Shown: positions 1 to 56,119 of the stretch, in pieces
How the letters are laid out: each line of letters opens with the position of its first letter
Numbering within the stretch: the first letter of the stretch is position 1
Source: a virus
Lineage: Duplodnaviria; Caudoviricetes
Virus record (IMG/VR): IMGVR_UViG_3300036820_000642
Location: 1-56,119 of that record
DNA: 56,119 nt
Strand: one strand, 5' to 3'
The notes under the pieces: generated by a model
The model's input: the letters and a program-made list of their open reading frames with translations, nothing else
Told to the model about the DNA's origin: nothing
Database searches by the model: none
Program-made: the position numbers and the translations under genes

Positions 1-32
1 ACGCTGATTTTCGTTATTGTTCGGGAGGACAT
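1..32. repeat. Terminal direct repeat / circular assembly overlap (copy 1)
   Basis: acgctgattttcgttattgttcgggaggacat is identical to 56088-56119; it lies inside the 5' end of the integrase ORF. Confidence 0.95.
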
Positions 33-293
33 GACACTCTTCGCTTTCCCCGTGAAAGCGTTCCAATTATGGGCTTTGCCCTCAAGGAAATACTATCACG
101 GATCTACCAGGGTGTCGTTTACCAGGATAAACGGACACCTATCGTGACCTGCGGTTATACCGAGGTTACCCGAGGGTTCGCGGGCGGTCAAGCAGAGTGC
201 CAGACCCCAGGGGCCTAACCCGTCGATGATCGTAGTCCAGGCTGGTCACGGTGCGGGCGGGTATAATGACAGGTTGTCTCCTCTACCCCGGAC

Positions 294-821
294 ATGTGGG
301 AGTTGATCGTGGGGCGTCCCCCGTCTTTCGACCGTGACAGGCTGGTCGATCTGCTGCGCAGCGGCGACTACACCAGCCACACGGGCCTTGCCGAGGCGCT
401 GAGCACACCGGAGCGCACGGTTGCCGCTAACGCTGTCGCTGTCGCCGTGTGGCGGCTCCGGAAGCTCCCCGAGTTCGCCGACTTGCCGGCGTTCGGGGTT
501 GAGCATGGCACGGGCCTGGTTGCCCAGTTGGAACGCAACACGGGGCGGAAGGTGCATCCGGATTGCCGGATGCACAATCTGATTGAGCGGTTGAGGCAGG
601 TGGATCGCCTGCGGCGCGGGTTGCCTGTGTCTCCTAAAGCGGATGAAGATTTGGCAATTCGGTTTGAAGAGGATTTGCGCGGTAAGCGCTATGTCATAGA
701 CCTGGACAATGAGGGCAGACCATACATGCGGCCTGCGGATGTTGCCGATGAGGTTGACAACACCGGTAACATCAGGGAGATTATTGCGCAGCATCCGTTA
801 CCGCCTGTGGGGGGCCAGTGA
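294..821 (+). CDS. Hypothetical protein
   Basis: 175-aa ORF, GTGA-coupled to next gene; TATAAT at 262-267 may be a -10 box. Confidence 0.6.
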   Translation: MWELIVGRPPSFDRDRLVDLLRSGDYTSHTGLAEALSTPERTVAANAVAVAVWRLRKLPEFADLPAFGVEHGTGLVAQLERNTGRKVHPDCRMHNLIERLRQVDRLRRGLPVSPKADEDLAIRFEEDLRGKRYVIDLDNEGRPYMRPADVADEVDNTGNIREIIAQHPLPPVGGQ

Positions 822-1378
822 AGACGAGCACCACCAATCCGATTGTCGAAGATCAGATAACTCGTCTTCACCAGGCGCAAAGGGATGCGCGGCGCGCTGA
901 GAAGGACCTCAATGAGACTATTGCCGCGTTGAAGGTTCTAGACGCATCGGTTGATGCGACTGTCAAGCACGCTGAAAATCTCTTTGATGGTGTCATTGGC
1001 CTGTCCAGGGATACGATGCGCGAGGCCGCGCAGACAGTACTTAACCAAGAGACCACAGAGTTCAGCAACTATGTCGCCGGGAGTATGACGGAGATGCGGG
1101 ATTTTGTTGCGCGCTTGTCAACGGCCACAACGGATTCGTTCGCGAAGCTCATCAACTGCGAGACGTTCGATGACCTCGTGAACAAGATGGGTGCTCTGGT
1201 CACCTACCACATTCTTAAGCGGATCGGGATGCAGGATGTGGCCACGGCTTATCTCGGGGAGACATCGGGTAGCGGGGAGTTCGCTGATCTTCTGAAAGCC
1301 CTTCATAAGATGAAGGGCAAAACTGAGATCGTGGTTGAACATCGGCGCCGCGGGCATCGTAAGGGGCGCCGGTCATGA
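818..1378 (+). CDS. Coiled-coil hypothetical protein (distant relative of 23247-23765 and 24156-24584)
   Basis: ITRLHQAQRDARR resembles LTRALNEATKDARQ; coupled overlaps at both ends. Confidence 0.7.
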   Translation: MKTSTTNPIVEDQITRLHQAQRDARRAEKDLNETIAALKVLDASVDATVKHAENLFDGVIGLSRDTMREAAQTVLNQETTEFSNYVAGSMTEMRDFVARLSTATTDSFAKLINCETFDDLVNKMGALVTYHILKRIGMQDVATAYLGETSGSGEFADLLKALHKMKGKTEIVVEHRRRGHRKGRRS

Positions 1379-1788
1379 TGAAATGGTATGACCGCGAGGG
1401 CAAAGAGATCCCCATGGGCGTCTGGGAACTGTTCATCGCGGACCCCAATTATTCGTTTGTGGCGTGCACGGTGGTCGGCTCCAACCTGGTCTATACGGAC
1501 TGGACAGGTATGGAGCCTGCAATGTTCACGATCTTCTATCCGGAGTCGCACCCGTTCCACCTGGTTTACGAGACACGGGTGGTGGATCGTCACATGAAAC
1601 CGGTGTATGTCGGTGACAGTCCCGATGGGCGGGAACTGTATGCGACGGCGGGAGGCGCCGTCATGGGGCACAACAAGATTGTTGCTGTGCTCGCCTCAAT
1701 GATGCAGCCGGGCGATGAGGCCCGGTTCGCCAAAGACTTCGCCGACGCCGTGAGGCTGGCCCGTGAGTGGGGCGAAGCCAGTGCATGA
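1375..1788 (+). CDS. Hypothetical phage protein
   Basis: ATGA overlap, SD-like AAGGGG upstream. Confidence 0.7.
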   Translation: MMKWYDREGKEIPMGVWELFIADPNYSFVACTVVGSNLVYTDWTGMEPAMFTIFYPESHPFHLVYETRVVDRHMKPVYVGDSPDGRELYATAGGAVMGHNKIVAVLASMMQPGDEARFAKDFADAVRLAREWGEASA

Positions 1789-2152
1789 CATTGACGGTGA
1801 GGTAGCAAGGGCGCTGGCGCTCATATACGGAGAGGACGGCATGGGCGACGAACCGAAGGAACCCCCTAAAAAGGTGGTGTTCCTACGGGGCTCTGATGGC
1901 CTCGCTGAGGCGACACAGGACTACGTGGTGCGGGAAGCTCTCGCGTCTGGCCGCGTGGTCCTGGTGGAGGACTGTGAGCGGGCGTTGGCGGCACTGCGGC
2001 CGGTAGCCCCGCTCCGCTGGGTGGTGTTCCCTGCGGGGGCCATCATGACTGCCGTAGCTATCGCTGTGCCTTCCATGCCGGCGGCGAAAGTCGTCGGCCT
2101 GCTGGGCCTGGTGTTCATGGCTGTGGACTTCGTGGTGTTGAGCCGGTGGTGA
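1781..2152 (+). CDS. Membrane protein (2 C-terminal TM helices)
   Basis: Two hydrophobic segments; GTG start overlapping previous stop (start uncertain). Confidence 0.6.
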   Translation: MHDIDGEVARALALIYGEDGMGDEPKEPPKKVVFLRGSDGLAEATQDYVVREALASGRVVLVEDCERALAALRPVAPLRWVVFPAGAIMTAVAIAVPSMPAAKVVGLLGLVFMAVDFVVLSRW

Positions 2153-2553
2153 CGCCACCTATGGACGGGCCGGAGCCGGGTGGAGGGACCGCGGCGACTG
2201 GGGCCGTGCCGTCGGCTCCGGCCCCCAGACTTACCCCTGCGGAGATTGATGCTGGCGCGGCCAGGCAGGAACGCACTGTCAACTTGATGGTGCTCGGCAG
2301 CCTGGTCGCCCTCGTGATCGCCGTGGCATTCAGCACGGTCCCCGCGTTCGGGTGGAGCATTGAGGTTGGTCTCCTGACATTGCTGTACTTCGCGCAACAG
2401 CGCATTACGCGCTTGTTTCGGGGTGCGTGGCGCAGGACTGCGGAAGCCAATGCAGAGCTGTGCGGGGAACTGAGTGATTTCGTGGCGTTCAACGCGACGA
2501 TGCAGGAACGGTTTGCCTCCCGGTGGGAGACAGACGCTAGAGGCAGGGGGTAA
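2146..2553 (+). CDS. Membrane protein
   Basis: Two hydrophobic segments LMVLGSLVALVIAVAF and IEVGLLTLLYF. Confidence 0.6.
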   Translation: MVTPPMDGPEPGGGTAATGAVPSAPAPRLTPAEIDAGAARQERTVNLMVLGSLVALVIAVAFSTVPAFGWSIEVGLLTLLYFAQQRITRLFRGAWRRTAEANAELCGELSDFVAFNATMQERFASRWETDARGRG

Positions 2554-2556
2554 CTG

Positions 2557-2748
2557 ATGGTCCAGGCGAAAACGACAATCTGGATAGATGAGGCCGATAA
2601 CCCGATCTTCACTCAGGAGGATAACAGTCTCTTGATTGTGGTGCCTGGCATGGAACATGGCTACGACGTTTACATTGGCCCGGAGCTGCTGCCGCATCTG
2701 CGGCAGGCGCTGAACAGGGTTGAGGCGCACAACGCCACGAATGATTGA
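2557..2748 (+). CDS. Small hypothetical protein, paralog of 49193-49444
   Basis: KTTIWIDEADNP vs KTTIWIDTQDNP. Confidence 0.7.
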   Translation: MVQAKTTIWIDEADNPIFTQEDNSLLIVVPGMEHGYDVYIGPELLPHLRQALNRVEAHNATND

Positions 2749-2749
2749 G

Positions 2750-3025
2750 ACTTGCCCCCAAGGGGATTTTTGGGGGCAGGCGGCACACCGCCCCCCGTGT
2801 GTGCCGGACACCACGAGGGATGATTAGGCGCTCCCCTCTCGTGGGTGTCGAATGGGAGAGGCGCCCTGGATACCATGGCCGGTCCGGGGCGCCTCTTCTG
2901 CGTGTCGTTGCGGCGTGGCGCCGAAACACGCATGCTACCCTTAAGAACAGGTTCTTGGTTCTGGAGAACCAGGGTTGTTGTGGTTCGACAGTCAAGGCCC
3001 ACGCGTCAGCGGGGGCCTTTTGTTC
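2750..3025. ncRNA. Candidate structured RNA / regulatory region (about six back-to-back hairpins ending in a terminator-like stem)
   Basis: e.g. gagaggcgccctgga/tccggggcgcctct, cggcacac/gtgtgccg, aaggccc...gggcctttt. Confidence 0.4.
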
Positions 3026-3111
3026 TTGATTCACAATTAACTATTGTCTGCGGCTTCGCCGCGAATGTCCCCCTTCACCTTCTTTGCCGATGGCTAAACC
3101 CTTAGACAACA

Positions 3112-3420
3112 GTGTTCGCTCAACGCGAACTAACTTGTTTTGCTGTCGATGATCATCACACGTTACCGTTGTTAAGTATGGGGATCGGTAACACGAGAGA
3201 TGGCATCATTCTCTCAACTCGGACAATCACTGTCGCGCTCGCAGACGACGGCGCCACATTGCTGATGTTCGCGCAGACGAATCCCCGCGAACAGGACTGG
3301 CGCAAGGCTATGCGCCTCCTGGAAAAACACCATGTGTCCGATATCGGGGAACCGTCATGGTTCGCCGATATTGACCTGTGGGAAATTCCCCTACCGTGTC
3401 GCGACACGCCCACGGATTGA
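3112..3420 (+). CDS. Hypothetical protein
   Basis: ORF upstream of the nuclease module; start uncertain. Confidence 0.45.
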   Translation: MFAQRELTCFAVDDHHTLPLLSMGIGNTRDGIILSTRTITVALADDGATLLMFAQTNPREQDWRKAMRLLEKHHVSDIGEPSWFADIDLWEIPLPCRDTPTD

Positions 3421-3436
3421 GTTTGTAAAAGTATCC

Positions 3437-3646
3437 ATGCAGGATACTCTTACAAATATGGAAGAGAGCACGGAGGCGAGGTCGCACAGCCAGCTTCACA
3501 GCTGGCTGCAATGCGGCAAAGCCTACGAACTGGAACGCATCAGACGCGTTCCCCGCAAACCCGGCTTGTGGCTCCCGGCCGGTACCGCCTGCCATCTGTC
3601 AATTGAGTGGTGGCTTCGTCAGCGTCTCGCGAAAGGACTCCGGTAA
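3437..3646 (+). CDS. Cas4/RecB-like PD-(D/E)XK exonuclease, N-terminal piece
   Basis: RSHSQLHSWLQCGKAYEL...AGTACH matches the S-x-S...C...GT-x-x-H N-terminus of phage Cas4-like nucleases; ends in TAA. Confidence 0.8.
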   Translation: MQDTLTNMEESTEARSHSQLHSWLQCGKAYELERIRRVPRKPGLWLPAGTACHLSIEWWLRQRLAKGLR

Positions 3647-4045
3647 ATGACCGAATTTGTGGAGAACACCACAAGGCGTGTGCCGAACAAGGAACACCTG
3701 ATCCTGTGGTATCAGGCGCTGATGTCCGGCGACTATGTGCAGGGCGACGGCCGGCTCTGCGCGGTCGGGCACGACGGTGAGCCTGACAAATGGTGCTGCC
3801 TTGGCGTTGCTTGCGATGTCGCCGTCAAGAACGGCGTTGAAATGCTCCTCGATGCCGATGGGATACGCAAGTATTTCGACGGGATGATTGCCTATCTCCC
3901 CAAGAAGGTAGAGGAATGGCTCGGGGTTCCCGATCATGACCCTGATCTTGCCGGGGAACGCGCATCCAATTGGAACGACAGCTCTCGCCTGTCGTTCCCG
4001 GAGATCGCCGAACTGATCAAGAACGAATACGAGCTGGCCGTCTGA
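3647..4045 (+). CDS. Conserved phage protein, 'ALRSG...CCLGV...WND' family, copy 1
   Basis: WYQALMSGDYVQG...WCCLGVAC...LP...W...WND...F.EIA. Confidence 0.85.
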   Translation: MTEFVENTTRRVPNKEHLILWYQALMSGDYVQGDGRLCAVGHDGEPDKWCCLGVACDVAVKNGVEMLLDADGIRKYFDGMIAYLPKKVEEWLGVPDHDPDLAGERASNWNDSSRLSFPEIAELIKNEYELAV

Positions 4046-4437
4046 TGGCAAACGTCGAGAACATGGGGCTGTGGGCCGGGGCCCTGCGGTCGGGTGACTA
4101 TGAGCAGGGCGCCAACGTTCTCCACAATGTGGACAATAATACGTGGTGTTGTCTCGGGGTGGCTTGCGATGTGGCCATAAAGAACGGTGTCCAGCTCGGC
4201 ACCAAGATTGAAGCCGAGAAGGTCCAATACAGCGATGAGGAGAAGCCGACGGGTCGCGTCACGAATTTCGGTGGGGCCGTAGCTTTCCTGCCGTATCAGG
4301 TTATTGACTGGCTGGATGTCGATTCGAATAACCCGAAGCTATGCGACTTGAGGGCGACGTGGCTCAACGACATCGGCAATAGGTCGTTCAATGAGATCGC
4401 TGATCTCATTGACACCGAGTGCGGGCTAGCCGCCTGA
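4045..4437 (+). CDS. 'ALRSG...CCLGV' family, copy 2
   Basis: WAGALRSGDYEQG...WCCLGVAC...LND...F.EIAD; ATG at 4045 coupled to previous TGA. Confidence 0.85.
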   Translation: MANVENMGLWAGALRSGDYEQGANVLHNVDNNTWCCLGVACDVAIKNGVQLGTKIEAEKVQYSDEEKPTGRVTNFGGAVAFLPYQVIDWLDVDSNNPKLCDLRATWLNDIGNRSFNEIADLIDTECGLAA

Positions 4438-4644
4438 ATGGGTAAGACGGTCACCTATCGGACTGGACAGAAGCTAGCCAAGGTTTACAAGGCGCCGAGC
4501 CGTTACCAACGGTGGATGCTGTATGCGCTGAACATGCGGCTACGGAACATTTACGCGGGGACAGTGCCAGAGGCAGAGGTGCGCCGCCGGAGGGCGGCGA
4601 ACAAGGTGGCACGCAGACAACGGAGGGTAAACCGGGGTGGCTAA
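4438..4644 (+). CDS. Small Arg-rich protein
   Basis: IYAGTVPEAEVRRRRAANKVARRQRRVNR; abuts neighbours. Confidence 0.7.
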   Translation: MGKTVTYRTGQKLAKVYKAPSRYQRWMLYALNMRLRNIYAGTVPEAEVRRRRAANKVARRQRRVNRGG

Positions 4645-5017
4645 CCAGGAGAACATGCAGTTTTGGCTGACCGCACTGCGGTCAGGGCAATTCCAGCAGG
4701 GACGCGGGGAACTGCACAACGCCGAGACTGACAGTTATTGCTGTCTTGGTGTCGCGTGTGAGGTCGCTTACCAGGCTGGTGTGATCCTTCACCGAGCGGT
4801 GTACGAGGGTTGCACGTCTTATGACGGGGACTCGACAGCGCTGCCGAAGGCGGTCAGGGAATGGCTTGGCATCACTAACGCGTCCGTGCTGCTGAGAGAA
4901 CACACGGCTATCTTCTGGAACGACGTTACGAAAGCCAGCTTCGCTGAGATCGCCGACATGCTGGAAAACGAATACCTGGGGGGCACTAATGAAGTCGTGG
5001 ACATGCCCGCACTGTGA
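4637..5017 (+). CDS. 'ALRSG...CCLGV' family, copy 3
   Basis: WLTALRSGQFQQG...YCCLGVAC...WND...FAEIAD. Confidence 0.85.
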   Translation: MANQENMQFWLTALRSGQFQQGRGELHNAETDSYCCLGVACEVAYQAGVILHRAVYEGCTSYDGDSTALPKAVREWLGITNASVLLREHTAIFWNDVTKASFAEIADMLENEYLGGTNEVVDMPAL

Positions 5018-5042
5018 TTACGAGGGACAGCGGGTGTGGGGG

Positions 5043-5272
5043 GTGGCGCCTAGGCCGTCTAAGCGGCGGGTGCGGCTCTGCCCGTCATGTGGGGGGGCGG
5101 CGTGAAGCTTGGTCGTAGGTGCACGCTGCCGCGTGCGTCGAGTCCGGCCGGTGTGAAGGCGCGGATGGAACGCAGAATCAAAGGGTTCACACCGGAGATT
5201 CCCAAGGGTGGGCCGGGCACGCAGAAGCATCACAAGCCCGGCAGCAGGAACCCGAGGAAGGTGGGCCGGTGA
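5043..5272 (+). CDS. Small basic protein, possibly frameshifted at G7 run 5091-5097
   Basis: VAPRPSKRRVRLCPSCGG in one frame continues as GVKLGRRC...HHKPGSRNPRKVGR in another; TGA coupled to GTG at 5269. Confidence 0.45.
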
Positions 5273-6066
5273 GTCTGTTCTCTGCGGCTCAGCCGACGAT
5301 TGAAGACGTCTTCCTGTCGGAGCTGGACACCGCCATTCAGGCGGAAGAGGCAGAGACAGGGTTCGCCGCGTCGGAGTGGATGACCGCGGGGGCCAGGGGC
5401 TGCCAGGACCGTGACTGGTGGGAAGGTCACGGCCCCGAGCTGGTCCGCAACTTCACGTCCTGGTATGAGAGCAACCCGGACGCGTCCGTGTGGCATACAC
5501 CGGACGGGGAACCCGCGATCGAACTGCCGCTAGATGTGACGTTCGGCAGCGTGCGTGTCCGGATGATCGTGGACCTGGTTCTACAGATCGGTACTGCGCT
5601 TGTCGTCACGGACCACAAGTCGGGGGCTCGGAGCCCCGATGGTGTATCGCAGCTCAGCATCTACGCGTCCGGGATTGAACTGCAATACGGGATACGCCCC
5701 AAGTACGGAACATTCTTCATGCTGCGTGGTGTCGGGAAAGAGGAACCTAAAACCCATTTCCTGACACCGACCGTGCTCGACGGTTACGAGCATTCCGTTG
5801 ACTGGTGGACGAAACAGTTCGCCATGTTCGACGCCGCCGTGAAGGCGGGAACATTCATCGCCCATCCGGGTGAGCAGTGCAAGAGATGTGGCGTGGCGTA
5901 TGCCTGCCCGGCTGTCGGGGGCAGGCAGGCCATGACTTTCGATCCATTGTTGAGAGAGGGGGTTGAGGTATGGCAGAAGAGGGTTTCCGCGAGGGTATTA
6001 CAGTCACCTTCAAGGGGGGAACGGATTACGGGGCGCCGTGGATCACGATCCACGCCGCGGATGTGA
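5269..6066 (+). CDS. Cas4/RecB-like PD-(D/E)XK exonuclease, C-terminal catalytic piece
   Basis: AIELPL...IVDLV...TDHKSG...QLSIYA...CKRCGVAYAC; GTG start with GAGGAAGG SD. Confidence 0.85.
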   Translation: MSLFSAAQPTIEDVFLSELDTAIQAEEAETGFAASEWMTAGARGCQDRDWWEGHGPELVRNFTSWYESNPDASVWHTPDGEPAIELPLDVTFGSVRVRMIVDLVLQIGTALVVTDHKSGARSPDGVSQLSIYASGIELQYGIRPKYGTFFMLRGVGKEEPKTHFLTPTVLDGYEHSVDWWTKQFAMFDAAVKAGTFIAHPGEQCKRCGVAYACPAVGGRQAMTFDPLLREGVEVWQKRVSARVLQSPSRGERITGRRGSRSTPRM

Positions 6067-6377
6067 ACAGTCTGGGCCTGGTCCTTGAAGAGATCAGAGA
6101 CAAGGAAGTGTTCCCGACTGTCACCATGGCGGCTGAGGAGTTCCATTACAAGCCGCCATCGACAAGTCAGGCTGTCCGTGACATTCAGAACGCGATGAAT
6201 GGCGGCCGAGGCTATGACGGCCAGAACTTGCCGGGCCAGTATCAGCCGGGCGGTAATGCGCCGAACTGTGCGCATGGCCCGATGCAGTATGTAGCGCAGG
6301 GGAAGTACGGGCCGTTCTGGGCTTGTCCGCAGCCGCGTGGGGCTTATGACAAATGCAAGGCAGTCAACGCACGGTAG
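5970..6377 (+). CDS. Actinophage replication-module protein with C-terminal Zn ribbon (possible ssDNA-binding)
   Basis: APWITIHA N-domain and CAHGPM...FWACP...KC; SD GAGGGG. Confidence 0.65.
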   Translation: MAEEGFREGITVTFKGGTDYGAPWITIHAADVNSLGLVLEEIRDKEVFPTVTMAAEEFHYKPPSTSQAVRDIQNAMNGGRGYDGQNLPGQYQPGGNAPNCAHGPMQYVAQGKYGPFWACPQPRGAYDKCKAVNAR

Positions 6378-6397
6378 TGATTGAAGGGGGAAACAAG

Positions 6398-6613
6398 GTG
6401 ACTTACTACATTAACGTCAAGGTCGAGAACGGTGAAGCCAGCCTCGTGGATGCTGGCGGTACCCTGCCTGACGGCAAGTTTGCTATCAACGGGCATGACG
6501 CTCCGGATGGCCGGAGCATCACTGTCAATCAGTATGAGCCTGATGGCTGGCAGCTCGTTGGCTATGCGCAGGGGTATCAGCATCACTACTCGGTCGTGGC
6601 CTCGGCTCCGTAA
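6398..6613 (+). CDS. Hypothetical protein
   Basis: GTG with AAGGGGG SD; TAATG coupling to helicase. Confidence 0.6.
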   Translation: MTYYINVKVENGEASLVDAGGTLPDGKFAINGHDAPDGRSITVNQYEPDGWQLVGYAQGYQHHYSVVASAP

Positions 6614-7452
6614 TGCTTAGCCTCGCTCAGGCGTTGGTGGTTCGGGGGGCGGCCGGTGTGCCGCTCCCCACCGCCTACCCGTCACTAGCACGGGCAGGCT
6701 GCCACATCTGCCGCTCACAGTTGTCCCTCATCGTGGGGAAGCCAGGCGCATGCAAGTCCACGCTTGCTATGTGCATGCTCGCCAGGATGAAGGTGCCAAC
6801 CCTGGCTTTCGTCCTGGACTCCAATGAGCTGACTGTGTCGGCACGGTTCGCCGCTATCGCGACGGGTGAACCGTTCGCCGACGTGAAACAGGCAGTGATA
6901 TCAGGCACCGCGGACTATCGGCAAACACTGATATCGGAGATGAACAATATCCAGGTGTGTTTCAGTGCGCCTGGCCCCGAGGACGTTGAAAGGGAAATGC
7001 GGGGATTCGAGCAGCGCTTTGGTTTGCCACCCGATTGCGTGCTGGTAGACAATCTCGGGAACCAAACCAGCTCTCTTGAGAATGAGTGGGCCGCGCTCAA
7101 GGCGCTGTCGCTTGAGTATGACAGTTTGGCGAAGGATGCTGAGTGCGCGATCATCGCGACTCATCACACTACTGACATGACTTCGGATGGTCCTGCGGAC
7201 CGGACGAAAATATTGGGGAAGATCACTCAGTATGCACGGGTCATTCTCAGTGTTGGGTATAATGAAAGTGAGGGACGCTTGGGTGTGGCCGTCGTGAAGA
7301 ATACCGAAGGCCCGTCTGATCCCAAGGCTGAACGTCCCATTTCTTTCGCCATTGATCCCGGCCGGATGCAGATTACCGAGGATACCGGGAAATTCTTCCG
7401 TCGAGGGGGCGGTTGGGGTGGCGGGTTCTGGACACCTGAAGATGACGACTAA
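6613..7452 (+). CDS. DnaB/RecA-like helicase (ATPase domain only)
   Basis: Walker A GKPGACKS, Walker B VLVDNL, IATHH, VVKN motif. Confidence 0.85.
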   Translation: MLSLAQALVVRGAAGVPLPTAYPSLARAGCHICRSQLSLIVGKPGACKSTLAMCMLARMKVPTLAFVLDSNELTVSARFAAIATGEPFADVKQAVISGTADYRQTLISEMNNIQVCFSAPGPEDVEREMRGFEQRFGLPPDCVLVDNLGNQTSSLENEWAALKALSLEYDSLAKDAECAIIATHHTTDMTSDGPADRTKILGKITQYARVILSVGYNESEGRLGVAVVKNTEGPSDPKAERPISFAIDPGRMQITEDTGKFFRRGGGWGGGFWTPEDDD

Positions 7453-7711
7453 TGTGCAGGTTCTTATCAAGCAGTCATGCCCGCAGGGGCTCACTGGTGA
7501 TGACCTTGCGGAACTGTTTGGTGATGGTGAACGGCTCCGGGAGTTCAATCATTGGATGCGTGGGCAGACAATGAGTGTCTGTGATGGACGGGAATACAAC
7601 TATGCGGAGAAACGGTATCAGCCGACTAAATGCGCGGGGCACCCGCATGGCGTAGTGGCGTACCCGTGGGATGTCGAACGTTTCTTGCTGGGACTGCCAG
7701 TAATTGACTAA
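7442..7711 (+). CDS. Hypothetical protein
   Basis: FNHWMRGQTM...YPWDVERFL; overlaps neighbours. Confidence 0.6.
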   Translation: MTTNVQVLIKQSCPQGLTGDDLAELFGDGERLREFNHWMRGQTMSVCDGREYNYAEKRYQPTKCAGHPHGVVAYPWDVERFLLGLPVID

Positions 7712-8075
7712 GGGGGAAGTGATGGATGCTGCGATCAAAGAACAGTGGATCAAAGACCTACGCTCCGGTGAGTTCGAGCAGGGCCGCGGGAAACTGGAAG
7801 AGGACCACCAGTTTTGTTGCCTCGGGGTGCTGTGTTTCCGCGCTGCGGAGGCAGGTATTACTAGCCGGGTCGTGGAGGCTAACGGTGTCGTGACGTATGG
7901 CGGCATGGATGGTGTGCCTCCTAGTGAAGTCCTGAAGTGGGCCGGGTTGAATATTTATGAGGCGCAGGGCCGTTATGCGCCGGCTGATGGTGAAGAACGC
8001 TGGCTCACTATGGACAATGACAGAGATCGTCATGGCTTCGATCAGATCGCGGACACGATCGAGAAGCATTTCTAG
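7704..8075 (+). CDS. 'ALRSG...CCLGV' family, copy 4
   Basis: WIKDLRSGEFEQG...FCCLGVLC...DND...FDQIADTIE. Confidence 0.85.
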   Translation: MTKGEVMDAAIKEQWIKDLRSGEFEQGRGKLEEDHQFCCLGVLCFRAAEAGITSRVVEANGVVTYGGMDGVPPSEVLKWAGLNIYEAQGRYAPADGEERWLTMDNDRDRHGFDQIADTIEKHF

Positions 8076-8086
8076 AAGGGGCGCAC

Positions 8087-8257
8087 GTGCTTACTGCGGT
8101 TGCGGCAGCGGAACGGCCTGTGTACGGGGTGGCTTGGGGTAACCATTCGACGCCTTTGACTGATTACATGGACCTTGGGGAGGCCAGCGAGATTGCGCGT
8201 CTCTTGAAGGGGACTGTGTTGATGCGGTTCGAGCCGGGTTCCTGGGTCGAGTTGTGA
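8087..8257 (+). CDS. Small hypothetical protein (56 aa, not in ORF track)
   Basis: GTG after AAGGGG; VLTAVAAAERPVYGVAW...WVEL*, GTGA-coupled to next gene. Confidence 0.55.
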   Translation: MLTAVAAAERPVYGVAWGNHSTPLTDYMDLGEASEIARLLKGTVLMRFEPGSWVEL

Positions 8258-8577
8258 TCTGCCTGCCTTGCCGTAAGGCAGGCGAGGACAACAAGAACGG
8301 GAACGGGTTTGATGCCAGCCTGTTGCATGACTTCTGTGACAATCTCGACTTGCATCCGGGGTCGGCTCCGAATTGGTGTGATTGTCAGCATGTGACGGTT
8401 CCTTTTGAGGAGCCGTACGGGTGCGTCAACTGCGATGGCAGGAAGTGTATGGATTGTGTGTGCCGGATATGGCATGACGAATGCAAGGATGACTGCCCGG
8501 AATGCTGTGATCCTTGCTACTGCATGGAGCCGATGGCGGCTTGGGAGAGATCACTAATGGAGGGGATCAGGGAATGA
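8254..8577 (+). CDS. Cys-rich metal-binding protein
   Basis: Many CxxC/CxC motifs in 107 aa. Confidence 0.65.
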   Translation: MICLPCRKAGEDNKNGNGFDASLLHDFCDNLDLHPGSAPNWCDCQHVTVPFEEPYGCVNCDGRKCMDCVCRIWHDECKDDCPECCDPCYCMEPMAAWERSLMEGIRE

Positions 8578-8828
8578 ACGAGAAGACTGTTATCCAGGAG
8601 CTAGCGGAATTCCTGAAGGCCAGGGCGGAAGCCCTGGAGGCCAAGGCCAAGTCAGAAGTGACTCAGCACATGTCGAATTCGGAAGTGCTTGAGGAGATCG
8701 CCAAGGAGTTCCGGTCCATCGGTGCGCGGGTGGTCGCGCAGCTCAAGGCGCGTGGCCTCCACGTGCCAGCTCCGCGCGCCCAGGCGCCTGCCGAGGCGCC
8801 TGCCGCTCCGGCTGATGGCAAGCCCTAG
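8574..8828 (+). CDS. Hypothetical protein
   Basis: ATGA-coupled; Ala/Pro-rich tail. Confidence 0.6.
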   Translation: MNEKTVIQELAEFLKARAEALEAKAKSEVTQHMSNSEVLEEIAKEFRSIGARVVAQLKARGLHVPAPRAQAPAEAPAAPADGKP

Positions 8829-9150
8829 GGTCGTCCGGGCTCGTGACACTGAGCGGCTGCTAGCCGCGGATCTCCGGCAGTCGGGGGCGCCCGACGCGAG
8901 GGCTGTGGGCGCCTCCCTGCCAGGCAGGGACATCCTCGGGCTACCTGGTGTCGCTATCGAGGTGAAGGCCAGGGCGAACCTGGACATGCGTGCCGCGCTG
9001 AAGCAGGCGAAGCGGAACGCGGAGAACGATCACCCCCTGGTGGTCGTGCGGTGTAACGGGCAGGGCGAAGCCCACATTGACGAATGGGTGACCCTCATAA
9101 CGTGGGGGGACATGAAGGAATTGTTGACAGAGGCAGGGTATCTGGCGTGA
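8815..9150 (+). CDS. Holliday junction resolvase (Hjc-like PD-(D/E)XK)
   Basis: E...GRDILG...AIEVKAR...Q motif. Confidence 0.8.
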   Translation: MASPRVVRARDTERLLAADLRQSGAPDARAVGASLPGRDILGLPGVAIEVKARANLDMRAALKQAKRNAENDHPLVVVRCNGQGEAHIDEWVTLITWGDMKELLTEAGYLA

Positions 9151-9353
9151 AAATTTTTCTCAGTTCGTGGGCTGATAAGGAGTTCACGGCTGACCCGGAT
9201 CTAGAGAAGTCGATCCGGACGGCTCTGGAAATGGACGATCCGGCGTTTGAGCTGTGTCATGTCCTGGACTGCTACACGAGTGACCTGGATTACTGCGTTG
9301 ATGTGGTGATCCGTGAGGATGATGACGCTGTCCTGTTTGAGGATGAGCTGTGA
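9147..9353 (+). CDS. Acidic hypothetical protein
   Basis: GTGA coupling on both sides. Confidence 0.55.
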   Translation: MKIFLSSWADKEFTADPDLEKSIRTALEMDDPAFELCHVLDCYTSDLDYCVDVVIREDDDAVLFEDEL

Positions 9354-9532
9354 TGGATCAGGCACGGTGGGAAGCGAGAGAGAACGTTATCCGTGCGGCT
9401 CTGCACCGGGTGACCGCTGACTACGGTGATGAAACCAGCGCGCATTATGACGCTGACCGCGAGTATGCAGATGACTGGCTGGACAGTGCAGCGGCCGGCC
9501 TCGCCGAGGCAATCAAGGGAGACAAGCCGTGA
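9350..9532 (+). CDS. Hypothetical protein
   Basis: Coupled ORF. Confidence 0.55.
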   Translation: MMDQARWEARENVIRAALHRVTADYGDETSAHYDADREYADDWLDSAAAGLAEAIKGDKP

Positions 9533-9699
9533 AGGGTTACGGGCAGGTCGCCTTTGAGGCATACGCCAACCACGTGGAATGGACTAACCATGCGGGCGTG
9601 GCAATACCACCATGGGATGGACTGTCTCATCTGACTCAGCAGGCGTGGGAAGAGGCCGCATTGGCGGCCATTTACGAGACGGAGACGAAGCGGGTATGA
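9529..9699 (+). CDS. Small phage protein (GQVAFEAY...PWDGL...QQAWEEAA; not in ORF track)
   Basis: GTG with AAGGGAG SD; ATGA-coupled to next gene. Confidence 0.65.
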   Translation: MKGYGQVAFEAYANHVEWTNHAGVAIPPWDGLSHLTQQAWEEAALAAIYETETKRV

Positions 9700-9902
9700 C
9701 TCCAGAGGAAAAGATCGGCAAGAAGCTCGGCGCATTCATAGCCGAGGCGGGTGTTGGTGCGCTCGGCGCCTGGTGGCTGACGCTCGCTTGGCCTTCCCTG
9801 TTCGACCGTCACCCCGGCTTCTGGATCATGTGGGCTGTCGTCTCGATCGCCGAATGGATTATTGCTGTGTGCATGAAGGGAGAACTGTTGACCAATGGTT
9901 GA
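9696..9902 (+). CDS. Small membrane protein
   Basis: Two hydrophobic helices. Confidence 0.6.
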   Translation: MTPEEKIGKKLGAFIAEAGVGALGAWWLTLAWPSLFDRHPGFWIMWAVVSIAEWIIAVCMKGELLTNG

Positions 9903-10578
9903 GTTTGAACCGATACTCGTTCACCGGTCTTTCGGGAAGATCTCTCGACTGTTCCGGGACGGCGTGTACACGGAGAAGATCGACGGTACGCAACTGGGTG
10001 TCGGTGTGATGCTCGTCAAGGATGGGATGCGCGGGCATCCTGACCTTGACTCGCCTGCTGTGAAGCTCGGGAAATACTCGGATGGCACCGAGTACGCGAT
10101 TTATGCGCAGTCCCGTAACCGGCTGATTTCCCCGTTTGACGACAACTACAGTTCTGCGGCGTGGGTGCATGACAACGCGGAGACGCTAGCGGCCGACCTT
10201 GGTCCCGGCCTCCATTTCGGTGAATGGTGGGGGCATGGTATCCAGAGGAACTACGGGCAGCGGCAGAAATTTTTTTCACTTTTCAACGTCCAAAAGTGGG
10301 AGCCGGTAGCGGAGTCTTTCAAGACTCCGAATCTCCGGACTGTGCCTGTGCTGTCCAGGTTCACGTTCAGCACCGCGGAGGCAAGCCGCGTGCTCACCGA
10401 TCTGGCGATGAATGGTTCCCATGCTGCTCCGGGTTACATGAACCCGGAGGGGATCGTTGTGTTTCATCCGGCGTCACAGTCTCTGTTTAAGGCGACGATT
10501 GACAACGACTCGCGACCTAAGTCGTTGTCGCAGCGGCGTCGCCTGGCTGTGGTGGATGGCGAGGATCTTGCCGCGTGA
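9895..10578 (+). CDS. RNA ligase (Rnl2-like nucleotidyltransferase)
   Basis: Motif I EKIDGT, SRNR, FGEWWG, LFN, EGIVV, FK. Confidence 0.85.
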   Translation: MVEFEPILVHRSFGKISRLFRDGVYTEKIDGTQLGVGVMLVKDGMRGHPDLDSPAVKLGKYSDGTEYAIYAQSRNRLISPFDDNYSSAAWVHDNAETLAADLGPGLHFGEWWGHGIQRNYGQRQKFFSLFNVQKWEPVAESFKTPNLRTVPVLSRFTFSTAEASRVLTDLAMNGSHAAPGYMNPEGIVVFHPASQSLFKATIDNDSRPKSLSQRRRLAVVDGEDLAA

Positions 10579-10960
10579 TGGGCGGCCTTCTATCCGGGAT
10601 GTCCTTGACCATTATGGCGCGGAGCAGGCCAGAGGGTCGGGTGGATGGAGAACCATCCGGTGTCCATTCCACGAAGACCGGCGCCCTTCGGCGAGGATCA
10701 ATGAGGACGAGCAGCTTTTTACTTGTTTCCCTTGCCAGGTCTCTGGTGACGCCTATGAGGTCGTGAAATGGAAAGAGGGGGTGGGATTCCTTGAGGCTAA
10801 GCACTTCATACAGGATGTCATTGGAGCAGATGGCGGCGTCGTACGAGACGACGCTGCACGAAGCCGGGTGGGAGGCCGCCGCCTATTTGAAGGCACGGGG
10901 AATAGACAAGGACGCCGCAAAGTCCTACAGGCTCGGCCTCGTAAACAACGCGTGGCCTGA
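10556..10960 (+). CDS. DNA primase, CHC2 zinc-binding piece
   Basis: CPFHEDRRPSA...FTCFPC; start uncertain. Confidence 0.85.
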   Translation: MARILPRDGRPSIRDVLDHYGAEQARGSGGWRTIRCPFHEDRRPSARINEDEQLFTCFPCQVSGDAYEVVKWKEGVGFLEAKHFIQDVIGADGGVVRDDAARSRVGGRRLFEGTGNRQGRRKVLQARPRKQRVA

Positions 10961-11468
10961 CCACGCGCAATACGCGGGAATGCTGTGCATCCCGTACATC
11001 ACCACCTTGGGTGGTGTCGTCTCACTGAAGTTCCGCAGACCGCATACCTGCGGAGAGCAGTGCCAGCATGCGAAGTACATCAGCCCGTATGACACGAGGC
11101 TGTATAACGCGGTCGCCTTGGATAAGGCGGACCAGCTCGGTTACATATGTGTTTGTGAAGGGGAGTTTGATGCCATCATATTGGACCACGCAGGTTTCCC
11201 CGCAGTGGGGATACCCGGAGTGGAATGCTGGTCCGCCCACCCGGAGTGGGCCGGATTGTTCACCGGCCACCAGCGAGTATTCGTCTTCTGCGATCCGGAC
11301 GAACCGGGGGAACGACTGGGTAAGGCCATTGTCAGATCCGTTGGGAGCGCAGTCCGCTGCGTCTCCCTCGGAGCCGATGTCAACGACTATTTCAGCAACG
11401 AGTGCGGAGGAGACAGGAATGAGTTCAGAGAACGTATATGTGAATGGCTCGGTGTTCAAGCCGGGTGA
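10791..11468 (+). CDS. DNA primase, TOPRIM piece
   Basis: YLKARGI, IPY, KFR, CEGEFDA, DPDEPG, DVND. Confidence 0.85.
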   Translation: MRLSTSYRMSLEQMAASYETTLHEAGWEAAAYLKARGIDKDAAKSYRLGLVNNAWPDHAQYAGMLCIPYITTLGGVVSLKFRRPHTCGEQCQHAKYISPYDTRLYNAVALDKADQLGYICVCEGEFDAIILDHAGFPAVGIPGVECWSAHPEWAGLFTGHQRVFVFCDPDEPGERLGKAIVRSVGSAVRCVSLGADVNDYFSNECGGDRNEFRERICEWLGVQAG

Positions 11469-11775
11469 CCGTGTGCGCGTCGTCATTGAGGGCACCGTTA
11501 AGGACAGGGCTGGGAACATGTGGGCATCCGTGGTTCCCGACTCGCTCCAACTGACTGTTGATGACGGGAAGGGAGACATTCTCCTCCCCACGGAGCGGCT
11601 TACCAGCGCCTCCCACATCGACCCCGAGTTCATCGCGGGCCGCGCCTATGTGGATGGTGACGGTGATTGGCTGCTGCGCACTGATGATGACCGGTGGATC
11701 GACTATGAAGGCGATTACTGGGATCACGATGGTGCTACGCGGCCTGTGCGTGCCGCGGAGGCTGTGACTGTTTAA
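11419..11775 (+). CDS. Hypothetical protein
   Basis: ATG after GGAGGAG SD; FKPGDRVRV. Confidence 0.7.
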   Translation: MSSENVYVNGSVFKPGDRVRVVIEGTVKDRAGNMWASVVPDSLQLTVDDGKGDILLPTERLTSASHIDPEFIAGRAYVDGDGDWLLRTDDDRWIDYEGDYWDHDGATRPVRAAEAVTV

Positions 11776-11785
11776 CTGACGGGTG

Positions 11786-11820
11786 CCGGAGCCCCGCTGC
11801 GGCGGGGCTCCGGTTCTCTC
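11786..11820 (+). terminator. Intrinsic terminator-like hairpin
   Basis: ccggagccccgc/gcggggctccgg followed by ttctctc. Confidence 0.55.
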
Positions 11821-11837
11821 TTGGGGAGGGGAAACGA

Positions 11838-11960
11838 ATGAGTGTGTATCCGTGCTGCCACGGGCAGGACATTTGCCCGCAACACTTGCAGCAGCAGCAG
11901 GAAGATAAGAAGTGGCGTGACAACCAGTTGTCTGGCCGTTTCACGGGGACGAGGCTGTGA
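11838..11960 (+). CDS. Small protein (40 aa; MSVYPCCHGQDICPQH...)
   Basis: Strong SD GGGGAGGGG; GTGA-coupled to phosphoesterase. Confidence 0.5.
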   Translation: MSVYPCCHGQDICPQHLQQQQEDKKWRDNQLSGRFTGTRL

Positions 11961-12766
11961 GTCAGCGGATTGTCGTGGTATCGGATATGCAGATCCCATA
12001 CCACGATGAGAATGCGGTGCTGGGGCTCGTCCGGTTCATTTCTGATTTTCAGCCGGACATGCTCGTCAACGTCGGTGACGATATTGACTCGCCGCAGACC
12101 TCCTATTGGTGTAAGGGGAAGGCTGGCGAGTATCAGGCTACGTTGCAACGCGACATTGACCAGACACGGCATGTGCATGGGTTGTTTCGTGAGGCGCTGG
12201 GCGCGAAACCCTACCATGTGTCGCGGTCGAATCATGGTGACCGGACGGGCCGGTATATCGCCCAGTATGCGCCTGCACTCCAGAAGCTCCGGTGTCTGGA
12301 GTTGCCGCGCCTGCTCGGCTATGACGAGCTGGGTATCCAGTACCACCGTGAGCCGTTCCCGGTGGCTCCCGGCTGGGTGTGCGCTCACGGGGATGAGGGG
12401 ACGCTCTCGCTCATTGCCGGGCGAACCGCTGGGCTCTTGGCTGAGAAGTGGGGCACTAGCGTTGTTTGCGGTCACACACACAGGGCCGGTATCACCAGCC
12501 GTTCATACGGGTACGGCGGGCACGTCAACCGCACAGTGACCGGTATGGAAGTCGGCCACCTCATGTGCATGGGCGAAGCCGGTTACCTGCCTGGCGGTTA
12601 CGGCGACTGGCAAGAAGCCTTCGGCATCCTTTACGTCTCCGGGGAATCAGTGTCACCTGTTCTCGTGCCCGTGCACGAGGGCGGTTATTTCACAGTGGAG
12701 GGGGTGGAATATGGAAGTGTCGCAAGCCGTGATGTTCACGCCTGGGACAATGAGTCGTCTCCATGA
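11957..12766 (+). CDS. Calcineurin-like metallophosphoesterase
   Basis: SDMQIP, GDDID, SNH, HG, GHTH motifs. Confidence 0.9.
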   Translation: MSQRIVVVSDMQIPYHDENAVLGLVRFISDFQPDMLVNVGDDIDSPQTSYWCKGKAGEYQATLQRDIDQTRHVHGLFREALGAKPYHVSRSNHGDRTGRYIAQYAPALQKLRCLELPRLLGYDELGIQYHREPFPVAPGWVCAHGDEGTLSLIAGRTAGLLAEKWGTSVVCGHTHRAGITSRSYGYGGHVNRTVTGMEVGHLMCMGEAGYLPGGYGDWQEAFGILYVSGESVSPVLVPVHEGGYFTVEGVEYGSVASRDVHAWDNESSP

Positions 12767-13388
12767 CCTCATCCCCGAAATCGCATCTAAAAGACGCAGA
12801 TTCTACCGGGGGGTATGTCGTGATGATCTTGAAGCGTCCATGTGGCTCGCAGCCTGCGAACAGGCCGCGAAGGTGGAGGCGCTGTCCGCTGAGGGACCTG
12901 TGGCCGCGCTGGAGGTTCTGCTAACACGCGCCGCTACGGCGGCGCAGGCTGCCGAGGAACGCGAGTACAGGGCACGGAAGGCGCTACGAGCCGGTTACGC
13001 GCCGAGGGATGAACAGTTCTACAGTGTCGGCGCGTTGCGCCGTCTCCTGCCCGCCTACCTCGATGGCGGGGTGTCTGCGGCGCCGCCGCAGGGCAGGGAC
13101 GGCAGCGCGGGCGCCAGGCCCACGGGCGCCGAACAGTACGGTGATTGGCTGTGCACCATGACTGACCTGGATACTGCGCTCAGCGCGGTCTCTGGCTATC
13201 ATCGCGGCATCTTGACGCGTTATTTCGAGTTCCCACAAGGTAAGTCGGGGTGGTCCCATCAGGAGATCTCCAGTGCGCTCGGTATCCCACCGGAGACGCT
13301 GCGGAAACGTGTATACCGGGCGCTGAAAGCGGTACAGAGGGAGCTTGGCGGCGATTCGCCGTATCGGGGAGACCGGCCGGGTTCTTGA
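12711..13388 (+). CDS. Sigma-factor-like DNA-binding protein (region-4 HTH)
   Basis: RDDLEASMWL; C-terminal SHQEISSALGIPPETLRKRVYRALK. Confidence 0.75.
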   Translation: MEVSQAVMFTPGTMSRLHDLIPEIASKRRRFYRGVCRDDLEASMWLAACEQAAKVEALSAEGPVAALEVLLTRAATAAQAAEEREYRARKALRAGYAPRDEQFYSVGALRRLLPAYLDGGVSAAPPQGRDGSAGARPTGAEQYGDWLCTMTDLDTALSAVSGYHRGILTRYFEFPQGKSGWSHQEISSALGIPPETLRKRVYRALKAVQRELGGDSPYRGDRPGS

Positions 13389-13510
13389 ACCGGTCTCCCC
13401 CCCTTTTCAGTGGATGATGATGATCGTCGCGACGACTGCGGCGAGGAACAGCCAGCAGAAGACATATGCGTACCGGTCCCGGTTGCGGCTGGGACCGGCG
13501 TGCATTCCGC

Positions 13511-13777
13511 TCATATCTGTTCCCCGCCGCGTATCGCCAATCCCAGCGGCGCGACGGCAAGAGCCCCTTGTATCTCGGCCATTTCATAGACCGCGGTAAC
13601 GAGGTCTTCTTTGGTCGCGGCAGTGTCGATCGGGCCGCGTATGCTGCCGTCTCGGTTTCTCGCTAGGAATGCATAGTATTCTTTCCAGACTTCCGGGGAA
13701 GCCTGGGTCATGAATATTCCTGTTATGACGAGCGCGGCTAGGTTCTGTGTGTCGGAATTTGCGAGAGTGATTTGCAT
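13511..13777 (-). CDS. Hypothetical protein
   Basis: AAAGGAG SD. Confidence 0.65.
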   Translation of the reverse strand: MQITLANSDTQNLAALVITGIFMTQASPEVWKEYYAFLARNRDGSIRGPIDTAATKEDLVTAVYEMAEIQGALAVAPLGLAIRGGEQI

Positions 13778-13825
13778 CTTGGGTGAGACTCCTTTGCTAG
13801 GGGGAGGGGACCGCCCATTACGGAG

Positions 13826-14152
13826 TTACCCGCGCTGGAGAAACCAGCGGAGAACTTTGACAGCGCCTTCTGTGGTTTCATCGGTCTCTTCGAGCCGGAT
13901 ACACTGGGCGCCTTCAAACTCGTAGGTCATGCGCTCGACGAGTCTGAGTGACCGGAGTGCGGAGAGCACTTCTTGGTCTGTGTGGCCGATGTGCGTGATG
14001 GTCACGGCGCATTGGCCTGGCTTGTGGCCGGTCTTGTATTTGCGGCCTTTCGCGATTTCTGCGGGGGTGAGCTGTTCACCGCACCGACCTCGGCATTGGG
14101 GTTGTTCCTCGGTGGCGTCAGCCTCCGGGGCTTCTGCTACGGCTGCTGTCAT
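13826..14152 (-). CDS. Hypothetical protein with CxxxC...H motif
   Basis: GGAGGAGG SD; CRGRCGE...YKTGH. Confidence 0.7.
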   Translation of the reverse strand: MTAAVAEAPEADATEEQPQCRGRCGEQLTPAEIAKGRKYKTGHKPGQCAVTITHIGHTDQEVLSALRSLRLVERMTYEFEGAQCIRLEETDETTEGAVKVLRWFLQRG

Positions 14153-14288
14153 TCCGTTTCCTCCTCCGGGTTTAGGCCCCTGGCTCGGCCGCGCCCCTCA
14201 GCGCGTGTTACCGCTTCGCGTCCCAGTGGAGCTATGTACGGCCACGATACATTTGGGTCGTGGCCTATCGTGAGATTTACGAAAGTTT

Positions 14289-15050
14289 CTACCCGCTTGC
14301 CCCAATAACTGTGTTTGGAGATACGGCATCCGGGGACAATCCGAACCTCGGCGGCGGGGTAGGCACAACCTGTTGCGTCGGCGCCAGCGAACCCCTCCGC
14401 TGCGACAAGATGACCTCGGCAAGCCGATCCAACGGCCAGCCAGCCCCGTTAGCGAGCGCTGACAGGTAGATCTCTGGCCATCCCGCCACGTCGTACACCA
14501 GCGGGTCGCGCTCGGTGATGCCGGACCAGGCCATCACGCCGGCCGGCAGGACAAGTGTCTGCGCGTCCAGCGCGACCGGCTGCCACCATGCGATTGGTAT
14601 TGTCCGGTATTCGACTATTCCTTGTGCTCCTAGCCCTCGGGCTAGGTACCCTCGCCTCCAGGCGAGATGACAGAGCACACCCAAGGGAGTGAACCCGCAG
14701 GAATCCTCTAGATGGAATTTGGATTGCGGGTATATCCCCGAGTAGAGCGCTTCTGCCCATTCCTCCCGGATGTGCGGATACATTAATCCCCCCTGGTTGG
14801 TGCGGCGCCTACGTCTGTAGATGTACGGGATGGCGGCGAGTGCCGCTGTCGCGGCGAGCCCTGCCATTACCGGGTAACGGCGCCTGTAGTGGCAGTCAGA
14901 TGCCAGCACGCAGCCGATTACCGTGGCTTCCCACACAGTGAACAAGGCGATGGTGTGCCAGGCGGTGTAGGTGCGGTACTTATCCATGTTGCGGCCTAAC
15001 TTGACCGCTGCCGCGCCTCCCCCCATAGGATTGCGCGTCCCAGCAGTCAC
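14289..15050 (-). CDS. 2-TM segment fused in frame to divergent 'ALRSG/CCLGV' family copy 5 (internal ATG at 14783)
   Basis: N-part hydrophobic with RRRRR; C-part WAEALYSGIYPQ...PLGVLC...LPAGVMAWSG; SD AGGGGGGA before the internal ATG. Confidence 0.7.
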   Translation of the reverse strand: MTAGTRNPMGGGAAAVKLGRNMDKYRTYTAWHTIALFTVWEATVIGCVLASDCHYRRRYPVMAGLAATAALAAIPYIYRRRRRTNQGGLMYPHIREEWAEALYSGIYPQSKFHLEDSCGFTPLGVLCHLAWRRGYLARGLGAQGIVEYRTIPIAWWQPVALDAQTLVLPAGVMAWSGITERDPLVYDVAGWPEIYLSALANGAGWPLDRLAEVILSQRRGSLAPTQQVVPTPPPRFGLSPDAVSPNTVIGASG

Positions 15051-15065
15051 TGTGCGTACCGCACA

Positions 15066-15094
15066 TGACTACACCCCGATGTTGCCAATGTCAA
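15066..15094 (-). promoter_or_regulatory. Leftward sigma70-type promoter
   Basis: TTGACA-17 bp-TAGTCA(T). Confidence 0.5.
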
Positions 15095-15121
15095 GCGAAA
15101 CACCGGTAACACGCTGCGTGT

Positions 15122-15556
15122 TCACTCCGTGAGGCGTTCGAGCGCTGCCTGTATCTCCTCGCGCCGGTACCCCTGGACAAGGCGCTGACTGGGGACTTCA
15201 CGCACCTTCGTGGACTCGACTTCTTCGCCGATAGCGGCGGACAGCTTGTGCTGGCCACTCCGCGCGGAATCCCAGTCTTCCGCGTAGGGCCGGTTGTTCA
15301 TGCCGCGCAACAGGTCGCGGATCGTCGCGGAGGGCAGGCCCCCGCGGTCGGGGTAGCGTTCGCTCCACACTCTGATGATGTCTGCATAGAGCTGGAGGCG
15401 TTCTATCTCGGCTAGCTCGGCGCGCAGCGCTTCCAACTCGCCCTCGCGGGCGGTGATCTCCGCGCGCAGCCTCGCTAGCCGTTGGCTGTAATCCCTCAAT
15501 GTCTGTGGCCTCCGCGTGTCGCTCCCAAAACGCGGTGATTCCCCTCCCAGCGCCAA
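15122..15556 (-). CDS. Coiled coil plus DUF3631-like C-terminal domain (paralog of the C-terminus of 15626-16777)
   Basis: ADIIRVW...LPSATI...RPYAEDW...KVR...QGYRR aligns with LDIRKVW...MYSTTL...APYATRW...KMR...AGYER. Confidence 0.65.
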   Translation of the reverse strand: MALGGESPRFGSDTRRPQTLRDYSQRLARLRAEITAREGELEALRAELAEIERLQLYADIIRVWSERYPDRGGLPSATIRDLLRGMNNRPYAEDWDSARSGQHKLSAAIGEEVESTKVREVPSQRLVQGYRREEIQAALERLTE

Positions 15557-15625
15557 GCGGGCAGCGCTGGGAGGGAAGGTGATGCACCTACTTTAGTGGA
15601 GACCGGAACACCGTAACACCGCCTC

Positions 15626-16777
15626 CTAGCTGGCGTGTTCCGGTTGTTCCGCATGTTCCGGTTGATTTGCCACGCTGGCATCCTGTTCGGCCCAAAGCGG
15701 ATCAAACATGGTCCGTTCGTAGCCTGCGGCGGGGTCGCCGCCCTCAATCCGCATCTTCTTCGGCCCGATACCCTTGGGCCGAAGCAGTGTCGCCAGCTCC
15801 TGCTTGGCGACGAGCGGGTTGTCCTTCGGCCACCTGGTGGCGTACGGAGCGCCCGGCAGCACCATGAGGCGCTGAATGAGGGTAGTGCTGTACATGCGGT
15901 CCCCAGTCCATACCTTGCGGATGTCAAGGAGGAGCTGTGCCAGCGGAGACAACACGGGTTCTGCGGCTATGCCGCCCGTGATCTCTTCATAGGCGGCGTG
16001 GATGCGTTCTAGCCACCCGTGGCCGGCGACCTGGGCGATGGCGAATAGCGGTTGCCATTTCTCTGCCTTCCGGTCTTCGCAACCGTCTGGCAGGTCTGGC
16101 ATTGCGTCGGACAGTTCGAGCGCGTTCATCTTTGCCCACTGTCCCATTGACTGCCCGATTCCCACTCCCCACGAACTGTGGATTCTGGGATCAAACTTGC
16201 TGATTTCCTGTTCCGGTTTGCGCTTCTCCATGTAAACCAGGATGCTGCGCGTCATGCATGCACGCGGCAGGAAACGGAGACCGGCGAATACGATCGGGCA
16301 GTAGATCGGCTGTTCAATGATCTCATCCGAGCCTGAGCATTTGTCGTTGGTTCCATCCCATGCGAAACTGGAATTGAATGGTCCCTGGAATTGGGGAGCG
16401 GAGTTTTCCGTGCGGAAAATCCGGTCCGTCTCATCCATGGCGACTATCCCACCAGTCTTGGATTTCTTAACCATCCACCGAACGAACGTCGGTGCACTGT
16501 AGTTGCCTTCCAAGACTTTCGGCCTGTCCGAGAGCAGGGTGGTTAGCCTGCGGACTCTGCTCTTACCCGATTCGGGTAGGTCGGACAGTATCCCGAGGTG
16601 CGGCGTGAAGTTCCACGCCTTGAACACATAGGTGTGCATCGCCCATGCGGCTAGCATGTCCGCGTAGGTAGAGCCTGGCAGTACCGCGAATTCACGATAG
16701 AAGTTCGCGGCCTGGTCCAGGAGTTCCGCCCCTGTTTCGAGGGGCATCTGCTCTCTTTCGGGCATGAGTGTGTTCAA
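15626..16777 (-). CDS. DUF3631-type replication/ATPase protein
   Basis: WAMHTY...TPHL, Walker A PESGKS, MDETD, RSI, DRKAEKWQPLFAIA; TTG start behind GGGAGAATCA. Confidence 0.8.
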   Translation of the reverse strand: MNTLMPEREQMPLETGAELLDQAANFYREFAVLPGSTYADMLAAWAMHTYVFKAWNFTPHLGILSDLPESGKSRVRRLTTLLSDRPKVLEGNYSAPTFVRWMVKKSKTGGIVAMDETDRIFRTENSAPQFQGPFNSSFAWDGTNDKCSGSDEIIEQPIYCPIVFAGLRFLPRACMTRSILVYMEKRKPEQEISKFDPRIHSSWGVGIGQSMGQWAKMNALELSDAMPDLPDGCEDRKAEKWQPLFAIAQVAGHGWLERIHAAYEEITGGIAAEPVLSPLAQLLLDIRKVWTGDRMYSTTLIQRLMVLPGAPYATRWPKDNPLVAKQELATLLRPKGIGPKKMRIEGGDPAAGYERTMFDPLWAEQDASVANQPEHAEQPEHAS

Positions 16778-16867
16778 CTGATTCTCCCTATTGTTGATTC
16801 TCAATGTTGTCCAGTACACTAAAGGCCACACATCGAGGTCGGTGTGTAGCCTATGGCCTACTGGAAT

Positions 16868-17032
16868 TCAGCGCACGTCCGTGCGCCACTCTTCAATGAA
16901 CCGTTTCGTCTCCTGGTCATAGCGGATGATGTGGCTTCCGCCGAAGGTGACCATGGGGAACTGGCCGGAGATGAGGTTTTCTTGATCACTCTTGGTCAAG
17001 AGATTGTCTATCTCGTCTGTCACATCTTTCAT
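16868..17032 (-). CDS. Small hypothetical protein (54 aa, MKDVTDEID...; not in ORF track)
   Basis: ATGA-coupled to upstream gene; stop abuts hairpin. Confidence 0.6.
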   Translation of the reverse strand: MKDVTDEIDNLLTKSDQENLISGQFPMVTFGGSHIIRYDQETKRFIEEWRTDVR

Positions 17033-17262
17033 GGAATGGGTACCTGTTCCCCGTTCTCAAACATCGCTACCGGCGTCGGCAACACATCGGACTCAAAGTG
17101 GTTGTCGTTGTACACGCATGCCGTGACCGGACACTCTGTGCCCTGGACTACTTCTATCCGGCCGCGCGTGTGGTCGGCCGCTGCCTGGTAGGCCTCATCC
17201 TTCGACACAGCCACCTTAACGTAGTGGCCTCCAGACAACACCGTGTATGTGGTGTCTAGCAT
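17029..17262 (-). CDS. Hypothetical protein
   Basis: ATG after GGTGGAG; overlaps upstream stop. Confidence 0.6.
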   Translation of the reverse strand: MLDTTYTVLSGGHYVKVAVSKDEAYQAAADHTRGRIEVVQGTECPVTACVYNDNHFESDVLPTPVAMFENGEQVPIP

Positions 17263-17501
17263 CCTGCCACGTCTCCACCTTGGGACTGGCAGTACGGGGA
17301 CACCACAGTGTTGTTGTGGTGCCCCAGCTCTATACCGGCCGCCACACCCGCGATGACCGACACAGCCAGGACGAGCACAGCGATCCACGCCACAAGGAAC
17401 ATGGCGTTCCGTGTCTGCCGTGTGTTCTGCTCAATCATGGCGAGATGCTGCCTGATCTCGCGTTCTGACGTGTTGTCCGCGGCAGGCGTGTTGTTTTCCA
17501 T
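17256..17501 (-). CDS. Single-TM membrane protein
   Basis: FLVAWIAVLVLAVSVIAGVAAGI; start-associated motif. Confidence 0.75.
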   Translation of the reverse strand: MENNTPAADNTSEREIRQHLAMIEQNTRQTRNAMFLVAWIAVLVLAVSVIAGVAAGIELGHHNNTVVSPYCQSQGGDVAGC

Positions 17502-17580
17502 ATTGATTCTCCAATTCCTCTGGTTAGTTCTGCCCTAGCGGGCACCAAACCAGCCGAGGAATCGGCTGGAATGGAACACG

Positions 17581-17823
17581 CTAGCGACTCTTAAGACCAA
17601 TGAGAATATGCCACTCACGCAATGCGGAGGGGTGGCTTTCACAGTGCGCTACGAAAGTTTGTGTCGCACAGTCATAAACCGACCATTTACCCGCACCCAT
17701 GGGCACCGTGGCATACCGCGCAATAAGCTTCTCGTTAATTCCTGACGATATACTCATTACAGACCAACTTCCGCTTTCAACGCTGCCAACTCCGTTGGCG
17801 TTATAGATGCCATGCTTATCCAT
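17581..17823 (-). CDS. Early hypothetical protein
   Basis: Start-associated motif; stop within hairpin arm. Confidence 0.7.
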   Translation of the reverse strand: MDKHGIYNANGVGSVESGSWSVMSISSGINEKLIARYATVPMGAGKWSVYDCATQTFVAHCESHPSALREWHILIGLKSR

Positions 17824-17938
17824 TGATTCTCTCCCCTTTATTGTGCGTTTCTAGCCGTACTCCAAAATGGTCACTGTGACAATAACCTCACACTCTAGGA
17901 TGTGAGAATATGCTCACTTTGACCATTAAGGAGAAAGG

Positions 17939-18247
17939 CTAGACCCCAACAGGATTAACAACGAAACGTTGAATGCTGTAATCCCGCATCAAACCTGCGA
18001 CATGCCAGTAAGCGGAATTACCGCGGTCGTCGACAACCTTCAAGAACAGATCACGGATATCATCGCTGCGAATCGAGACTGTCTCGACTCCATCCCGATA
18101 GCGGACAATCGCGCGAGCATGCCGCACAACCGCCGGCCAATCCACACGACCCCAAATAACCGTGGCGTTGGTTTCCGCGGCGCGCATGACTTCATATAGT
18201 CCGGCCGCTTCCGCGAGCGTGAGATTGCCCCAATTGGTGGTTCCCAT
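17939..18247 (-). CDS. Early hypothetical protein
   Basis: Start-associated motif; stop within hairpin arm. Confidence 0.7.
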   Translation of the reverse strand: MGTTNWGNLTLAEAAGLYEVMRAAETNATVIWGRVDWPAVVRHARAIVRYRDGVETVSIRSDDIRDLFLKVVDDRGNSAYWHVAGLMRDYSIQRFVVNPVGV

Positions 18248-18345
18248 TTGATTCTCTCCCCTCTGTTAGATACCTCCGTTTAGGCACCTACAGCAAAAAA
18301 GGATCAACACCACAATGGGTGTTGATCCTTCTCTACTGTCAGCGT

Positions 18346-18564
18346 CTAGGAAATGATGCTCACACACTCCCAACACGTAACCTCACTACGATGCGTCGCC
18401 AGATGCCCAGCCTCATCGCCTGGGCGCGTCTCCGCGGACCCGCACACGGGTTCTGCGCGCCACAGAGGCCCATCGTCCAGCCAATCGGACAGGTCCACAG
18501 CATGAACCGTCCCATCGTCATACTCCACACCCTCATAACCCGCAGGTGTATGAATGCTAACCAT
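18346..18564 (-). CDS. Early protein with H/C Zn-finger-like motif
   Basis: VHA...PVCG...VTCWEC; start-associated motif. Confidence 0.7.
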   Translation of the reverse strand: MVSIHTPAGYEGVEYDDGTVHAVDLSDWLDDGPLWRAEPVCGSAETRPGDEAGHLATHRSEVTCWECVSIIS

Positions 18565-18662
18565 GTTGACTCTTGTCTCCCCTCTTACGTGTGCTCTCAT
18601 CTAGGCACACTCCACAATGCCCGCACTACCGAGGTAGCGCATTGGGCACAGTGGGGCAGTGT

Positions 18663-18983
18663 CTAGCTGTCCGAGTCGTCCGCGAACATGGCCAGTACCT
18701 CTGACCAACGTCCCAACTGTTCGCCCATCATTTCCGCGTAGATGCGAGCGGCTTCCGCATGCGTCTTAGGCGTACCCGTAGTCAGGGCATCCTGTCCGCG
18801 GGTGACGTACTCGTACTTGTGGACCACATGCCCATCAACCACGAGCGCCGTATCCCATCCGCCGGCGTAGGCCTGGCCTACCGTGCCTCCACCAGCCTTA
18901 GACACATGAATCGTCATGATGTTAGGCGCAGCATCCACGGAGTATTCTGGCGAACCCGAGTAATCAAACTCGAAAGCATCCAT
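18663..18983 (-). CDS. Early hypothetical protein
   Basis: KAGGGTVGQAYAGGW...TGTPKTHAEAA; start-associated motif. Confidence 0.75.
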   Translation of the reverse strand: MDAFEFDYSGSPEYSVDAAPNIMTIHVSKAGGGTVGQAYAGGWDTALVVDGHVVHKYEYVTRGQDALTTGTPKTHAEAARIYAEMMGEQLGRWSEVLAMFADDSDS

Positions 18984-19062
18984 GTGATTCTCTCCTCTTT
19001 GCGTAGAGTCCTGATTGACTCAACACCCCACCCTACAGGGTGGGGGATTCAACCAACCAACC

Positions 19063-19488
19063 TCAATCCTTCGGCACATACGCAACCCACTTACCGCGCG
19101 ACACACGCGCATGATCATGATTCGCAGTAGCCGCATACGCGCCATTCACAAGCACATCGGCGCCCAACACTGCGCAGCTTGACCACCCAAGCAAGCGATT
19201 GAATTCATAGTCGGGAATGTCGTCACAGTGACTCTGCACAGTCCACATGCCCATGTGCTTAAAGTCGGTAGACCGATATAGATACCCGACTACCTCACCC
19301 GAGGTAAGGTCGATAACCGCCAATTCATGTCCTGTATCGTCATACGCGTAGCGGACACGCGCAATCGGCTTATCCCAACGCTGGCCGCTAGGCCCAGATA
19401 CGCACATGCGATACAGGACACAGGAACCCTCCCAATCCACTAGTAGTTTGTGGATATTGGCAGCATTCCGTAGCGCTTTAGCACCCAT
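19063..19488 (-). CDS. Early hypothetical protein
   Basis: Start-associated motif. Confidence 0.7.
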   Translation of the reverse strand: MGAKALRNAANIHKLLVDWEGSCVLYRMCVSGPSGQRWDKPIARVRYAYDDTGHELAVIDLTSGEVVGYLYRSTDFKHMGMWTVQSHCDDIPDYEFNRLLGWSSCAVLGADVLVNGAYAATANHDHARVSRGKWVAYVPKD

Positions 19489-19575
19489 TGATTCTCGTCT
19501 CCTCTCAACTGTTGTCACTCAACAGTCAACAGCGCTCCACTCACGGTGGAGCCCTGCAAACCATTGACCAACCAC

Positions 19576-19818
19576 TCACGCCGCAATGTCTTCCAACGGC
19601 ATCACCCGCGCCCAACGACGCGCCGCGCCGATATCCGCTGGCGTGTCCAACTCGTCAACCACTGCCATGGGATGGAGGCGTATGAGTCCGTCAACCGCAC
19701 TCGATACACATCCGAACGGAGTAGGCCCAACAACATGCCTGCCATCCGCCAGGAACATTTCCGCCCACACTGGGCAGTCATCACCCGGTAGGGTGAACAC
19801 GTAATACTGCTCATTCAT
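19576..19818 (-). CDS. Early hypothetical protein
   Basis: Start-associated motif. Confidence 0.7.
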   Translation of the reverse strand: MNEQYYVFTLPGDDCPVWAEMFLADGRHVVGPTPFGCVSSAVDGLIRLHPMAVVDELDTPADIGAARRWARVMPLEDIAA

Positions 19819-19902
19819 GTTGACTCCCTTGTCTCCTCTTTGGTTAGGCACTAGGTACCTACAGCAACGCGCCTCCACACAGAGGCGCACCACTGTCAAC
19901 AC

Positions 19903-20394
19903 CTAGTCCGGAATCTCCGACCGACGATTGGTCCCCAAGAACCAATCCAAAACCCGTATCGCATGACACATAGACAGCCGCTCTATCGCGTGCTCGGGCA
20001 TGTCCCGCACAGCAGCGAGCAACGCAGCTTGCTTAGCTGCACACAGCTCCGTCACTGTCCTGTCTTTGATGTCATCCCAAGTGGTACCTGTGTGCAGGTC
20101 ACGTGTGACCGCATCGGTAATCACAGGAATGGACACGTTGTCCAACGGTCGCCGGGCACGTAGGCGCATGTCCACGATGTCAGACACCGCATTCATACGC
20201 TCTTGCCATGCTTCCCAATCACCAGGATCGGGCACGCCCTGCAACAGGTACTCGTTCGCGTCCACATAGTCATGCAACGCAGAGAACGAATTGACATCCG
20301 CCGGCACATCCATCTCCGGGTTCACGATGTCAGAATCGATAAGAGCCATCACCCTATCGGCCCATACCTGTAGAGCACGTTCTTGTATTCCCAT
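19903..20394 (-). CDS. Early protein (VP..V.SFSALHDYVDANEY motif)
   Basis: Start-associated motif; conserved-looking LHDYVDAN motif. Confidence 0.75.
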   Translation of the reverse strand: MGIQERALQVWADRVMALIDSDIVNPEMDVPADVNSFSALHDYVDANEYLLQGVPDPGDWEAWQERMNAVSDIVDMRLRARRPLDNVSIPVITDAVTRDLHTGTTWDDIKDRTVTELCAAKQAALLAAVRDMPEHAIERLSMCHAIRVLDWFLGTNRRSEIPD

Positions 20395-20468
20395 GCTGAT
20401 TCTCTCCTCTCGATTGGCCCTAACAGCCATGGCAGCGACCCCACACCGTGGGGTCACCACCAAACCAG

Positions 20469-20708
20469 CTAGGACAAATCAGCCCGACCATTCCTAACCG
20501 CATGGTCGGCACTACCCAACCCATGAACGAGCAAGGCAGCATCGCGCAGACTGCGCAGTGTCAGCACCTCACCTCCGGCCAGCGTGACAATCCTCGCGTC
20601 ATAGACGCGATACCAGCCACGGATGAGATGCGTTTCCTTGTGATGATCCAATGCACGGTTCACTGTCTCGTCAGTGCACTTGTGATCACCGATCTTGACC
20701 GATGCCAT
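20469..20708 (-). CDS. Early hypothetical protein
   Basis: ATG just after upstream TGA; stop in hairpin arm. Confidence 0.65.
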   Translation of the reverse strand: MASVKIGDHKCTDETVNRALDHHKETHLIRGWYRVYDARIVTLAGGEVLTLRSLRDAALLVHGLGSADHAVRNGRADLS

Positions 20709-20710
20709 GA

Positions 20711-20794
20711 TCAGTACCCGTAGCCGTTCGCGAGAATGGCCACAGCGATGATCAGAACCCACGCAGACACGACAACGATCATCTTGGTAGACAT
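20711..20794 (-). CDS. 27-aa single-TM peptide MSTKMIVVVSAWVLIIAVAILANGYGY (first gene of the early operon)
   Basis: Strong SD GAGAGGAGAGG; fully hydrophobic core. Confidence 0.65.
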   Translation of the reverse strand: MSTKMIVVVSAWVLIIAVAILANGYGY

Positions 20795-21107
20795 CGCCTC
20801 TCCTCTCGTTTGGGACGCCACAGAGGCGCCCTCAGAACGCGCCTCCACAGAGGCGCATCCTCAAGGCTCATGGCATAGCTTCGCCATGAACCCCAATCAG
20901 AGGAGAATCAACCCACTATTCACGAATACTCCCCCCACACCGGCTTTCCGTAGTATCCAAGGTCCACGTCAGCAAACACGCTCCAAACCCCTACAGGGGT
21001 AAGTCTCACGCTGGTCTGGCACTCGCAGGCTTACGGCACCGCCGTAGTTCCATGCTTGGGCTATAGGTCGCCAGCCCACACCTACAGGGCTGGCGTTTGA
21101 CTACCGG

Positions 21108-21150
21108 TATGGAGTTATCAAGCACCAAACCGGCGCCTCCGAGAGGCGCC
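21108..21150 (-). promoter_or_regulatory. rrn-like boxB hairpin plus boxA antitermination element
   Basis: GGCGCCTC-TCG-GAGGCGCC hairpin then GTGCTTGATAACTCCATA, resembling actinobacterial rrn boxA (TGCTTGAGAACTCAA). Confidence 0.55.
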
Positions 21151-21183
21151 CATCCGGCCGAACCAACCAGCCGAACAATCCAC

Positions 21184-21212
21184 AGTCTGACTTACTCTTA
21201 CAATCCTGTCAA
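21184..21212 (-). promoter_or_regulatory. Strong leftward early promoter
   Basis: TTGACA-17 bp-CAGACT. Confidence 0.7.
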
Positions 21213-21675
21213 CGTGACCTACATCACACCAGGAGTAGAGCTCGCAAGATGGTATGAGGGCATGTGTGTAGCACATGATGTAGCACACTTAGATGTCTAA
21301 GTATCATGCCTGGTCGTGCATGCTCGACTATATGTCGAATGTGAGGCGCCTACCTATACAGACATATGCGACAAAGCTGGGCACCAATATTGCTGCTTAA
21401 CGAGTCGTCATAATGTAATGATCGTTAACATTGCAGCAAGAGGGCAGTTGTCGAATGTTTTAGCGGGGTGTGGGGATGGGCGCGCAGCGGTTGCCCGCAA
21501 TATTTTTTGGGTTGGTATTGAATGGTTTGCCGCCCTTGTTGTGGGCGGTTATTGTGCCATTGTGGTATGGTTTTTATTGGTGGCCTGTGGGCCGTTGTTT
21601 GTGTTTTTGTGTGTGTGTTTTTGGTGGTGTTTTGGAGTGGATTGTAAAACTTTTGGGTTTGATAGGGCGAGATTG

Positions 21676-22020
21676 GTGCCGCAGTTGGCGGCACGGAATG
21701 CGAGGGTTTGCTGCCGTTGCGATAGGTGGTTTGCGGCTCGCTCGCGGGAGCGGGTGTGCGATGGGTGTTCACCTGCGAAAACGCGCACTTTGAGGGCGCT
21801 TAAAGGCAATGACACCGGACCGGCCCTATGGATGCGCAAAACCCCAGGTCAGAAGGGGGTCGAAGCTGCCTTTGTGGGCGTGTATTCCGATGACCTGGGT
21901 TTGACGTTCCGCTGCAAGGTGTCTGACCCTCGCGCCGGGGGCCTGCTATGCCGCGTCTTGGCCTATGAAGAGGCCGCGAGGGACCAGCGGAAACACCGCG
22001 CCCGGTTTGACGCTGCGTAG
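21676..22020 (+). CDS. Zn-finger hypothetical protein
   Basis: CCRC...CDGC; upstream part of the ORF track call is G/T low-complexity DNA. Confidence 0.5.
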   Translation: MPQLAARNARVCCRCDRWFAARSRERVCDGCSPAKTRTLRALKGNDTGPALWMRKTPGQKGVEAAFVGVYSDDLGLTFRCKVSDPRAGGLLCRVLAYEEAARDQRKHRARFDAA

Positions 22021-22282
22021 CTGCCGTGTTACCGTTCCATCGCTGGTCATCGGTAACACGGTGGCCAGGTTGAGGCTCCCTGGCGGGGCCTCGGAGGGCG
22101 GGTCACTTGAGGGGATGCCCCCGAAGGTGGCCGTGAGAGAGGTTGACCCCCGTCCCCCCGGCCGGGGGTTCGGGTGTGCGCGGTACAGGTGGCTCCTACC
22201 TCCCCGCGCCTCACGGCGCTTAGTGAAGCCCTTGACGGTGACTCGTCCTCCACCTTTGTTCGGCAACAGTGTGGGGGGGAAT

Positions 22283-22546
22283 GTGTCTTTGAAGTGGCGC
22301 CGCCTGGCGGCGCGGTCCCTGATCGTGTTCATCCCGTCTGCCATCGTCGGTATTGACATGGCAGCCGGTGTGTCGCTGTGGCTCCTTCCGCGGCTAGCCA
22401 CGCAAGCGCTGCTTGCGGTCGTCTTCATGACGAATCTGCCCGCAGGCGCGTTCCTCGCGTTGTACTTCCACGCGGTTACGGGCTGCCCGGCAACGCGGGT
22501 ACTGGCAGCGCAGTACCACCAGGCGAAGGCGGCGAAAACCGGATGA
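22283..22546 (+). CDS. Membrane protein
   Basis: GGGGGGG SD, hydrophobic segments, ATGA coupling. Confidence 0.6.
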   Translation: MSLKWRRLAARSLIVFIPSAIVGIDMAAGVSLWLLPRLATQALLAVVFMTNLPAGAFLALYFHAVTGCPATRVLAAQYHQAKAAKTG

Positions 22547-22734
22547 GGAGATTCCGGTGGAGACGGGCCGCCTGCATGGTTGTGGCCGCCGCCGGTGGCG
22601 GGGTGCTGATCGCGCAGATACCCGCCGGCACGCCTCGGGCACGCGTCGCCCTGGCCATCGGGTGGGGTGCATTCTGCCTCATCCTGTCCCTCGTGGTCGG
22701 CCTATCCGGCTGGTTCGGGAGGCGGGGCCTGTGA
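22543..22734 (+). CDS. Membrane protein (2 TM)
   Basis: Hydrophobic, coupled. Confidence 0.6.
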   Translation: MRRFRWRRAACMVVAAAGGGVLIAQIPAGTPRARVALAIGWGAFCLILSLVVGLSGWFGRRGL

Positions 22735-22943
22735 ACAAGGACGGGTTCCGCTGGTGGGTGGTCCTCGCGATCGTCGCCGCCTACTTCGGCGGCTCCCAGC
22801 TCGCCACCGGGCTACTCCAACCCGGCTGGGGTCTGGTCGCAGTTCAGGCGGTCTGGTTCCTCGGGATGATGGGGTTCTCATGGCAGGCCGCTGAACGCCG
22901 CTGGTTCATGGGCGGTGACGACAATGACGATTCAGAGCATTGA
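22731..22943 (+). CDS. Membrane protein (2 TM)
   Basis: Hydrophobic, coupled. Confidence 0.6.
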   Translation: MNKDGFRWWVVLAIVAAYFGGSQLATGLLQPGWGLVAVQAVWFLGMMGFSWQAAERRWFMGGDDNDDSEH

Positions 22944-23250
22944 CGACCGCCAGCGCGTTCTTGAGAAGATGCGCCCCTACTTCGAGAACATCAGCGGTGT
23001 TGCACTGACCACGATCCATGGCGGATACCAGGTCAGGGAAACTGACACTCATCTGATCCAGGTTCACGCGATGCTTTTCAACTGGCGGATAGTCACTATC
23101 CCCAAAGATGCCCCGTGGTCGATTGACCGCGGATGGTGTTATCAGGGGCTTGATAGTGGCGCGTTCACGCGCGCCGTCCTGGCGGCTATGGCGTGGGACG
23201 GCTCCGACGACACGGAGCCGCCTGGCTATTTCAAGAGGGCGGGGGCATGA
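22924..23250 (+). CDS. Conserved phage hypothetical protein
   Basis: MLFNWRI...DRGWCY...AWDG...EPPGY. Confidence 0.7.
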   Translation: MTIQSIDDRQRVLEKMRPYFENISGVALTTIHGGYQVRETDTHLIQVHAMLFNWRIVTIPKDAPWSIDRGWCYQGLDSGAFTRAVLAAMAWDGSDDTEPPGYFKRAGA

Positions 23251-23765
23251 CGGAGGAGGAGAAGGAAGAGGTTCGTGCGCTTACGCGCGGACTGCATGAG
23301 GCGATACAGGACGCTAACGCGGCTGCCGCCAAGCTGAGAGCTGAGCGGAGGCAGATCGAAAGCACGGTCGCTGAGAGCGTCGCGAATCTGCTTGACAACG
23401 GTCGAAGACTCGCAGTGGAAGAAATCCAGGACGTTCTAGATAAGACCATGGACAATATTCGCATGACGGTGGCGACTGCTGCCGGCGCTAAGAGTCCGGA
23501 AGAATTCTTCCAGGTCGTCGCGGAACAAGTCATCTTCGGAATCCGGCCGCTGGTCGATTCGGCCGTTGAGAGAGTGCTAGCGCGACAGCATCAAACCGCA
23601 GTTCAAGAACGCAAGCAGAACAGAAAGAAAAAGGGGCGGGATAGTAAATGGGGTTCCTCGGATGCCAGTCGTATTGTATTCACGGCGGGTGCTGCCTCGG
23701 TCCACTCAACCACGGCGGATTCCATAAACACCAGTACTGCACATGGAGTGATGCGCAAAGCCTGA
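23247..23765 (+). CDS. Coiled-coil protein, paralog of 24156-24584
   Basis: EVRALTRGLHEA...GAKSPEE. Confidence 0.7.
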   Translation: MTEEEKEEVRALTRGLHEAIQDANAAAAKLRAERRQIESTVAESVANLLDNGRRLAVEEIQDVLDKTMDNIRMTVATAAGAKSPEEFFQVVAEQVIFGIRPLVDSAVERVLARQHQTAVQERKQNRKKKGRDSKWGSSDASRIVFTAGAASVHSTTADSINTSTAHGVMRKA

Positions 23766-23887
23766 CACGGGCACAAGCGGATGCGCTGATCCTCACCCAT
23801 CCGGACGGCTGGATGATGCTCGCCGAGCAGGAGGCGGCCGAGATCGCAGCAGTAACCGCGATGCTGATGTTCGACGGCAGGCTCTGA
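23648..23887 (+). CDS. Small Cys/His-rich protein
   Basis: ORF abutting 23888; overlaps previous gene. Confidence 0.4.
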   Translation: MGFLGCQSYCIHGGCCLGPLNHGGFHKHQYCTWSDAQSLTRAQADALILTHPDGWMMLAEQEAAEIAAVTAMLMFDGRL

Positions 23888-24166
23888 ATGATTTTCGTGC
23901 CGCAGTCCGCACCCAAACTCCTGCGCCCGAAAATGGGCGGCACTGACATGCTGTCGTTCGAGTACGCGGGGAACTGGCGCGTACTCGGCGCCCTGGTGGT
24001 CGGCGGGGAGGAACGGAAATGGTTCCAGGCACGCCCCTCGCAGGGGTTCCCCCTGACAGTGGTCCCGGTGTTCTCGTGCCCGCTGTGCGGACACCAGTCC
24101 ACGAACCTTTATGACGTTCTTGAAGGGGCTTGCCGCCCTTGCCGGGGTTTCAGCCATGAATCGTAA
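23888..24166 (+). CDS. Hypothetical protein with C-terminal Zn ribbon
   Basis: FSCPLCG...D...GACRPC. Confidence 0.6.
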   Translation: MIFVPQSAPKLLRPKMGGTDMLSFEYAGNWRVLGALVVGGEERKWFQARPSQGFPLTVVPVFSCPLCGHQSTNLYDVLEGACRPCRGFSHES

Positions 24167-24584
24167 ATCACCCGTTCCCACGTCGGCAGACGAGATCCGG
24201 GAACTAACCCGCGCCCTTAACGAGGCCACGAAAGACGCCAGGCAGGAACGCCAGGCCACCGAAAGACTCCTGGCCCGCATGAAGGCTGATTTTGAAACCG
24301 ACCTCGTGAAGCTCATCGAAAGCGAAGGGCGAGAGGTAAGGGAACTGATCGACAAGGAAGTAGCCCACATACAGGGCATGTTCGAGGAAACTAACAGAAG
24401 GGTGCGGGGGCACCAGGCGGAACTACTCGGGTATAAAAGCCCCGAAGAACTCATGCAAGGCTTGCTCGACGGCATAGCCGACATACTCGCCAAGAAGATC
24501 GATAAGTCGAACGCAGAGATGTATGGGAAACTTGATGCCAATCTAGCGAAGCTCAGGCGACAAAGGCCGGTCGCCCCCAAATAG
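24156..24584 (+). CDS. Coiled-coil protein, paralog of 23247-23765
   Basis: EIRELTRALNEA...GYKSPEE. Confidence 0.7.
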   Translation: MNRKSPVPTSADEIRELTRALNEATKDARQERQATERLLARMKADFETDLVKLIESEGREVRELIDKEVAHIQGMFEETNRRVRGHQAELLGYKSPEELMQGLLDGIADILAKKIDKSNAEMYGKLDANLAKLRRQRPVAPK

Positions 24585-25150
24585 GGGGCCTTGCAGCTAT
24601 TGCCCTTTACCTGTCTCCACTATGCCTGACCAGCGCAAACGTAATCGTTATAAAATAGTTATCAGATTGTGTGTCCCGCTGAGGCGGTCCCGAGAGGGTG
24701 TTAATAGTAGAGGGAGAAAACGGGCCTCCCCCTCCCCTCACACTCCCCTCCCTCTCCTCCCTCTCCTACTGGCCCGCTGTAGCGGGCCATTGCAGTAACA
24801 GTAGTAGTAACTGTTCGTAAGAACAGCTCCGCTGTTCTTACTCACGCAGTACAGGGTTTCTTGAACCCCACTCTTTCGCCGCTGGCTAGAGACATCAAAG
24901 ATGTCCGGTTATTTCACGACAGCGCTGACGGCCTAAAGGCCGAGGTGCAGTTCATCGGAGCCGGACTCCATCGCGTACCGCGTGTGATTGATAATCATCG
25001 CTCTCGCGGCGCCCTCGGGCACAGGCTTGCCGGCCTGACGGTAATAGGAATCGATCCATTCCAGGTAGGCCCCCTCATCCTCTAGGGCGTACCTTGCCGC
25101 GTTCACCAATGAGGCAAGCAACTCCGGGTTTCTGCACATGCAGTAATCAT

Positions 25151-25223
25151 AGCGGGGTGTTAGCAGTGGTAGCTTGCCGGACTCATAATCCGGAGGTCGC
25201 GGGTTCGATCCCCGCCCCCGCCA
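25151..25223 (+). tRNA. tRNA-CAT, initiator (fMet)-like
   Basis: Cloverleaf: AGCGGGG/CCCCGCC (1:72 mismatch), CCGGA-CTCATAA-TCCGG, GCGGG-TTCGATC-CCCGC; no encoded CCA. Confidence 0.85.
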
Positions 25224-25235
25224 CTTGTCAATGTG

Positions 25236-25327
25236 GCCGCCTGGTCGATCCCAGGCGGCAAGATCCAAGCTGCTGTGATCCCTGCCAATGGCAATGGATC
25301 ACAACCAGTCACACCGCAAGGTGTGAC
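25236..25327 (+). ncRNA. Unknown structured RNA (three hairpins, one with GCAA tetraloop)
   Basis: gccgcctgg/ccaggcggc; tgtgatcc/ggatcaca; gtcacacc-GCAA-ggtgtgac. Confidence 0.5.
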
Positions 25328-25329
25328 AA

Positions 25330-25413
25330 GGGCGTGCCAGGCATCGTGGCACGGGCAGACCCTCAAAATCTGCACCGACCTAGACACGGGTTCAACTCCC
25401 GTCACGTCCACCA
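25330..25413 (+). ncRNA. Mini-tmRNA: tRNA-like domain only (no pseudoknots or tag ORF)
   Basis: Acceptor GGGCGTG/CACGTCC with G3-U70, A73, encoded CCA; stemless D-loop CCAGGCATCG; 3-nt GAC linker; T-arm ACGGG-TTCAACT-CCCGT. Confidence 0.75.
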
Positions 25414-25528
25414 AAGGGTATGCGGAAATTGGCGGCTGGCCTCGGCTGGCGTGGGTTTCGGCACCCTCCATACCCTTCTAAGTTCGGCTCCGGGCTGGGA
25501 AACCATCCGCGCAAGTACCCCCGGAGCC
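25414..25528 (+). ncRNA. Unknown structured RNA(s): two branched stem domains
   Basis: aagggtatg/cataccctt closing stem; ggctccggg/cccggagcc enclosing GAAA and GCAA tetraloop hairpins. Confidence 0.5.
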
Positions 25529-25537
25529 ACACCCCAT

Positions 25538-25611
25538 GGGGGCCGTAGCTCAGCAAATAGAGCGCACGGCAAAGGCCGTGAGATCACAGGTGTAAATCCT
25601 GTCGGCCCCCA
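25538..25611 (+). ncRNA. tRNA-like RNA lacking a functional anticodon loop
   Basis: GGGGGCCG/CGGCCCCC, GCTC/GAGC D-stem, CACGGC-AAAG-GCCGTG, ACAGG-TGTAAAT-CCTGT. Confidence 0.75.
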
Positions 25612-25634
25612 CAATAATCACCACTAGGGATCAA

Positions 25635-26264
25635 TTGCCAGAAGTAGACCTAGACCCCGATCTAGTCATGCCTAAAAGGCAGTGCCGCTCCAAATCGCGG
25701 CAGACAGGCAAGCAGTGCAAACGGTATTGCTCTACCGGCCATATTGTCTGCTGGTGGCATGGGGCCGGCACACCGAATGTGCAGCGTGCCGCGGTGCGCC
25801 GGGCTAACAACTGGTACGCGAAGAAAATGGCGCTCAGGATGCTCGAAACAGCCGGTTACGAACGAATAGACGATCCGGTTGAGGCGCTAGCCCACCTGGC
25901 TGGCGAAGTCTGGGCAGCCAAAGAGTTTTTCCGCTCCAAAATCGATGAACTGCGGTACCAGTCCGCGACTGGTGAACAGCTCCGCTCCGAGGTCGCGCTC
26001 TATGAGCGGGCCTTGGATCGCTGCATGAAAGTCCTCGACGTGATGGCCCGCCTCAACATCAGCGACCGCCGCACGGAGATCGCCGAACAGCAGGCCGTCA
26101 TGATCGCCTCCGCTGTACAGCGCATGTTTGACCGCCTCGGCCTGACCTACCGGCAACAGCAGCTCGCCATGACGATCGTCCCCGAAGAACTGCGCGCCAT
26201 CACTGCCGCTCCGGCTCACGAGCCGTGGCAAGACCACAATGTTGGCCTCGATCCCGAGGACTGA
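25635..26264 (+). CDS. Putative terminase small subunit (N-terminal CCCH Zn motif)
   Basis: C...RQTGKQCKR...VCWWHGAGTP; directly upstream of TerL. Confidence 0.6.
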   Translation: MPEVDLDPDLVMPKRQCRSKSRQTGKQCKRYCSTGHIVCWWHGAGTPNVQRAAVRRANNWYAKKMALRMLETAGYERIDDPVEALAHLAGEVWAAKEFFRSKIDELRYQSATGEQLRSEVALYERALDRCMKVLDVMARLNISDRRTEIAEQQAVMIASAVQRMFDRLGLTYRQQQLAMTIVPEELRAITAAPAHEPWQDHNVGLDPED

Positions 26265-27711
26265 CCCCTCCCCGTGGGATGCCGCCGCCGCGATCTTCGA
26301 GCGGCGGTCCATGGAGAACGACCCGGTGAAATGGGCCAAGGACAGGGCCAAAGTTCACCTCTGGTCGTTGCAGCAGAAGATAGCGCGTTCTGTCGCCGTC
26401 AATAAGCGTACTGCTGTCCAGTCCTCCCACGGTGTCGGCAAGAGTTTCCTAGCCGCCACCCTGGCGGCCTGGTGGGTAGACACCCACCCCCCGGATCAGA
26501 CCATGGTCGTCACCACAGCGCCGAGCCTTGACCAGGTGCACGCGATTCTGTGGGAAGAGATCCGCGGTCTCCACGACAGAGCCCACCTGCCTGGCGTTGT
26601 CCAGCGCACCGACCGTTGGCTAGTCGGTGACCGCCTTGTAGGAATGGGGCGTAAACCCCCGGACTATTCAGAGTCAGCGTTCCAGGGAATTCACAGGAAA
26701 TATGTCTTGGTCATTCTCGATGAGGCATGCGGGATCGATCAATGGTTGTGGACTGCGGTCGAAACAATCACGACCGCAGACACATGCCGGATTCTGGCAA
26801 TCGGTAACCCCGACGATCCCAACTCGCATTTCAGGGATCTGTGTTCCGGTGTTCCTGGCTGGAAATCCTTCAAGATCAGCGCGTTCGACTCACCGAACTT
26901 CACAGGCGAACGTATCCCCCAGGAGCTACAGCAGCTTCTTACGTCTAAACAGTGGGTTGCCGACCGCGAAGCGGAATGGGGTATCGACAATCCCCTGTAC
27001 GTGGCCAAGGTGCTCGGGGAATTCCCGACAGACCATCCTTGGTCCGTCATCAGGATGACAGACATTTACGCGTGCAGCATCCCAGGCACGCCAAGGTCAA
27101 AGAAAGAGCTGCTACCCGTGCAGCTCGGGGTGGATGTCGGCGGCGGCGGTGACGAGACAGTCATTCGTGAGCGCCGCGGCCTGGTCGCAGGCCGCGAATG
27201 GCGGGAACGTTCTGACAAGCCGGAGAACATCGCACGGCTGGTAGTCCATGCGATAAAGGCCACCGGTGCCGATTCGGTAAAGGTGGACAGCATCGGCATA
27301 GGTCACGGCCTGGTCGGAGAGCTGCGGAACCTACGGGAACTGGGCGCGCATAGCGCGCATGTCCATGGAGTGAATGTCAGTGAGCGAGCCAGAGACCCCG
27401 AGAAGTACTACAACCTCCGCAGCCAATTGTGGTGGGAATGCGGGCGGATCGCCGCCGAGCAACGGTTGTTCGACTTGTCCGGTATGGAAAATGCTGACCG
27501 GACTGTTGCGCAGATGCTGGAGCCGCATTACACGTTTGACCTCAAAGGCAGAATCAAGATAGAGGCGAAGGACGAAATTATCAAGCGGATGGGGCGAAGC
27601 CCCGACAACGCTGACGCTCTCTTGCTCGCTTTCTATGAGCCGGAACGGCGTAACGGCTCTGAATGGTTCGATGCGATTCTAAGCGGTCAATGGGTCGGCC
27701 AAGACTTCTAG
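26239..27711 (+). CDS. terL: Terminase large subunit
   Basis: SHGVGKS Walker A, ILDEA Walker B, IGNP, GVDVG, SPDNADA. Confidence 0.93.
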   Translation: MLASIPRTDPSPWDAAAAIFERRSMENDPVKWAKDRAKVHLWSLQQKIARSVAVNKRTAVQSSHGVGKSFLAATLAAWWVDTHPPDQTMVVTTAPSLDQVHAILWEEIRGLHDRAHLPGVVQRTDRWLVGDRLVGMGRKPPDYSESAFQGIHRKYVLVILDEACGIDQWLWTAVETITTADTCRILAIGNPDDPNSHFRDLCSGVPGWKSFKISAFDSPNFTGERIPQELQQLLTSKQWVADREAEWGIDNPLYVAKVLGEFPTDHPWSVIRMTDIYACSIPGTPRSKKELLPVQLGVDVGGGGDETVIRERRGLVAGREWRERSDKPENIARLVVHAIKATGADSVKVDSIGIGHGLVGELRNLRELGAHSAHVHGVNVSERARDPEKYYNLRSQLWWECGRIAAEQRLFDLSGMENADRTVAQMLEPHYTFDLKGRIKIEAKDEIIKRMGRSPDNADALLLAFYEPERRNGSEWFDAILSGQWVGQDF

Positions 27712-28352
27712 ACCTGTGTTGTTCCGCAGGAGGCGCAGCCAAAGGCTATGCCGATGCTGGGTTTGAAGTCATAGGCGTGGATATCCGGCCGCAGCCGCGC
27801 TATCCGTATGAGTTTCACCAGGCGGACGCGCTGACATTCCCCCTTGACGGTTTCGACGTTTTCCACGCTAGCCCGCCCTGCCAGGGTTACAGTGTCACGA
27901 AATCAATTAACCCGCACGCCGAGTCTTACCCCAGGCTTGTTGAACCGATCCGCGATCGGCTGAAGGCTACCGGAAAGCCTTACGTCATTGAGAATGTGCC
28001 CGGTTCGCCTCTCATCGATCCTCTAATCCTTTGCGGCAGCCAATTCGGGCTAGTCACATGGTGGCCTGGAAATGGGCGTGTCGGCCTCCGGCGACACAGG
28101 CTGTTTGAGTCAAACATTCTCATCCCGGACCCCGGCCCACATGACCACTCGCTACTGTCCGTGCCCGTGTACGGGCATGGCCCAAGCGGCAAGAAAACGC
28201 CTCTCAAAGGCATCGGGCACGCGCAAGCTGAGCGGGATGTCATGGGCATTGACTGGATGACGCGTGAGGAGATTAACGAATCTATTCCTCCGGCATACAC
28301 GTACTATATTGGAGCCTTCTTGAAGGAAAGCGTTGGCGTTCTGGCAGCGTAA
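27690..28352 (+). CDS. C5-cytosine DNA methyltransferase
   Basis: LLDLCCSAGG, ASPPCQ, IENV, RRHRLF, IPPAYT. Confidence 0.88.
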   Translation: MGRPRLLDLCCSAGGAAKGYADAGFEVIGVDIRPQPRYPYEFHQADALTFPLDGFDVFHASPPCQGYSVTKSINPHAESYPRLVEPIRDRLKATGKPYVIENVPGSPLIDPLILCGSQFGLVTWWPGNGRVGLRRHRLFESNILIPDPGPHDHSLLSVPVYGHGPSGKKTPLKGIGHAQAERDVMGIDWMTREEINESIPPAYTYYIGAFLKESVGVLAA

Positions 28353-30351
28353 CCGCGCCGAGAAAGCCAGCGGCAGCACTGCGCTAGCCACTCGTTCCGG
28401 CCCCCAGCAGTTCCCGCCTGGCGCGAAGACAAGCGACGTTTCAGACCTCGCAAGAGCTCTCACGCAGTACATGGGCCATTACGATATGGATGGCCAGGGC
28501 AAGATTCTCCCTCGCCCGGACGAGTGGCTTTCCGCGCAGTTCGGCCCGCAATGGCCGCTGCCGATCGAACCGCTTGATGCGCCTCGCCCCGACACGGGGA
28601 TGCCGGAGCCACGGCAATGGCAATACCCGTTCAGTTGGAACCTCCAGCTATTCGACCAGAAATCTGTTAGCTGGGACACGCTCAAAGAGGCGTCGGAGAC
28701 ACCACTATTCCGGGCTTGCATTGAAGTCAGGAAAACTGAGCTGGCGTCCCTTGACTGGGGTATCCGTGTCTCATCGCGGGCAGCGGAAGCGATTGCCCGC
28801 AAATCCCGGCGCAGCAAAGAAGATGTTCAGAACGAGCTACGCCAGAAGTATGAGAAGCAGATCGAGAAGGCTTCTGACTTCTGGGAAGTCCCGGATCGGA
28901 AAAACGGTCTCGAATTCAGCGACTGGATTAGCGCCGCTCTTGAGGAACAGCTCACCTGGGATGCGATCGCCGTCTATCCTCGCCGCACCTACGGCGGGGA
29001 TCTGCACGACCTGATGATTGTGGACGCCTCCACGATTAAACCGCTGCTGGACGAGCAGGGCGGCAGGCCGCTGCCGCCATACCCTGCTTTCCAGCAGATT
29101 CTCTACGGGTTTCCCCGCGGGGAATTCGTCGCTGACACCGTGGATATTGACGGTGAAACAGTCGTCCCCGGCGGCATGTCCGCCAGCCAGTTGATTTACA
29201 AACGCCGTGTCGTCCGCACACGGACCCCCTACGGGTTCTCCGCGACAGAACAAGCATTGCTCGACGGCCTTTTGTACAATCAGCGTTTCGGGTGGATGCT
29301 CGCCGAATACACCGAAGGCACGCAGCCCGCCCAGTTTTTCCGTAACACCGGCGATGTCGATTGGTCTGCCAGGCAACTACTGCAATATGAGAAGGCTTTT
29401 AATGATCGTTACGCTGGCCGCACTGCTGAACGTTACCGTTTTCCTATTCTCCCACCTGGCATTGAGCCTGTAACACCCCAGCAAATCCAGGAGCGATACA
29501 AGGCAGATTATGATCTGCATCTTATCGCCAGAGTCGGGATGCATTACGGGGTAATGCTCCCCGAGCTTGGTTTCACTGAGCGCGGCGGACTCGGCTCTGC
29601 TGGGTATCACGAAGGTCAGGAAGCAGTCGGCTACCGGCGTTTCCGGCTCCCGGACATCCGTTGGTTCGCCCGTTTCCTGACCGCAATCAGCCGCGCACAA
29701 CTCGACTTTCCCCCCGAGCTGGAATTCGCGTTCCTCGGGCTCGAAGAGGAAGACGAGGCCGCAGTTGACGAAGTTGTGCAGAACAAAACGCAGTCCGCGC
29801 GGATGACGTTGAATGAGGCACGTGCGCGCGATGGCCTGCCGCCTTTTGACTTTCCAGAGGCGGATATGCCGATGGTGCAGACAGCCCGCGGTGTCGTGTT
29901 CATTCAGGGTGCATCTGAGAGTGCGCCACCAGGCGTGCTGATTGAACCAGTGTCGGAGAACCCGACGATTCCGGCTGGTCCTGGCGCGTCGGGTGCTCCC
30001 GGCCAGTCGGCACAGCCGCAGCAGGGGCAAGCGCAGTCCCCGACGCAGCGCCGGCCGATCGGTCCGGCCGGTAGAGGCAAGACCGCCGCCGCTGCGGCGA
30101 AAGAGCTGGACACCTTCAAGGCATGGGTGCTGAAGCACCCAGACCCATCAAGGCCTTTCGAGTTCGAGTCAGCCGCCGAAGAGCTGTTTGAGCTGGATAC
30201 GAACCTACTCGGGGAGCACTGGGGCAAGTACGTGTTCAAGGCGGGTGGTGCTGCCCCAAAAGCCAGCAGCCACCCCCACAGCAGTGGCCAGCCTGGGAAC
30301 AAGACCTCGCCCTGGTCGCCGTATACGCCGGAGCACTGGCTAGCGCCCTAA
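28333..30351 (+). CDS. Portal protein
   Basis: Position after TerL; DASTIKPL, YGFS, TLNEARARDGLPP. Confidence 0.88.
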   Translation: MAFWQRNRAEKASGSTALATRSGPQQFPPGAKTSDVSDLARALTQYMGHYDMDGQGKILPRPDEWLSAQFGPQWPLPIEPLDAPRPDTGMPEPRQWQYPFSWNLQLFDQKSVSWDTLKEASETPLFRACIEVRKTELASLDWGIRVSSRAAEAIARKSRRSKEDVQNELRQKYEKQIEKASDFWEVPDRKNGLEFSDWISAALEEQLTWDAIAVYPRRTYGGDLHDLMIVDASTIKPLLDEQGGRPLPPYPAFQQILYGFPRGEFVADTVDIDGETVVPGGMSASQLIYKRRVVRTRTPYGFSATEQALLDGLLYNQRFGWMLAEYTEGTQPAQFFRNTGDVDWSARQLLQYEKAFNDRYAGRTAERYRFPILPPGIEPVTPQQIQERYKADYDLHLIARVGMHYGVMLPELGFTERGGLGSAGYHEGQEAVGYRRFRLPDIRWFARFLTAISRAQLDFPPELEFAFLGLEEEDEAAVDEVVQNKTQSARMTLNEARARDGLPPFDFPEADMPMVQTARGVVFIQGASESAPPGVLIEPVSENPTIPAGPGASGAPGQSAQPQQGQAQSPTQRRPIGPAGRGKTAAAAAKELDTFKAWVLKHPDPSRPFEFESAAEELFELDTNLLGEHWGKYVFKAGGAAPKASSHPHSSGQPGNKTSPWSPYTPEHWLAP

Positions 30352-30953
30352 GCGCGGTATCTCTTGTCACGGCCATTGTCCTGGATTGGATGCAGGCCAG
30401 ACCGCGGCCGAAGGTGGCCGCCGCCGAGACCTGGCTCTTTGAACACGGCATAGACGCCGCGCTCCGCGAGGCGCTACGTCCGGTCCTCACTGAACTGTGG
30501 TCGGCCGCCTGGACGATCGGCGAACAGTCAGCCGCCGAGCACGGCGGCCACGGGCGCGGCTTCAACAGCCGCGACTTCATGGAACAGCACGGACACGGGT
30601 GGCTCACCCAGATCGTTCACACCAGGATTCAGGCCCTCGCCAAGATCCTCGCCGAAGGCCCCGATGATCTGGCGGGGATGACTGCCGCGGTCAGCGCGTA
30701 CCTGTCCGACACGAACGCCGCCGAGCTGGTTGCCACGACGGAAGCCACCAGGGCTATCAACGCTGCCGCTGCCGACGCCTACCGGGCGGCCAGTCTCTGG
30801 GAAGTCCGCTGGCAGACCGAGGACTCTACGGCCTGCCCGGCTTGCATAAGGAATCAGGAAGCTGGGCGTAGGCCGCTCGGTGTGCCGTTCCCTTCTGGCG
30901 CTGTGGCGCCGCCTCAACATCCGCGCTGTAGGTGCGCGCTATTGCCTGCTTAA
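30261..30953 (+). CDS. MuF-like minor head protein, probably a -1 frameshift extension of portal
   Basis: ATTE, CPAC, PPQHPRCRC; coding-like frame open from slippery C CCA AAA (30255-30261) with no ATG/GTG/TTG until 30390. Confidence 0.75.
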   Translation, partial: SQQPPPQQWPAWEQDLALVAVYAGALASALSAVSLVTAIVLDWMQARPRPKVAAAETWLFEHGIDAALREALRPVLTELWSAAWTIGEQSAAEHGGHGRGFNSRDFMEQHGHGWLTQIVHTRIQALAKILAEGPDDLAGMTAAVSAYLSDTNAAELVATTEATRAINAAAADAYRAASLWEVRWQTEDSTACPACIRNQEAGRRPLGVPFPSGAVAPPQHPRCRCALLPA

Positions 30954-30962
30954 AGGAATTTG

Positions 30963-31120
30963 ATGGACACCTGTGCTTCTAGTATTACCAATTGTTATCC
31001 CTACGGTGGCGGCTATTACAACTACTGGCCGACCCACACGAAGTGCCGCATTGCGGCTACTGCTCGTGTTGCGGCCGGGCTGATGAGACCATGCCGCAGA
31101 CAGTCACGGTGACCTGCTAA
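30963..31120 (+). pseudogene. Small Zn-finger gene with a one-base frameshift near 31045
   Basis: MDTCASS...HTKC frame joins PHCGYCSCCGR...VTC* frame that is TAATG-coupled to the protease. Confidence 0.45.
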
Positions 31121-31617
31121 TGGCAGCTGCAAATCTCTCTCTGCGCATCAAGGTCAGCGTAGAACCAGAAGAGACCTGGGATGGTCAGGGTGTCGCCGGG
31201 CGAGTCGTCAAGGCCGTAGCTGAACAGCGGTACACGCTCGCAGTCGCCTACCCAGCAAACAAGCCCGATGTGGGAACGGCACGTGACGGCTACCGCGACT
31301 TCGCGGGCGCCGAGGCCGTAGAAGAGTGCGCATGGAATTACATGCTCAAGTCCCGCAAGGTCGGCCGCTGGCACGAAGACGGAACCGATGGTGCCGGAGA
31401 AGTAGTCGAGTCCTACATTTACCGCGGTCCTGACTGGGTGATCAAATCCGGCGATGCCGAGCACACCGTTACGGCTGGCGACTGGCTATTGGGTGTCCGG
31501 TGGGACCAGCCCACATGGGACCTCATCAAGTCTGGCGAGATCGCCGGCATTTCCCCGCAAGGCATGGCCGAACGTACCGAGGCCAAGCCTGAAAAGGTTG
31601 CAGGGCTTAGGAACTAA
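31120..31617 (+). CDS. Capsid maturation protease (XkdF-like serine peptidase)
   Basis: VAYP...DG..DF...H...VVESYI...GDWLLG...G.I.GISPQG. Confidence 0.85.
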   Translation: MAAANLSLRIKVSVEPEETWDGQGVAGRVVKAVAEQRYTLAVAYPANKPDVGTARDGYRDFAGAEAVEECAWNYMLKSRKVGRWHEDGTDGAGEVVESYIYRGPDWVIKSGDAEHTVTAGDWLLGVRWDQPTWDLIKSGEIAGISPQGMAERTEAKPEKVAGLRN

Positions 31618-32106
31618 ATGACTGACGTAACCGAAATCATCCGGCTGGATGTTGACCGTACAGACGGTGTCAAGAACCCAGCCAACGGGTTCCCATTCCT
31701 CCTGTTGAAGGCCATTGAGGAACCAGCGGAAAAGGCTTCTCAAGAGGAACATATGGAAAACACGAACACTGATAAGACTTCCGCCCCTGCGGGCGGTGAA
31801 AACCAGGAGAGCACCAAGTCTCCTGATGTTGATGCACTGGTGAAGGCTGCTGTAGCAGAGGCAACGAAGGGTTCAGAGGAGCGTATTAAGACGCTCGAAA
31901 CCGAACTTGCGAAGGTAAAGGCACTTCCCATTCCCGGTGGTCCGGTCATGACCGCCCCAGCAACAATGCGTAATGAAGCCTCCAAAGCCGCGAAGCTCGT
32001 TGAGGCCGCGCATTTCACGAAGCTTGCTGAGCAGGTGACTGACCAGGACCTTAAGAAGTATTACAAGGAACGCGCGAAGGTCTGCAAGGAAGCAGCCAGC
32101 GCGTAA
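31618..32106 (+). CDS. Scaffolding-like protein
   Basis: V..PANG..FLLLK N-terminus, coiled coil, between protease and capsid. Confidence 0.65.
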   Translation: MTDVTEIIRLDVDRTDGVKNPANGFPFLLLKAIEEPAEKASQEEHMENTNTDKTSAPAGGENQESTKSPDVDALVKAAVAEATKGSEERIKTLETELAKVKALPIPGGPVMTAPATMRNEASKAAKLVEAAHFTKLAEQVTDQDLKKYYKERAKVCKEAASA

Positions 32107-32119
32107 AGGAAGATAGAAG

Positions 32120-33892
32120 TTGCCTACTAAGGAAGATCTATTCGGCCCCGGCCTCCCCTCCACTGAATATGGTGATCGGCTTGAGGAACTGAAGGCCGCG
32201 CTTCAGAAGAGTATCGACCGTCACGATAAGAAGATTGACGGGTTTATTCCAGCGTTCGCGGCCTCGAAGCTTGGCCTGAACGCAGGAATTCAGAAGGGTG
32301 CGGGTTCCGGCAATGTCATGCAGGCACACCGCCTTGAGGCACTCGCGGTCCGGCTCAACGAAATCCTCGAAGGCCAAAGCCAAGGCCAAGCCGAAAAAGG
32401 CCAAGAAGGCTCCGGCCAAGTCGGCAAAGGTCTCAGCGCGGAAAAGCAAAACGAAATCCGCCAAGACCTCGAAGCGCTACAATCGCTGCGGGACTCATTC
32501 GCGAAAGACATCAGCACGACGGTCCCGGGCGACCTCCACCCGTACGACCTCGAAGCCCCTGCTAAAGTCCTAGTCCCGCGTTTCTCGCCTTTGCGGAACC
32601 GGATGACCCGTACCCGCGGTCAGGGTACCGCGAGGGAATACCGGCGAATCCTCGGGTTCACGAACACCGGTATGGGTGGTGTTAGTGACCTCTCGCCGTT
32701 CTTCAATTCGGAGACCGCGCTAAACGGTGGCTCGACTGCTGGCCTGCCGACCTTCGGCGCTCTGTCGCTAATCCGAGGTCAGAAGATCAGTTATGCCATG
32801 GACGTGCACACTCTGGCGTACATGGAAATGTCGCTCAGTGATGTGGTCGGCTGGAAGGCGCAGTTTGCCAACCTCGGGTTTGAAAACTCGCGGCAGCTTT
32901 CCACAATGGGCCTTCTGTGGGCTCACCTCCTGGGTGAAGAGAAGGCCATCCTGTATTCGCGTGGCGCTTCTGCCAGCGGTTACGAGGGTGCTGTTTCTGC
33001 CCCGTCCGCTGTGACTCTGGCGACTGCGACGACTGGCGGTTCGCTGGCCGCAGCCACTTACTACGTGAAGGTGACTGCTCGTGCTGGTGGCGGCGAGTCC
33101 GTTGTTTCCGGTGAAGTCAGCCAGGCCACTACTGGTAGTACTTCCACGCTGACTATCACGGTGGGCACGGAACCGGTTGGCGGGTTGGGTTACAACCTTT
33201 ACGTTGGTACCGCCACGGGCGGTGAGACGTTCCAGACTGCGTTTGTCGGGAACACTTTCACCCTCACGAGTTACGTGACTGGTGGCGCTACGCCTCCTTC
33301 CGCGGATTCTACGGCTAACACCAACGGGTATGACGGTTACCTGTCGGTCCTGACGGACCCGGCGCAGTCCGGTTACGTTAACCGGCTGAATGCCCCGTTG
33401 TGGAACGGTACGACCGGTAACGGTGACAAGGCATTCCAGGACGCGTTTGCGTCGCTGTACGCCTCCGTGTATGCGGACCCTGAAGAAGTCTGGCTTGCCT
33501 CGCCGCAGCGGCGTGAACTGTCCGACTGGATTAAAACCCAGAACGGCGGTGCCGCGGGTTACCGGATTGTCGTGCAGTCCTCGGATTACCAGTCGGGTAC
33601 CAATCTCAGTGGTCTTGTCACTGGCATTGTGAATGAGTCCTCGCCCAGCGGGCGGATTGTGGATCTTGAGGTTCACCCGTATATGCCTGCCGGGTGCTCG
33701 TTCATCAACAGTCGTGTACTGCCAATCCCTGACTCTCACATCGGTGAGACCACGGAAATGATTGAGGTCCAGCCTTACATGAGTGTGGACTGGCCCACGA
33801 TTCAATTCACGTGGGACAGCTCGACCTACTGGTATGGCAGCCTTTGCCATTACGCGCCGAAGTGGTCTGGCGCGATCGTCGGCATCCAGTAA
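32120..33892 (+). CDS. Major capsid protein with inserted Ig-like domain
   Basis: YDLEAPAKVLVP..SPLRNR; position; Thr/Gly-rich insert YYVKVTA...YNLYVGT. Confidence 0.85.
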   Translation: MPTKEDLFGPGLPSTEYGDRLEELKAALQKSIDRHDKKIDGFIPAFAASKLGLNAGIQKGAGSGNVMQAHRLEALAVRLNEILEGQSQGQAEKGQEGSGQVGKGLSAEKQNEIRQDLEALQSLRDSFAKDISTTVPGDLHPYDLEAPAKVLVPRFSPLRNRMTRTRGQGTAREYRRILGFTNTGMGGVSDLSPFFNSETALNGGSTAGLPTFGALSLIRGQKISYAMDVHTLAYMEMSLSDVVGWKAQFANLGFENSRQLSTMGLLWAHLLGEEKAILYSRGASASGYEGAVSAPSAVTLATATTGGSLAAATYYVKVTARAGGGESVVSGEVSQATTGSTSTLTITVGTEPVGGLGYNLYVGTATGGETFQTAFVGNTFTLTSYVTGGATPPSADSTANTNGYDGYLSVLTDPAQSGYVNRLNAPLWNGTTGNGDKAFQDAFASLYASVYADPEEVWLASPQRRELSDWIKTQNGGAAGYRIVVQSSDYQSGTNLSGLVTGIVNESSPSGRIVDLEVHPYMPAGCSFINSRVLPIPDSHIGETTEMIEVQPYMSVDWPTIQFTWDSSTYWYGSLCHYAPKWSGAIVGIQ

Positions 33893-33973
33893 GCCGACCC
33901 AATCCTTCCCCTCCCCGATATAAGACCCAACTAATGGCATTCGGGGAGGGGAACCCAACCCCTAAAGGAAACT

Positions 33974-34147
33974 ATGGCTGGAAACAAAGACGTAGAAGTC
34001 TGCGGTAGTCAGTCCGCCGCAAAGGCCGCGTTCCTTCAGAACGCGATCGACTCGGCGAGGCAGGGCGACATTGCTGGCTCCCAGTACTGGCAGAAGCTCG
34101 CCGCCCAGGCGGCGCAGTCCGGTAACCACCTGTATCCGCTGACCTAA
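33974..34147 (+). CDS. Small virion-region protein (57 aa; not in ORF track)
   Basis: AAAGGA SD; TAATG-coupled. Confidence 0.6.
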   Translation: MAGNKDVEVCGSQSAAKAAFLQNAIDSARQGDIAGSQYWQKLAAQAAQSGNHLYPLT

Positions 34148-34392
34148 TGCGCGTCGTACTAGACAGGGGATGCCGGGAGATTGAAGGGCTGTCCGGCCGC
34201 ACCTATGCGAGCCGAAACGCTGTGTTCGACGTTGACCCGCATGACGTCAAAGGCATTGTCGCTATCGGAGGCGCTGCGTGTTCTCTCGCAGGCACTACAA
34301 GACGCAGCCACGGCTACCGATGCACTGAATGCGGCTTCGGGAGCTTCTTCAAGACGTGTGGCCGCTGTGGCGGCGAAGGGATCAAGGAATAG
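34147..34392 (+). CDS. Small Zn-ribbon protein
   Basis: CTECGF...CGRCG. Confidence 0.65.
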   Translation: MRVVLDRGCREIEGLSGRTYASRNAVFDVDPHDVKGIVAIGGAACSLAGTTRRSHGYRCTECGFGSFFKTCGRCGGEGIKE

Positions 34393-34523
34393 TGAATCTC
34401 AACTTCACCGATGAACACGGCTACGAAGTCTCCATTGAGATCAGTAAACCGGATGAGGGTGAGAAGCAGGAAGTGAAGCGGCCTTTCAAAATGGGGTTCG
34501 CGCTTCCCGAGAGGGACGCCTAA
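34392..34523 (+). CDS. Small hypothetical protein
   Basis: GTG coupled to TAG, TAATG-coupled to next gene. Confidence 0.45.
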   Translation: MNLNFTDEHGYEVSIEISKPDEGEKQEVKRPFKMGFALPERDA

Positions 34524-34711
34524 TGCCGCCTCGTAAGGCGCCCCTGACGGCTACTACTAGGAAGCCTCCGGTAGAGGCTCCCAGGGTGACCCCATACGGC
34601 GGGGACGACACGTTGTGTCTTCAGTGCTTCCCTGCTGGGTGGCCGCGCCTGGTTGTCGCCGCATCCTGCGAGCACGGCCACTATGAGCGTCCACATTCGG
34701 ATGCGGAGTAA
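34523..34711 (+). CDS. Small protein (CLQCFPAGWP...SCEHG)
   Basis: Coupled ORF. Confidence 0.55.
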   Translation: MPPRKAPLTATTRKPPVEAPRVTPYGGDDTLCLQCFPAGWPRLVVAASCEHGHYERPHSDAE

Positions 34712-35629
34712 TTGAGTACACCGTTTGTTGAGGGGCTTCTCACACAGCCCTATGTCAGTGTCGCCGAATTCAGGGCAAGCCCGACGTGGCTGGACACTGA
34801 CGACTTGATCCCTGGCGGGGATCAGGAACAGCAAGACGCAGAAATGTTCAACGTCCTCCTACGTGCTTCCGCGTGGGCTGACAACTTCGTTGAACTGCGT
34901 CTCGGCGCCCACACGTGCACTGAGCAGACCAGGGCCAGGCCCGATCGTGACGGCCTGCTGTATCTCACCCCGAGCAATATTCCCGTGCGGTCCATCAACG
35001 CCCTGGCGTGGGGTTGCGATTTCCAAAACCTCCAGCTCCTACCGAGCCTTGAGCAGACGTGGGTGGAGGATCAGCGCGGCATTGTCGTGTCGCTCATGCC
35101 AGGTACCGGGTACCTGGCCAATCTCCAGTTCGGTCCTCGCCCTCGTTCCGACGCAGAGATGTACGTGCAATACCAGTACGTCGCCGGTTACGGCAACACT
35201 GTGCTCGCCGAGGCCGCCGAGGCGGGCAGCTCGTCTATCACGGTCCTTGACGGTACAGGGTTCACAGCGCCGGGCACGTCGCTTGTCGGCACAATGCCCG
35301 GCAGCATCGCCCGCATCTGGGACGCGGGCCTAGAAGAGGCTGTTGCAGTCAGCCCCACCTATATGGGCGGCAACACGATCCCCCTACAGTCCCCGCTCGT
35401 CAACCCGCATGCCCCCGGTGTCGTTGTCAGCGAGTTCCCCGCCGAGGTCAGGCAGGCAGTGATCTGCCACGCAGTCGCGCTCTTGATGAGGGAAGACGTA
35501 GGCGAAGAGGCCCCGTTCCCCGGCACGCCATTCGGGCCGTCCGCTCGCCGCAGCTCCGAGGGCGGCAAGGCCGGCGGCCTGGTGGATCACGCCATGCTCT
35601 TGCTCGAACCGTTCAGGCGAGTCCGCTAA
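34712..35629 (+). CDS. Head-to-tail adaptor
   Basis: PYVS...LLRASAWAD, Y.AGY, P.EVRQA, LLEPFRR. Confidence 0.75.
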   Translation: MSTPFVEGLLTQPYVSVAEFRASPTWLDTDDLIPGGDQEQQDAEMFNVLLRASAWADNFVELRLGAHTCTEQTRARPDRDGLLYLTPSNIPVRSINALAWGCDFQNLQLLPSLEQTWVEDQRGIVVSLMPGTGYLANLQFGPRPRSDAEMYVQYQYVAGYGNTVLAEAAEAGSSSITVLDGTGFTAPGTSLVGTMPGSIARIWDAGLEEAVAVSPTYMGGNTIPLQSPLVNPHAPGVVVSEFPAEVRQAVICHAVALLMREDVGEEAPFPGTPFGPSARRSSEGGKAGGLVDHAMLLLEPFRRVR

Positions 35630-36172
35630 TTGGCTGAGACGAGCCGGTACATAGTCCGTGACGGCGTAGCCCAGTTCTTGGGTGGCGCGACCTGGGATCA
35701 GGAAGCCCGCGCTTACCGCGGTTCCGGCCCACTCGTCTCTTACGGGCTCTCCACTGTACGCAGGCATACCCCTAAACGCGTGTCGGATGAGGATTACGTC
35801 ATCGAGCAGGCCGCGGGTCGCGGCATGGGTGCCGCGATGATCGTGGAAATCCCGCATGACAAAGAAGTCAGAGACAGCATTGCCGGCAAAGTAGCCGGCA
35901 TCAAATGCATCGACTACGACATCGTGTTGGCCTGCTTCCACCTGGCGCACGAGGATCACGCGGAAGACGCAGGTGATGATGTTGACCTGCTCATTGAAGC
36001 CATTAAAGACCGTCTCCGCTCTGACCGCACTATAGGCGGCATCTTCAACACGAGCGGCCAAGACTCCACGGGAATAGAAGTAATCGTTGAACCCGCCGAG
36101 GAATGGCATGAACGCATCATGACCGTTTTCACGATCCAGTTCATCGGCAAAGTATTCATCGCCCCAGCTTAA
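35630..36172 (+). CDS. Tail terminator/completion protein
   Basis: LIEAIKDRLRSDRTIGG; position. Confidence 0.65.
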   Translation: MAETSRYIVRDGVAQFLGGATWDQEARAYRGSGPLVSYGLSTVRRHTPKRVSDEDYVIEQAAGRGMGAAMIVEIPHDKEVRDSIAGKVAGIKCIDYDIVLACFHLAHEDHAEDAGDDVDLLIEAIKDRLRSDRTIGGIFNTSGQDSTGIEVIVEPAEEWHERIMTVFTIQFIGKVFIAPA

Positions 36173-36183
36173 GAGGAACAAGT

Positions 36184-36372
36184 TTGTCCAAGTATCAGTA
36201 TCTAGGGAACGTCGAACGGGTTTATCCCGATGTTGTGATCCCTGGAGAGGGAAGCCTCGTAGCGAAGCCGGGGCTGATCCAAGAATTCGATAAGCCGCCC
36301 ACTGACGGCCTATGGGTCAAGATCACCGAACCGAAGGTGAAGGCGGTTAAGGAAGCCGAGGAAAGCAAGTAA
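36184..36372 (+). CDS. Small virion protein
   Basis: AGAGGA SD; coupled to major tail gene. Confidence 0.6.
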   Translation: MSKYQYLGNVERVYPDVVIPGEGSLVAKPGLIQEFDKPPTDGLWVKITEPKVKAVKEAEESK

Positions 36373-37601
36373 TGGCTACCACCACAATAGTTTATCCCCA
36401 GGATCAGGAATGGGTGGGTGCTGCCAGAGAAGCTGTTCCCGGCACTGCGGTCGCCCCGACTTCCACTATTCCGGTTGACAAGCCAGACCCCGATAACAAG
36501 CCCACAATGCTTGAAGACAAGTCCCTGATTGGGTCTATGGCTGAAGACGGCACGGTTGTCGAGGGCACCCAGATAGCGGACTATTCCTTGTCCGGGAATG
36601 TGTTCCTGGACGCTATCGGGTTTTTCATTCACAACTGCATGGGTGACTATGTAGCGACTGGTTCTACGCCTGCTAACAGCACGACTCTTACCGCTCAGGT
36701 TACCGCAGGAGCGACCACGGCCACTGTCGCGGCCGGTACTGGCTACTCCATAGGGCAGACTGTGCAGCTCGGTATCACGGCTGACGGTAACCCGGAGAAC
36801 GTGGTCCTGACTAATGTCACGGGGACGACCCTGACATTTGCCAACACCCCAGCGAGGTTCACTCACGCACCGGGTAAGGCTGTGGCCACGGTCGTGGCCC
36901 CATTTACGCATTTGTTCTCCGTGTTCAATGGTGCAGGCGGTCAGCCTGTGACTCACACGCTGACTCATTACACCGGTATCGGCGGCACCTACGGTGCCCG
37001 CCAGTATGCCTCTTGGTGCGCTGACTCCGTCGATTTCACTATTGATGCCGAGAAGCTGTTCACGCACAGCACTAAGGGCATGAGCTATCTCGGTACCCTG
37101 GCGCAGGCGGCGATTACCAACAACCCGACGACAACGCCACCCGAACCTAACTGGGAATTCCTGGTCGGTATCGGCGGACCCGCCGCCGGTGGGACGCTGG
37201 TGAATAACGTGACCGCTGGCGGTATCACGCTGGGGCGGAAGACTAAGGCATGGTTCGGCGCCAATGGTGCGCAGAACCCTTACATTATCGCCCGTGCCGG
37301 GTTCTCCATGACCGGTAAGTTCACCCAGTTGGCTCAGGATGAGACCCCGCTAACCAACTTGATTAGCAATACTCAGCCTCAGTTGCAGCTCAAGATGACC
37401 AACGGACTATCAGGCTCTGCCCTCATGTCGATCCAGTTCGATATTCAGACTGGCGCTTATCTGACGGACAAAATGTCTGACACTGACGCGATCACGTACG
37501 AGACGAGCTTTAAGGGTGTCAGGAACACTACTAATGCTGGCCAGTCTGGCGGGCTTTCGCCCGGCAAGGTCACATTGGTAAACGCAGTCTCCACCTACTA
37601 A
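36372..37601 (+). CDS. Major tail (tube) protein
   Basis: ARE..PGTAV, FTHLFS, position before chaperone and tape measure. Confidence 0.8.
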   Translation: MATTTIVYPQDQEWVGAAREAVPGTAVAPTSTIPVDKPDPDNKPTMLEDKSLIGSMAEDGTVVEGTQIADYSLSGNVFLDAIGFFIHNCMGDYVATGSTPANSTTLTAQVTAGATTATVAAGTGYSIGQTVQLGITADGNPENVVLTNVTGTTLTFANTPARFTHAPGKAVATVVAPFTHLFSVFNGAGGQPVTHTLTHYTGIGGTYGARQYASWCADSVDFTIDAEKLFTHSTKGMSYLGTLAQAAITNNPTTTPPEPNWEFLVGIGGPAAGGTLVNNVTAGGITLGRKTKAWFGANGAQNPYIIARAGFSMTGKFTQLAQDETPLTNLISNTQPQLQLKMTNGLSGSALMSIQFDIQTGAYLTDKMSDTDAITYETSFKGVRNTTNAGQSGGLSPGKVTLVNAVSTY

Positions 37602-37664
37602 GCCGCATTCTTGCGACCGTAAACCGGTTACGGTCGCACAGTATCAACTTCAAGGGATCACATA

Positions 37665-38030
37665 TTGCGCATTGACCTGCCTGATTCTAATTGGGCTGAA
37701 GTCCGTGACCCGGACGACCTGTTTGAGGATGACCGCCGTGCGGTAGCACGGCGGGCCATCGTGGAGTTTAACCCGGCCACTAAGACCCGTATCATGCGCG
37801 GGGACATTGACGGGGAAATGGGTGACGCTCTCCTAGAGCGCATCATCACCGCCTGGTCTTACCCGTTCAAGGTCCCTGCCAAGGACCCGACTGCGCTCGG
37901 GAAGCTGCGGATCAGTCATGCTCGCGCGCTGCGCGATGCTATCTCTCCTCATTTCAAGGTCATCAACGGCACCGAAGATGATGAGTCTGATGATGCCGAG
38001 GACCCTACCGAGCCGGAATCCGGCAGCTAA
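37665..38030 (+). CDS. Tail assembly chaperone (G)
   Basis: Position; IITAWS; ends EDPT. Confidence 0.75.
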   Translation: MRIDLPDSNWAEVRDPDDLFEDDRRAVARRAIVEFNPATKTRIMRGDIDGEMGDALLERIITAWSYPFKVPAKDPTALGKLRISHARALRDAISPHFKVINGTEDDESDDAEDPTEPESGS

Positions 38031-38245
38031 AGCAGTACCTGGCTAACCGTGCCCACGACCCTGCACAGATCCCCTGGGAGGCATACAGGTACACCCTGTA
38101 TGCCCGCAAATTCGGGTGGACTCCGCGGCAGGTCGATACCGAGGTCCCGTTGCATTTGGATGCCTGGTTCTTCCGGATTGACGCAGCCATTGACGCCGAG
38201 ACAGCGCGCCGTACCGCAGCCGCGCAAGCCAAGAACAAACGGTGA
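38003..38245 (+). CDS. Tail assembly chaperone frameshift extension (GT)
   Basis: Start-less -1 frame GIRQLKQYL...FGWTPRQVD...KNKR*; probable slip at GACCCTACC 38001-38009. Confidence 0.7.
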   Translation, partial: PYRAGIRQLKQYLANRAHDPAQIPWEAYRYTLYARKFGWTPRQVDTEVPLHLDAWFFRIDAAIDAETARRTAAAQAKNKR

Positions 38246-38686
38246 ATGTCTAGCGTAGATGATGGCGCGTGGAAAGACGCGCTCCATCTGTGGGCGGTTC
38301 TAGCTCGCCGTGAAGGCAAGGCCGCGTCTATGGACACTGCCTCTGATGTCAAGTCCCGTGCCCGCATCCTGCTCAGTATTTACGAGCATCCCCCCCGCAC
38401 GAAAACGCCTTCTCCCGCGGGTATCGGTCCTGTCGGCAAGATAGAGGGCCTTCTCCGCGACAACATTTACAGCACGCCGGGATATGAGGGATTCGATGTC
38501 GGTGTCGGCCCCACTATCCGTTATTCCCGTATTCAGGAGCTCGGCGGCTGGTGCGGGAAAGGTCATCGTACCTATTTGCCCCCTCGCCCCTACTGGATTA
38601 CCGCTCACGAAATGGTGGTCAAGGGGTCGAGGGGGCGCATTTATTACAATCATTGGCTGGCTGCCCAGCGGGCAGTTACAGGATAG
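38246..38686 (+). CDS. HK97-gp10-like neck/tail protein
   Basis: G.LR..I, VGPT..YSRIQELGG, LPPRPY. Confidence 0.75.
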   Translation: MSSVDDGAWKDALHLWAVLARREGKAASMDTASDVKSRARILLSIYEHPPRTKTPSPAGIGPVGKIEGLLRDNIYSTPGYEGFDVGVGPTIRYSRIQELGGWCGKGHRTYLPPRPYWITAHEMVVKGSRGRIYYNHWLAAQRAVTG

Positions 38687-38696
38687 GAACCAGAAT

Positions 38697-41600
38697 ATAG
38701 CGGATTACCTGCCACCAGTAGTAACGAAACTCACTGGTGACATTGATGATTTCCTGGCAGACCTCGCCCGCGCTGAAGCAGCTATGGATGCATTCGCGGA
38801 CGGCCTCAAAGATATCCCGATCAAATTCGAGGTCGATGAGGCAAGCATCGCGAAGGTTGAGGCTGTCGCTAATGCGCTAGCCGATAGTCTCCGGCCGGAA
38901 ATTCATTTCCAGGCGGATCTTGATGCCCTGAATGCCGGGAAGCTGGTGGGGGAAACGGCTGCTGCGCAGACGGCAGCGGATGGACTCTCGAATTCGATCC
39001 GCCGTCTCGGTGAAGCCGACAACCTGACCGCTAAAGACGCCTACATGCTCGCCATGGCGCAGACGATGCAGGCTAAGGCGGCCAATGCTGGCGCTGACGC
39101 AGACGACAGGGCAGCCAAGAACACGTACCTGCTGGCTATGGCTCAGCGGATGTCGGATAACAGCGCGAAGCAGCAGGCCGCCAGCATGCGCCAGGTCGCC
39201 GACGACGTGAACGCCTACAGCAACCGGGTACACGGCTGGTTCAGTCTGCTTACCCACGACTTCACCCTATTCGGGGGTCTCCTCGGAGATACCCACATGA
39301 TCGGGTCTATTCAGGGCTGGCATATCGCCCTAGACGGGCTGCTAGAGGCGACGATCGCGCTTGGCGGGGCGCTGCTGGCGCTCAGCATCGGTGCTGCCGC
39401 GGTCGCTCCGGCCGCGGAAGACATTTACACGCACCTGAAGTCCGTCAACGATGTGTCAACGGCGCTCGGGGTCACTATCCCCCCATTGACTGGTAATTTC
39501 CAGGCACTATCACAGTCGGTTGCGCCGCAGGCTCTTGAAGCGTTCGGCGGCGCACTTAATCTCCTCAACAACGGATCGGGTGCTTTCGCCAAGACAGCCC
39601 ACGAGGTCGTTACCGGTCTCGATGACTGGATAGCGAAGCTAGACATTTTCATGAACGCCCAAGGGCACATGGGCGGTCTCATGCTGGATGGCGTGGGGTT
39701 CCTCCACCAGTTCGAGGTAGCGGCCGACAATGTCGGCAAGGCGATTGTGAACCTTGCGAAGGCGGACCCTGGTACCGCGCATTTCCTGATGGACATTGCC
39801 GAGGGCGCGTCTAAAGCGCTCGACGTGTTCACGGAACTTCCGACACCAATCCTCCTGACCATCATGGCTATCCATTCGTTCCTTTTGTGGGGTGGCCTGC
39901 TCACTACGTGGGCATTGAAAATCGCTTCTCCTTTCATGACCTTCGGCACGACTATGATAACGGCTGCCGCGAAAATGGGGCTGTTGGGTGACGCGGCGCA
40001 AGCCGCAACCATTCCCCTCACAGACCTCCGTACTGCGGAGAGCATGGCGGCTGCCGAGTCCACTAGTTTCGGGGAAAGCCTCGCCGCATTCGCAACCAAT
40101 CCTTTCACGTGGGTTGTTATCGCTGCGGCGGGCCTGGCCTACCTGGGGTATCAGGAGACGCAGGCATCTGCCGGGGCGAAGAACCTCATCAACTCGCTCA
40201 ACACCCAGGTCAATAGTGATACGGCCAGCCAGGCGGTTACCGATATCTCTTCCGCGGTAGGGCAGCTCAACCAGGCACTCAATCAGACGCAACAGAATCT
40301 TCTGGTTCTCAGGGTGCCTATCGATATCGGCGGTATCGAGACAACTGATCTGAAGATCAGTTCAATGGAAGCGTCTATGCGCGCCTTCGGCGAAGCCGGC
40401 GACGACATGAAGAAGCACATGACAGGGTTCTTGTCATTCTTCAGTAACGTCGGAGGGGCGATAGAGAATACCGCTAAAGGTATCGGGGATGCCACGGCCT
40501 CCGCGTTCGGAGGCCCGAGGACGCAAAACGATATCAACGCGTATAAGGGCGCGATCGTCTCCCTGACCGGTGAGCAGAAGAACCTCTTTAACGAGACTGG
40601 CGCGTTGATGCGGCAGGGTTTCACGTTCTCTCAGTCTCTCGGGTTGCTTGATCTCGCCGGAGTCCAGGCCAGCGATTCATTCGACGTGATGAAACAGAAG
40701 GTCAGCAATCTTCTGGCTGGCTATCAGGCGATGGGTATTCAGGCTGGCCTGCTCGGCAACTCGATCAACGCTGTCACGTTCGCAAGTGAGCAGCAGGATT
40801 CAAAGGTGGCAGCCCTTACACAGGGGTGGAGCGCGTTTATCGGCATGCTGACTGGCGGCGAATCAGCGTTCACCACCTATGAAACCCAGTTGCAGGGATT
40901 GGGTACGGCTGCCAGCGGGACAGCCGGGGCTATCAAGATCGTCAACGGCGTAGTCTCCGACACGACGAAGGCCACCGGCAACACGACTACCGCCGTGACT
41001 GCGGCGGCGAAGGCCATGAACGGGCTGAGCGCGAATAGCCTCCAGCTCCGCGGCTCCTTCACGACCGCCATCACGGACGCGTCCGACTTGCAGAACAACC
41101 TGATTACCATGGCGTCCGCGGCTGGCCTGGGCGCCAAGGGCGTGACCATGCTGAGCCAGGCGGGCAAGGACGCGGTAGCCCAGTTGCTTCCGCTGGGGAA
41201 GGGCAGCGCCTACGCGACTTCCATGCTGTACGGCCTGGCGCAGCAGGCCGGATACCAGGGTGTCGATTCGTTTAAGGCATTGTCGGAATGGGTCGGGAAG
41301 ACTAAGAACCCTATGGATTCTCTTGATTCGATTGTCAACACGCTAACGACTGACAGTGCGAATCTTACGCAGGATGTGAATAATCTCGCTAACGCGCTGA
41401 ACAGCAACCTTAATCAGGCGATGGCAGCCGCGATTGTGCAGGCGTCTGGCGGGCAGGTGGCGTTTGACCAGTTCGCTACGGCGACAATGAATGGCCAGCA
41501 TAATGCGTCGCTCATGAAGTCGTCGGCTACGCAGCTCGCGACGGAACTTATCGACGTTACCGGGAACGCGAATTCGGCTCACGGCGAGTTTGATACTTTC

Positions 41601-42104
41601 GCTACCGCCATGGGCTGGTCGAAACAGCAGGCGGATTCACTGTGGAAGTCTGTTGAGAATGTGGCGCAGGCAATGGCCAGCATCCATAGCGTCACGGCTT
41701 CTATAAACATCAGCGAGAACATTATTCACCCGTCCGCCCCAGCCGGAACCTATCCGACCCCAACCGGGATAGCGCCCGGTTTCAGCGGGCTCGCCTCCGG
41801 GGGCCGCATCCCCGGTTACGGAGGCGGCGACACTTACGGCCCGATCATGGTCGAACCCGGCGAAGCCGTCGTACCGAAACATCTCGTTTCCGGGGTCGCA
41901 CCCTATCTCGGTTCTCATGGCGTGCCTGGTTTCGCCGAAGGCGGATACGTGGGCGGCGGCTCACCGCCTGGTGGCGGGCAGGGTGTCGTGGAAGTCAACG
42001 TGTATTTGGATGGCAAGCAAATTCAGAAGTCCACGCAGAAGCAGACTTACAAGGTGAACCGGCGTAACGGCACTGCCGTTACAGGGAAGATGAGCCCACG
42101 GTAA
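38697..42104 (+). CDS. Tape measure protein (probable non-canonical ATA start)
   Basis: Long Ala-rich helical ORF; (M)ADYLPPVV N-terminus; C-terminal ASGG.IPG...VEPGEAVVP. Confidence 0.85.
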   Translation: MADYLPPVVTKLTGDIDDFLADLARAEAAMDAFADGLKDIPIKFEVDEASIAKVEAVANALADSLRPEIHFQADLDALNAGKLVGETAAAQTAADGLSNSIRRLGEADNLTAKDAYMLAMAQTMQAKAANAGADADDRAAKNTYLLAMAQRMSDNSAKQQAASMRQVADDVNAYSNRVHGWFSLLTHDFTLFGGLLGDTHMIGSIQGWHIALDGLLEATIALGGALLALSIGAAAVAPAAEDIYTHLKSVNDVSTALGVTIPPLTGNFQALSQSVAPQALEAFGGALNLLNNGSGAFAKTAHEVVTGLDDWIAKLDIFMNAQGHMGGLMLDGVGFLHQFEVAADNVGKAIVNLAKADPGTAHFLMDIAEGASKALDVFTELPTPILLTIMAIHSFLLWGGLLTTWALKIASPFMTFGTTMITAAAKMGLLGDAAQAATIPLTDLRTAESMAAAESTSFGESLAAFATNPFTWVVIAAAGLAYLGYQETQASAGAKNLINSLNTQVNSDTASQAVTDISSAVGQLNQALNQTQQNLLVLRVPIDIGGIETTDLKISSMEASMRAFGEAGDDMKKHMTGFLSFFSNVGGAIENTAKGIGDATASAFGGPRTQNDINAYKGAIVSLTGEQKNLFNETGALMRQGFTFSQSLGLLDLAGVQASDSFDVMKQKVSNLLAGYQAMGIQAGLLGNSINAVTFASEQQDSKVAALTQGWSAFIGMLTGGESAFTTYETQLQGLGTAASGTAGAIKIVNGVVSDTTKATGNTTTAVTAAAKAMNGLSANSLQLRGSFTTAITDASDLQNNLITMASAAGLGAKGVTMLSQAGKDAVAQLLPLGKGSAYATSMLYGLAQQAGYQGVDSFKALSEWVGKTKNPMDSLDSIVNTLTTDSANLTQDVNNLANALNSNLNQAMAAAIVQASGGQVAFDQFATATMNGQHNASLMKSSATQLATELIDVTGNANSAHGEFDTFATAMGWSKQQADSLWKSVENVAQAMASIHSVTASINISENIIHPSAPAGTYPTPTGIAPGFSGLASGGRIPGYGGGDTYGPIMVEPGEAVVPKHLVSGVAPYLGSHGVPGFAEGGYVGGGSPPGGGQGVVEVNVYLDGKQIQKSTQKQTYKVNRRNGTAVTGKMSPR

Positions 42105-42105
42105 A

Positions 42106-45100
42106 TTGACTGCCAGTGTTATCAATCAGTGGCCTATCGCGAACATCAATTGTTACGCACCCCAGACAACCGAGGTTGCCAATACTACGGGCAACACCCT
42201 GATTGCCGTCATCGGTTGGACTGCGAACAACTATGCGGGGCAGGTCACCCCGGTTTCTTATGTCGCGGATGACGCCCATAACTGGTGGATACAGCTCGCT
42301 ACGAGCCCTTACAGTACGGCGCAGCAGCAGCCTAGCCGCTGCTCGATCTGGATGGCGCCGAACGCTACTGCCGCAACAGTCTTGTCTGTCGCTTGCGCGA
42401 CCTACGTCCTCGGGCTGACAGCCACGATCCTGGAGGTGCCGGGGCTCCCGGCGCTCGCCTACACGGACGTGACGGCGATGGCCTACAACACGTCGGGTTC
42501 TACCCTGTCCTTCGGGTCGGGAAGCTACAACGCGGGCGACACCCTGTTCGGTGTCGCCCATATCCCCAACACCAACGTGACTGTCACGACCCCTGCGGGG
42601 TGGACCGCGCTCACCCCAGTCAACGCCTTTGATACGGGATTCGGTCACGGCGGTCCTGATGACAGCCAGATCTGGCCGTACTGGCGGACAGCTACCGCAG
42701 GCGGGACGCTCAGCGCGGCCTTCGCGCTGTCGGCCAGCTCTCCCGCTTCGGGTGTGCTCGTGTCCATCCCCTCAACCGGGCAGAGTGCCACGCTCGTGCG
42801 GCCGTCCAGGCCGAATGTCAAGGTGGAGGCCGCATTTGGTGTCTCGCCCGGCGAGTTTCAGCAGCCGTGGGCGTGGACTGACATAACCCAGTACGCCATC
42901 GGTGAGCAGGGCGAGACGATCATTGACGCTCAGCGTGGCCGGACGTATGAGCTGGACTCGGTAGAGGCCGGGGACATGACGGTTTCCCTGGACAACCATA
43001 CGGGCGTGTTCACGCCCGGTTTCACCGGTTCGCCTTTTTACCCTTCGGTATTGCTTAACACTCCAGTGCGAGTCAGCGCCATCTGGAATAGCAAACAGTA
43101 CCCGGTTTGCGCTGGTTATGTGGAACGGTGGCCGCAGACCTTCGCCGATCCGCAGTTCGGGATTGTCCCGATGGAAGCAACAGACGCGATCGGGCCACTG
43201 TCCAATATCCAGCTCCCATCCGCCTATCAGGGTGAAGTGCTCCTAGACAACCCGTATGTGTTCTGCCCATGCTCGGAAAACTACACCGAGGCAAATGGCC
43301 TGCCGTGCAGCAATATCGCGCGGGGTAATCAGAAGGACGCGACCTATATGGACGCGATCATCTCCTACAGCCCCAGCTCGACCAGGCCGCTAGAGACTGG
43401 CCTGCTGCTGGGGCTCCTCGGCGACATGGGCACCGGGGTGGGGTGGGATGACTCCGTTACTGGCACTGACTCTTCCCCGGTTCCGGCGACGTTCTATGTT
43501 GATCCTGGTATGCCGCAGTTGACGGGTACGTATGGTGTCACTGCGGAATGGTGGATGATTATTCCGACTGGCCGCACGGCCGCGTCCAGCATGGAAGTTT
43601 TCAGGCTCCTCGGTAACGTGCCTAATTACTATATCGGCACAAACTTCATCGGCGGGTTCGGGGTAAGGATGCTGTGTTACCTCAATGGCGATGACCAGAT
43701 TGCTCTAGAACTGGCTGATTCCAGGGGCGACAATGCGACCTATTATTGGACGCAGAACACGTCAGACGGCATGCTCCATCATTACGCGTTCACTGTGCTG
43801 CCTACTGGCAGCGGCGCGTTTACCCTCATCGGTTACCTTGATGGTGTCCAGCAGTACACCCAGGCTGTTACCGGCCTGACAGGGACGATGAATGATGCGT
43901 GGTGGATGTCGTGGGGACCGATGATGTACCACAATGGCGGTACTGCCCAAGGGAACAATTACTCTATCGGGCAGGTCTCTTACTTCGGCGCAGCGCTGCC
44001 GTACTCGCGGATAGCGGAACATCACCTTGTGGGCGCTACCGGCGCCGGAGGCGACTCGGCTAACACCCGGTTCGGCAAACTGCTGGCGTGGGGTAACTAC
44101 GGCGGTCCTCGGGCTAGCGCCTGGTCCTCACCCTCACCCCAGTTCGGCCCGGCCGACCAGATCGCGAACACGTCGATTGCGTCGGCCGCGTCCACTGTCG
44201 CGCAGACCGATGAGGGCATGTTTTTCTGTGACGCCCAGCTCAACACGTGTTATTACAGCCGCCAGTTCTTGTTCAACCGGCCGGTCAAATGGGCGTTCTC
44301 CGATGCTCAGCCTGTCCAGTTGAATGCCAACAGCCAGTTCAACGGGTCTATCTCTCCGTGGACTGGTGTCAATGTGACACCGGTGTATTCGACTGCTGAG
44401 CAGCAGTCGGGTATTGGTTCCATGATGATTACCCCGAACGGGACAAGCTCGACTGTGGGTGCACAGTCGGAGACATTCACTGTGTCTCCCTCCACCATGT
44501 ACCAGGTTAATGCGCAAGGTCTCTCACTGGTCGGGTACGGCTCGTATGAGGTCCTGGTTAACTGGCTGACTTCCGGCGGTACACCCATCTCCACTTCGTC
44601 GCAGACGATCAGTCTCCCGGCTGGCGGCTGGGAGCTGAACAGCGACGTGTTCACCAGCCCGTCAAATGCCGGGCAGGCTAATTTTCAGGTCCTGGAAACT
44701 GGCACACCAGCGAACACGAAAGTGTTCTGGGTTGACTCGGCACAGTTCCTCACTGTGCCGGGCACCATCCCCTATGACCCGTCATCGAGTTTCGATTACG
44801 ACAACTCGTTTGTTTATAATATTCTCCAGTCTCAGAGGACAGTCAACGCCGGTAACCTCGCGGACAGCGGCCAGTACAACCCGATTACCAAGCAGTGGGA
44901 AACGTCGGGTTACGGTGCGACCGTATCCATCTTTAACCCGACGAGCCAGGATGAATATTTCCCGCGTGGCCCGTTGGAGCTGGACGTTGAGACTGTGAGC
45001 GACCAGGATGCTTACGACATTTGCAACTGGAACCTGGTGGCTTATAGTCAGCCGATGTTCAGGGCTGCCGATGTCGTTCTCTACCCGTCCCGTAATCCCA

Positions 45101-45333
45101 CTTTGTGGGCCACTTGTCTCAGTGTCGAACAGGGAGATATTGCCACTGTCACCCGGACGCCTCTAGGTGGAGCTCCTATTACCACGCTGGTTATCGTCCA
45201 GGCGGTCCACCATGAGGTTGACGCGGACGACTGGAAGGTTACTGTGCAGGCGACACCGTATTTTCCCGGTAACGCCGTCCTCCAGTGTGACTCTTCTAAT
45301 AACACTCTCGGGCAGAATACGTTGGCCTGGTAA
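42106..45333 (+). CDS. Minor tail protein (large, lectin/carbohydrate-binding-like domains)
   Basis: WTDIT, RGR...EAG...LDN..G, LamG-like HHYAFT...YLDG. Confidence 0.8.
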   Translation: MTASVINQWPIANINCYAPQTTEVANTTGNTLIAVIGWTANNYAGQVTPVSYVADDAHNWWIQLATSPYSTAQQQPSRCSIWMAPNATAATVLSVACATYVLGLTATILEVPGLPALAYTDVTAMAYNTSGSTLSFGSGSYNAGDTLFGVAHIPNTNVTVTTPAGWTALTPVNAFDTGFGHGGPDDSQIWPYWRTATAGGTLSAAFALSASSPASGVLVSIPSTGQSATLVRPSRPNVKVEAAFGVSPGEFQQPWAWTDITQYAIGEQGETIIDAQRGRTYELDSVEAGDMTVSLDNHTGVFTPGFTGSPFYPSVLLNTPVRVSAIWNSKQYPVCAGYVERWPQTFADPQFGIVPMEATDAIGPLSNIQLPSAYQGEVLLDNPYVFCPCSENYTEANGLPCSNIARGNQKDATYMDAIISYSPSSTRPLETGLLLGLLGDMGTGVGWDDSVTGTDSSPVPATFYVDPGMPQLTGTYGVTAEWWMIIPTGRTAASSMEVFRLLGNVPNYYIGTNFIGGFGVRMLCYLNGDDQIALELADSRGDNATYYWTQNTSDGMLHHYAFTVLPTGSGAFTLIGYLDGVQQYTQAVTGLTGTMNDAWWMSWGPMMYHNGGTAQGNNYSIGQVSYFGAALPYSRIAEHHLVGATGAGGDSANTRFGKLLAWGNYGGPRASAWSSPSPQFGPADQIANTSIASAASTVAQTDEGMFFCDAQLNTCYYSRQFLFNRPVKWAFSDAQPVQLNANSQFNGSISPWTGVNVTPVYSTAEQQSGIGSMMITPNGTSSTVGAQSETFTVSPSTMYQVNAQGLSLVGYGSYEVLVNWLTSGGTPISTSSQTISLPAGGWELNSDVFTSPSNAGQANFQVLETGTPANTKVFWVDSAQFLTVPGTIPYDPSSSFDYDNSFVYNILQSQRTVNAGNLADSGQYNPITKQWETSGYGATVSIFNPTSQDEYFPRGPLELDVETVSDQDAYDICNWNLVAYSQPMFRAADVVLYPSRNPTLWATCLSVEQGDIATVTRTPLGGAPITTLVIVQAVHHEVDADDWKVTVQATPYFPGNAVLQCDSSNNTLGQNTLAW

Positions 45334-47081
45334 TGCCGCAAGACCCTAGAACATGGAATGCACTTGACTACGTGTCAGCGTCGTATCTTAACTATGACAT
45401 GTATGTTGCTGGCAGCGGTTACCCGAATACGGCTCAGTTCATTCCTAATGGTATACGTTGGCATGCTCAGCGGGCTCTCTATAAGGCTGTCCTGATCGGC
45501 AGCGGGCAGACCTTGGCGTCTGGCGGTACCTGGAAGAATATCTTGAGTGGTGTTTCCGGTGTTGAGGTCATCGTTGACAATTCTGGTCTCTACGGGGCGC
45601 ACATGGACCCTGCCCGTACCGGCACCATCGAGGATGTCATTCTGTCGTCTGGTGGCGGCCTGCCAGGCCAGTACAGTGGCGGGATTTACCTCATGTCGGG
45701 GTTCGTGCCTACCACCAGTACGGGCGGCACGAACAACGTGTCGTGCGGGCTCACGCAGGCCACGGTGATACCCACCTACTGGGGGACGCAGCAGAAGGCT
45801 ATCTCTACATCCGGGGCCTGCACACCGTTCATCATTGACCTGATCACTGCGCAGGCCAGCACGTACACTCTGGCCGCGTCGAGCGCTGGGACTTCCGCCA
45901 GCAGTATTTACGTCACCGCGGACGGCTCCGGCTCGTGCAGCTCGTTCTCTGCATTGTGGGTGGCGGGGAACTTCGGGTACACGACCGCGTTGCCTTCACC
46001 GCTGGGTACCTACAATTCCGCGACAGCGCTCACGGCAGCGGTGATGAACGGCGCTACAGGACTGCAAGTCCCGCTGCGGAACCTGAACTACCCGCCGTTG
46101 ATGCGGGCCGTGGATCATACCGGCGTTTCAGTTCCATCAGCAACAACGACCACTATCCCGTTGTCCTCCACAACCTTTGACAGTTACTCGGGGTACAGCA
46201 AGCCGACGTACACGGTTCCGCAGGCGGGCCTTTACCTGGTGCATTTTGAGGTCATGTTCCCGAACTTCAGCGGGCAGTGTCAGGCTGGCGTGACTATCAA
46301 CGGCACGACGTACTGGGGTCCGGCTATGCCGACCCCATCTAATGACAACGTGAGTGCGACCAAGACGCAGATTTTCAGCTTGAATGCCGGAGATACGATT
46401 ACTCCGGTGGGCTGGCAGAATGGTGGCTCGACACTGACCACTCCGAGTGGTCAGCCATCGAGAATGATCATCTTGAAGGTTTCCAATTCTGGTGTGCCTT
46501 CACCGCTGCCGGTTGTGCCGGATGTGACATACCGGTATACGGCTGGTACCCAGCCGGATCTGTCGCCGGTCTTCAACTCCCATTTCGCTAATGACTTGTC
46601 GTTCCTCACGTTCAAGCCTTACCTGATGAGCTACCAGACTTCGGCGACTACCGGCATTGCTATGTCTACGTCTACTAAGACGATCATGCAGGCGGACACT
46701 GGGATTGTGCACGGGGACACTGGCGACAACTATTCGGGTTACAACACGAGCACTGGCGTGTATACGTGTCAGCGGACAGGCTGGTATCTGGTGTGCGGTG
46801 AGATCTTCATGGCGTATCCGTCTTTGACAACGTCACCGTTTTATTGTTTCCAGGTGTTCCCTTCCCCGTCCGGGGTCAACGCCTCGGACGGATACCAGTC
46901 CGCTGCGGCCACTAACTCCACTAACCCCGGTGGCGCTACTTGTCTGGGCTATTACCATCTGCGTGCCGGAGACACCATCTATCCGGGTATTTACACGGTC
47001 AACTCGTCGTCTGGCACGACGAGCACGGCAGTCAACTCCGGCCGTAACTCCCATTTTGAGGCGGTGTGGGTCAGTGAATAG
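45333..47081 (+). CDS. Minor tail / receptor-binding protein with repeated beta modules
   Basis: YTVPQAGLYLV...LNAGDTI and YTCQRTGWYLV...LRAGDTI (C1q-like repeats). Confidence 0.7.
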   Translation: MPQDPRTWNALDYVSASYLNYDMYVAGSGYPNTAQFIPNGIRWHAQRALYKAVLIGSGQTLASGGTWKNILSGVSGVEVIVDNSGLYGAHMDPARTGTIEDVILSSGGGLPGQYSGGIYLMSGFVPTTSTGGTNNVSCGLTQATVIPTYWGTQQKAISTSGACTPFIIDLITAQASTYTLAASSAGTSASSIYVTADGSGSCSSFSALWVAGNFGYTTALPSPLGTYNSATALTAAVMNGATGLQVPLRNLNYPPLMRAVDHTGVSVPSATTTTIPLSSTTFDSYSGYSKPTYTVPQAGLYLVHFEVMFPNFSGQCQAGVTINGTTYWGPAMPTPSNDNVSATKTQIFSLNAGDTITPVGWQNGGSTLTTPSGQPSRMIILKVSNSGVPSPLPVVPDVTYRYTAGTQPDLSPVFNSHFANDLSFLTFKPYLMSYQTSATTGIAMSTSTKTIMQADTGIVHGDTGDNYSGYNTSTGVYTCQRTGWYLVCGEIFMAYPSLTTSPFYCFQVFPSPSGVNASDGYQSAAATNSTNPGGATCLGYYHLRAGDTIYPGIYTVNSSSGTTSTAVNSGRNSHFEAVWVSE

Positions 47082-47490
47082 GTGGGGCGCCACCCGGAAC
47101 AACATGTCTGTGATGGGTGTCGCCTATGCCATCATGGGATTGTCTCTCTTGTTCCAGGCACACAGGTGGTCGGCGACACCTGCTTACCATAATCTGCTTG
47201 CTATCATGCCCGCTCACGCGTGGGGCGGCGTATTCTCCGGAGTAGCGAGTCTTCTCGGGGCCGGTGTCCTGCACCGTAAACGCCGCTGGCTTGTCATCAC
47301 GGCTCTCACCGCGGGCGTGGCGGTCACTACCGGGTGGGGTCTCGCGTTCATTGTCAGGTGGATGACGAATCCTTCCACGACCCCGGAGACGTGGGTGTCG
47401 TGGGCGATCTTTGATTGGATGCTGTGGCGCGCTTTCGCGCGCCTGGACCTTGAGGAGATTACGCTTCCACGGGAGCGTAACAGTGGCTAA
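47074..47490 (+). CDS. Membrane protein (holin candidate)
   Basis: Four hydrophobic segments in the lysis cassette. Confidence 0.65.
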   Translation: MNRWGATRNNMSVMGVAYAIMGLSLLFQAHRWSATPAYHNLLAIMPAHAWGGVFSGVASLLGAGVLHRKRRWLVITALTAGVAVTTGWGLAFIVRWMTNPSTTPETWVSWAIFDWMLWRAFARLDLEEITLPRERNSG

Positions 47491-47779
47491 CGCTGTCGAG
47501 CTGACAGAATGGGTGGCCGCCATCGGGGCGGCCATCTCCGCTGTTACCCCCATCATTTACCGCCGTCTCCAAGGCAAGAAGGAAGCCGATGCTACTGTTC
47601 TGGCTTCCTTCACGGCTTTGAATACTGCGCTCGGGCATGAGATTGAACGGCTCCGCGGTGATATGCAGCGGATGCAGGCTGACTATGAGCAGCGGCTCAA
47701 TTCGTATCAGCAGCGGATCAGTGAGCTTGAGGCGGAGATAGCGACTTTGAACCGGCTCCTGGCACGGCGGGATACGTAA
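47483..47779 (+). CDS. TM plus coiled-coil lysis-cassette protein
   Basis: N-terminal TM, C-terminal heptads. Confidence 0.7.
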   Translation: MANAVELTEWVAAIGAAISAVTPIIYRRLQGKKEADATVLASFTALNTALGHEIERLRGDMQRMQADYEQRLNSYQQRISELEAEIATLNRLLARRDT

Positions 47780-47844
47780 ATCAGGGTGCCTGTGACCTGC
47801 GGTTTTACGCACGCAAACATGCTTCCTGGTGTGGTTGCCTAGGC

Positions 47845-48168
47845 ATGCTGATTCTGATGCTGCTGGTGTCCTGGACAAGCCTCATCCTCCAGTCGGCGGC
47901 ACTCATCCACCTGCTACGGCAGCAGGCCGCCACAGCGGCCGTCCAGCTCGCCGGACACGGCTACACCCGCACCGCGGCCTGTCGTGTCCTCGCGGCAGGT
48001 ATCTACTCGGCAGTCGCGCTCCTGGCTGTCCTCAACGTGCGCATCCCCGGCGCCGGGCAGCTCTCACCGGAGGCCCTGGTGGTGTTCACGGGCGTGCAAA
48101 TCATCTGGCTCAGCAACAGTGCGCTCGACATTGCGACGCGTAAGAAATTGAGGGATCAAGATACGTGA
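47845..48168 (+). CDS. Membrane protein (3 TM)
   Basis: Hydrophobic; lysis cassette. Confidence 0.65.
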   Translation: MLILMLLVSWTSLILQSAALIHLLRQQAATAAVQLAGHGYTRTAACRVLAAGIYSAVALLAVLNVRIPGAGQLSPEALVVFTGVQIIWLSNSALDIATRKKLRDQDT

Positions 48169-48392
48169 ACACGTGGGGCCTGTTCTTCTCATGGCCTGCC
48201 GGCGGAACATGGTCAAACATGATCGCCTCCCTTGAATGGGTAGTTGTCGCCGGCATCACTGTGTGGTGTTTCCGAGACAGGCTAGGCAGGCGCCTGGCGG
48301 CATGGTGGCATAAACACCACAAGGAACATTTGCGAGCCGAACTAGACCAGTTGAAAACCGAACTACTAGAACACCTCAAAAGGGACCAATAA
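48165..48392 (+). CDS. Small membrane protein
   Basis: Single TM; upstream of lysin. Confidence 0.6.
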   Translation: MNTWGLFFSWPAGGTWSNMIASLEWVVVAGITVWCFRDRLGRRLAAWWHKHHKEHLRAELDQLKTELLEHLKRDQ

Positions 48393-48394
48393 CA

Positions 48395-49225
48395 GTGTTG
48401 CATGGGCATGACGTATCCACCTACCAGGGCGCATACAACTGGGCGCTCGTCAAGAACAGTGACACCTTCGGAGTCTGCAAAGCCACCGAAGGAACCACGA
48501 TCACAGACACCCAGCTCTCCCACAACTGGGCTGGGATGAAGTCGAACGGTCTCTTGCGCGCCGCATACCATTTCGGCCACCCCAACATTAACCCTGTCAC
48601 TCAGGCACAGTTTTTCGTCAAGACTGTCAAGGCTCTCGGACTAGAGACTAATGATGCTCTGGTCCTGGACCTGGAAGTCACGGACGGCCTCGGGCCGTCC
48701 GCTGTCGCAGCGTGGGCGCAACGGTTTACCGCCGAAGTCCAGAAGCAGTCAGGTAAAAACTGCTGGGTCTACACCGACCATTCATTCATTGCTAATGGCT
48801 GCTGCTCCGGCCTCTACTCTCAGCCGTTGTGGATTGCTGCGCCCGGCAACGCCGGCGCAATCGGTGATGTCCGCCCCTGGAAAGTATGGTCACTCCAGCA
48901 GTACGGCACCATCAACAATGTTGACGTTGATGTTCTCAATGGCGACAAGACTGTGTGGGGAGCACTCGTGAACGTCCCGAAGCCTGCCCCGCTAGCGACA
49001 CTAGCCAAGTATGTGACTGACGGCTCTGAGACCTTTGCCACATGGTCGCACGGGGCAGGTCAGCTCCCCTCAACAACCCTCCGGATGACGTGCGAGCACA
49101 GTCCAGGTGACTTGTTCACTACTGATCTAGCGGCGTGGATCAATGACGTGATGGAGGGAAAGGTCAGCCCGTCTGATCCGATGCCGAAGGGGCTAATCCT
49201 CTACTACATGAAGGCTGCTAACTGA
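48395..49225 (+). CDS. Endolysin, GH25 muramidase
   Basis: GHDVSTYQG, KATEG, AYHF, LDLE, LWIA, QY, VDVD. Confidence 0.93.
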   Translation: MLHGHDVSTYQGAYNWALVKNSDTFGVCKATEGTTITDTQLSHNWAGMKSNGLLRAAYHFGHPNINPVTQAQFFVKTVKALGLETNDALVLDLEVTDGLGPSAVAAWAQRFTAEVQKQSGKNCWVYTDHSFIANGCCSGLYSQPLWIAAPGNAGAIGDVRPWKVWSLQQYGTINNVDVDVLNGDKTVWGALVNVPKPAPLATLAKYVTDGSETFATWSHGAGQLPSTTLRMTCEHSPGDLFTTDLAAWINDVMEGKVSPSDPMPKGLILYYMKAAN

Positions 49226-49444
49226 GGGCTCATCCGGGCCGCCCTCTTCGAGCATGCGTTCCACCTCATCCATAGTTTTCCTGATCTGCGGGAACAGGCT
49301 GTGATCGAGACGGATCTCCCACGCACGACTGTCATCGTGCACTTTTACGTTGCTGGCATTGATCGAAACAGAAAAATCTTCAGCGGGAGTGATCAGGGGA
49401 TTGTCTTGCGTATCGATCCAAATCGTTGTCTTCACCGTAGCCAC
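49193..49444 (-). CDS. Small protein, paralog of 2557-2748, inserted antisense in the late region
   Basis: GAGAGGAG SD, GTG start; KTTIWIDTQDNP. Confidence 0.7.
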   Translation of the reverse strand: MATVKTTIWIDTQDNPLITPAEDFSVSINASNVKVHDDSRAWEIRLDHSLFPQIRKTMDEVERMLEEGGPDEPSVSSLHVVED

Positions 49445-49495
49445 TAGTTTTCTCCTCTCGCAGAGACAAATCAGCATACCATTGGGAACCCCTTA

Positions 49496-50701
49496 TTGAC
49501 TCTTAACACCGTAACCCTCACATGGGACATCACCGACCTCGGGCAAGACACCCTCGCAGGCCGAATCAGCCTGACACCCACAGCCGTCCTGACAGACCCG
49601 ACAGACAAAATCGTTGTTCCGTCTGTCATTCCTAAGAGTCAGGCATTCGTGTCCGGAACCGGCAGCATGCCGGGCATCATCGCCACCGACAATGAACAGG
49701 TCACCCCCTCGGGGTGGGCCTACGTCATACAGATCGTCTCCCAGTCCGGACAGACGATCGTCGGGCCATTCACCGCGTTCATCCCGTACAGCAACGGGGC
49801 GACACAGGATCTCTCCCAGCTCGTACCCGTCCAGACCGCGGCCACCTACCAGGCGTACCTGCCGGTACCGACCGGTACCCCGGCAGAGGGTGATGTGCCG
49901 GTCGCGACCGGCACAGGCAACGCAACTGAATGGGGGACAGCCGGAGGCGGCGGCGGTATAAGCCCGCCTGCGGGTGACCTCGGCGGCACGGCCCTCGCGC
50001 CCACCGTTGTATCCACGCACCTCTCAGAACCGCTCCCAGTCGCGCAGGGAGGCACTGGCAGCAGCACGCAGGTATGGGATAACGAGGGTGCCGCCACTGC
50101 GGCGCAGACAGCCGCGGAATCGTTCGCTACCGCGGCCGTAGCCACTGAGACCAGCCGCGCAGAAACGGCTGAAACGCTCGCGGCGCTGAAGGCGAACAAC
50201 CTGTCAGACCTCGCCTCGGTGAGCCAGGCCAGGACCAACCTGGGGCTCGGTTCGGCCGCCACGATGGCCGCGTCCGCGTTCGACGCGGCCGGAGCGGCCT
50301 CCACGGCACAAGCCAACGCGGAAGCGTACGCGCTGCCACACGCAGGCGGCGACATGACAGGGTGGCTCGCGCCATCCGTCATACCCCTATCCCAGTCAGC
50401 CGGGACTGTGGCGGTTAATGCCGCACTCGGGAATGTCTACACGCTCACGCTGACCGCTAGCGGCTGGGCAATCGCGAACCCCACCAGCCCGACAGACGGG
50501 CAGGTCATCCGGTTCCGCCTCACCCAGGATTCCACGGGTGGCCGCACAGTCACCTGGGGGACGGCCTACGACTGGGGATCAGGGAACAGCGCCCCCGCCC
50601 TTTCCACCACTGCAAACAAAACGGATGTGCTCGGATTCGAGTACAACGCCGGCACATCCATGTGGATGTACCTTGCTGCCCCGTTCCCGCAAGGCTTCTA
50701 A
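49496..50701 (+). CDS. Tail fibre / virion accessory protein
   Basis: GDLGGT, LPVAQGGTG, KANNLSDL...ARTNLGLG, TQDSTGGRTVTW fibre motifs. Confidence 0.75.
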   Translation: MTLNTVTLTWDITDLGQDTLAGRISLTPTAVLTDPTDKIVVPSVIPKSQAFVSGTGSMPGIIATDNEQVTPSGWAYVIQIVSQSGQTIVGPFTAFIPYSNGATQDLSQLVPVQTAATYQAYLPVPTGTPAEGDVPVATGTGNATEWGTAGGGGGISPPAGDLGGTALAPTVVSTHLSEPLPVAQGGTGSSTQVWDNEGAATAAQTAAESFATAAVATETSRAETAETLAALKANNLSDLASVSQARTNLGLGSAATMAASAFDAAGAASTAQANAEAYALPHAGGDMTGWLAPSVIPLSQSAGTVAVNAALGNVYTLTLTASGWAIANPTSPTDGQVIRFRLTQDSTGGRTVTWGTAYDWGSGNSAPALSTTANKTDVLGFEYNAGTSMWMYLAAPFPQGF

Positions 50702-51864
50702 TGACTATCTGGCGACTATTCCCCACCACCAACGGGCCAGCAGCAGCGACCTCACTCTCCGGTCCCTACGGGACAGGAACCAAATTCAAAGTCACCACCG
50801 GAGGCCTGTACCTGTCGGGTTTCTGGTGGTGGGTCTGCGCCTCGGGCGGGCAATCCACCAGTGCACAGAAATTTTGCCTCTGGCAAATCCGCGGAAGTGC
50901 TGCCGGAAAACTAGTACCCGGCACACTCATCACATCCGCCGCCCTCACAGCCGGATGGAATTATGTTCCCTTCCCCTCCGCGGTACCCCTCTCGGCTGGG
51001 ATCACCTACCAGGCAGCCACAGCATTCACAGGCCCTTTCCCATTGTCCAACGGCCAGTACGCCAGTGGAGGCCCGTACTCGGCAGGAATCACCAACGGGC
51101 CATTGGTCGCGTGTAGCGACAACACAGGCACCAACCCAGACCCCTACAGCAATTCCCAGTGCACTTACCAGACATCCAATAGTGACCCGTCCATAGTCTT
51201 CGCATCAAACGCCGACGCCGGGTTCAACGGATGGCTCGACATCCAAATAACCGACGTGCCGCCCACAGGCGGCACCTACCGGCTATGGCCATCAATGGCA
51301 GACACACTAGCCGGAATGTCATCAGACACCACCGGATACCTACTGGCCACAGAATTCCGCCTGTCTCAAGCCTGCACGTTGGATAGGATCTGGCATTACT
51401 CACCCACCGGGACGGCAGCATTGCCGACCCGATGCGCCTTGTGGAATGTCAGCACACAAGCCGAGGTAGCGGGTACGGACAACAGTGCGCCCGCATGGAA
51501 AGACCCCGGTGGTTCCGCGGCTAGCGCGGGCGACGGTTATGTGTACTGCGACTACACCACAGCCGGCATCACGGTGGCAGGCGGCACCAACTACAAGGTG
51601 TCCACCTACCACGTCTCCGGCAGTACATGGATGTCTGTCACTGAGGACTACTGGTCTACCGGAGCTGGCAGCTCCGGTGTCATGAACGGGATCATCACAG
51701 CCCCCAACAATGCTGGGGCAACCCCTGGGCAAGGCTCCTACCAGACAACATGGGCTTACCCGTCACTGAGTATCGCTGGTGGAGAGAATTACTGGATTGA
51801 CGTGGAAGTGACCCCAGTCCCGGCCGTGGCCGGGTCCGGTCTGCTGATGGCAGTCTTCCCCTAA
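50701..51864 (+). CDS. Tandem DUF4082-like domain protein
   Basis: Two repeats GTKF...WLDIQ and ATEF...NYWIDVEV. Confidence 0.65.
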   Translation: MTIWRLFPTTNGPAAATSLSGPYGTGTKFKVTTGGLYLSGFWWWVCASGGQSTSAQKFCLWQIRGSAAGKLVPGTLITSAALTAGWNYVPFPSAVPLSAGITYQAATAFTGPFPLSNGQYASGGPYSAGITNGPLVACSDNTGTNPDPYSNSQCTYQTSNSDPSIVFASNADAGFNGWLDIQITDVPPTGGTYRLWPSMADTLAGMSSDTTGYLLATEFRLSQACTLDRIWHYSPTGTAALPTRCALWNVSTQAEVAGTDNSAPAWKDPGGSAASAGDGYVYCDYTTAGITVAGGTNYKVSTYHVSGSTWMSVTEDYWSTGAGSSGVMNGIITAPNNAGATPGQGSYQTTWAYPSLSIAGGENYWIDVEVTPVPAVAGSGLLMAVFP

Positions 51865-51874
51865 TCATTCCTCT

Positions 51875-52081
51875 TCACATACGGAGCGGCACCCGGATAT
51901 GCGCTATGCCTGAAATTAAATAGCGCCCCCCTTGCGGTCGCCATACGGCTGTCTCGCCTGGGCTCCTACGGGGGGCGCTACCGATGTTGCTTGCAGGGCT
52001 TGCGCCTTTGCAGCAAGGGCAAGTCTGCCTCATCCGGATAGCCCCCTGCAACCGGTTCGGGCTAAAACGCTCCTCCAACAT
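51875..52081 (-). CDS. Small hypothetical protein
   Basis: TAAGGAGA SD behind repeated leader hairpin. Confidence 0.35.
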   Translation of the reverse strand: MLEERFSPNRLQGAIRMRQTCPCCKGASPASNIGSAPRRSPGETAVWRPQGGRYLISGIAHIRVPLRM

Positions 52082-52091
52082 TCTCCTTATT

Positions 52092-52541
52092 CCGGGCTGA
52101 TCCCTCCCGGCAACAGAAGGCCCCCCACCAATGGTGGGGGGCCTCTCTTGTTCTCCGAAGGCTGCTATCCACCTTCGGGCACGGCAGGAGTATGGAAAGA
52201 CCGTACCGTGAGCAGGAGGCTATTGTAAGCGCCCCAAAAAGGTGTAAAAAGAGCGCCGCAACCTTCCGGTTAACGGAATCAACCATACCAGATGCGCGCG
52301 CGCTCAGACGGCTTTAATCCGGCAGGAAGCTCTCGCCTTTGCTGTTACGAGGTAGCTGGTCCACGATAGCGTTCACCGCGTCCTCGTCACCTTCATTGGC
52401 CACTTTCCCCAGCGCCTTCGCTATCTGGATAACCGGGTCGTTGCCTTTTTTCTTACCGGGGTCGGCTTTCTTTGGGGTCTTGTCTGCCGCCATCTCATCC
52501 TCTCCTTCTCTCTAGACGTGCCGGGGTGATCCCTCCCGGCA
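52092..52541 (-). repeat. 21-bp leader hairpin repeat, two copies (52092-52112, 52521-52541)
   Basis: ccggg(c/g)tgatccctcccggca, each between a terminator-like stem and an SD. Confidence 0.7.
52314..52493 (-). CDS. Small Lys-rich protein (59 aa, MAADKTPKK...; not in ORF track)
   Basis: AAGGAGAGG SD. Confidence 0.65.
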   Translation of the reverse strand: MAADKTPKKADPGKKKGNDPVIQIAKALGKVANEGDEDAVNAIVDQLPRNSKGESFLPD

Positions 52542-52791
52542 TAAAGGAGCCCCCTGCCACAGCTTCCGCTCTTGGCAGGGGGCTCCTTTATCCGTGTGCC
52601 AGATTTGTTTCATGAGGGTCAACAAATCCCCGCCCGGAGATCTCCTCCGGTACACATGCTCTGACACAACGGACATTCCCCCCTCTGTGGGTCTCCTGGG
52701 CGAGAATTCCCCTCCCCAGTAAAGAGAAGACCCCAGAGGGCGGACCCGAGTCACGGTGTGACCCGAGTCAACGTAGCCGGGAGCGAAGGGG

Positions 52792-53022
52792 CTACGCGCG
52801 GGTCACACCGTGACGATTAATGCGGATCAGGGGTCCGCCGCGCTTACGCGCCCAGTAGTTGCCGACGCCCAAGGCGATGAGTATGGCGCCTGCTGCGTAC
52901 CCGGCCCAGTTGAGGCAGCTAATGAGGAGCGCGCCTCCACCGATGCCCACCACTTCTAGAGCGATATCTTGCACGTGCCTGTAGCCGTTAATGTCCTTGT
53001 CTCCTTTGTCGTGGTCGCTCAT
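52792..53022 (-). CDS. Small membrane protein (2 TM)
   Basis: MSDHDK...VVGIGGGALLISCL...AGAILIALGV. Confidence 0.6.
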   Translation of the reverse strand: MSDHDKGDKDINGYRHVQDIALEVVGIGGGALLISCLNWAGYAAGAILIALGVGNYWARKRGGPLIRINRHGVTRA

Positions 53023-53024
53023 GC

Positions 53025-53252
53025 CTACGCCGTAACCGGCGTGCGCTGATCTTCGGCTGGGAGCGTCAGACGCGCCCTCGCCGTGATCTCCTCCCCAGCG
53101 ACCTTGCCCAGCTCGCCCAGTTCGCTGGCGAGAGCGGCGGACATGATCGGGTGAGCGGCATGGATGTCGAGAAGTACCTTGGCGGCACTGTAGGTCTCCA
53201 TCAACCGGGGGTCTTCGAGACTCTTGACACCCCCGGCTATAACCTGTCCCAT
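53025..53252 (-). CDS. Hypothetical protein
   Basis: AGAAGGA SD. Confidence 0.6.
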   Translation of the reverse strand: MGQVIAGGVKSLEDPRLMETYSAAKVLLDIHAAHPIMSAALASELGELGKVAGEEITARARLTLPAEDQRTPVTA

Positions 53253-53534
53253 GAATCCTTCTTCCTAACGGGCGGGATTCGGGGAGAGAGGGCGGCTGGT
53301 CGTCCGTTTGGGGGCCGATTCCCGTAGGATCAGCCGTCCCCTCTCCGTCTAGTTCCCGCCCCCTGGTGCGCATAGGGGGCGGGAAGCCTCTGCGGCGGTG
53401 GTACTAACACTTGTCTGCTTGATGGGGAGAAGGCGGGGTTCCCTCCCGCCAAGGCGCCTCGCCGGAGGTGAGAAGAGTGTGGCTGAGAAAAACAGACTCT
53501 TCGACCTTGGGGAACCAAACCCCGCCCCCTCCGT

Positions 53535-53762
53535 CTAGCCTTCGCCCCGCCCGGCAGGGCATGGACCCCTGTCGGGGACCATGCGGGGCGAAGGGATCTT
53601 TGGGTGGAAGCGCGTGGCGAACCGCGCAGTGATAAGTCGCGCAGCCAAGGCCGCCGCGATAGACAGCGGCGGCTCATGCTTGAGATCGTTTCGGACATTT
53701 GCGGCCATCATGGTGGCCTCCCTGGCAAGATCCGGTAGCGCAACATGACGATGTTGCGGCAT
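53535..53762 (-). CDS. Small hypothetical protein divergent from the XRE gene
   Basis: ATG just downstream of TTGCAC-18 bp-CATACT. Confidence 0.35.
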   Translation of the reverse strand: MPQHRHVALPDLAREATMMAANVRNDLKHEPPLSIAAALAARLITARFATRFHPKIPSPRMVPDRGPCPAGRGEG

Positions 53763-53836
53763 GCTGTGAACAGCAGTATGCACGCACCACACGTCCGCGT
53801 GCAAGTGGAACTTTTGCAGATTTGCAAGGAGTTGGG

Positions 53837-54694
53837 ATGTCAAGACTAGTCCCCACCGTCCGCAGGAAGCGGCTCGCATACGAACTACGGCGGCTACGGC
53901 ATGAGTCAACCCTGACGATTGACGATGTAGCCGCGCAGAGTGACCTCGATCCCAGCATGATCAGCAGGATTGAGAACGTGCGGCGGGCCATCAGCCCCAT
54001 CGAACTGCGGGCGCTGCTAGAGGTGTACGGAGTAACCGGCACGGACCGTGAAAGCCTGCTGACGCTCTGCCGCAGAGCCAACCAGCAAGGATGGTGGCAA
54101 GACGAAGCCCTGCCCGATTGGGTGGCCACCTTCGTGGCACTCGAATCTGACGCGGCCACCGTCCGCGCCTACGCATCCGAACTAGTACCAGGGCTGTTGC
54201 AGACAGAGCGCTACTACCGCTGGTACATGGGCATAGCGCCCGGCACCGCTGGCGGCGAGGCCGAGATTAACCGCCGCGTCAACGTCCGGCTCACCCGCCA
54301 AGCAAGACTCCGGGACGAGCACCCACTTACCTACTGGGCAATCCTCAATGAAGCCGTTATCACGCGGCTTACGGGTGCTCCGGTGAACGTTGCCCGTGAA
54401 CAGCTAGCCCATCTGCTAGAGGTGGGCCACCTTCTGAACGTCTCGATCCTCGTTCTCCCGTTCACCGCCGGGCTTCACCCTGCGATGGAAGGCGACTTCA
54501 CCCTCATGACCTTTGAAGACCGTCAAGACCCCGATGTTGTCTATCTGGAGTACCAGGTGGGTAGTCTTGTCCTTGAAGATCAGCTACGGGTCCGCCGTTA
54601 CGCTTCGATCTGGGATCACTTGATCGCACAGAGTCGCGATGAAGGACGGTCCCTCGCTGTCATCGAGAGCGTGTTGGACGGGCTCACAACCTAA
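53837..54694 (+). CDS. XRE-family HTH plus DUF5753 regulator (WhiJ/Scr1-like)
   Basis: PTVRRKRLAYELRRLR, ISRIE, GWW, VPGLLQT, R..RQ..L, VVYLE. Confidence 0.92.
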   Translation: MSRLVPTVRRKRLAYELRRLRHESTLTIDDVAAQSDLDPSMISRIENVRRAISPIELRALLEVYGVTGTDRESLLTLCRRANQQGWWQDEALPDWVATFVALESDAATVRAYASELVPGLLQTERYYRWYMGIAPGTAGGEAEINRRVNVRLTRQARLRDEHPLTYWAILNEAVITRLTGAPVNVAREQLAHLLEVGHLLNVSILVLPFTAGLHPAMEGDFTLMTFEDRQDPDVVYLEYQVGSLVLEDQLRVRRYASIWDHLIAQSRDEGRSLAVIESVLDGLTT

Positions 54695-54708
54695 AGGGAG
54701 AGTGCGGG

Positions 54709-54933
54709 ATGACCGCAGACGATCTCTTGTCTAGTGCCGTCTGGCGTAAGAGCACGTACAGCGGGGTTGAGGGCAACTGCGTAGAGGTCGGCCGCCTCAC
54801 GGACGGCAGGGTAGCCGTCCGTGACACCAAGGACCGGAGCAAGGCCCCTCACATCTACACAGCCGCCGAATGGGATGCCTTCCTGCTCGGCGCCAAGGCT
54901 GGGGAGTTCGACTTACAGCCACCCAACAGTTAA
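54709..54933 (+). CDS. DUF397 protein (BldB/Scr2-like)
   Basis: WRKSTYSG..GNCVEV...VAVRDTK...EW.AFL.GAK.GEFD. Confidence 0.93.
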   Translation: MTADDLLSSAVWRKSTYSGVEGNCVEVGRLTDGRVAVRDTKDRSKAPHIYTAAEWDAFLLGAKAGEFDLQPPNS

Positions 54934-54962
54934 GGCCCCCGCCATATGGCGGGGGCCTTTTT
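54932..54962. terminator. Intrinsic terminator between convergent genes
   Basis: aaggcccccgcca/tggcgggggcctt followed by a T run. Confidence 0.8.
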
Positions 54963-54985
54963 AACTGGCTGGGAGCCGGTACCGG

Positions 54986-56119
54986 TCAGCCTACCGCAGA
55001 CAAGACATGCTTGCCATTCGACCGTGATCCGAATGGCAGCACTTGCGCGCCGGAAGGCGGCGCAGCATCCGGCACCGCGAAACCATACATGGTTTCCTCC
55101 ACCAGATACTCATTCAGGAAGTCCCGTTCCTCATCCACCCCGATATACGTGAGTGTCTGCCGGATATCCTTGTGGTTCAGTTTCGCCTTCACCATCATCA
55201 GGGCCTGGTCGTTGCCCTTGGTCCCGGCGAGGTGCTTGAGCATCGCCCTCGCCCCGGAACGGCGCAGCATATGCATGCCCTCACGCATGTGCGTGACACT
55301 GTCCCCGTTGCCGCCAGGGGTTTCTATGCCCATCTCGTCAAGGACGTACTTAACCACATACTCCATGCGCTTATACGGCATGTCGGGGTGGATTTTCTTG
55401 TATGCGTTAGGGCTGGTACCGCCGTGGGCGGTAAGCCGCGGAATGAGGTACCACTCCGGGTGAGCTTTGATCATTTCTTCCGGTGTCGCGAAACCCTGAT
55501 CAGTCGCATACCAGGACAGCCAGTCCATCAATTCCGTGAACCAGTACGGATCGAAACGGTCTAGTGTCCACCGCCGCGTTTTCACCCGGTACAGGAGTAC
55601 CGTGCGCGCCTCAAGGTCCAGTTTCTCTAGCCGGATGAACGAGACCTCGGATTCACGGGCCAGCGTTGATAGCGTCATGGCGACGACTGCGCGGCGCTGC
55701 TGATGACTCTTCCCCGCGACCTCAAGCGCCTCCGGAATGCGATCCTCGGGCATCCGGTACCTGGGGGCGGGCTCGTATTTGACGCGCTTACGGCCGGCTA
55801 GGGCATCGTCTGCGTCGTCGCGGTCAACGAAGCGGCGGCGCACACACCATTTCAACCAGGCCCGGACGGCGACAAGGAGCTGATTGCGGGATGCGTGCTG
55901 ATCAGTGCCGTACGAGTTGAACACGTCGGCTATGTGCCCGGTGTGGATGTCGCACACCATCAGGCCCTTACGGGAGACGCTGCACACCCTGTCCAGGCGG
56001 CGGATGTACCCGATGTAGGCACGGACTGTGCTCGCGGACCCTAGCTCCGATTCGAGCTGGGCTTCCCACTCGGGGATGCTGTCAGCTACGCTGATTTTCG
56101 TTATTGTTCGGGAGGACAT
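54986..56119 (-). CDS. int: Tyrosine recombinase / integrase
   Basis: Catalytic R (LARESE), K (RVKT), H-x-x-R (HMLRR), H (LNH), Y (TLTYI). Confidence 0.88.
   Translation of the reverse strand: MSSRTITKISVADSIPEWEAQLESELGSASTVRAYIGYIRRLDRVCSVSRKGLMVCDIHTGHIADVFNSYGTDQHASRNQLLVAVRAWLKWCVRRRFVDRDDADDALAGRKRVKYEPAPRYRMPEDRIPEALEVAGKSHQQRRAVVAMTLSTLARESEVSFIRLEKLDLEARTVLLYRVKTRRWTLDRFDPYWFTELMDWLSWYATDQGFATPEEMIKAHPEWYLIPRLTAHGGTSPNAYKKIHPDMPYKRMEYVVKYVLDEMGIETPGGNGDSVTHMREGMHMLRRSGARAMLKHLAGTKGNDQALMMVKAKLNHKDIRQTLTYIGVDEERDFLNEYLVEETMYGFAVPDAAPPSGAQVLPFGSRSNGKHVLSAVG
56088..56119. repeat. Terminal direct repeat / circular assembly overlap (copy 2)
   Basis: Identical to 1-32. Confidence 0.95.

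Follow-up and report, generated by a model that had tools for sequence, protein, structure and literature searches.

Genome context of the leftward gene block

The window, that is, the whole stretch of DNA analysed, is the complete 56,119-bp IMG/VR provirus record of a phage referred to here as W. W is a soil phage, and the only sequencing run that contains its DNA, a soil metagenome, may be its source. Its terminase is 39-42% identical to the terminases of Arthrobacter and other actinobacterial phages, and distant relatives of this protein are found in Actinomadura, Micromonospora, Nocardioides and similar genomes, which suggests that the host of W is probably an actinobacterium. The genes run rightward from 0.3 to 13.4 kb, leftward from 13.8 to 20.8 kb and rightward again from ~21.3 kb into the structural module. 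The first rightward block includes matches to a PD-(D/E)XK nuclease, a DnaB-like helicase, an RNA ligase and a sigma-70 region-4 protein. The leftward block terminates in a DUF3631 protein; its remaining small genes have no Pfam or PHROG match, and each of the small leftward genes is preceded by a GC-rich hairpin and a common start motif.

The leftward block and the region from which it would be transcribed comprise the following features.

21180-21460, no strand assigned: AT-richer divergent control region with operator-like repeats, read by eye
20795-21215, minus strand: putative 5' untranslated leader of the leftward early operon, with a presumed 5' end; no ORF bearing a Shine-Dalgarno sequence (SD) is read here
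20797-20807, minus strand: GAGAGGAGAGG, SD of ORF1; of the partners predicted for the tract described below, it lies nearest
20711-20794, minus strand: ORF1, encoding a hydrophobic peptide of 27 aa at the head of the leftward operon, with a strong SD and a stop 2 nt before the next ATG
20469-20708, minus strand: ORF2, 79 aa, lacking its own SD and without a Pfam or PHROG match
20395-20422, minus strand: start region of the 163-aa gene, CCAAUCGAGAGGAGAGAAUCAGC-AUG, the best-matched partner of the tract
16778-19845, minus strand: start motifs of the remaining array genes (starts at 19818, 19488, 18983, 18564, 18247, 17823, 17501 and 16777), each 3' of a GC-rich hairpin

ORF2 is probably translationally coupled to ORF1. 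The divergent control region presumably contains the promoters. It carries the direct repeats GTAGCACA-TGAT-GTAGCACA at 21268-21287, the palindrome TCGAC-TATAT-GTCGA at 21324-21338 and two copies of TGTCGAATGT, at 21333 and 21449. A consensus promoter scan of 20795-21300 located no promoter-like site; because the scan gave no start, the 5' end of the leader and its length of ~380 nt are presumed values. The hexamer TTGACA at 21210-21215 was considered as a promoter and rejected, no acceptable -10 element being found by reading.

The start motif of the array

The core AGAATCA occurs 13 times in W against 4.68 copies expected, a number reached in 0 of 100 shuffles. Minus-strand copies between 16779 and 20403 account for eight of the 13, all of them 0-2 nt 5' of a start codon, and one, at 20904, is the plus-strand copy in the leader; the other four (5174 and 27550 on the plus strand, 37682 and 47849 on the minus strand) all lack a purine-rich SD in front. 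The fuller form, AGAGGAGAGAATCA-N0-2-start, is present at 20394, 19488, 18983, 18247, 17823, 17501 and 16777, precisely the seven genes whose ribosome-binding regions an earlier note on this DNA had listed as able to pair with the leader; the start codon of the 16777 gene is TTG. A variant, GAGGAGACAAGRGAGTCAAC-ATG, is located at two further array starts, 19818 and 18564. These nine motif-bearing starts were read by eye, without a gene caller. The motif is asymmetric, and its GAATCA part has no counterpart in the SD core. In the structural module it is absent at the 13 starts considered, an uncurated set.

A single inverted copy of the motif lies in the leader

Within the leader the motif is found in the opposite orientation, as a pyrimidine tract on the leftward RNA.

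20898-20911, minus strand: anti-start-motif pyrimidine tract (CAGAGGAGAATCAA on the plus strand; the leftward RNA would read UUGAUUCUCCUCUG)
20891-20919, minus strand: extended element, whose flanks AAUAGUGGG (5') and GAUUGGGG (3') add pairing to the 20394 and 20794 start regions
20869-20888, 20839-20856 and 20812-20832, minus strand: GC-rich hairpins, three in number, that separate the tract from the first SD, present in the minimum-energy and centroid structures

The earlier note had stated that the motif occurs once inverted in the leader, with no start codon following it on the plus strand. This is the case: the 14-mer CAGAGGAGAATCAA has exactly one copy in the window, on the plus strand at 20898-20911, and no ATG, GTG or TTG occurs within 30 bases 3' of it on that strand. 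When up to 3 mismatches are allowed the 14-mer is not enriched (6 found against 3.48 expected, with 12 of 100 shuffles reaching 6), owing to two additional bases (GA) in the array copies that the 14-mer lacks.

The tract is complementary to the start regions of the array. Contiguous Watson-Crick complementarity amounts to 8-10 nt at eight of the nine motif starts and to 5 nt at 18564, so that the 8-11 nt of pairing with early ribosome-binding sites claimed previously holds for most starts, with the upper figure of 11 not reached. The SD of the first ORF (start 20794) also offers 8 nt of contiguous complement. Only 1 of 19,997 random 14-mers drawn from the window was complementary to 8 start regions. 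Moreover, the complementarity is not confined to the SD: the W-specific spacer GAAUCA(A), found at 8 array starts and missing from the first ORF, is matched by the tract as well.

A ranking of duplex energies leads to the same place. Every 20-nt window on both strands was scored by its mean duplex energy with the nine start regions, the direct antisense of these regions being excluded, and the tract ranked first of 27,910 windows (mean -17.7 kcal/mol, background -6.8 +/- 2.3), by a thin margin, since the runner-up reached -17.68 against -17.72 kcal/mol for the tract. Predicted duplexes of the extended element, flanks included, reach -27.3 kcal/mol at the 20394 start region and -20.2 kcal/mol at that of 20794; the duplexes of the tract with the remaining array starts range from -17.1 to -21.6 kcal/mol.

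The leader itself is predicted to be highly structured. The 406-nt leader of W folds at -187 kcal/mol (z -4.4 against shuffles), and its minimum-energy and centroid structures both pair the tract with the first SD. This pairing coincides with an inverted repeat, I2, whose arms at 20799-20814 and 20891-20906 are 81% complementary. The middle one of the three enclosed hairpins (20839-20856) is a member of a three-copy hairpin family. A search of Rfam gave no family at threshold in the whole window, and only chance-level matches, at E values up to 5, between 20300 and 21900.

The tract is conserved in position among relatives

A terminase search returned 69 viral loci, nine of them at 71-78% identity. 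The leftward block and leader are common to W and four of these nine close relatives, L138, L142, L140 and L135. No homologous tract is seen in the available sequence of the other five: L136, and L137, L139, L141 and L143, the latter four comprising only 1.5-3 kb of upstream sequence. Other CU tracts are present in L137 and L143.

In L135, L138, L140 and L142, CUCUCACUCUCUC occupies the homologous position in the leader. Among these four the tract is 93-100% identical and the 80-nt flanks on either side 57-84%; W compared with the four relatives under the same alignment scoring gives about 55-62%. W and L135 both have AATAGTGG directly 5' of the tract and GATT..CATGG directly 3' of it, and these common flanks support the view that the W element is a homologue of the tracts of its relatives. 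In L138 and L142 a conserved hairpin with the loop GAAACGUCACAGUGCG is located directly 5' of the tract and shows compensating changes in its stem. The first genes of the four relatives are unrelated small membrane or lipoprotein genes, of which L140 has none. L138 keeps the 20-bp operator-like repeat of W exactly and has a DUF3631 gene 49% identical to that of W, and most of its cassette genes differ. Conservation of the element in relatives, which the earlier note had proposed as a check, is therefore observed at the level of position in four lineages.

The search for further carriers was extended in several directions. A near-identical relative of W was found in none of the phage records, viral contigs or genome contigs scanned. 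Viral contigs with the 163-aa protein (15 loci, at most 80% identity over short pieces, GC ~70%), viral contigs with the DUF3631 protein and genome contigs selected by terminase (13 loci, at most 44% identity) all failed to provide a close relative. Scanning viral contigs for the exact motif gave single chance matches only. The operator 20-mer was recovered in viral contigs from the L138 contig and from five copies of an unrelated AT-rich phage, there within coding sequence, and in metagenomes from the L138 contig and L219, whose leader is by eye the same as that of L138. Two relatives of the DUF3631 protein, L211 and L212 (31-36% identity), carry their own start motifs and lack an inverted copy; the leader of L211 is almost nil, and L212 ends at the contig end. 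Among relatives of the AAA-ATPase the tract was present in only 2 of 58 loci, both already among the known carriers, and a scan for the two-part leader pattern returned just three lineages, all already known. An element of L245, L248 and L251, TTTTCTCACTTTYCC, is superficially similar; it lies upstream of a promoter-like site and was treated as unrelated.

The tract follows the start motif of each phage

The start motif of the relatives, GAGAGAGAGG, differs from that of W, and their tract matches their own motif (CCUCUCACUCUCUC). In L138, GAGAGAGAGG is followed by N6-9 and the start codon. With at most 1 mismatch allowed, the 17.6-kb L138 locus contains 11 gene-strand copies and 1 inverted copy, the latter in the leader, ~90 nt 5' of the first ORF; the whole 43-kb record adds two more plus-strand matches, at 16.1 and 16.7 kb. 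As in W, the L138 tract is the best gene-strand window of its locus as a complement to the array.

Exchanging tracts and arrays between phages shows the same preference. The W tract has a mean duplex energy of -18.6 kcal/mol with the W array and -15.5 with the L138 array, and the L138 tract -11.7 with the W array and -18.7 with its own; for the tracts of all four relatives the corresponding ranges are -11.7 to -14.4 and -17.6 to -18.7 kcal/mol. The correspondence extends to details. In complement, the tracts of L138 and L142 end in GAGAGGUUAGG, resembling GAGAGGUUAAG, GAGAGGAUAGGU and GAGAGGCUAAGA at their array genes, and the tract flanks of these two phages complement GGUUA-type spacers. The AAA_5 ATPase is encoded by gene 2 of L138 and L135 and by the first gene of L140, and in L140 its start region complements the tract at 13 of 14 positions.

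Homologous tracts that each match the motif of their own phage indicate that the element is conserved and tracks the start motif. The covariation of motif and anti-motif suggested in the earlier note is thus seen in the relatives, as two motif states among five lineages, and therefore amounts to essentially one evolutionary change. That change involves many bases.

Predicted pairing partners

Folds of leaders that extend barely beyond the first AUG predict pairing of the tract with the first SD in all five lineages, with a probability of 0.7-1.0 over most bases (about 1.0 in the 405-nt leader of W). When the first SD is left out of the fold, the tract is 35-85% unpaired. The L138 leader, like that of W, folds more stably than its shuffles (z -5.0). 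RNAalifold applied to the five leaders gave a consensus of only -2.9 kcal/mol and no convincing common fold.

Longer transcripts of 650-800 nt, reaching the next gene, were folded for four lineages (W, L135, L138 and L142). In the 802-nt transcript of W the mean pairing of the tract is 0.66 with the start region of the next gene (20394) and 0.18 with that of the first ORF, and in L135 the values are 0.81 and 0.01. L142 divides the tract evenly (0.44 and 0.44), its two halves being split between both partners, and L138 retains the first ORF (0.59, against 0.0 for the next gene). The bimolecular duplexes of W favour the 20394 region over the first ORF (-27.3 against -20.2 kcal/mol), those of L135 favour gene 2 (-21.9 against -14.6), and those of L138 favour genes 2-4 (-21.4, -20.8 and -21.2, against -14.9 for the first ORF). 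In L142 they are about equal (-14.3 for the best, next gene and -13.7 kcal/mol for the first ORF).

Such folds are weak evidence when taken alone, because any CU-rich stretch near GA-rich SDs is predicted to pair. Since the predicted partner shifts with transcript length and lineage, the data do not settle on one partner. As the tract is predicted to fall on the first SD in all five lineages or on the next gene in two of the four longer transcripts, intramolecular pairing is no less likely than pairing in trans. One tidy reading of these models is that a long-range helix joins the tract to the first conserved gene's start region, which would leave the variable small membrane-protein gene in the loop.

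A model of translational masking and its alternatives

The sequence comparisons and predicted folds suggest, with about even chances in our estimation, that the tract pairs with translation-initiation regions of its own operon and thereby occludes ribosome binding. The tract would be present in the leader RNA as the reverse complement of the operon's own start motif, SD and spacer alike. Its first candidate partner would be the SD of the first small membrane-peptide ORF, ~100 nt downstream, and its second, with the better match, the start region of the following gene, at a distance of ~500 nt. While paired, these sites would be inaccessible to ribosomes; opening of the helix or cleavage of the RNA would release them, and masking of this kind would gate or time early translation. 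That the leader is transcribed, that the tract pairs in the cell and that pairing represses translation are steps which we infer.

The earlier note had proposed a wider role, in which the leader or a fragment of it, processed or terminated, would act as a small RNA and pair in trans with all motif-bearing starts of the cassettes, silencing or timing them jointly. Part of this proposal is retained, as the complementarity reaches beyond the SD core into the array-specific spacer, ranks first in the genome, is conserved and covaries with the motif. In W, L138 and L135 the tract is also better matched to array starts than to the first ORF (in W, -27.3 kcal/mol for the best and -18.6 for the array mean, against -20.2), a strong hairpin lies 5-15 nt 3' of the tract in all five lineages, and the tract is partly free once the first SD is withdrawn. 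A precedent exists in the c4 antisense RNA of the c4-icd-ant operon of P1, in the account given in PMC8198154. The joint silencing of the whole set is harder to sustain: each transcript offers a single tract to about ten targets, the fold with the nearest partner competes with pairing in trans, the hairpins have no U-tails, and there is neither an indication of a discrete stable fragment nor a C4-type match in Rfam. Action in trans on the full array is the main rival of masking within the transcript, and a rather unlikely one.

It appears unlikely that the tract is primarily a site recognised as RNA or DNA (for Rho loading or antitermination, for binding by a phage or host protein, or in the manner of a stoperator), its complementarity to the motif being secondary. 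Such a site would fit the island of conservation at the tract, the conserved hairpin with loop GAAACGUCACAGUGCG located 5' of it in L138 and L142, and the excess of C over G around the tract in L138, L142 and L140, whose surroundings are moderately C-rich. In W and L135, however, the tract region is G-rich and not C-rich. A Rho utilisation (rut) site, which should be C-rich and G-poor over ~80 nt, was rejected on this ground: around the tract of W the fraction of C is 0.15-0.19 and that of G 0.33-0.37, and L135 is not C-rich either. The lead of an rRNA-leader boxA, offered by ACTCAATAGTG beside the L135 tract, also failed, the sequence occurring once in 5 actinobacterial genomes, in a spacer without rRNA and with TTGAGT/ACTCAA-type repeats. 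Recognition as a site leaves unexplained why the W tract changes along with the W motif and its spacer.

Between W and L138 the cassette genes turn over, and within either phage the joints are uniform, which raises the question of whether the tract is a functionless relic, an inverted gene-start joint produced by cassette shuffling and kept array-like by gene conversion. In keeping with such shuffling, one homologue is found on the opposite strand, across the control region (W 17256-17501 corresponds to L138 7640-7882 on the plus strand). A relic would nevertheless have had to remain at the same position in five lineages, and with 93-100% tract identity despite diverged flanks. Moreover, useless inverted repeats invite harmful inversions and should be lost, which makes this origin quite improbable.

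Finally, a role of the plus strand, on which a good SD without a start codon after it might bind 30S subunits on a rightward RNA as a stabiliser or decoy of the STAB-SD type, is very improbable indeed, given that no plus-strand promoter-like site was found to its left, that the 7 kb to its left consist of leftward genes, and that no plus-strand ORF or start follows the element in W and no conserved one does so in the four relatives.

Relation to known systems

Repeated start-associated motifs in the early genes of actinobacteriophages have been described since 2011 (PMC3203893). According to the sections of that paper which deal with them, the start-associated sequences (SAS) of cluster K mycobacteriophages are asymmetric, include the SD core and are conserved beyond it, lie a few bases 5' of start codons, mostly ATG, and occur in many copies of one orientation at non-structural genes only (PMC3203893, Pope et al. 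2011). A single inverted copy was noted there for Anaya, Adephagia, Angelica and CrimD, and those sections offer no explanation for it (PMC3203893). The function of SAS was still called unknown in the relevant parts of papers from 2024 and 2025 (PMC11373665, PMC12699233).

By the cluster K definition the distance to the start codon is 3-9 nt; in W the motif lies 0-2 nt before seven starts, with a variant before two more. The W motif is alike in being asymmetric and conserved beyond the SD core, and in having many copies of one orientation confined to non-structural genes. Furthermore, both W and L138 have one copy in the opposite orientation away from gene starts. Differences lie in the host group and in the position of the inverted copy, which is in the 5' leader before the motif genes in W, whereas that of Anaya is near the right genome end. 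The SAS consensus GGGATAGGAGCCC gives 3 matches in W at 2 mismatches (1.68 expected), none of them at the start motif. The W motif is therefore SAS-like in behaviour and not a member by sequence.

Anaya has 15 forward SAS and 1 inverted copy, at record positions 59870-59882. The latter follows a canonical terminator and lies ~185 nt ahead of gp97, in the 385-nt gp96-gp97 spacer. This spacer folds with a z of -5.4, and CCUCCUAUCC is predicted to form the 10-nt loop of a GC-clamped hairpin. The spacer is present in 182 cluster K records; in an alignment of 7 of these, CCTCCTATCCCC occurs in 4, CCTCCTTCCCC in Ekdilam and TCTCCCTTCCC in Krueger and Tierra. The cluster K spacers are a parallel and not evidence about W.

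The target of P1 c4 overlaps the ribosome-binding site of icd, and the CI RNA of P4, a relative of c4, is processed from its leader. The P1 RNA belongs to the c4-icd-ant1/2 operon and blocks ant, as reported in the account of it in PMC8198154. The P1/P7 immI operon and W are alike in that a regulatory RNA at the front of an operon would act by pairing on downstream genes of the same operon, and the W tract, like the C4/CI antisense RNAs, complements ribosome-binding regions downstream in its operon. The W region, however, has no Rfam C4 match and shows no membership by sequence or structure; the W host is probably an actinobacterium, and the set of targets in W may comprise many genes instead of one.

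In SD-sequestering 5' leaders, among them RNA thermometers and the expression platforms of riboswitches, anti-SD helices hide the start site. The W-type leaders are similar in that a pyrimidine stretch of the 5' UTR is predicted to fall on the first SD in five of five cases. Here, in contrast, two or three hairpins would be enclosed by a helix spanning 85-190 nt, and the tract has a further match in the non-SD spacer of many genes downstream. By Rfam, no known ligand- or temperature-sensing RNA family is present at the W leader.

The stoperators of cluster A mycobacteriophages also resemble the W motif in being many short asymmetric intergenic sites of early operons, with an orientation tied to transcription. 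They are DNA sites bound by the repressor to block transcription and are contrasted with SAS in the text on these motifs in PMC3203893. The W motif, on the other hand, coincides with the SD and keeps a fixed distance to the start codon.

Implications for start-associated motifs of actinophages

The element of W is best described, from its sequence, as combining an SAS-like motif that has an inverted copy with an anti-SD leader, and it has comparative support of a kind that was missing for such inverted copies. A description of a leader anti-motif in actinophages was not found in the literature searched. The W lineages suggest that an inverted copy can be conserved in position and can change along with the start motif, spacer included. 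This joint change is the signature expected of RNA-RNA pairing, and it provides a testable model of translational control over an early gene array.

A more general proposal, which we regard as tentative and at present improbable, is that actinophage start-associated motifs are paired with a dedicated anti-motif RNA that riboregulates all motif-bearing starts and sets the timing or level of early translation. Such an RNA would be carried in the early leader in the soil clade of W and, in cluster K1, in the hairpin loop of the conserved structured spacer. Cluster K1 phages grow on a laboratory strain whose genetics are established, and RNA-seq has been published for them, so that the idea can be tested despite the question of the W host. 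If true, an anti-motif RNA would provide the function for SAS-type motifs that has been lacking since 2011.

Repeats in the leader and the divergent control region

A hairpin of the form GCGCCTC-loop-GAGGCGC, whose arms constitute an SD/anti-SD pair, is present in three copies (19869-19888, 20839-20856 and 21133-21149), where none would be expected by chance. Two copies lie within the putative leader of the leftward early operon and the third is located between genes of the array. The divergent control region, which separates the leftward operon from the rightward genes, carries repeats of its own.

Operator-like repeats of the divergent control region, read from the sequence
21268-21287, direct repeat GTAGCACA-TGAT-GTAGCACA
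21324-21338, palindrome TCGAC-TATAT-GTCGA
21333-21342 and 21449-21458, two copies of TGTCGAATGT

The 20-mer GTAGCACA-TGAT-GTAGCACA has an exact match in L138 (7391-7410), a related viral locus with a homologous leader tract, where it is surrounded by diverged DNA. This 20-mer, in full GTAGCACATGATGTAGCACA, was also encountered in five loci of an unrelated AT-rich phage (L204, L205 and L207-L209), at a position that is apparently coding sequence; this sharing is probably due to chance. On its right side, the control region is flanked by about 300 nt (21400-21700) that are strongly G/T-rich and poor in C and A on the plus strand, with runs such as TTTTTGGTGGTGTTTTGG. The ORFs listed over this stretch had no match when compared with Pfam and PHROG.

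The 81-aa membrane protein of the leftward array (17256-17501, minus strand) has a homologue with 40% identity in L138 (7640-7882, plus strand), where it is the first rightward gene, on the opposite side of the control region. The cassette has therefore switched strand between these relatives.

Phage-encoded transcription and RNA functions

Protein and tRNA genes of the phage
12711-13388, plus strand, sigma-70 region 4 protein
9895-10578, plus strand, RNA ligase family protein
25151-25224, plus strand, tRNA-Met, the sole Rfam match in the window
25538-25612, plus strand, second tRNA-like call with no assigned anticodon

A phage sigma factor could imply non-canonical promoters for some genes. 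Both tRNA calls are situated just upstream of the terminase region.

Elements in other phages

In three other phages encoding an AAA ATPase, a conserved element, TTTTCTCACTTTYCCARGTGTCCAGTCAG, is found upstream of a promoter-like TTGAC...TATAAT site (L245 2975-3005, L248 2963-2995 and L251 2845-2875). In the cluster K1 phage Anaya, the sole inverted copy of the start-associated sequence (SAS) of cluster K mycobacteriophages occupies L292 29871-29883 (59870-59882 of the Anaya record), within the 10-nt loop of a hairpin predicted by folding. The surrounding 385-nt spacer is conserved and strongly structured (predicted fold z -5.4), and is present in 182 phage records.

Start motifs

Besides the main start motif of the array there is a longer one, GAGGAGACAAGRGAGTCAAC-ATG, common to only two genes (minus-strand starts 19818 and 18564). 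A repeated start motif of its own is present in each of three more distantly related phages.

Repeated start motifs of more distant phages
L211 7021-11254, ACGGCAGAGAACGGAGAA
L212 1211-5065, ATCGGAGGTAGGGAA
L003 3700-4350, CCGACCGGAGGTAACCG

Phage-specific start motifs thus seem to be common in the early regions of actinophages.

What the first reader, a model, noticed from the sequence alone, without database searches (positions are those of the whole stretch)
25151..25611. Compact array of tRNA mimics and unknown structured RNAs upstream of the terminase
Seen: 460 bp with no credible ORF, packed as tRNA-CAT, three-hairpin RNA, mini-tmRNA, two branched GNRA-capped domains, anticodon-less tRNA. 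Known: tRNA-shaped units are cut out by RNase P and 3' nucleases, and many host defences and toxins cleave tRNA. Inference: a polycistronic translation-decoy cassette in which tRNA shapes also punctuate release of the intervening RNAs, possibly working with the phage RNA ligase and phosphoesterase. This is my best candidate for an undescribed system.
Basis: partly seen in the sequence, partly recalled or inferred. Interest (0 to 1): 0.85.

Follow-up and report, generated by a model that had tools for sequence, protein, structure and literature searches.

The report
Phage tRNA islet with non-decoding mimics
Just ahead of its DNA-packaging genes this soil prophage carries one real methionine tRNA gene and two tRNA-shaped RNA genes that cannot read codons, one of them like the tag-less "mini-tmRNA" already known from a mycobacteriophage, so it is an unusual example of a known kind and not a new system.

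Summary
The stretch 25151-25612 (+) is non-coding and rich in RNA structure.

Confirmed:
- A tRNA-Met(CAT) with an unpaired 1:72 position, as in initiator tRNAs.
- Three stable hairpins.
- An 84-nt RNA with alanine-type ends (G3:U70, A73, encoded CCA) and no anticodon arm.
- A complete 75-nt cloverleaf whose anticodon loop is closed to 4-6 nt, with a histidine-like G-1:C73 end.

Only partly confirmed: of the "two branched GNRA domains", one is an unbranched hairpin, and both are weakly supported.

The 84-nt RNA resembles the TLD-only tmRNA of mycobacteriophage DS6A, which papers report to inhibit tmRNA in E. coli. The window's copy shares only the ends of that family. My controls show that real tRNA-Ala genes score almost as well, so descent from tmRNA or from tRNA-Ala is open.

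The array is not conserved as a unit. Relatives share only the tRNA-Met slot upstream of the terS-position gene, and the sealed tRNA and the spacers have no homologues in what I searched. No RNA data were available.

This scan's earlier notes report mini-tmRNAs and sealed-anticodon mimics on many other genomes.

Verdict: a new variant of a known kind, of moderate interest.

The parts
25151..25224 (+). tRNA-Met (anticodon CAT), initiator-like. A1 and C72 are unpaired, 2 of the 3 G:C pairs at the base of the anticodon stem are kept, and the D-arm is irregular.
   Evidence: ARAGORN. RF00005 42.1 bits. 74-79% identical to the tRNA-Met upstream of the terminase genes in L024, L010 and L002. The initiator features I read from the ARAGORN drawing.
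25236..25259 (.). Hairpin 1: 9 perfect pairs and a UCGAUC loop. It resembles a tRNA T-arm.
   Evidence: Fold z -3.4, 1 of 200 shuffles as stable, and equal energy on both strands. 78% identical over 18 nt to the T-arm of the tRNA-Met (repeat D5).
25274..25303 (.). Hairpin 2: 8 pairs enclosing a 4-pair stub.
   Evidence: z -4.6, 0 of 200 shuffles as stable; the minus strand folds better (-21.0 against -16.5).
25308..25327 (.). Hairpin 3: 8 perfect pairs capped by GCAA.
   Evidence: z -5.2, 0 of 200 shuffles as stable.
25330..25413 (+). 84-nt alanine-type tRNA mimic (tag-less mini-tmRNA-like). It has a 7-pair acceptor stem with G3:U70, a T-arm with loop UUCAACU, A73 and an encoded CCA. One long irregular hairpin with a 9-nt loop stands in place of the D and anticodon arms. 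There is no tag reading frame.
   Evidence: RF00023 40.6 bits (gathering score 47) against RF00005 19.8 bits. My model R1 of phage mini-tmRNAs gives 34.2 bits, E 8e-6, as the top hit in the whole window, but only the ends align. ARAGORN does not call it. Fold z -2.3.
25414..25477 (+). Domain A: a 64-nt imperfect hairpin rich in G-U pairs.
   Evidence: + strand -30.0 against - strand -20.9 kcal/mol; z -2.2, 3 of 200 shuffles as stable. No homologue was found.
25486..25528 (+). Domain B: a 9-pair stem closing a small three-way junction with GAAA- and GCAA-capped stubs.
   Evidence: z -2.6, 1 of 200 shuffles as stable. No homologue was found.
25538..25612 (+). tRNA-shaped RNA without a decoding loop. 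All four stems are perfect. The anticodon arm is 6 pairs with a 4-nt loop (or 5 pairs with 6 nt). The acceptor has 8 pairs including G-1:C73. The D-loop lacks GG, the T-loop is UGUAAAU, and no CCA is encoded.
   Evidence: ARAGORN tRNA-??? and its drawing. RF00005 48.3 bits. z -6.8 and -6.1. It is the only sealed-loop hit among 41 strict cloverleaf hits in 2.2 Mb of session loci plus the window.
25635..26264 (+). Context: the gene in the small-terminase position. It starts 22 nt after the last tRNA-like unit.
   Evidence: phrog_3678, function unknown. Conserved directly upstream of TerL in relatives. No Pfam family.
26239..27711 (+). Context: large terminase subunit.
   Evidence: phrog_2, E 4e-36.
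24933..25139 (-). Context: a probable small divergent gene whose start codon lies 12 nt from the tRNA-Met.
   Evidence: Gene-like GC by codon position, 0.59/0.43/0.75. No family and no relatives.
9895..10578 (+). Context only: RNA ligase. No link to the array is shown.
   Evidence: PF09414, E 2.9e-11; phrog_548, E 3e-22.
11957..12766 (+). Context only: metallophosphoesterase. No link to the array is shown.
   Evidence: phrog_221, E 2e-76.

Best explanation
This is a variable tRNA-gene islet at the head of the packaging and late gene block of a temperate phage, probably of an actinomycete. It holds one decoding tRNA, an initiator-like tRNA-Met, and two tRNA-shaped RNAs that cannot decode.

The 84-nt unit keeps exactly the parts that AlaRS, RNase P, the CCA enzyme and EF-Tu read: a 7-pair acceptor stem with G3:U70, A73, CCA and the T-arm. 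It has lost the anticodon arm. In design it is therefore a tag-less mini-tmRNA.

Inferred mechanism: the array is transcribed rightwards with or just ahead of the late genes. RNase P and 3' trimming cut each tRNA-shaped unit out. The Ala-type RNA is charged and competes with host tmRNA for SmpB, AlaRS and EF-Tu. That would damp the tagging of phage proteins, or rescue stalled ribosomes without adding a tag, while late proteins are made.

The sealed cloverleaf, with its His-like G-1:C73 end, is a second shape-only mimic. Alanine and histidine identities are the two that, by textbook knowledge, need no anticodon for charging. The hairpins between the units are processing or stability elements, or relics of earlier tRNA genes.

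Shown: the sequences, the folds, the family resemblance, the position and the lack of conservation. Inferred: transcription, processing, charging, SmpB binding and any benefit to the phage.
For: Units and folds.

Alanine-type ends and the tmRNA model outscoring the tRNA model (40.6 against 19.8 bits).

Same size and same match mode as the DS6A TLD-only tmRNA (83 nt, 43.2 bits).

Published statements that the DS6A-like form inhibits tmRNA: PMC4131195 and PMC11915505, passages read.

The family is real and phage-borne:
- 120 of the 132 hits are not called by ARAGORN, they comprise 95 unique sequences, and 97 of the 120 are 81-83 nt.
- 95.8% of cells are paired, against 40.6-49.2% with slid partners; the covariation score is 0.63 against 0.06-0.09 (the alignment was fitted to the model).
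- 23 of the 120 lie within 300 nt of a tRNA gene.
- A canonical copy sits unannotated inside the tRNA array of Streptomyces phage pSt2308 (87.4 bits).
- Ten family members share the window's exact acceptor stem, and six of them (L089, L090, L092, L093, L097, L098) score 51-60 bits and L091 scores 64 bits with R1.

The slot upstream of the terS-position gene holds tRNA genes in four distinct relatives: L002, L004, L010 and L237.

Stems against loops in the sealed tRNA: 23 of 23 pairs are intact while the conserved D- and T-loop positions are changed (read by eye).

No phage SmpB was found, so a host partner would be needed.
Against: - There is no evidence of transcription or processing.
- The window's 84-nt unit shares only the acceptor, part of the D-loop and the T-arm with the family. 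The family's P2 helix, A-rich loop and small conserved hairpin are absent.
- Its scores are near the level of ordinary tRNA-Ala genes. It scores 34 bits with R1, where ~76-nt bacterial hits score 31-38. It scores 40.6 bits with RF00023, where tRNA-Ala genes score 31-38. Its 3' half is 88-93% identical over about 30 nt to actinobacterial tRNA-Ala genes. It may therefore be a remodelled tRNA-Ala, and SmpB binding is not implied.
- G3:U70 in the family survey was fixed by my search patterns, so it is not independent evidence.
- The array, the sealed tRNA and the spacers have no homologue in anything I searched, so selection on them cannot be tested.
- The tRNA-Met scores lower (42 bits) than its relatives (60-62 bits), which hints at some decay in this islet.
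Confidence: 0.45

Rival explanations
1. Processing punctuation. The tRNA-shaped units and hairpins are cis signals, like the t-elements of plant mitochondria. RNase P, RNase Z or RNase III would cut there to set the 5' end and the stability of the late mRNA. The excised RNAs would have no job of their own. This does not exclude the best explanation.
For: The last unit ends 22 nt before the start of the terS-position gene, on the same strand. Mini-tmRNAs in other viral contigs nearly always lie on the strand of their neighbours and close to them, for example 119 nt upstream of an HK97-type capsid gene in 13 loci, or abutting an exonuclease gene in 20 loci. t-elements are proposed as RNase P/Z signals at mRNA ends (PMC1920247, abstract read). 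A sealed anticodon and altered D- and T-loops do no harm to a unit that serves only as a processing signal.
Against: A processing signal has no evident need for G3:U70, A73 and an encoded CCA. Relatives express the same late genes with only a tRNA-Met, or with nothing, in this slot. No end-mapping data exist.
Confidence: 0.25
2. A decaying tRNA islet. The two odd units and the T-arm-like hairpin 1 are remnants of tRNA genes (Ala and others) that lost their anticodon arms. They would be neutral leftovers.
For: The array is unique among the relatives sampled. The tRNA-Met itself has a weakened D-arm and scores 42.1 bits, against 59.7-61.7 for the relatives. Hairpin 1 resembles a T-arm. The ends of the 84-nt unit are close to those of bacterial tRNA-Ala.
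Against: All 23 stem pairs of the sealed cloverleaf are intact while the loop positions changed. The 84-nt unit keeps 7 of 7 acceptor pairs and 5 of 5 T-stem pairs, and its replacement arm is itself a long helix. Both fold far better than shuffles (z -6.8 and -2.3). Random decay should break stems.
Confidence: 0.15
3. The palindromes in spacer 1 (and possibly others) act in DNA, as binding sites for the terminase or a regulator, or as part of a cos or pac region that often lies just upstream of terS. On this reading they are not structured RNAs.
For: Hairpins 1-3 are near-perfect palindromes with equal or better energy on the minus strand. The region lies directly upstream of the terS-position and TerL genes.
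Against: No repeated binding motif was found. tRNA genes flank the palindromes on both sides. Domain A is strand-asymmetric in favour of a + strand RNA. Nothing marks genome ends here.
Confidence: 0.1
4. A two-piece (circularly permuted) tmRNA. The T-arm and 3' acceptor strand at 25383-25413 would pair with a second 5' acceptor-like strand near 25447, followed by a short tag frame.
For: Rfam tmRNA_permuted RF04321 matches 25383-25461 at 21.8 bits, E 0.034.
Against: The score is far below the gathering score of 47. The same model gives a comparable chance-level hit (17.3 bits, E 0.19) downstream of the canonical one-piece mini-tmRNA in L124, so the T-arm and acceptor alone drive the score. Position 1:72 would be a U-C mismatch. 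Only about 90 nt are left for a coding piece.
Confidence: 0.02

Closest known systems
TLD-only (CDS-less) tmRNA of Mycobacterium phage DS6A (record JN698994, 28478-28560)
   Same: Phage-borne and 83 nt against 84 nt. It has a 7-pair acceptor stem with G3:U70, a T-arm, discriminator A and no tag frame. It is matched by RF00023 only through its two ends (43.2 against 40.6 bits). The host is an actinomycete.
   Different: DS6A has the family's P2 helix, A-rich loop and small CCGCACGCGG hairpin and scores 63 bits with R1, against 34 for the window. It stands alone between gp33 and a DNA polymerase III gene, not in a tRNA array. It encodes no CCA. Its inhibition of tmRNA is known to me only second-hand.
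The wider family of phage tag-less mini-tmRNAs seen here in IMG/VR (L089-L218) and in Streptomyces phage pSt2308
   Same: An alanine-type acceptor and T-arm module of about 82 nt. Members sometimes sit inside tRNA gene clusters (23 of 120). Ten members share the window's exact acceptor stem.
   Different: The window's copy lacks the conserved inner architecture. It has only part of the D-loop motif (6 of 11 positions by the R1 alignment) and AGAC where the family has GGAC before the T-stem.
Bacterial tRNA-Ala
   Same: Acceptor and T-arm nearly identical in sequence to some actinobacterial tRNA-Ala genes (88-93% over about 30 nt), with G3:U70, A73 and CCA.
   Different: No D-stem in the standard register, no 7-nt anticodon loop and no alanine anticodon. 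RF00005 gives 19.8 bits, below its gathering score of 29, and ARAGORN makes no call.
t-elements of plant mitochondria (PMC1920247, abstract read) and the tRNA-punctuation idea
   Same: tRNA-like folds without a decoding function that lie next to mRNA ends and are proposed to be cut by RNase P or RNase Z.
   Different: A different domain of life. Those are defined by mapped transcript ends; here no ends are mapped.
Phage tRNA gene clusters that also hold small stable RNAs of unknown role (T4 species 1 and 2 RNAs; T5 stable RNAs). This comparison is recalled and comes from no call.
   Same: Co-located and presumably co-processed tRNAs plus non-tRNA small RNAs.
   Different: No sequence relation was tested.

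Membership tests
tRNA (Rfam RF00005): unit 25151-25224 | Cloverleaf scoring above the gathering score, with a 7-nt anticodon loop | tested here: met
   42.1 bits against 29. ARAGORN calls tRNA-Met with anticodon CAT.
Bacterial initiator tRNA: unit 25151-25224 | No Watson-Crick pair at 1:72, and three G:C pairs at 29-31:39-41 (features recalled from textbook knowledge) | tested here: inconclusive
   A1 and C72 are drawn unpaired by ARAGORN. Only 2 of the 3 G:C pairs are present (31:39 is A-U). The D-arm is irregular. All of this I read by eye.
tRNA (Rfam RF00005): unit 25538-25612 | 7-nt anticodon loop carrying an anticodon | tested here: not met
   The body scores 48.3 bits, but the loop is 6 nt, or 4 nt if the C-G pair closes. 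ARAGORN gives tRNA-???.
tRNA-His-type acceptor: unit 25538-25612 | An extra G-1 paired with C73 (feature recalled) | tested here: met
   ARAGORN draws 8 acceptor pairs, the outermost being G-C. The chance of this is roughly 1 in 16. No GUG anticodon is present. The best global matches among the 153 session tRNAs are tRNA-His, but they are weak (score 15).
tmRNA (Rfam RF00023): unit 25330-25413 | Score at or above the gathering score of 47 | tested here: not met
   40.6 bits. Control: tRNA-Ala genes score 31-38 bits in three bacterial genomes. Canonical phage mini-tmRNAs score 52.5-55.8 bits.
tmRNA (Rfam RF00023): unit 25330-25413 | An mRNA-like domain with a tag reading frame and pseudoknots | tested here: not met
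   37 nt stand where the model has 326. ARAGORN finds no tmRNA.
tmRNA tRNA-like domain / alanine identity: unit 25330-25413 | G3:U70, discriminator A73, 3' CCA, and a T-arm with a 7-nt loop abutting the acceptor stem | tested here: met
   Read from the sequence and from the alignments to RF00023 and R1. Charging by AlaRS was not tested.
Phage tag-less mini-tmRNA family (my model R1) | An 8-pair P2 helix enclosing an A-rich loop and a small conserved hairpin, the D-loop motif GGUUUCGAC, and GGAC before the T-stem | tested here: not met
   R1 aligns only the ends and skips 35 nt in the middle. The unit scores 34.2 bits, against 46-98 for the 82-nt members and 31-38 for ~76-nt hits in bacterial genomes, which I take to be tRNA-Ala.
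Two-piece (permuted) tmRNA (Rfam RF04321) | Score at or above the gathering score of 47, with a coding piece that carries a tag | tested here: not met
   21.8 bits, E 0.034. A comparable chance-level hit occurs next to L124's one-piece mini-tmRNA.
SmpB-binding RNA | Binding of SmpB at the elbow and D-loop side of the tRNA-like domain | not testable with these tools
   No assay was possible. The phage encodes no SmpB (0 matches to PF01668).

The most novel reading that the evidence does not exclude
The array is a purpose-built cassette of chargeable but non-decoding tRNA mimics. One carries alanine identity (G3:U70) and one carries histidine identity (G-1:C73). These are the two identities that need no anticodon for charging. 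They are made together with an initiator tRNA at the onset of late expression. As aminoacylated decoys they would soak up host factors that act on the acceptor end, such as SmpB and trans-translation, toxins that modify or cleave the acceptor or CCA end, or aaRS and EF-Tu pools. The intervening hairpins would be released as further small RNAs.
Probability: 0.12. Interest if true: 0.8.

Novelty: new variant of a known kind. Interest (0 to 1): 0.45.

Why it matters
Tag-less mini-tmRNAs are a plausible way for phages to interfere with, or replace, the host's main ribosome-rescue and protein-tagging system. In the papers I could read they are known from a single phage, DS6A. They appear to be common in viral contigs, and the standard tool (ARAGORN) misses them.

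This window adds a divergent alanine-type copy. It sits beside a second shape-only tRNA mimic with a histidine-like end and beside an initiator-like tRNA. If these RNAs are made and charged, the locus would be a compact test bed for what non-decoding tRNA mimics do during infection.

If they are not made, the locus shows how phage tRNA islets decay. It also warns that ends-only matches to the tmRNA model near 40 bits cannot be told from tRNA-Ala.

Tried and rejected
Searches for homologues of the array:
- blastn against 50,697 phage records found only tRNA-Met and generic T-arm/acceptor matches.
- megablast of 12 kb around the array found nothing.
- The terS-position protein found no relatives in IMG/VR by peptide patterns.
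- A pattern for the sealed tRNA gave 0 hits in IMG/VR.
- blastn of the array against the terminase relatives' loci found only the tRNA-Met.
- A DNA search of 401 genomes of one phylum gave a match in 49 of 401. All matches I inspected were ordinary tRNA genes (Ile, Arg, Pro, Ala; 8 loci). The tally of 49 includes 8 genomes flagged unpublished (G052, G243, G022, G178, G086, G340, G124, G092). I used no sequence from them; the tRNA-Ala comparison rests on G244, G137 and G106.

Readings rejected:
- Permuted tmRNA: rejected.
- Remnant of an attachment site: rejected. The integrase is at 54986-56119 on the minus strand, at the other end of the record, and the unit has both halves of a tRNA-like fold.
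- Protein-coding (the 177-aa ORF): rejected.
- Intrinsic terminators: the hairpins have no U tails (read by eye), and the consensus scan lists none for them on the + strand.
- An inverted repeat between hairpin 2 (25289-25300) and the start region of the terS-position gene (25629-25640; 11 of 12 complementary): by my own rough estimate about 1.5 such pairs are expected by chance in this stretch, so I dropped it.

Expression: the look-up of sequencing runs listed no RNA holder.

Sealed-anticodon tRNAs elsewhere: 0 of 153 ARAGORN tRNAs in 2.19 Mb of session loci have a shortened loop. A strict cloverleaf scan gave 41 hits, and only the window's is sealed. That scan did not include a shuffled control.

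Neighbourhood of mini-tmRNAs in 121 loci: the contexts are mixed, with exonuclease, head protease, capsid and portal genes, and no single partner.

Papers:
- Mao et al. 2009 is not held; I know it only through PMC4131195 and PMC11915505.
- I found no paper describing a large phage family of tag-less tmRNAs or sealed-anticodon tRNA mimics in searches. That is a limited set of word searches.
- Supplementary tables of PMC11915505 and PMC9004378, which I could not open, may list more phage forms.

Tools not used: the search for homologous proteins, structure prediction and complex prediction.
Full report
**What is there**

The window is a 56,119-bp record that IMG/VR classes as a provirus, with G+C near 0.59. 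A tyrosine integrase lies at 54986-56119 on the minus strand, next to an HTH-DUF5753 regulator of actinomycete type. The structural genes run rightwards from about 25.6 kb: a gene in the small-terminase position (25635-26264, phrog_3678), TerL (26239-27711), a DNA methyltransferase and the portal.

The finding covers the 484 nt between a probable small minus-strand gene (24933-25139; GC by codon position 0.59/0.43/0.75) and the terS-position gene. A 177-aa ORF spans the stretch. It has flat codon-position GC (0.61/0.61/0.57), a junk-like translation and no tblastn relative in the loci I held.

**The units**

- tRNA-Met. ARAGORN finds tRNA-Met(CAT) at 25151-25224 and an undetermined tRNA at 25538-25612. 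Rfam scores them 42.1 and 48.3 bits as tRNA. The tRNA-Met has A1 and C72 unpaired and two of the three G:C pairs typical of initiators (read by eye). Its D-arm is irregular, and it scores lower than its counterparts in relatives, which reach 59.7-61.7 bits.
- Sealed tRNA, 25538-25612. It has four perfect stems, an 8-pair acceptor stem with a G-1:C73 pair, and a 6-pair anticodon stem closed by 4 nt (or 5 pairs and 6 nt). Its D-loop lacks GG and its T-loop is UGUAAAU. It folds far better than shuffles: z -6.8 and -6.1, with 0 of 200 shuffles as stable.
- Three hairpins, 25225-25329. They are highly stable (z about -5) but are symmetric palindromes that fold as well on the other strand. Hairpin 1 is 78% identical over 18 nt to the T-arm of the tRNA-Met.
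These are one unbranched hairpin rich in G-U pairs (25414-25477; -30.0 on the + strand against -20.9 on the minus strand) and one small three-way junction (25486-25528). Each is only modestly better than shuffles (z -2.2 and -2.6). Together they are not better (z about -1).

**The 84-nt unit**

The unit at 25330-25413 has a 7-pair acceptor stem whose third pair is G-U, a 5-pair T-stem with loop UUCAACU directly abutting it, discriminator A and an encoded CCA. Between the two lies a 12-nt D-loop-like stretch and one long irregular helix with a 9-nt loop.

Rfam's tmRNA model matches it end to end at 40.6 bits, below its gathering score of 47, with the whole mRNA-like part deleted. The tRNA model gives only 19.8 bits, and ARAGORN calls nothing there.

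The same search on mycobacteriophage DS6A finds an 83-nt element at 28478-28560 in the same mode, at 43.2 bits. That element is unannotated in the record. It is the 'TLD only' tmRNA described by Hudson, Lau and Williams. They write that a similar molecule strongly inhibits tmRNA, perhaps by titrating SmpB (PMC4131195, passages read). The 2025 tmRNA database paper again names DS6A as the phage form without a tag frame and says it was shown to inhibit endogenous tmRNA in E. coli (PMC11915505, passages read). The primary paper, Mao et al. 2009, is not held.

**How common the kind is**

- A pattern fixing the window's acceptor stem and a generic T-loop found 10 IMG/VR loci.
- Of the 132 hits in these 130 loci, 120 are not overlapped by any ARAGORN call. 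They comprise 95 unique sequences. 97 of the 120 are 81-83 nt, 23 of the 120 lie within 300 nt of a tRNA gene, and 18 of the 120 encode CCA.
- The family is stereotyped: acceptor stem, a GGUUUCGAC-type D-loop, an 8-pair helix enclosing an A-rich loop and a small hairpin (often CCGCAYGCGG), GGAC, T-arm, acceptor stem.
- RNAalifold finds compensatory changes in 13 of 18 predicted pairs.
- On a model-fitted alignment of 69 distinct sequences, 95.8% of cells pair, against 40.6-49.2% when partners are slid. The covariation score is 0.63 against 0.06-0.09.
- The G-U at position 3:70 was fixed by my patterns, so it is not evidence.
- A canonical copy lies unannotated inside the tRNA array of Streptomyces phage pSt2308 (87.4 bits).
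- Another lies in the same contig as L002, the window's closest terminase relative. It sits about 2.4 kb from that contig's stretch homologous to window 11969-13226, which includes the metallophosphoesterase gene, and not next to the terminase.
- Earlier notes of this scan report the same family on many other genomes. I treat those notes as leads only. My survey was made independently, before I read them.

**Is the window's unit a member?**

Only in part. My model R1, built from 20 canonical sequences without the window, ranks the unit first in the whole window at 34.2 bits, E 8e-6; the next hit scores 15.4. But R1 aligns only the acceptor stem, 6 of 11 D-loop positions and the T-arm, and it skips the middle.

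Two controls weaken the case further:
- R1 gives 31-38 bits to ~76-nt hits in bacterial genomes.
- RF00023 gives 31-38 bits to the same kind of hits. Three of these places are shared between the two calls.

I take these hits to be tRNA-Ala genes, because the window unit's 3' half matches annotatable tRNA-Ala genes at 88-93% over about 30 nt.

So the unit is safely an alanine-identity tRNA mimic without an anticodon arm, which is functionally what a tRNA-like domain of tmRNA is. Whether it descends from tmRNA or from a tRNA-Ala is open. Whether it still binds SmpB is also open.

In favour of the tmRNA side: seven of the ten IMG/VR elements with exactly the window's acceptor stem score 51-64 bits with R1 (L089, L090, L091, L092, L093, L097, L098), and two of them (L092, L098) show a tmRNA-like D-loop by eye.

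**Is the array a unit?**

I found no evidence for that. Terminase relatives came from three sources:
- 69 IMG/VR loci, nine of them at 71-78% identity.
- 13 genome loci at 39-44%, mostly prophages of actinomycetes.
- 80 metagenome loci.

ARAGORN finds a tRNA-Met just upstream of the terS-position gene in L002, L004, L010 and L237. It is followed there by other cargo: an odd tRNA with an 8-nt loop plus tRNA-Asn in L002, and tRNA-Gln in L237. L024 has a tRNA-Met about 2.4 kb upstream of TerL. L219, L220 and L231 appear to be the same contigs as L002, L004 and L010.

R1 finds no mini-tmRNA in the 93 loci searched. Its one hit at E up to 0.1 is L024's tRNA-Met. blastn finds nothing beyond the tRNA-Met. 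The sealed tRNA, the spacers and the inner hairpin of the 84-nt unit have no homologue anywhere I looked.

The slot is therefore a variable tRNA islet, and this phage's filling of it is unique in the sample. It follows that selection on the orphan parts cannot be tested by comparison.

**Mechanism**

The best-supported reading is that the units are expressed and processed like phage tRNAs. The alanine-type mimic would then act on the trans-translation system, either by competing with tmRNA for SmpB, AlaRS and EF-Tu or by rescuing ribosomes without a tag. This rests on the DS6A precedent.

The phage has no SmpB of its own. The position at the head of the late genes fits a need during bulk synthesis of structural proteins. 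In other contigs, mini-tmRNAs often sit in head-gene modules or after an exonuclease gene, on the same strand as their neighbours.

The sealed cloverleaf keeps its stems perfectly while its conserved loop positions have changed. That pattern speaks for selection on shape. Its G-1:C73 end suggests histidine identity. By textbook knowledge, AlaRS and HisRS are the synthetases that charge acceptor minihelices without an anticodon, so both mimics could be charged yet never decode. This is inference.

An equally simple and compatible reading is that the tRNA shapes are processing signals for the late mRNA (compare t-elements; PMC1920247, abstract read).

Decay of an old tRNA islet, and DNA-level roles for the palindromes, remain possible. 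The permuted-tmRNA reading, the attachment-site reading and the protein-coding reading are rejected, as set out under Tried and rejected.

The RNA ligase and the metallophosphoesterase exist, but nothing links them to the array.

**Verdict**

The interpretation as an undescribed system is not. The central element belongs to, or imitates, a kind already described in phage DS6A, and that kind is common in viral contigs. The array is a one-off combination without comparative or expression support.

It is a new variant of a known kind and of moderate interest. The most useful follow-ups are end mapping, charging assays and SmpB binding.

Noticed in passing
L099-L218 and L089-L098 (IMG/VR loci); L299:1475-1555 (Streptomyces phage pSt2308); L085:1501-1583 (DS6A): Tag-less mini-tmRNAs of 81-83 nt form a large, stereotyped and strongly covarying family in viral contigs. 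ARAGORN calls none of 120 as such, canonical copies pass Rfam's tmRNA threshold, and the copy in a cultured Streptomyces phage is unannotated.
   Followed up: partly
L138:12637-13899, L168:5798-7645, L166:4872-6071, L182:3382-4347, L158:6140-7606: Mini-tmRNAs in viral contigs have recurrent same-strand neighbours: an exonuclease gene ending at the RNA's first base (20 loci, 11 RNA lineages), an XkdF-like protease fusion upstream (15 loci, 7 lineages), capsid genes downstream (13 loci in 3 lineages and 10 loci in 6 lineages) and a portal gene upstream (11 loci, 5 lineages). No single partner stands out.
   Followed up: partly
L124:4907-4988 (same contig as L002): The window's closest terminase relative carries a canonical mini-tmRNA (RF00023 55.8 bits) in a different genome region, about 2.4 kb from that contig's stretch homologous to window 11969-13226, which includes the metallophosphoesterase gene.
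   Followed up: partly
L002:3090-3166 (= L219:2590-2666): A tRNA-like gene with an 8-nt anticodon loop (ARAGORN 'tttg', RF00005 38.9 bits) lies between tRNA-Met and tRNA-Asn, in the slot that matches the window's array.
   Followed up: no
G003, G004 and G001 (handles): A method warning. Ordinary ~76-nt tRNA-Ala-like genes score 31-38 bits against Rfam tmRNA RF00023 through its two ends alone, so sub-threshold 'mini-tmRNA' hits near 40 bits need other evidence.
   Followed up: yes
window 24817-24841: A perfect 11-pair palindrome with a 3-nt loop lies between the upstream + strand genes and the small minus-strand ORF. It may be a two-way terminator.
   Followed up: no
window 25140-25151 (minus strand): TATGAT lies 6 nt upstream of the ATG of the minus-strand ORF 24933-25139, with no Shine-Dalgarno sequence. 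This may be a promoter for a leaderless mRNA, abutting the first base of the tRNA-Met. I read this by eye.
   Followed up: no
window 12711-13388: A phage protein with sigma-70 region 4 (PF08281, E 1e-6). It might direct late promoters, which would explain why no sigma-70-type promoter is seen ahead of the array.
   Followed up: no
L299:1863-2037 (pSt2308 record): Two adjacent 85-86-nt features annotated 'tRNA-OTHER' lie in the same tRNA array as that phage's mini-tmRNA.
   Followed up: no

Follow-up and report, generated by a model that had tools for sequence, protein, structure and literature searches.

The analyzed window, which is the whole 56,119-nt stretch of soil actinophage DNA, contains a 550-nt array of non-coding RNAs located ~0.8 kb upstream of the terminase large subunit gene (Table 1). 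The array opens with a tRNA(CAU) gene, the only portion of the array that has a BLAST match in related phages (2 of 82 terminase-related loci), followed by a spacer that folds into three strong hairpins, the last of which stops 2 nt 5' of G1 of an 84-nt tRNA-like RNA. Further downstream the array encodes a second tRNA-shaped RNA without an anticodon, where the alignment to the Rfam tRNA model RF00005 shows a 5-nt insert in place of the 7-nt loop. A promoter scan returned one sigma-70-like match, inside the tRNA(CAU) gene, compared with a mean of 0.7 in shuffled sequences. The only integrase gene in the record lies 30 kb from the 84-nt RNA. Searches of the record for SmpB (PF01668) and RtcB (PF01139) found neither protein; thus, any SmpB partner of the 84-nt RNA would be a host protein.

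The 84-nt RNA gene is non-random, non-coding and not a tRNA gene. A descriptor that combines the T-loop GTTCRANYC, a 5-bp T-stem and a 7/7 paired acceptor stem with G3-U70 within 15-79 nt has one site in the whole window and none in 300 dinucleotide-preserving shuffles. The open reading frames that overlap the site show a flat GC content by codon position (0.57-0.64, vs. 0.62/0.45/0.70 in the terminase gene) and have no PHROG matches (0 of 5 at E <= 0.1), and those just upstream of it gave no match to PHROGs and Pfam.

Table 1. Features of the 84-nt RNA gene and of its genomic neighborhood, with positions in the window
Feature	Position	Strand	Evidence
tRNA, CAU anticodon, first unit of the non-coding RNA array	25151-25224	+	ARAGORN; RF00005, 42.1 bits
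Three strong hairpins (25236-25259, 25274-25303, 25308-25327)	25236-25327	+	Fold of 25225-25329, -51.5 kcal/mol
Whole 84-nt tRNA-like RNA gene, tag-less, putatively TLD-only tmRNA-like	25330-25413	+	RF00023 end-to-end; descriptor
Acceptor stem, 5' strand GGGCGUG, with G3 (of G3-U70) at 25332	25330-25336	+	Sequence; fold
D-loop-like segment CCAGGCAUCG (DNA letters CCAGGCATCG), with GG and UCG	25337-25346	+	Aligned to tmRNA consensus AucuGGaUUCG
Irregular hairpin replacing helix P2, no tag ORF	25347-25382	+	Folds; RF00023 alignment
Hairpin top GCAGA-CCCTCAAAA-TCTGC	25355-25373	+	Sequence
9-nt hairpin loop CCCUCAAAA	25360-25368	+	Sequence; folds
GAC linker, 5' of the T-arm	25383-25385	+	Sequence; aligned to GGAC/GAC of the tmRNA and R1 models
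T-arm ACGGG-UUCAACU-CCCGU	25386-25402	+	Sequence; Rfam alignment
Acceptor stem, 3' strand CACGUCC, with U70 at 25407	25403-25409	+	Sequence; Rfam alignment
Discriminator A73 (25410) and encoded CCA (25411-25413)	25410-25413	+	Sequence; Rfam alignment
Second anticodon-less tRNA-shaped RNA	25538-25612	+	ARAGORN 'tRNA-???'; RF00005, 48.3 bits; fold
Terminase large subunit	26239-27711	+	phrog_2, E = 4e-36
Tyrosine integrase, right end of the record	54986-56119	-	PF00589, 27.8 bits

Structure and model scores of the 84-nt RNA

The layout of a tmRNA tRNA-like domain (TLD) is found in the 84-nt RNA, with a 7-bp acceptor stem including G3-U70, A73, an encoded CCA, a 5-bp T-stem and a 7-nt T-loop. Pairing is complete over the seven positions of the acceptor stem, and the T-stem has no mismatch either, which makes 12 intact pairs in the two stems. 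The acceptor stem with G3-U70, the A73 and CCA end, the D-loop segment with GG and UCG, the GAC linker, the T-arm and the hairpin top all lie where an earlier note on this DNA had placed them. G3-U70 is a sufficient identity element for AlaRS, and the acceptor/T minihelix is the portion that suffices for alanylation, whereas the SmpB-side surface is formed by a stemless D-loop with GG and UUCGAC, plus the 3' GGAC/GAC linker. In the D-loop of the 84-nt RNA, GG and UCG are present, and the UUCGAC of tmRNA is reduced to UCG followed by UG.

The 84-nt RNA has a minimum free energy of -31.4 kcal/mol (z = -2.33), a value reached by 3 of 200 shuffled sequences. The D-loop, described earlier as stemless, can be folded open (-27.6 kcal/mol); however, the unconstrained fold prefers a small hairpin of 3-4 bp, in which CCA (25337-25339) pairs with TGG (25347-25349), and the fold with this hairpin (-29.9 kcal/mol) is favored by 2.3 kcal/mol. 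Similarly, the 9-nt loop proposed to close helix P2 is present, but the helix itself, put at about 11 bp, has 10 predicted pairs in the open-D-loop fold, interrupted by one bulge and one internal loop. The P2-like hairpin has a bulged A at 25374, and its loop contains no GC, hence no NGC (Ala) anticodon.

The Rfam tmRNA model RF00023 aligns with its positions 1-374 exactly to the ends of the 84-nt RNA, where 37 nt replace 326 model positions and the mRNA-like domain is absent. The order of the parts is the standard one, and there is no tag ORF and no pseudoknot, in agreement with the earlier note; ARAGORN reports at this site no tRNA, no tmRNA of either form and no tag peptide. This alignment scores 40.6 bits, short of the gathering score (47). 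The tRNA model RF00005 gives 19.8 bits (cut-off 29), which places the tmRNA model ahead by ~21 bits, and the mitochondrial tmRNA model RF02544 has no match in the window at E <= 10. The RF00023 score alone is non-discriminating, because tRNA-Ala controls reach similar values: a phage tRNA-Ala whose acceptor stem equals that of the 84-nt RNA has 33.8 bits, and the best of six sub-threshold matches (76-77 nt, 34.4-40.7 bits) from the genomes of five actinomycetes, which is the sole one checked, is a tRNA-Ala(CGC) with 40.7 bits. In addition, we built the covariance model R1 from alignment A2, a set of 36 canonical TLD-only RNAs of phages on IMG/VR contigs, and its scores are 67.9 bits for the TLD-only RNA of Mycobacterium phage DS6A, 63.9 for L101, 53.3 for L239, 31.7 for the 84-nt RNA and 27.5 for the tRNA-Ala control.

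The T-loop of the 84-nt RNA is of the tmRNA type, as judged from sequences that all share the acceptor 3' strand. Its exact sequence, UUCAACU, is present in 16 of the 40 unique full-length tmRNAs compared, and 28 of them have a loop of the UUCRACU type; none of the 55 unique tRNA-Ala has either. The acceptor sequence GGGCGUG/CACGUCC, by contrast, is that of ordinary tRNA-Ala genes: in a metagenome scan, 104 of the 120 matches had a length of 76 nt, and 55 unique sequences of 75-77 nt resembled tRNA-Ala. When set against the tmRNAs from five actinomycete hosts of related prophages, the 84-nt RNA shows one compensated pair in the acceptor stem (G4-C69 to C4-G69) and one in the T-stem (G-C to A-U), as well as differences in the T-loop and D-loop.

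The earlier note had suggested a search for covarying homologues in related phages, and none was found in the 82 terminase-related loci. For instance, Rfam models detected no mini-tmRNA in the nine closest relatives (terminase 71-78% identical), all five matches in these genomes being tRNAs; model R1 gave no homologue in the 82 loci (best score 19.6 bits), and the descriptor found in them no tRNA-unlike minihelix with G3-U70. The best blastn match of the 84 nt among 69 terminase-related viral loci has E = 0.53, the exact 31-nt 3' end has no match in viral contigs, and a megablast search of cultured phages with the 12 kb around the site gave no match. The blastn matches of the 84 nt in cultured phages are only 20-37 nt long and correspond to enterobacterial ssrA ends, attP sites and tRNA T-arms. 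Since no homologue is found among the phage relatives, neither covariation nor conservation speaks for the 84-nt RNA.

Comparison with known TLD-only and full-length tmRNAs

A 'TLD only' tmRNA is already described for Mycobacterium phage DS6A in passages of two publications (PMC4131195; PMC11915505), according to which a DS6A-like molecule inhibits E. coli tmRNA, perhaps via SmpB titration (Mao et al., 2009, cited in both). Our full-text literature search found phage TLD-only tmRNAs treated in these two papers and in no further one. The DS6A RNA (JN698994, 28478-28560; tmRNA Website tmID 11587 / Phage__Mycobacterium.9) and the 84-nt RNA are equivalent in architecture, size (83 and 84 nt) and Rfam score (43.2 and 40.6 bits with RF00023, both below the gathering score). 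Both RNAs are encoded by temperate actinophages, away from the integrase gene, and contain in the same order the acceptor 5' strand, a D-loop with GG, a closed P2 hairpin, a short linker ending in AC, the T-arm and the acceptor 3' strand with G3-U70 and A73, with no tag frame. However, DS6A keeps the canonical UCGAC, whereas the 84-nt RNA has UCG followed by UG; the apical AAAACCGCACGCGG motif of DS6A and of many metagenomic TLD-only RNAs is replaced here by a plain hairpin with a 9-nt loop; the 3' end of DS6A is CUA instead of an encoded CCA; and the R1 score of the 84-nt RNA is less than half of the 67.9 bits of DS6A.

Canonical TLD-only RNAs in viral contigs were collected with one restrictive pattern, which matched at 65 loci; these comprise 48 unique sequences, and in 41 of the latter the acceptor stem is perfectly paired. 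The 36 RNAs of alignment A2 share with the 84-nt RNA the same architecture, G3-U70 and the discriminator A, and measure 75-81 nt through the discriminator. They differ in higher RF00023 scores (60.7-76 bits, above the gathering score in all five tested) and in the common UGGUUUCGAC motif and covarying 7-bp P2 helix, in which six of the seven pairs are changed on both sides, whereas the 84-nt RNA has a C4-G69 acceptor pair.

In 2025, the tmRNA database counted nine sequences in total as 'Standard, no CDS', compared with the 41 collected here, and the same source lists CDS-less organellar forms, namely the jakobid mitochondrial tmRNAs (Jacob et al., 2004) and the ~65-bp plastid forms of Mallomonadaceae (PMC11915505). 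By the account given there, these organellar RNAs are likewise tmRNAs cut down to the tRNA-like domain without a tag frame; however, they mostly have a permuted gene order and co-occur with imported SmpB. Mycobacteriophage Bxz1 and its relatives and Bacillus phage G carry full-length tmRNA genes of the ssrA type (PMC4131195), whose tRNA-like domain is the same; these genes, however, keep the resume codon, tag frame and pseudoknots that are absent from the 84-nt RNA.

Alternative readings of the locus

It is possible, although we regard it as unlikely, that the 84-nt RNA is an anticodon-less tRNA mimic that originated from a tRNA-Ala or tmRNA gene and has a role unrelated to SmpB, maybe acting together with the RNA at 25538-25612. 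Such a mimic might be a decoy or sponge for host factors of the acceptor/CCA end, or an RNase P signal that punctuates the array. Consistent with this, the array neighbor is tRNA-shaped without a decoding loop as well, the acceptor stem is that of ordinary tRNA-Ala genes, many of them environmental, the margin over the tRNA-Ala controls is just 0-7 bits with the tmRNA model and 4 bits with the TLD-only model, and the canonical SmpB-side motif UUCGAC is incomplete. However, the 84-nt RNA differs from tRNA-Ala by having no D-stem, no 7-nt anticodon loop and no NGC anticodon and by its tmRNA-type T-loop; its D-loop and GAC linker align to the tmRNA model, the same layout is found in the published DS6A RNA, and no specific toxin or partner is indicated by any of the analyses.

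That the RNA is what remains, without function, of a decaying phage gene for tRNA-Ala or tmRNA appears less probable still. The 84-nt RNA is unique to this phage among the 82 related loci, the surrounding array is not conserved either except for tRNA(CAU), and the middle part matches no conserved motif of the canonical family, as reflected in the low R1 score. On the other hand, decay is expected to produce mismatches first in the acceptor and T-stems, which are intact; A73 and CCA are retained, as are the T-loop and the D-loop GG, the P2-like hairpin is stable, and two of the differences from the actinomycete tmRNAs are compensated on both strands.

We give a low probability to a more specific proposal, in which the 84-nt RNA is not an SmpB titrator but forms, together with the RNA at 25538-25612 and the hairpin-rich spacers, a phage 'tRNA-mimic array' of CCA-ended decoys. 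Their targets would be host factors that attack or sense the tRNA acceptor end, e.g., CCA-modifying defense toxins. If true, this would be a counter-defense role undescribed for tmRNA-like RNAs.

Two further readings are very unlikely, namely that the site is an attP-type copy of the 3' end of host ssrA, or that it belongs to a permuted two-piece tmRNA with its 5' half downstream. The first is favored by the 3' 31 nt of the RNA, which match enterobacterial ssrA 3' ends and attP sites of cultured phages at 87-90% identity, and the second by a weak match to the permuted tmRNA model RF04321 (25383-25461; 21.8 bits; E = 0.024 when 701 nt were searched), in which a downstream UGGCGUG..GGUUUCGG is the pairing partner of the real 3' half. 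Against these readings stand the presence of the two domain halves in standard order and the ARAGORN result. The attP copy, which the earlier note had itself raised as an objection, found no support and was rejected, given that the 5' half is present and the sole integrase gene is located far away at the record end; moreover, the five actinomycete tmRNAs differ from the 84-nt RNA in the acceptor stem, T-stem, T-loop and D-loop. The permuted tmRNA, with its possible downstream frame GCA CCC UCC AUA CCC UUC UAA, was rejected as well, since the match falls far short of the RF04321 gathering score (47), and the downstream segment sits inside a separate branched structure and is followed by no P2, pseudoknot or credible tag frame.

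Least probable of all is a decoding tRNA of unusual shape, lacking the D-stem and having a long anticodon stem topped by a loop of 9 nt: the hairpin has about the length of a stacked D-stem and anticodon stem, its loop includes CUCAAAA in the Y-U-NNN-R form of an anticodon loop, and one relative (L003) has a tRNA with an 8-nt anticodon loop, but here the loop has 9 nt instead of 7 with the two extra bases unable to pair, no NGC anticodon fits the alanine identity of the acceptor stem, and neither the score of the tRNA model nor ARAGORN supports a tRNA.

Proposed interference with trans-translation

The 84-nt RNA of this soil actinophage is best read as a divergent example of the DS6A-type RNA, a kind already published. 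In our estimate, the chances are even that 25330-25413 encodes a phage RNA of the DS6A kind, tmRNA-like, TLD-only and tag-less, which inhibits trans-translation by the mechanism proposed below; titration of trans-translation is the mechanism already given for the DS6A-type 'TLD only' RNA in the relevant passages of PMC4131195 and PMC11915505. In this scheme, the 84-nt RNA would be cotranscribed with the structured RNAs that accompany it in the array preceding the terminase genes, tRNA(CAU) included, and would be excised like a tRNA by RNase P and 3' trimming to the encoded CCA. Host AlaRS would then charge it via G3-U70 and A73, and the RNA might compete with host tmRNA for SmpB, possibly also for EF-Tu and stalled ribosomes, resulting in less tagging and trans-translation during infection or lysogeny.

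The 84-nt RNA is probably alanylated, and it probably interferes with trans-translation. The evidence that it may present the SmpB-binding surface is thin, because UUCGAC is incomplete, the RF00023 score is no higher than that of the sub-threshold actinomycete matches, the best of which is a tRNA-Ala, and model R1 gives only 31.7 bits.

A tag-less tmRNA mimic would allow a phage to interfere with host ribosome rescue and protein tagging using less than 100 bases of RNA. Since this kind of molecule is documented through DS6A, the 84-nt RNA brings little that is new in principle; its contribution is that there are divergent TLD-only forms that are missed by ARAGORN and by the Rfam gathering threshold, and that such forms occupy the borderline between the tRNA-like domain of tmRNA and a tRNA-Ala minihelix.

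Anatomy and genomic setting of the 84-nt RNA

All sequence elements listed in the earlier note for 25330-25413(+) are present in the sequence. The Rfam tmRNA model (RF00023) aligns end to end to exactly this interval, 37 bases of the RNA replacing 326 central model positions, which bears out the expected match without the centre; its score of 40.6 bits is below the gathering score of 47. On the Rfam tRNA model (RF00005) the RNA reaches 19.8 bits against a cut-off of 29, and ARAGORN makes no tRNA or tmRNA call at the site. A structural descriptor (T-loop GTTCRANYC, 5-bp T-stem and 7/7 acceptor stem with G3-U70, 15-79 nt apart) has a single match in the window, against none across 300 dinucleotide-preserving shuffles, the minimum free energy z-score is -2.33, and ORFs spanning the interval show neither GC periodicity by codon position nor a PHROG match. 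This is a genuine, non-coding feature. In the structure first described, two points are matters of interpretation: the open form of the 'stemless' D-loop is an interpretation, an unconstrained fold making a small CCA/UGG hairpin there, and helix P2 is closed by 10 predicted pairs with the D-loop held open, versus the claimed 11 or so.

Some 550 nt around the RNA (25086-25634) are non-coding; directly downstream come a phrog_3678 gene, the large terminase gene and the portal gene. The stretch contains, in order and on the same strand, tRNA(CAU), three strong hairpins, the 84-nt RNA, a branched structured segment and a second tRNA-shaped RNA. Among these parts only tRNA(CAU) has matches in relatives (2 of 82 loci); both spacers (25225-25329 and 25414-25537), which are very structured, are without a match in the 82 related loci. 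A tRNA(CAU) before the terminase genes was also seen in the relatives L003 (3012-3086), L005, L011 (1081-1155) and L025, and its first acceptor pair is mismatched in several relatives carrying it. The second tRNA-shaped RNA has perfect acceptor, D-, 'anticodon' and T-stems, a T-loop UGUAAAU and a 4-6-nt loop at the anticodon position. In L003 (terminase 76% identical), a tRNA whose anticodon loop has 8 nt is located between tRNA-Met and tRNA-Asn (3090-3166; anticodon 'tttg' per ARAGORN, RF00005 38.9 bits).

The window, an entire 56,119-base IMG/VR virus record with a GC content of about 59%, is classed as a provirus of 100% estimated completeness, and an HTH_31/DUF5753 regulator adjoins the integrase at its right end. 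The host is probably an actinomycete, because 12 of the 13 closest prophage relatives of the terminase in named genomes (39-44% identical) belong to actinomycetes (Actinomadura, Nonomuraea, Streptosporangium, Micromonospora, Actinoplanes, Paractinoplanes and Nocardioides); the remaining one is a Gemmatimonadaceae MAG.

Features of the RNA, its array and the integrase
Feature	Position	Strand	Details
tRNA, CAU anticodon	25151-25224	+	
Three hairpins	25236-25259, 25274-25303, 25308-25327	+	fold of spacer 25225-25329, -51.5 kcal/mol for 105 nt
Acceptor stem of the RNA	within 25330-25413	+	GGGCGUG/CACGUCC, G3-U70, A73, encoded CCA
D-loop segment	within 25330-25413	+	CCAGGCAUCG
Hairpin top	within 25330-25413	+	GCAGA-CCCUCAAAA-UCUGC
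Linker	within 25330-25413	+	GAC
T-arm	within 25330-25413	+	ACGGG-UUCAACU-CCCGU
Two-domain segment	spacer 25414-25537	+	closed by AAGGGUAUG/CAUACCCUU; fold, -51.3 kcal/mol for 124 nt
Second tRNA-shaped RNA	25538-25612	+	ARAGORN 'tRNA-???'; RF00005 48.3 bits
Tyrosine integrase	54986-56119		right end of window; PF00589

Affiliation with tmRNAs and the TLD-only class

A tmRNA reduced to its tRNA-like domain (TLD only) has a published precedent. Hudson, Lau & Williams 2014 (PMC4131195) list 'Mycobacterium phage DS6A (TLD only)' and, citing Mao et al. 2009, ascribe to a similar molecule, chargeable or not, strong tmRNA inhibition, perhaps via SmpB titration. The same statement recurs in Nawrocki, Petrov & Williams 2025 (PMC11915505), whose database has 9 entries classed as 'Standard, no CDS' and 72 as 'Permuted, no CDS'; the CDS-less entries include plastid forms of about 65 bp and mitochondrial forms that lack a tag frame. 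The RNA class, its DS6A prototype and the likely action are already in print. We found the DS6A RNA at JN698994 28478-28560 (83 nt, RF00023 43.2 bits), with its parts in an order identical to that of the window RNA. It is not an att site, because DS6A integrates at a tRNA-Lys gene, as stated in PMC10865867. DS6A also encodes an RtcB-like RNA ligase (gp76, 49300-50502), whereas no RtcB was found in the window phage.

The tmRNAs of five actinomycetes carrying related prophages start with GGGGGUGAC(U/C)GG(U/C)UUCGAC or GGGGCUGAUCGGUUUCGAC; their 3' part consists of GGAC, followed by the T-arm GCGGG-UUCGAUU-CCCGC (with the stem CCGGG...CCCGG in one genome of five) and lastly the acceptor 3' strand CACCUCC or CAGCUCC. 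Relative to the GGGGGUG type, the window RNA has compensated changes at acceptor pair 4-69 (from G-C to C-G) and at one T-stem pair (from G-C to A-U), and it differs in two bases of the T-loop and in half of the D-loop. It was therefore not copied from an ssrA end of this type, and the two compensated changes argue for selection on pairing. A weak match to the permuted tmRNA model RF04321 at 25383-25461(+) (21.8 bits; E = 0.024 with 701 nt searched), which pairs the genuine T-arm and 3' acceptor end with downstream UGGCGUG..GGUUUCGG, was judged to be due to chance.

The RF00023 score by itself does not discriminate a TLD-only RNA from tRNA-Ala, because tRNA-Ala controls come close: one phage tRNA-Ala that shares the acceptor stem reaches 33.8 bits, and in the five actinomycete genomes the matches ranking next below the true tmRNA are six sequences of 76-77 nt with scores of 34.4-40.7 bits, the best of which (the sole one identified) is tRNA-Ala(CGC). 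The acceptor sequence is also identical to that of many environmental tRNA-Ala genes, so the RNA may descend from either a tmRNA or a tRNA-Ala. Compared with tRNA-Ala, however, the window RNA fails the tRNA model, has no NGC anticodon and carries a tmRNA-type T-loop; among unique sequences with the same acceptor strand, 28 of 40 full-length tmRNAs and 0 of 55 tRNA-Ala have UUCRACU, the tmRNAs being mutually related and the counts thus not independent. On R1, a covariance model from 36 canonical TLD-only sequences, it scores 31.7 bits, compared with 67.9 for DS6A, 63.9, 53.3, 40.2, 37.0, 35.9 and 31.0 for the comparison loci L101, L239, L164, L235, L132 and L237, and 27.5 for the tRNA-Ala control; in the alignment, neither the AC of UUCGAC nor the canonical family's apical motif is present in it. 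By architecture and by being closer to tmRNA than to tRNA, the RNA is a TLD-only form, a divergent example of an already described class; by similarity to the conserved family it is a candidate member, on weaker evidence than the earlier note assumed.

Occurrence in relatives and proposed function

The search for homologues in related phages came back empty: none was found in the nine closest relatives (terminase 71-78% identical), in 82 terminase-related loci by descriptor or by R1, or in 69 viral loci by blastn, and cultured phages gave only short T-arm and ssrA-end matches. Like many phage tRNA genes, the RNA is an accessory element, carried by this phage alone among those searched.

The best-supported reading, to which we give about an even chance, is that the RNA acts as a DS6A-type inhibitor or competitor of host tmRNA, following the published DS6A precedent. 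It would be processed like a tRNA and presumably charged with alanine via G3-U70 and A73, G3-U70 being sufficient for AlaRS recognition. Host tmRNA would face competition from it for SmpB and stalled ribosomes, and tagging would be blocked or short-circuited because the RNA has no resume codon. The window phage encodes no SmpB. The earlier note's reading stands as an observation and in part as an interpretation.

A tRNA mimic with another target, possibly paired with the neighbouring anticodon-less tRNA-shaped RNA, is a tentative and rather unlikely alternative, set against the tmRNA-type T-loop. An inert remnant would suit the lack of homologues, but is doubtful in view of the compensated pairs. 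An att remnant or a piece of a permuted tmRNA is very improbable, despite the ssrA-like ends, given the differences from actinomycete ssrA. Least probable is an odd decoding tRNA, given the failed tRNA model.

TLD-only RNAs in viral contigs and metagenomes

A restrictive pattern (tmRNA consensus with a short middle) scanned in viral contigs returned 65 loci (L287-L351) with 48 unique sequences, 41 of which combine G3-U70 with a fully paired 7-bp acceptor stem. Five of five tested exceed the RF00023 gathering score, at 60.7-76 bits. The canonical IMG/VR RNAs have in common UGGUUUCGAC, a P2 of 7 bp that covaries, and an apical AAAGCC..GG motif that is also present in DS6A; in the alignment of 36 sequences, six of the seven P2 pairs show both-sided changes, P2 not being required by the pattern. 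A second pattern, with the window RNA's own acceptor 3' strand fixed, matched 76 viral loci: the acceptor 5' strand lies 300-439 nt upstream in 57, which are thus full-length tmRNA genes, lies within 57-80 nt in 10, and is absent from the sequence at hand in 9. Its gapped version gave at least 120 matches in metagenomes; 104 of the 120 listed are 76-nt and tRNA-Ala-like, and at least five further short non-tRNA sequences are among those listed.

Several viral contigs carry other structured RNAs. L085 has a very large tRNA array (34 RF00005 matches over 13.7 kb at E <= 0.01), an RNase P RNA of bacterial type (1887-2183; RF00010, 173.9 bits) and a 57-nt G3-U70 minihelix RNA (2611-2667). The 46.8-kb contig L132 contains a type II hammerhead ribozyme (2399-2463; RF02276, 50.1 bits) 1.7 kb from a 72-nt TLD-only-like RNA, and L131 has a permuted tmRNA gene (3626-3936(-); RF04321, 74.7 bits) whose acceptor 3' strand is that of the window RNA.
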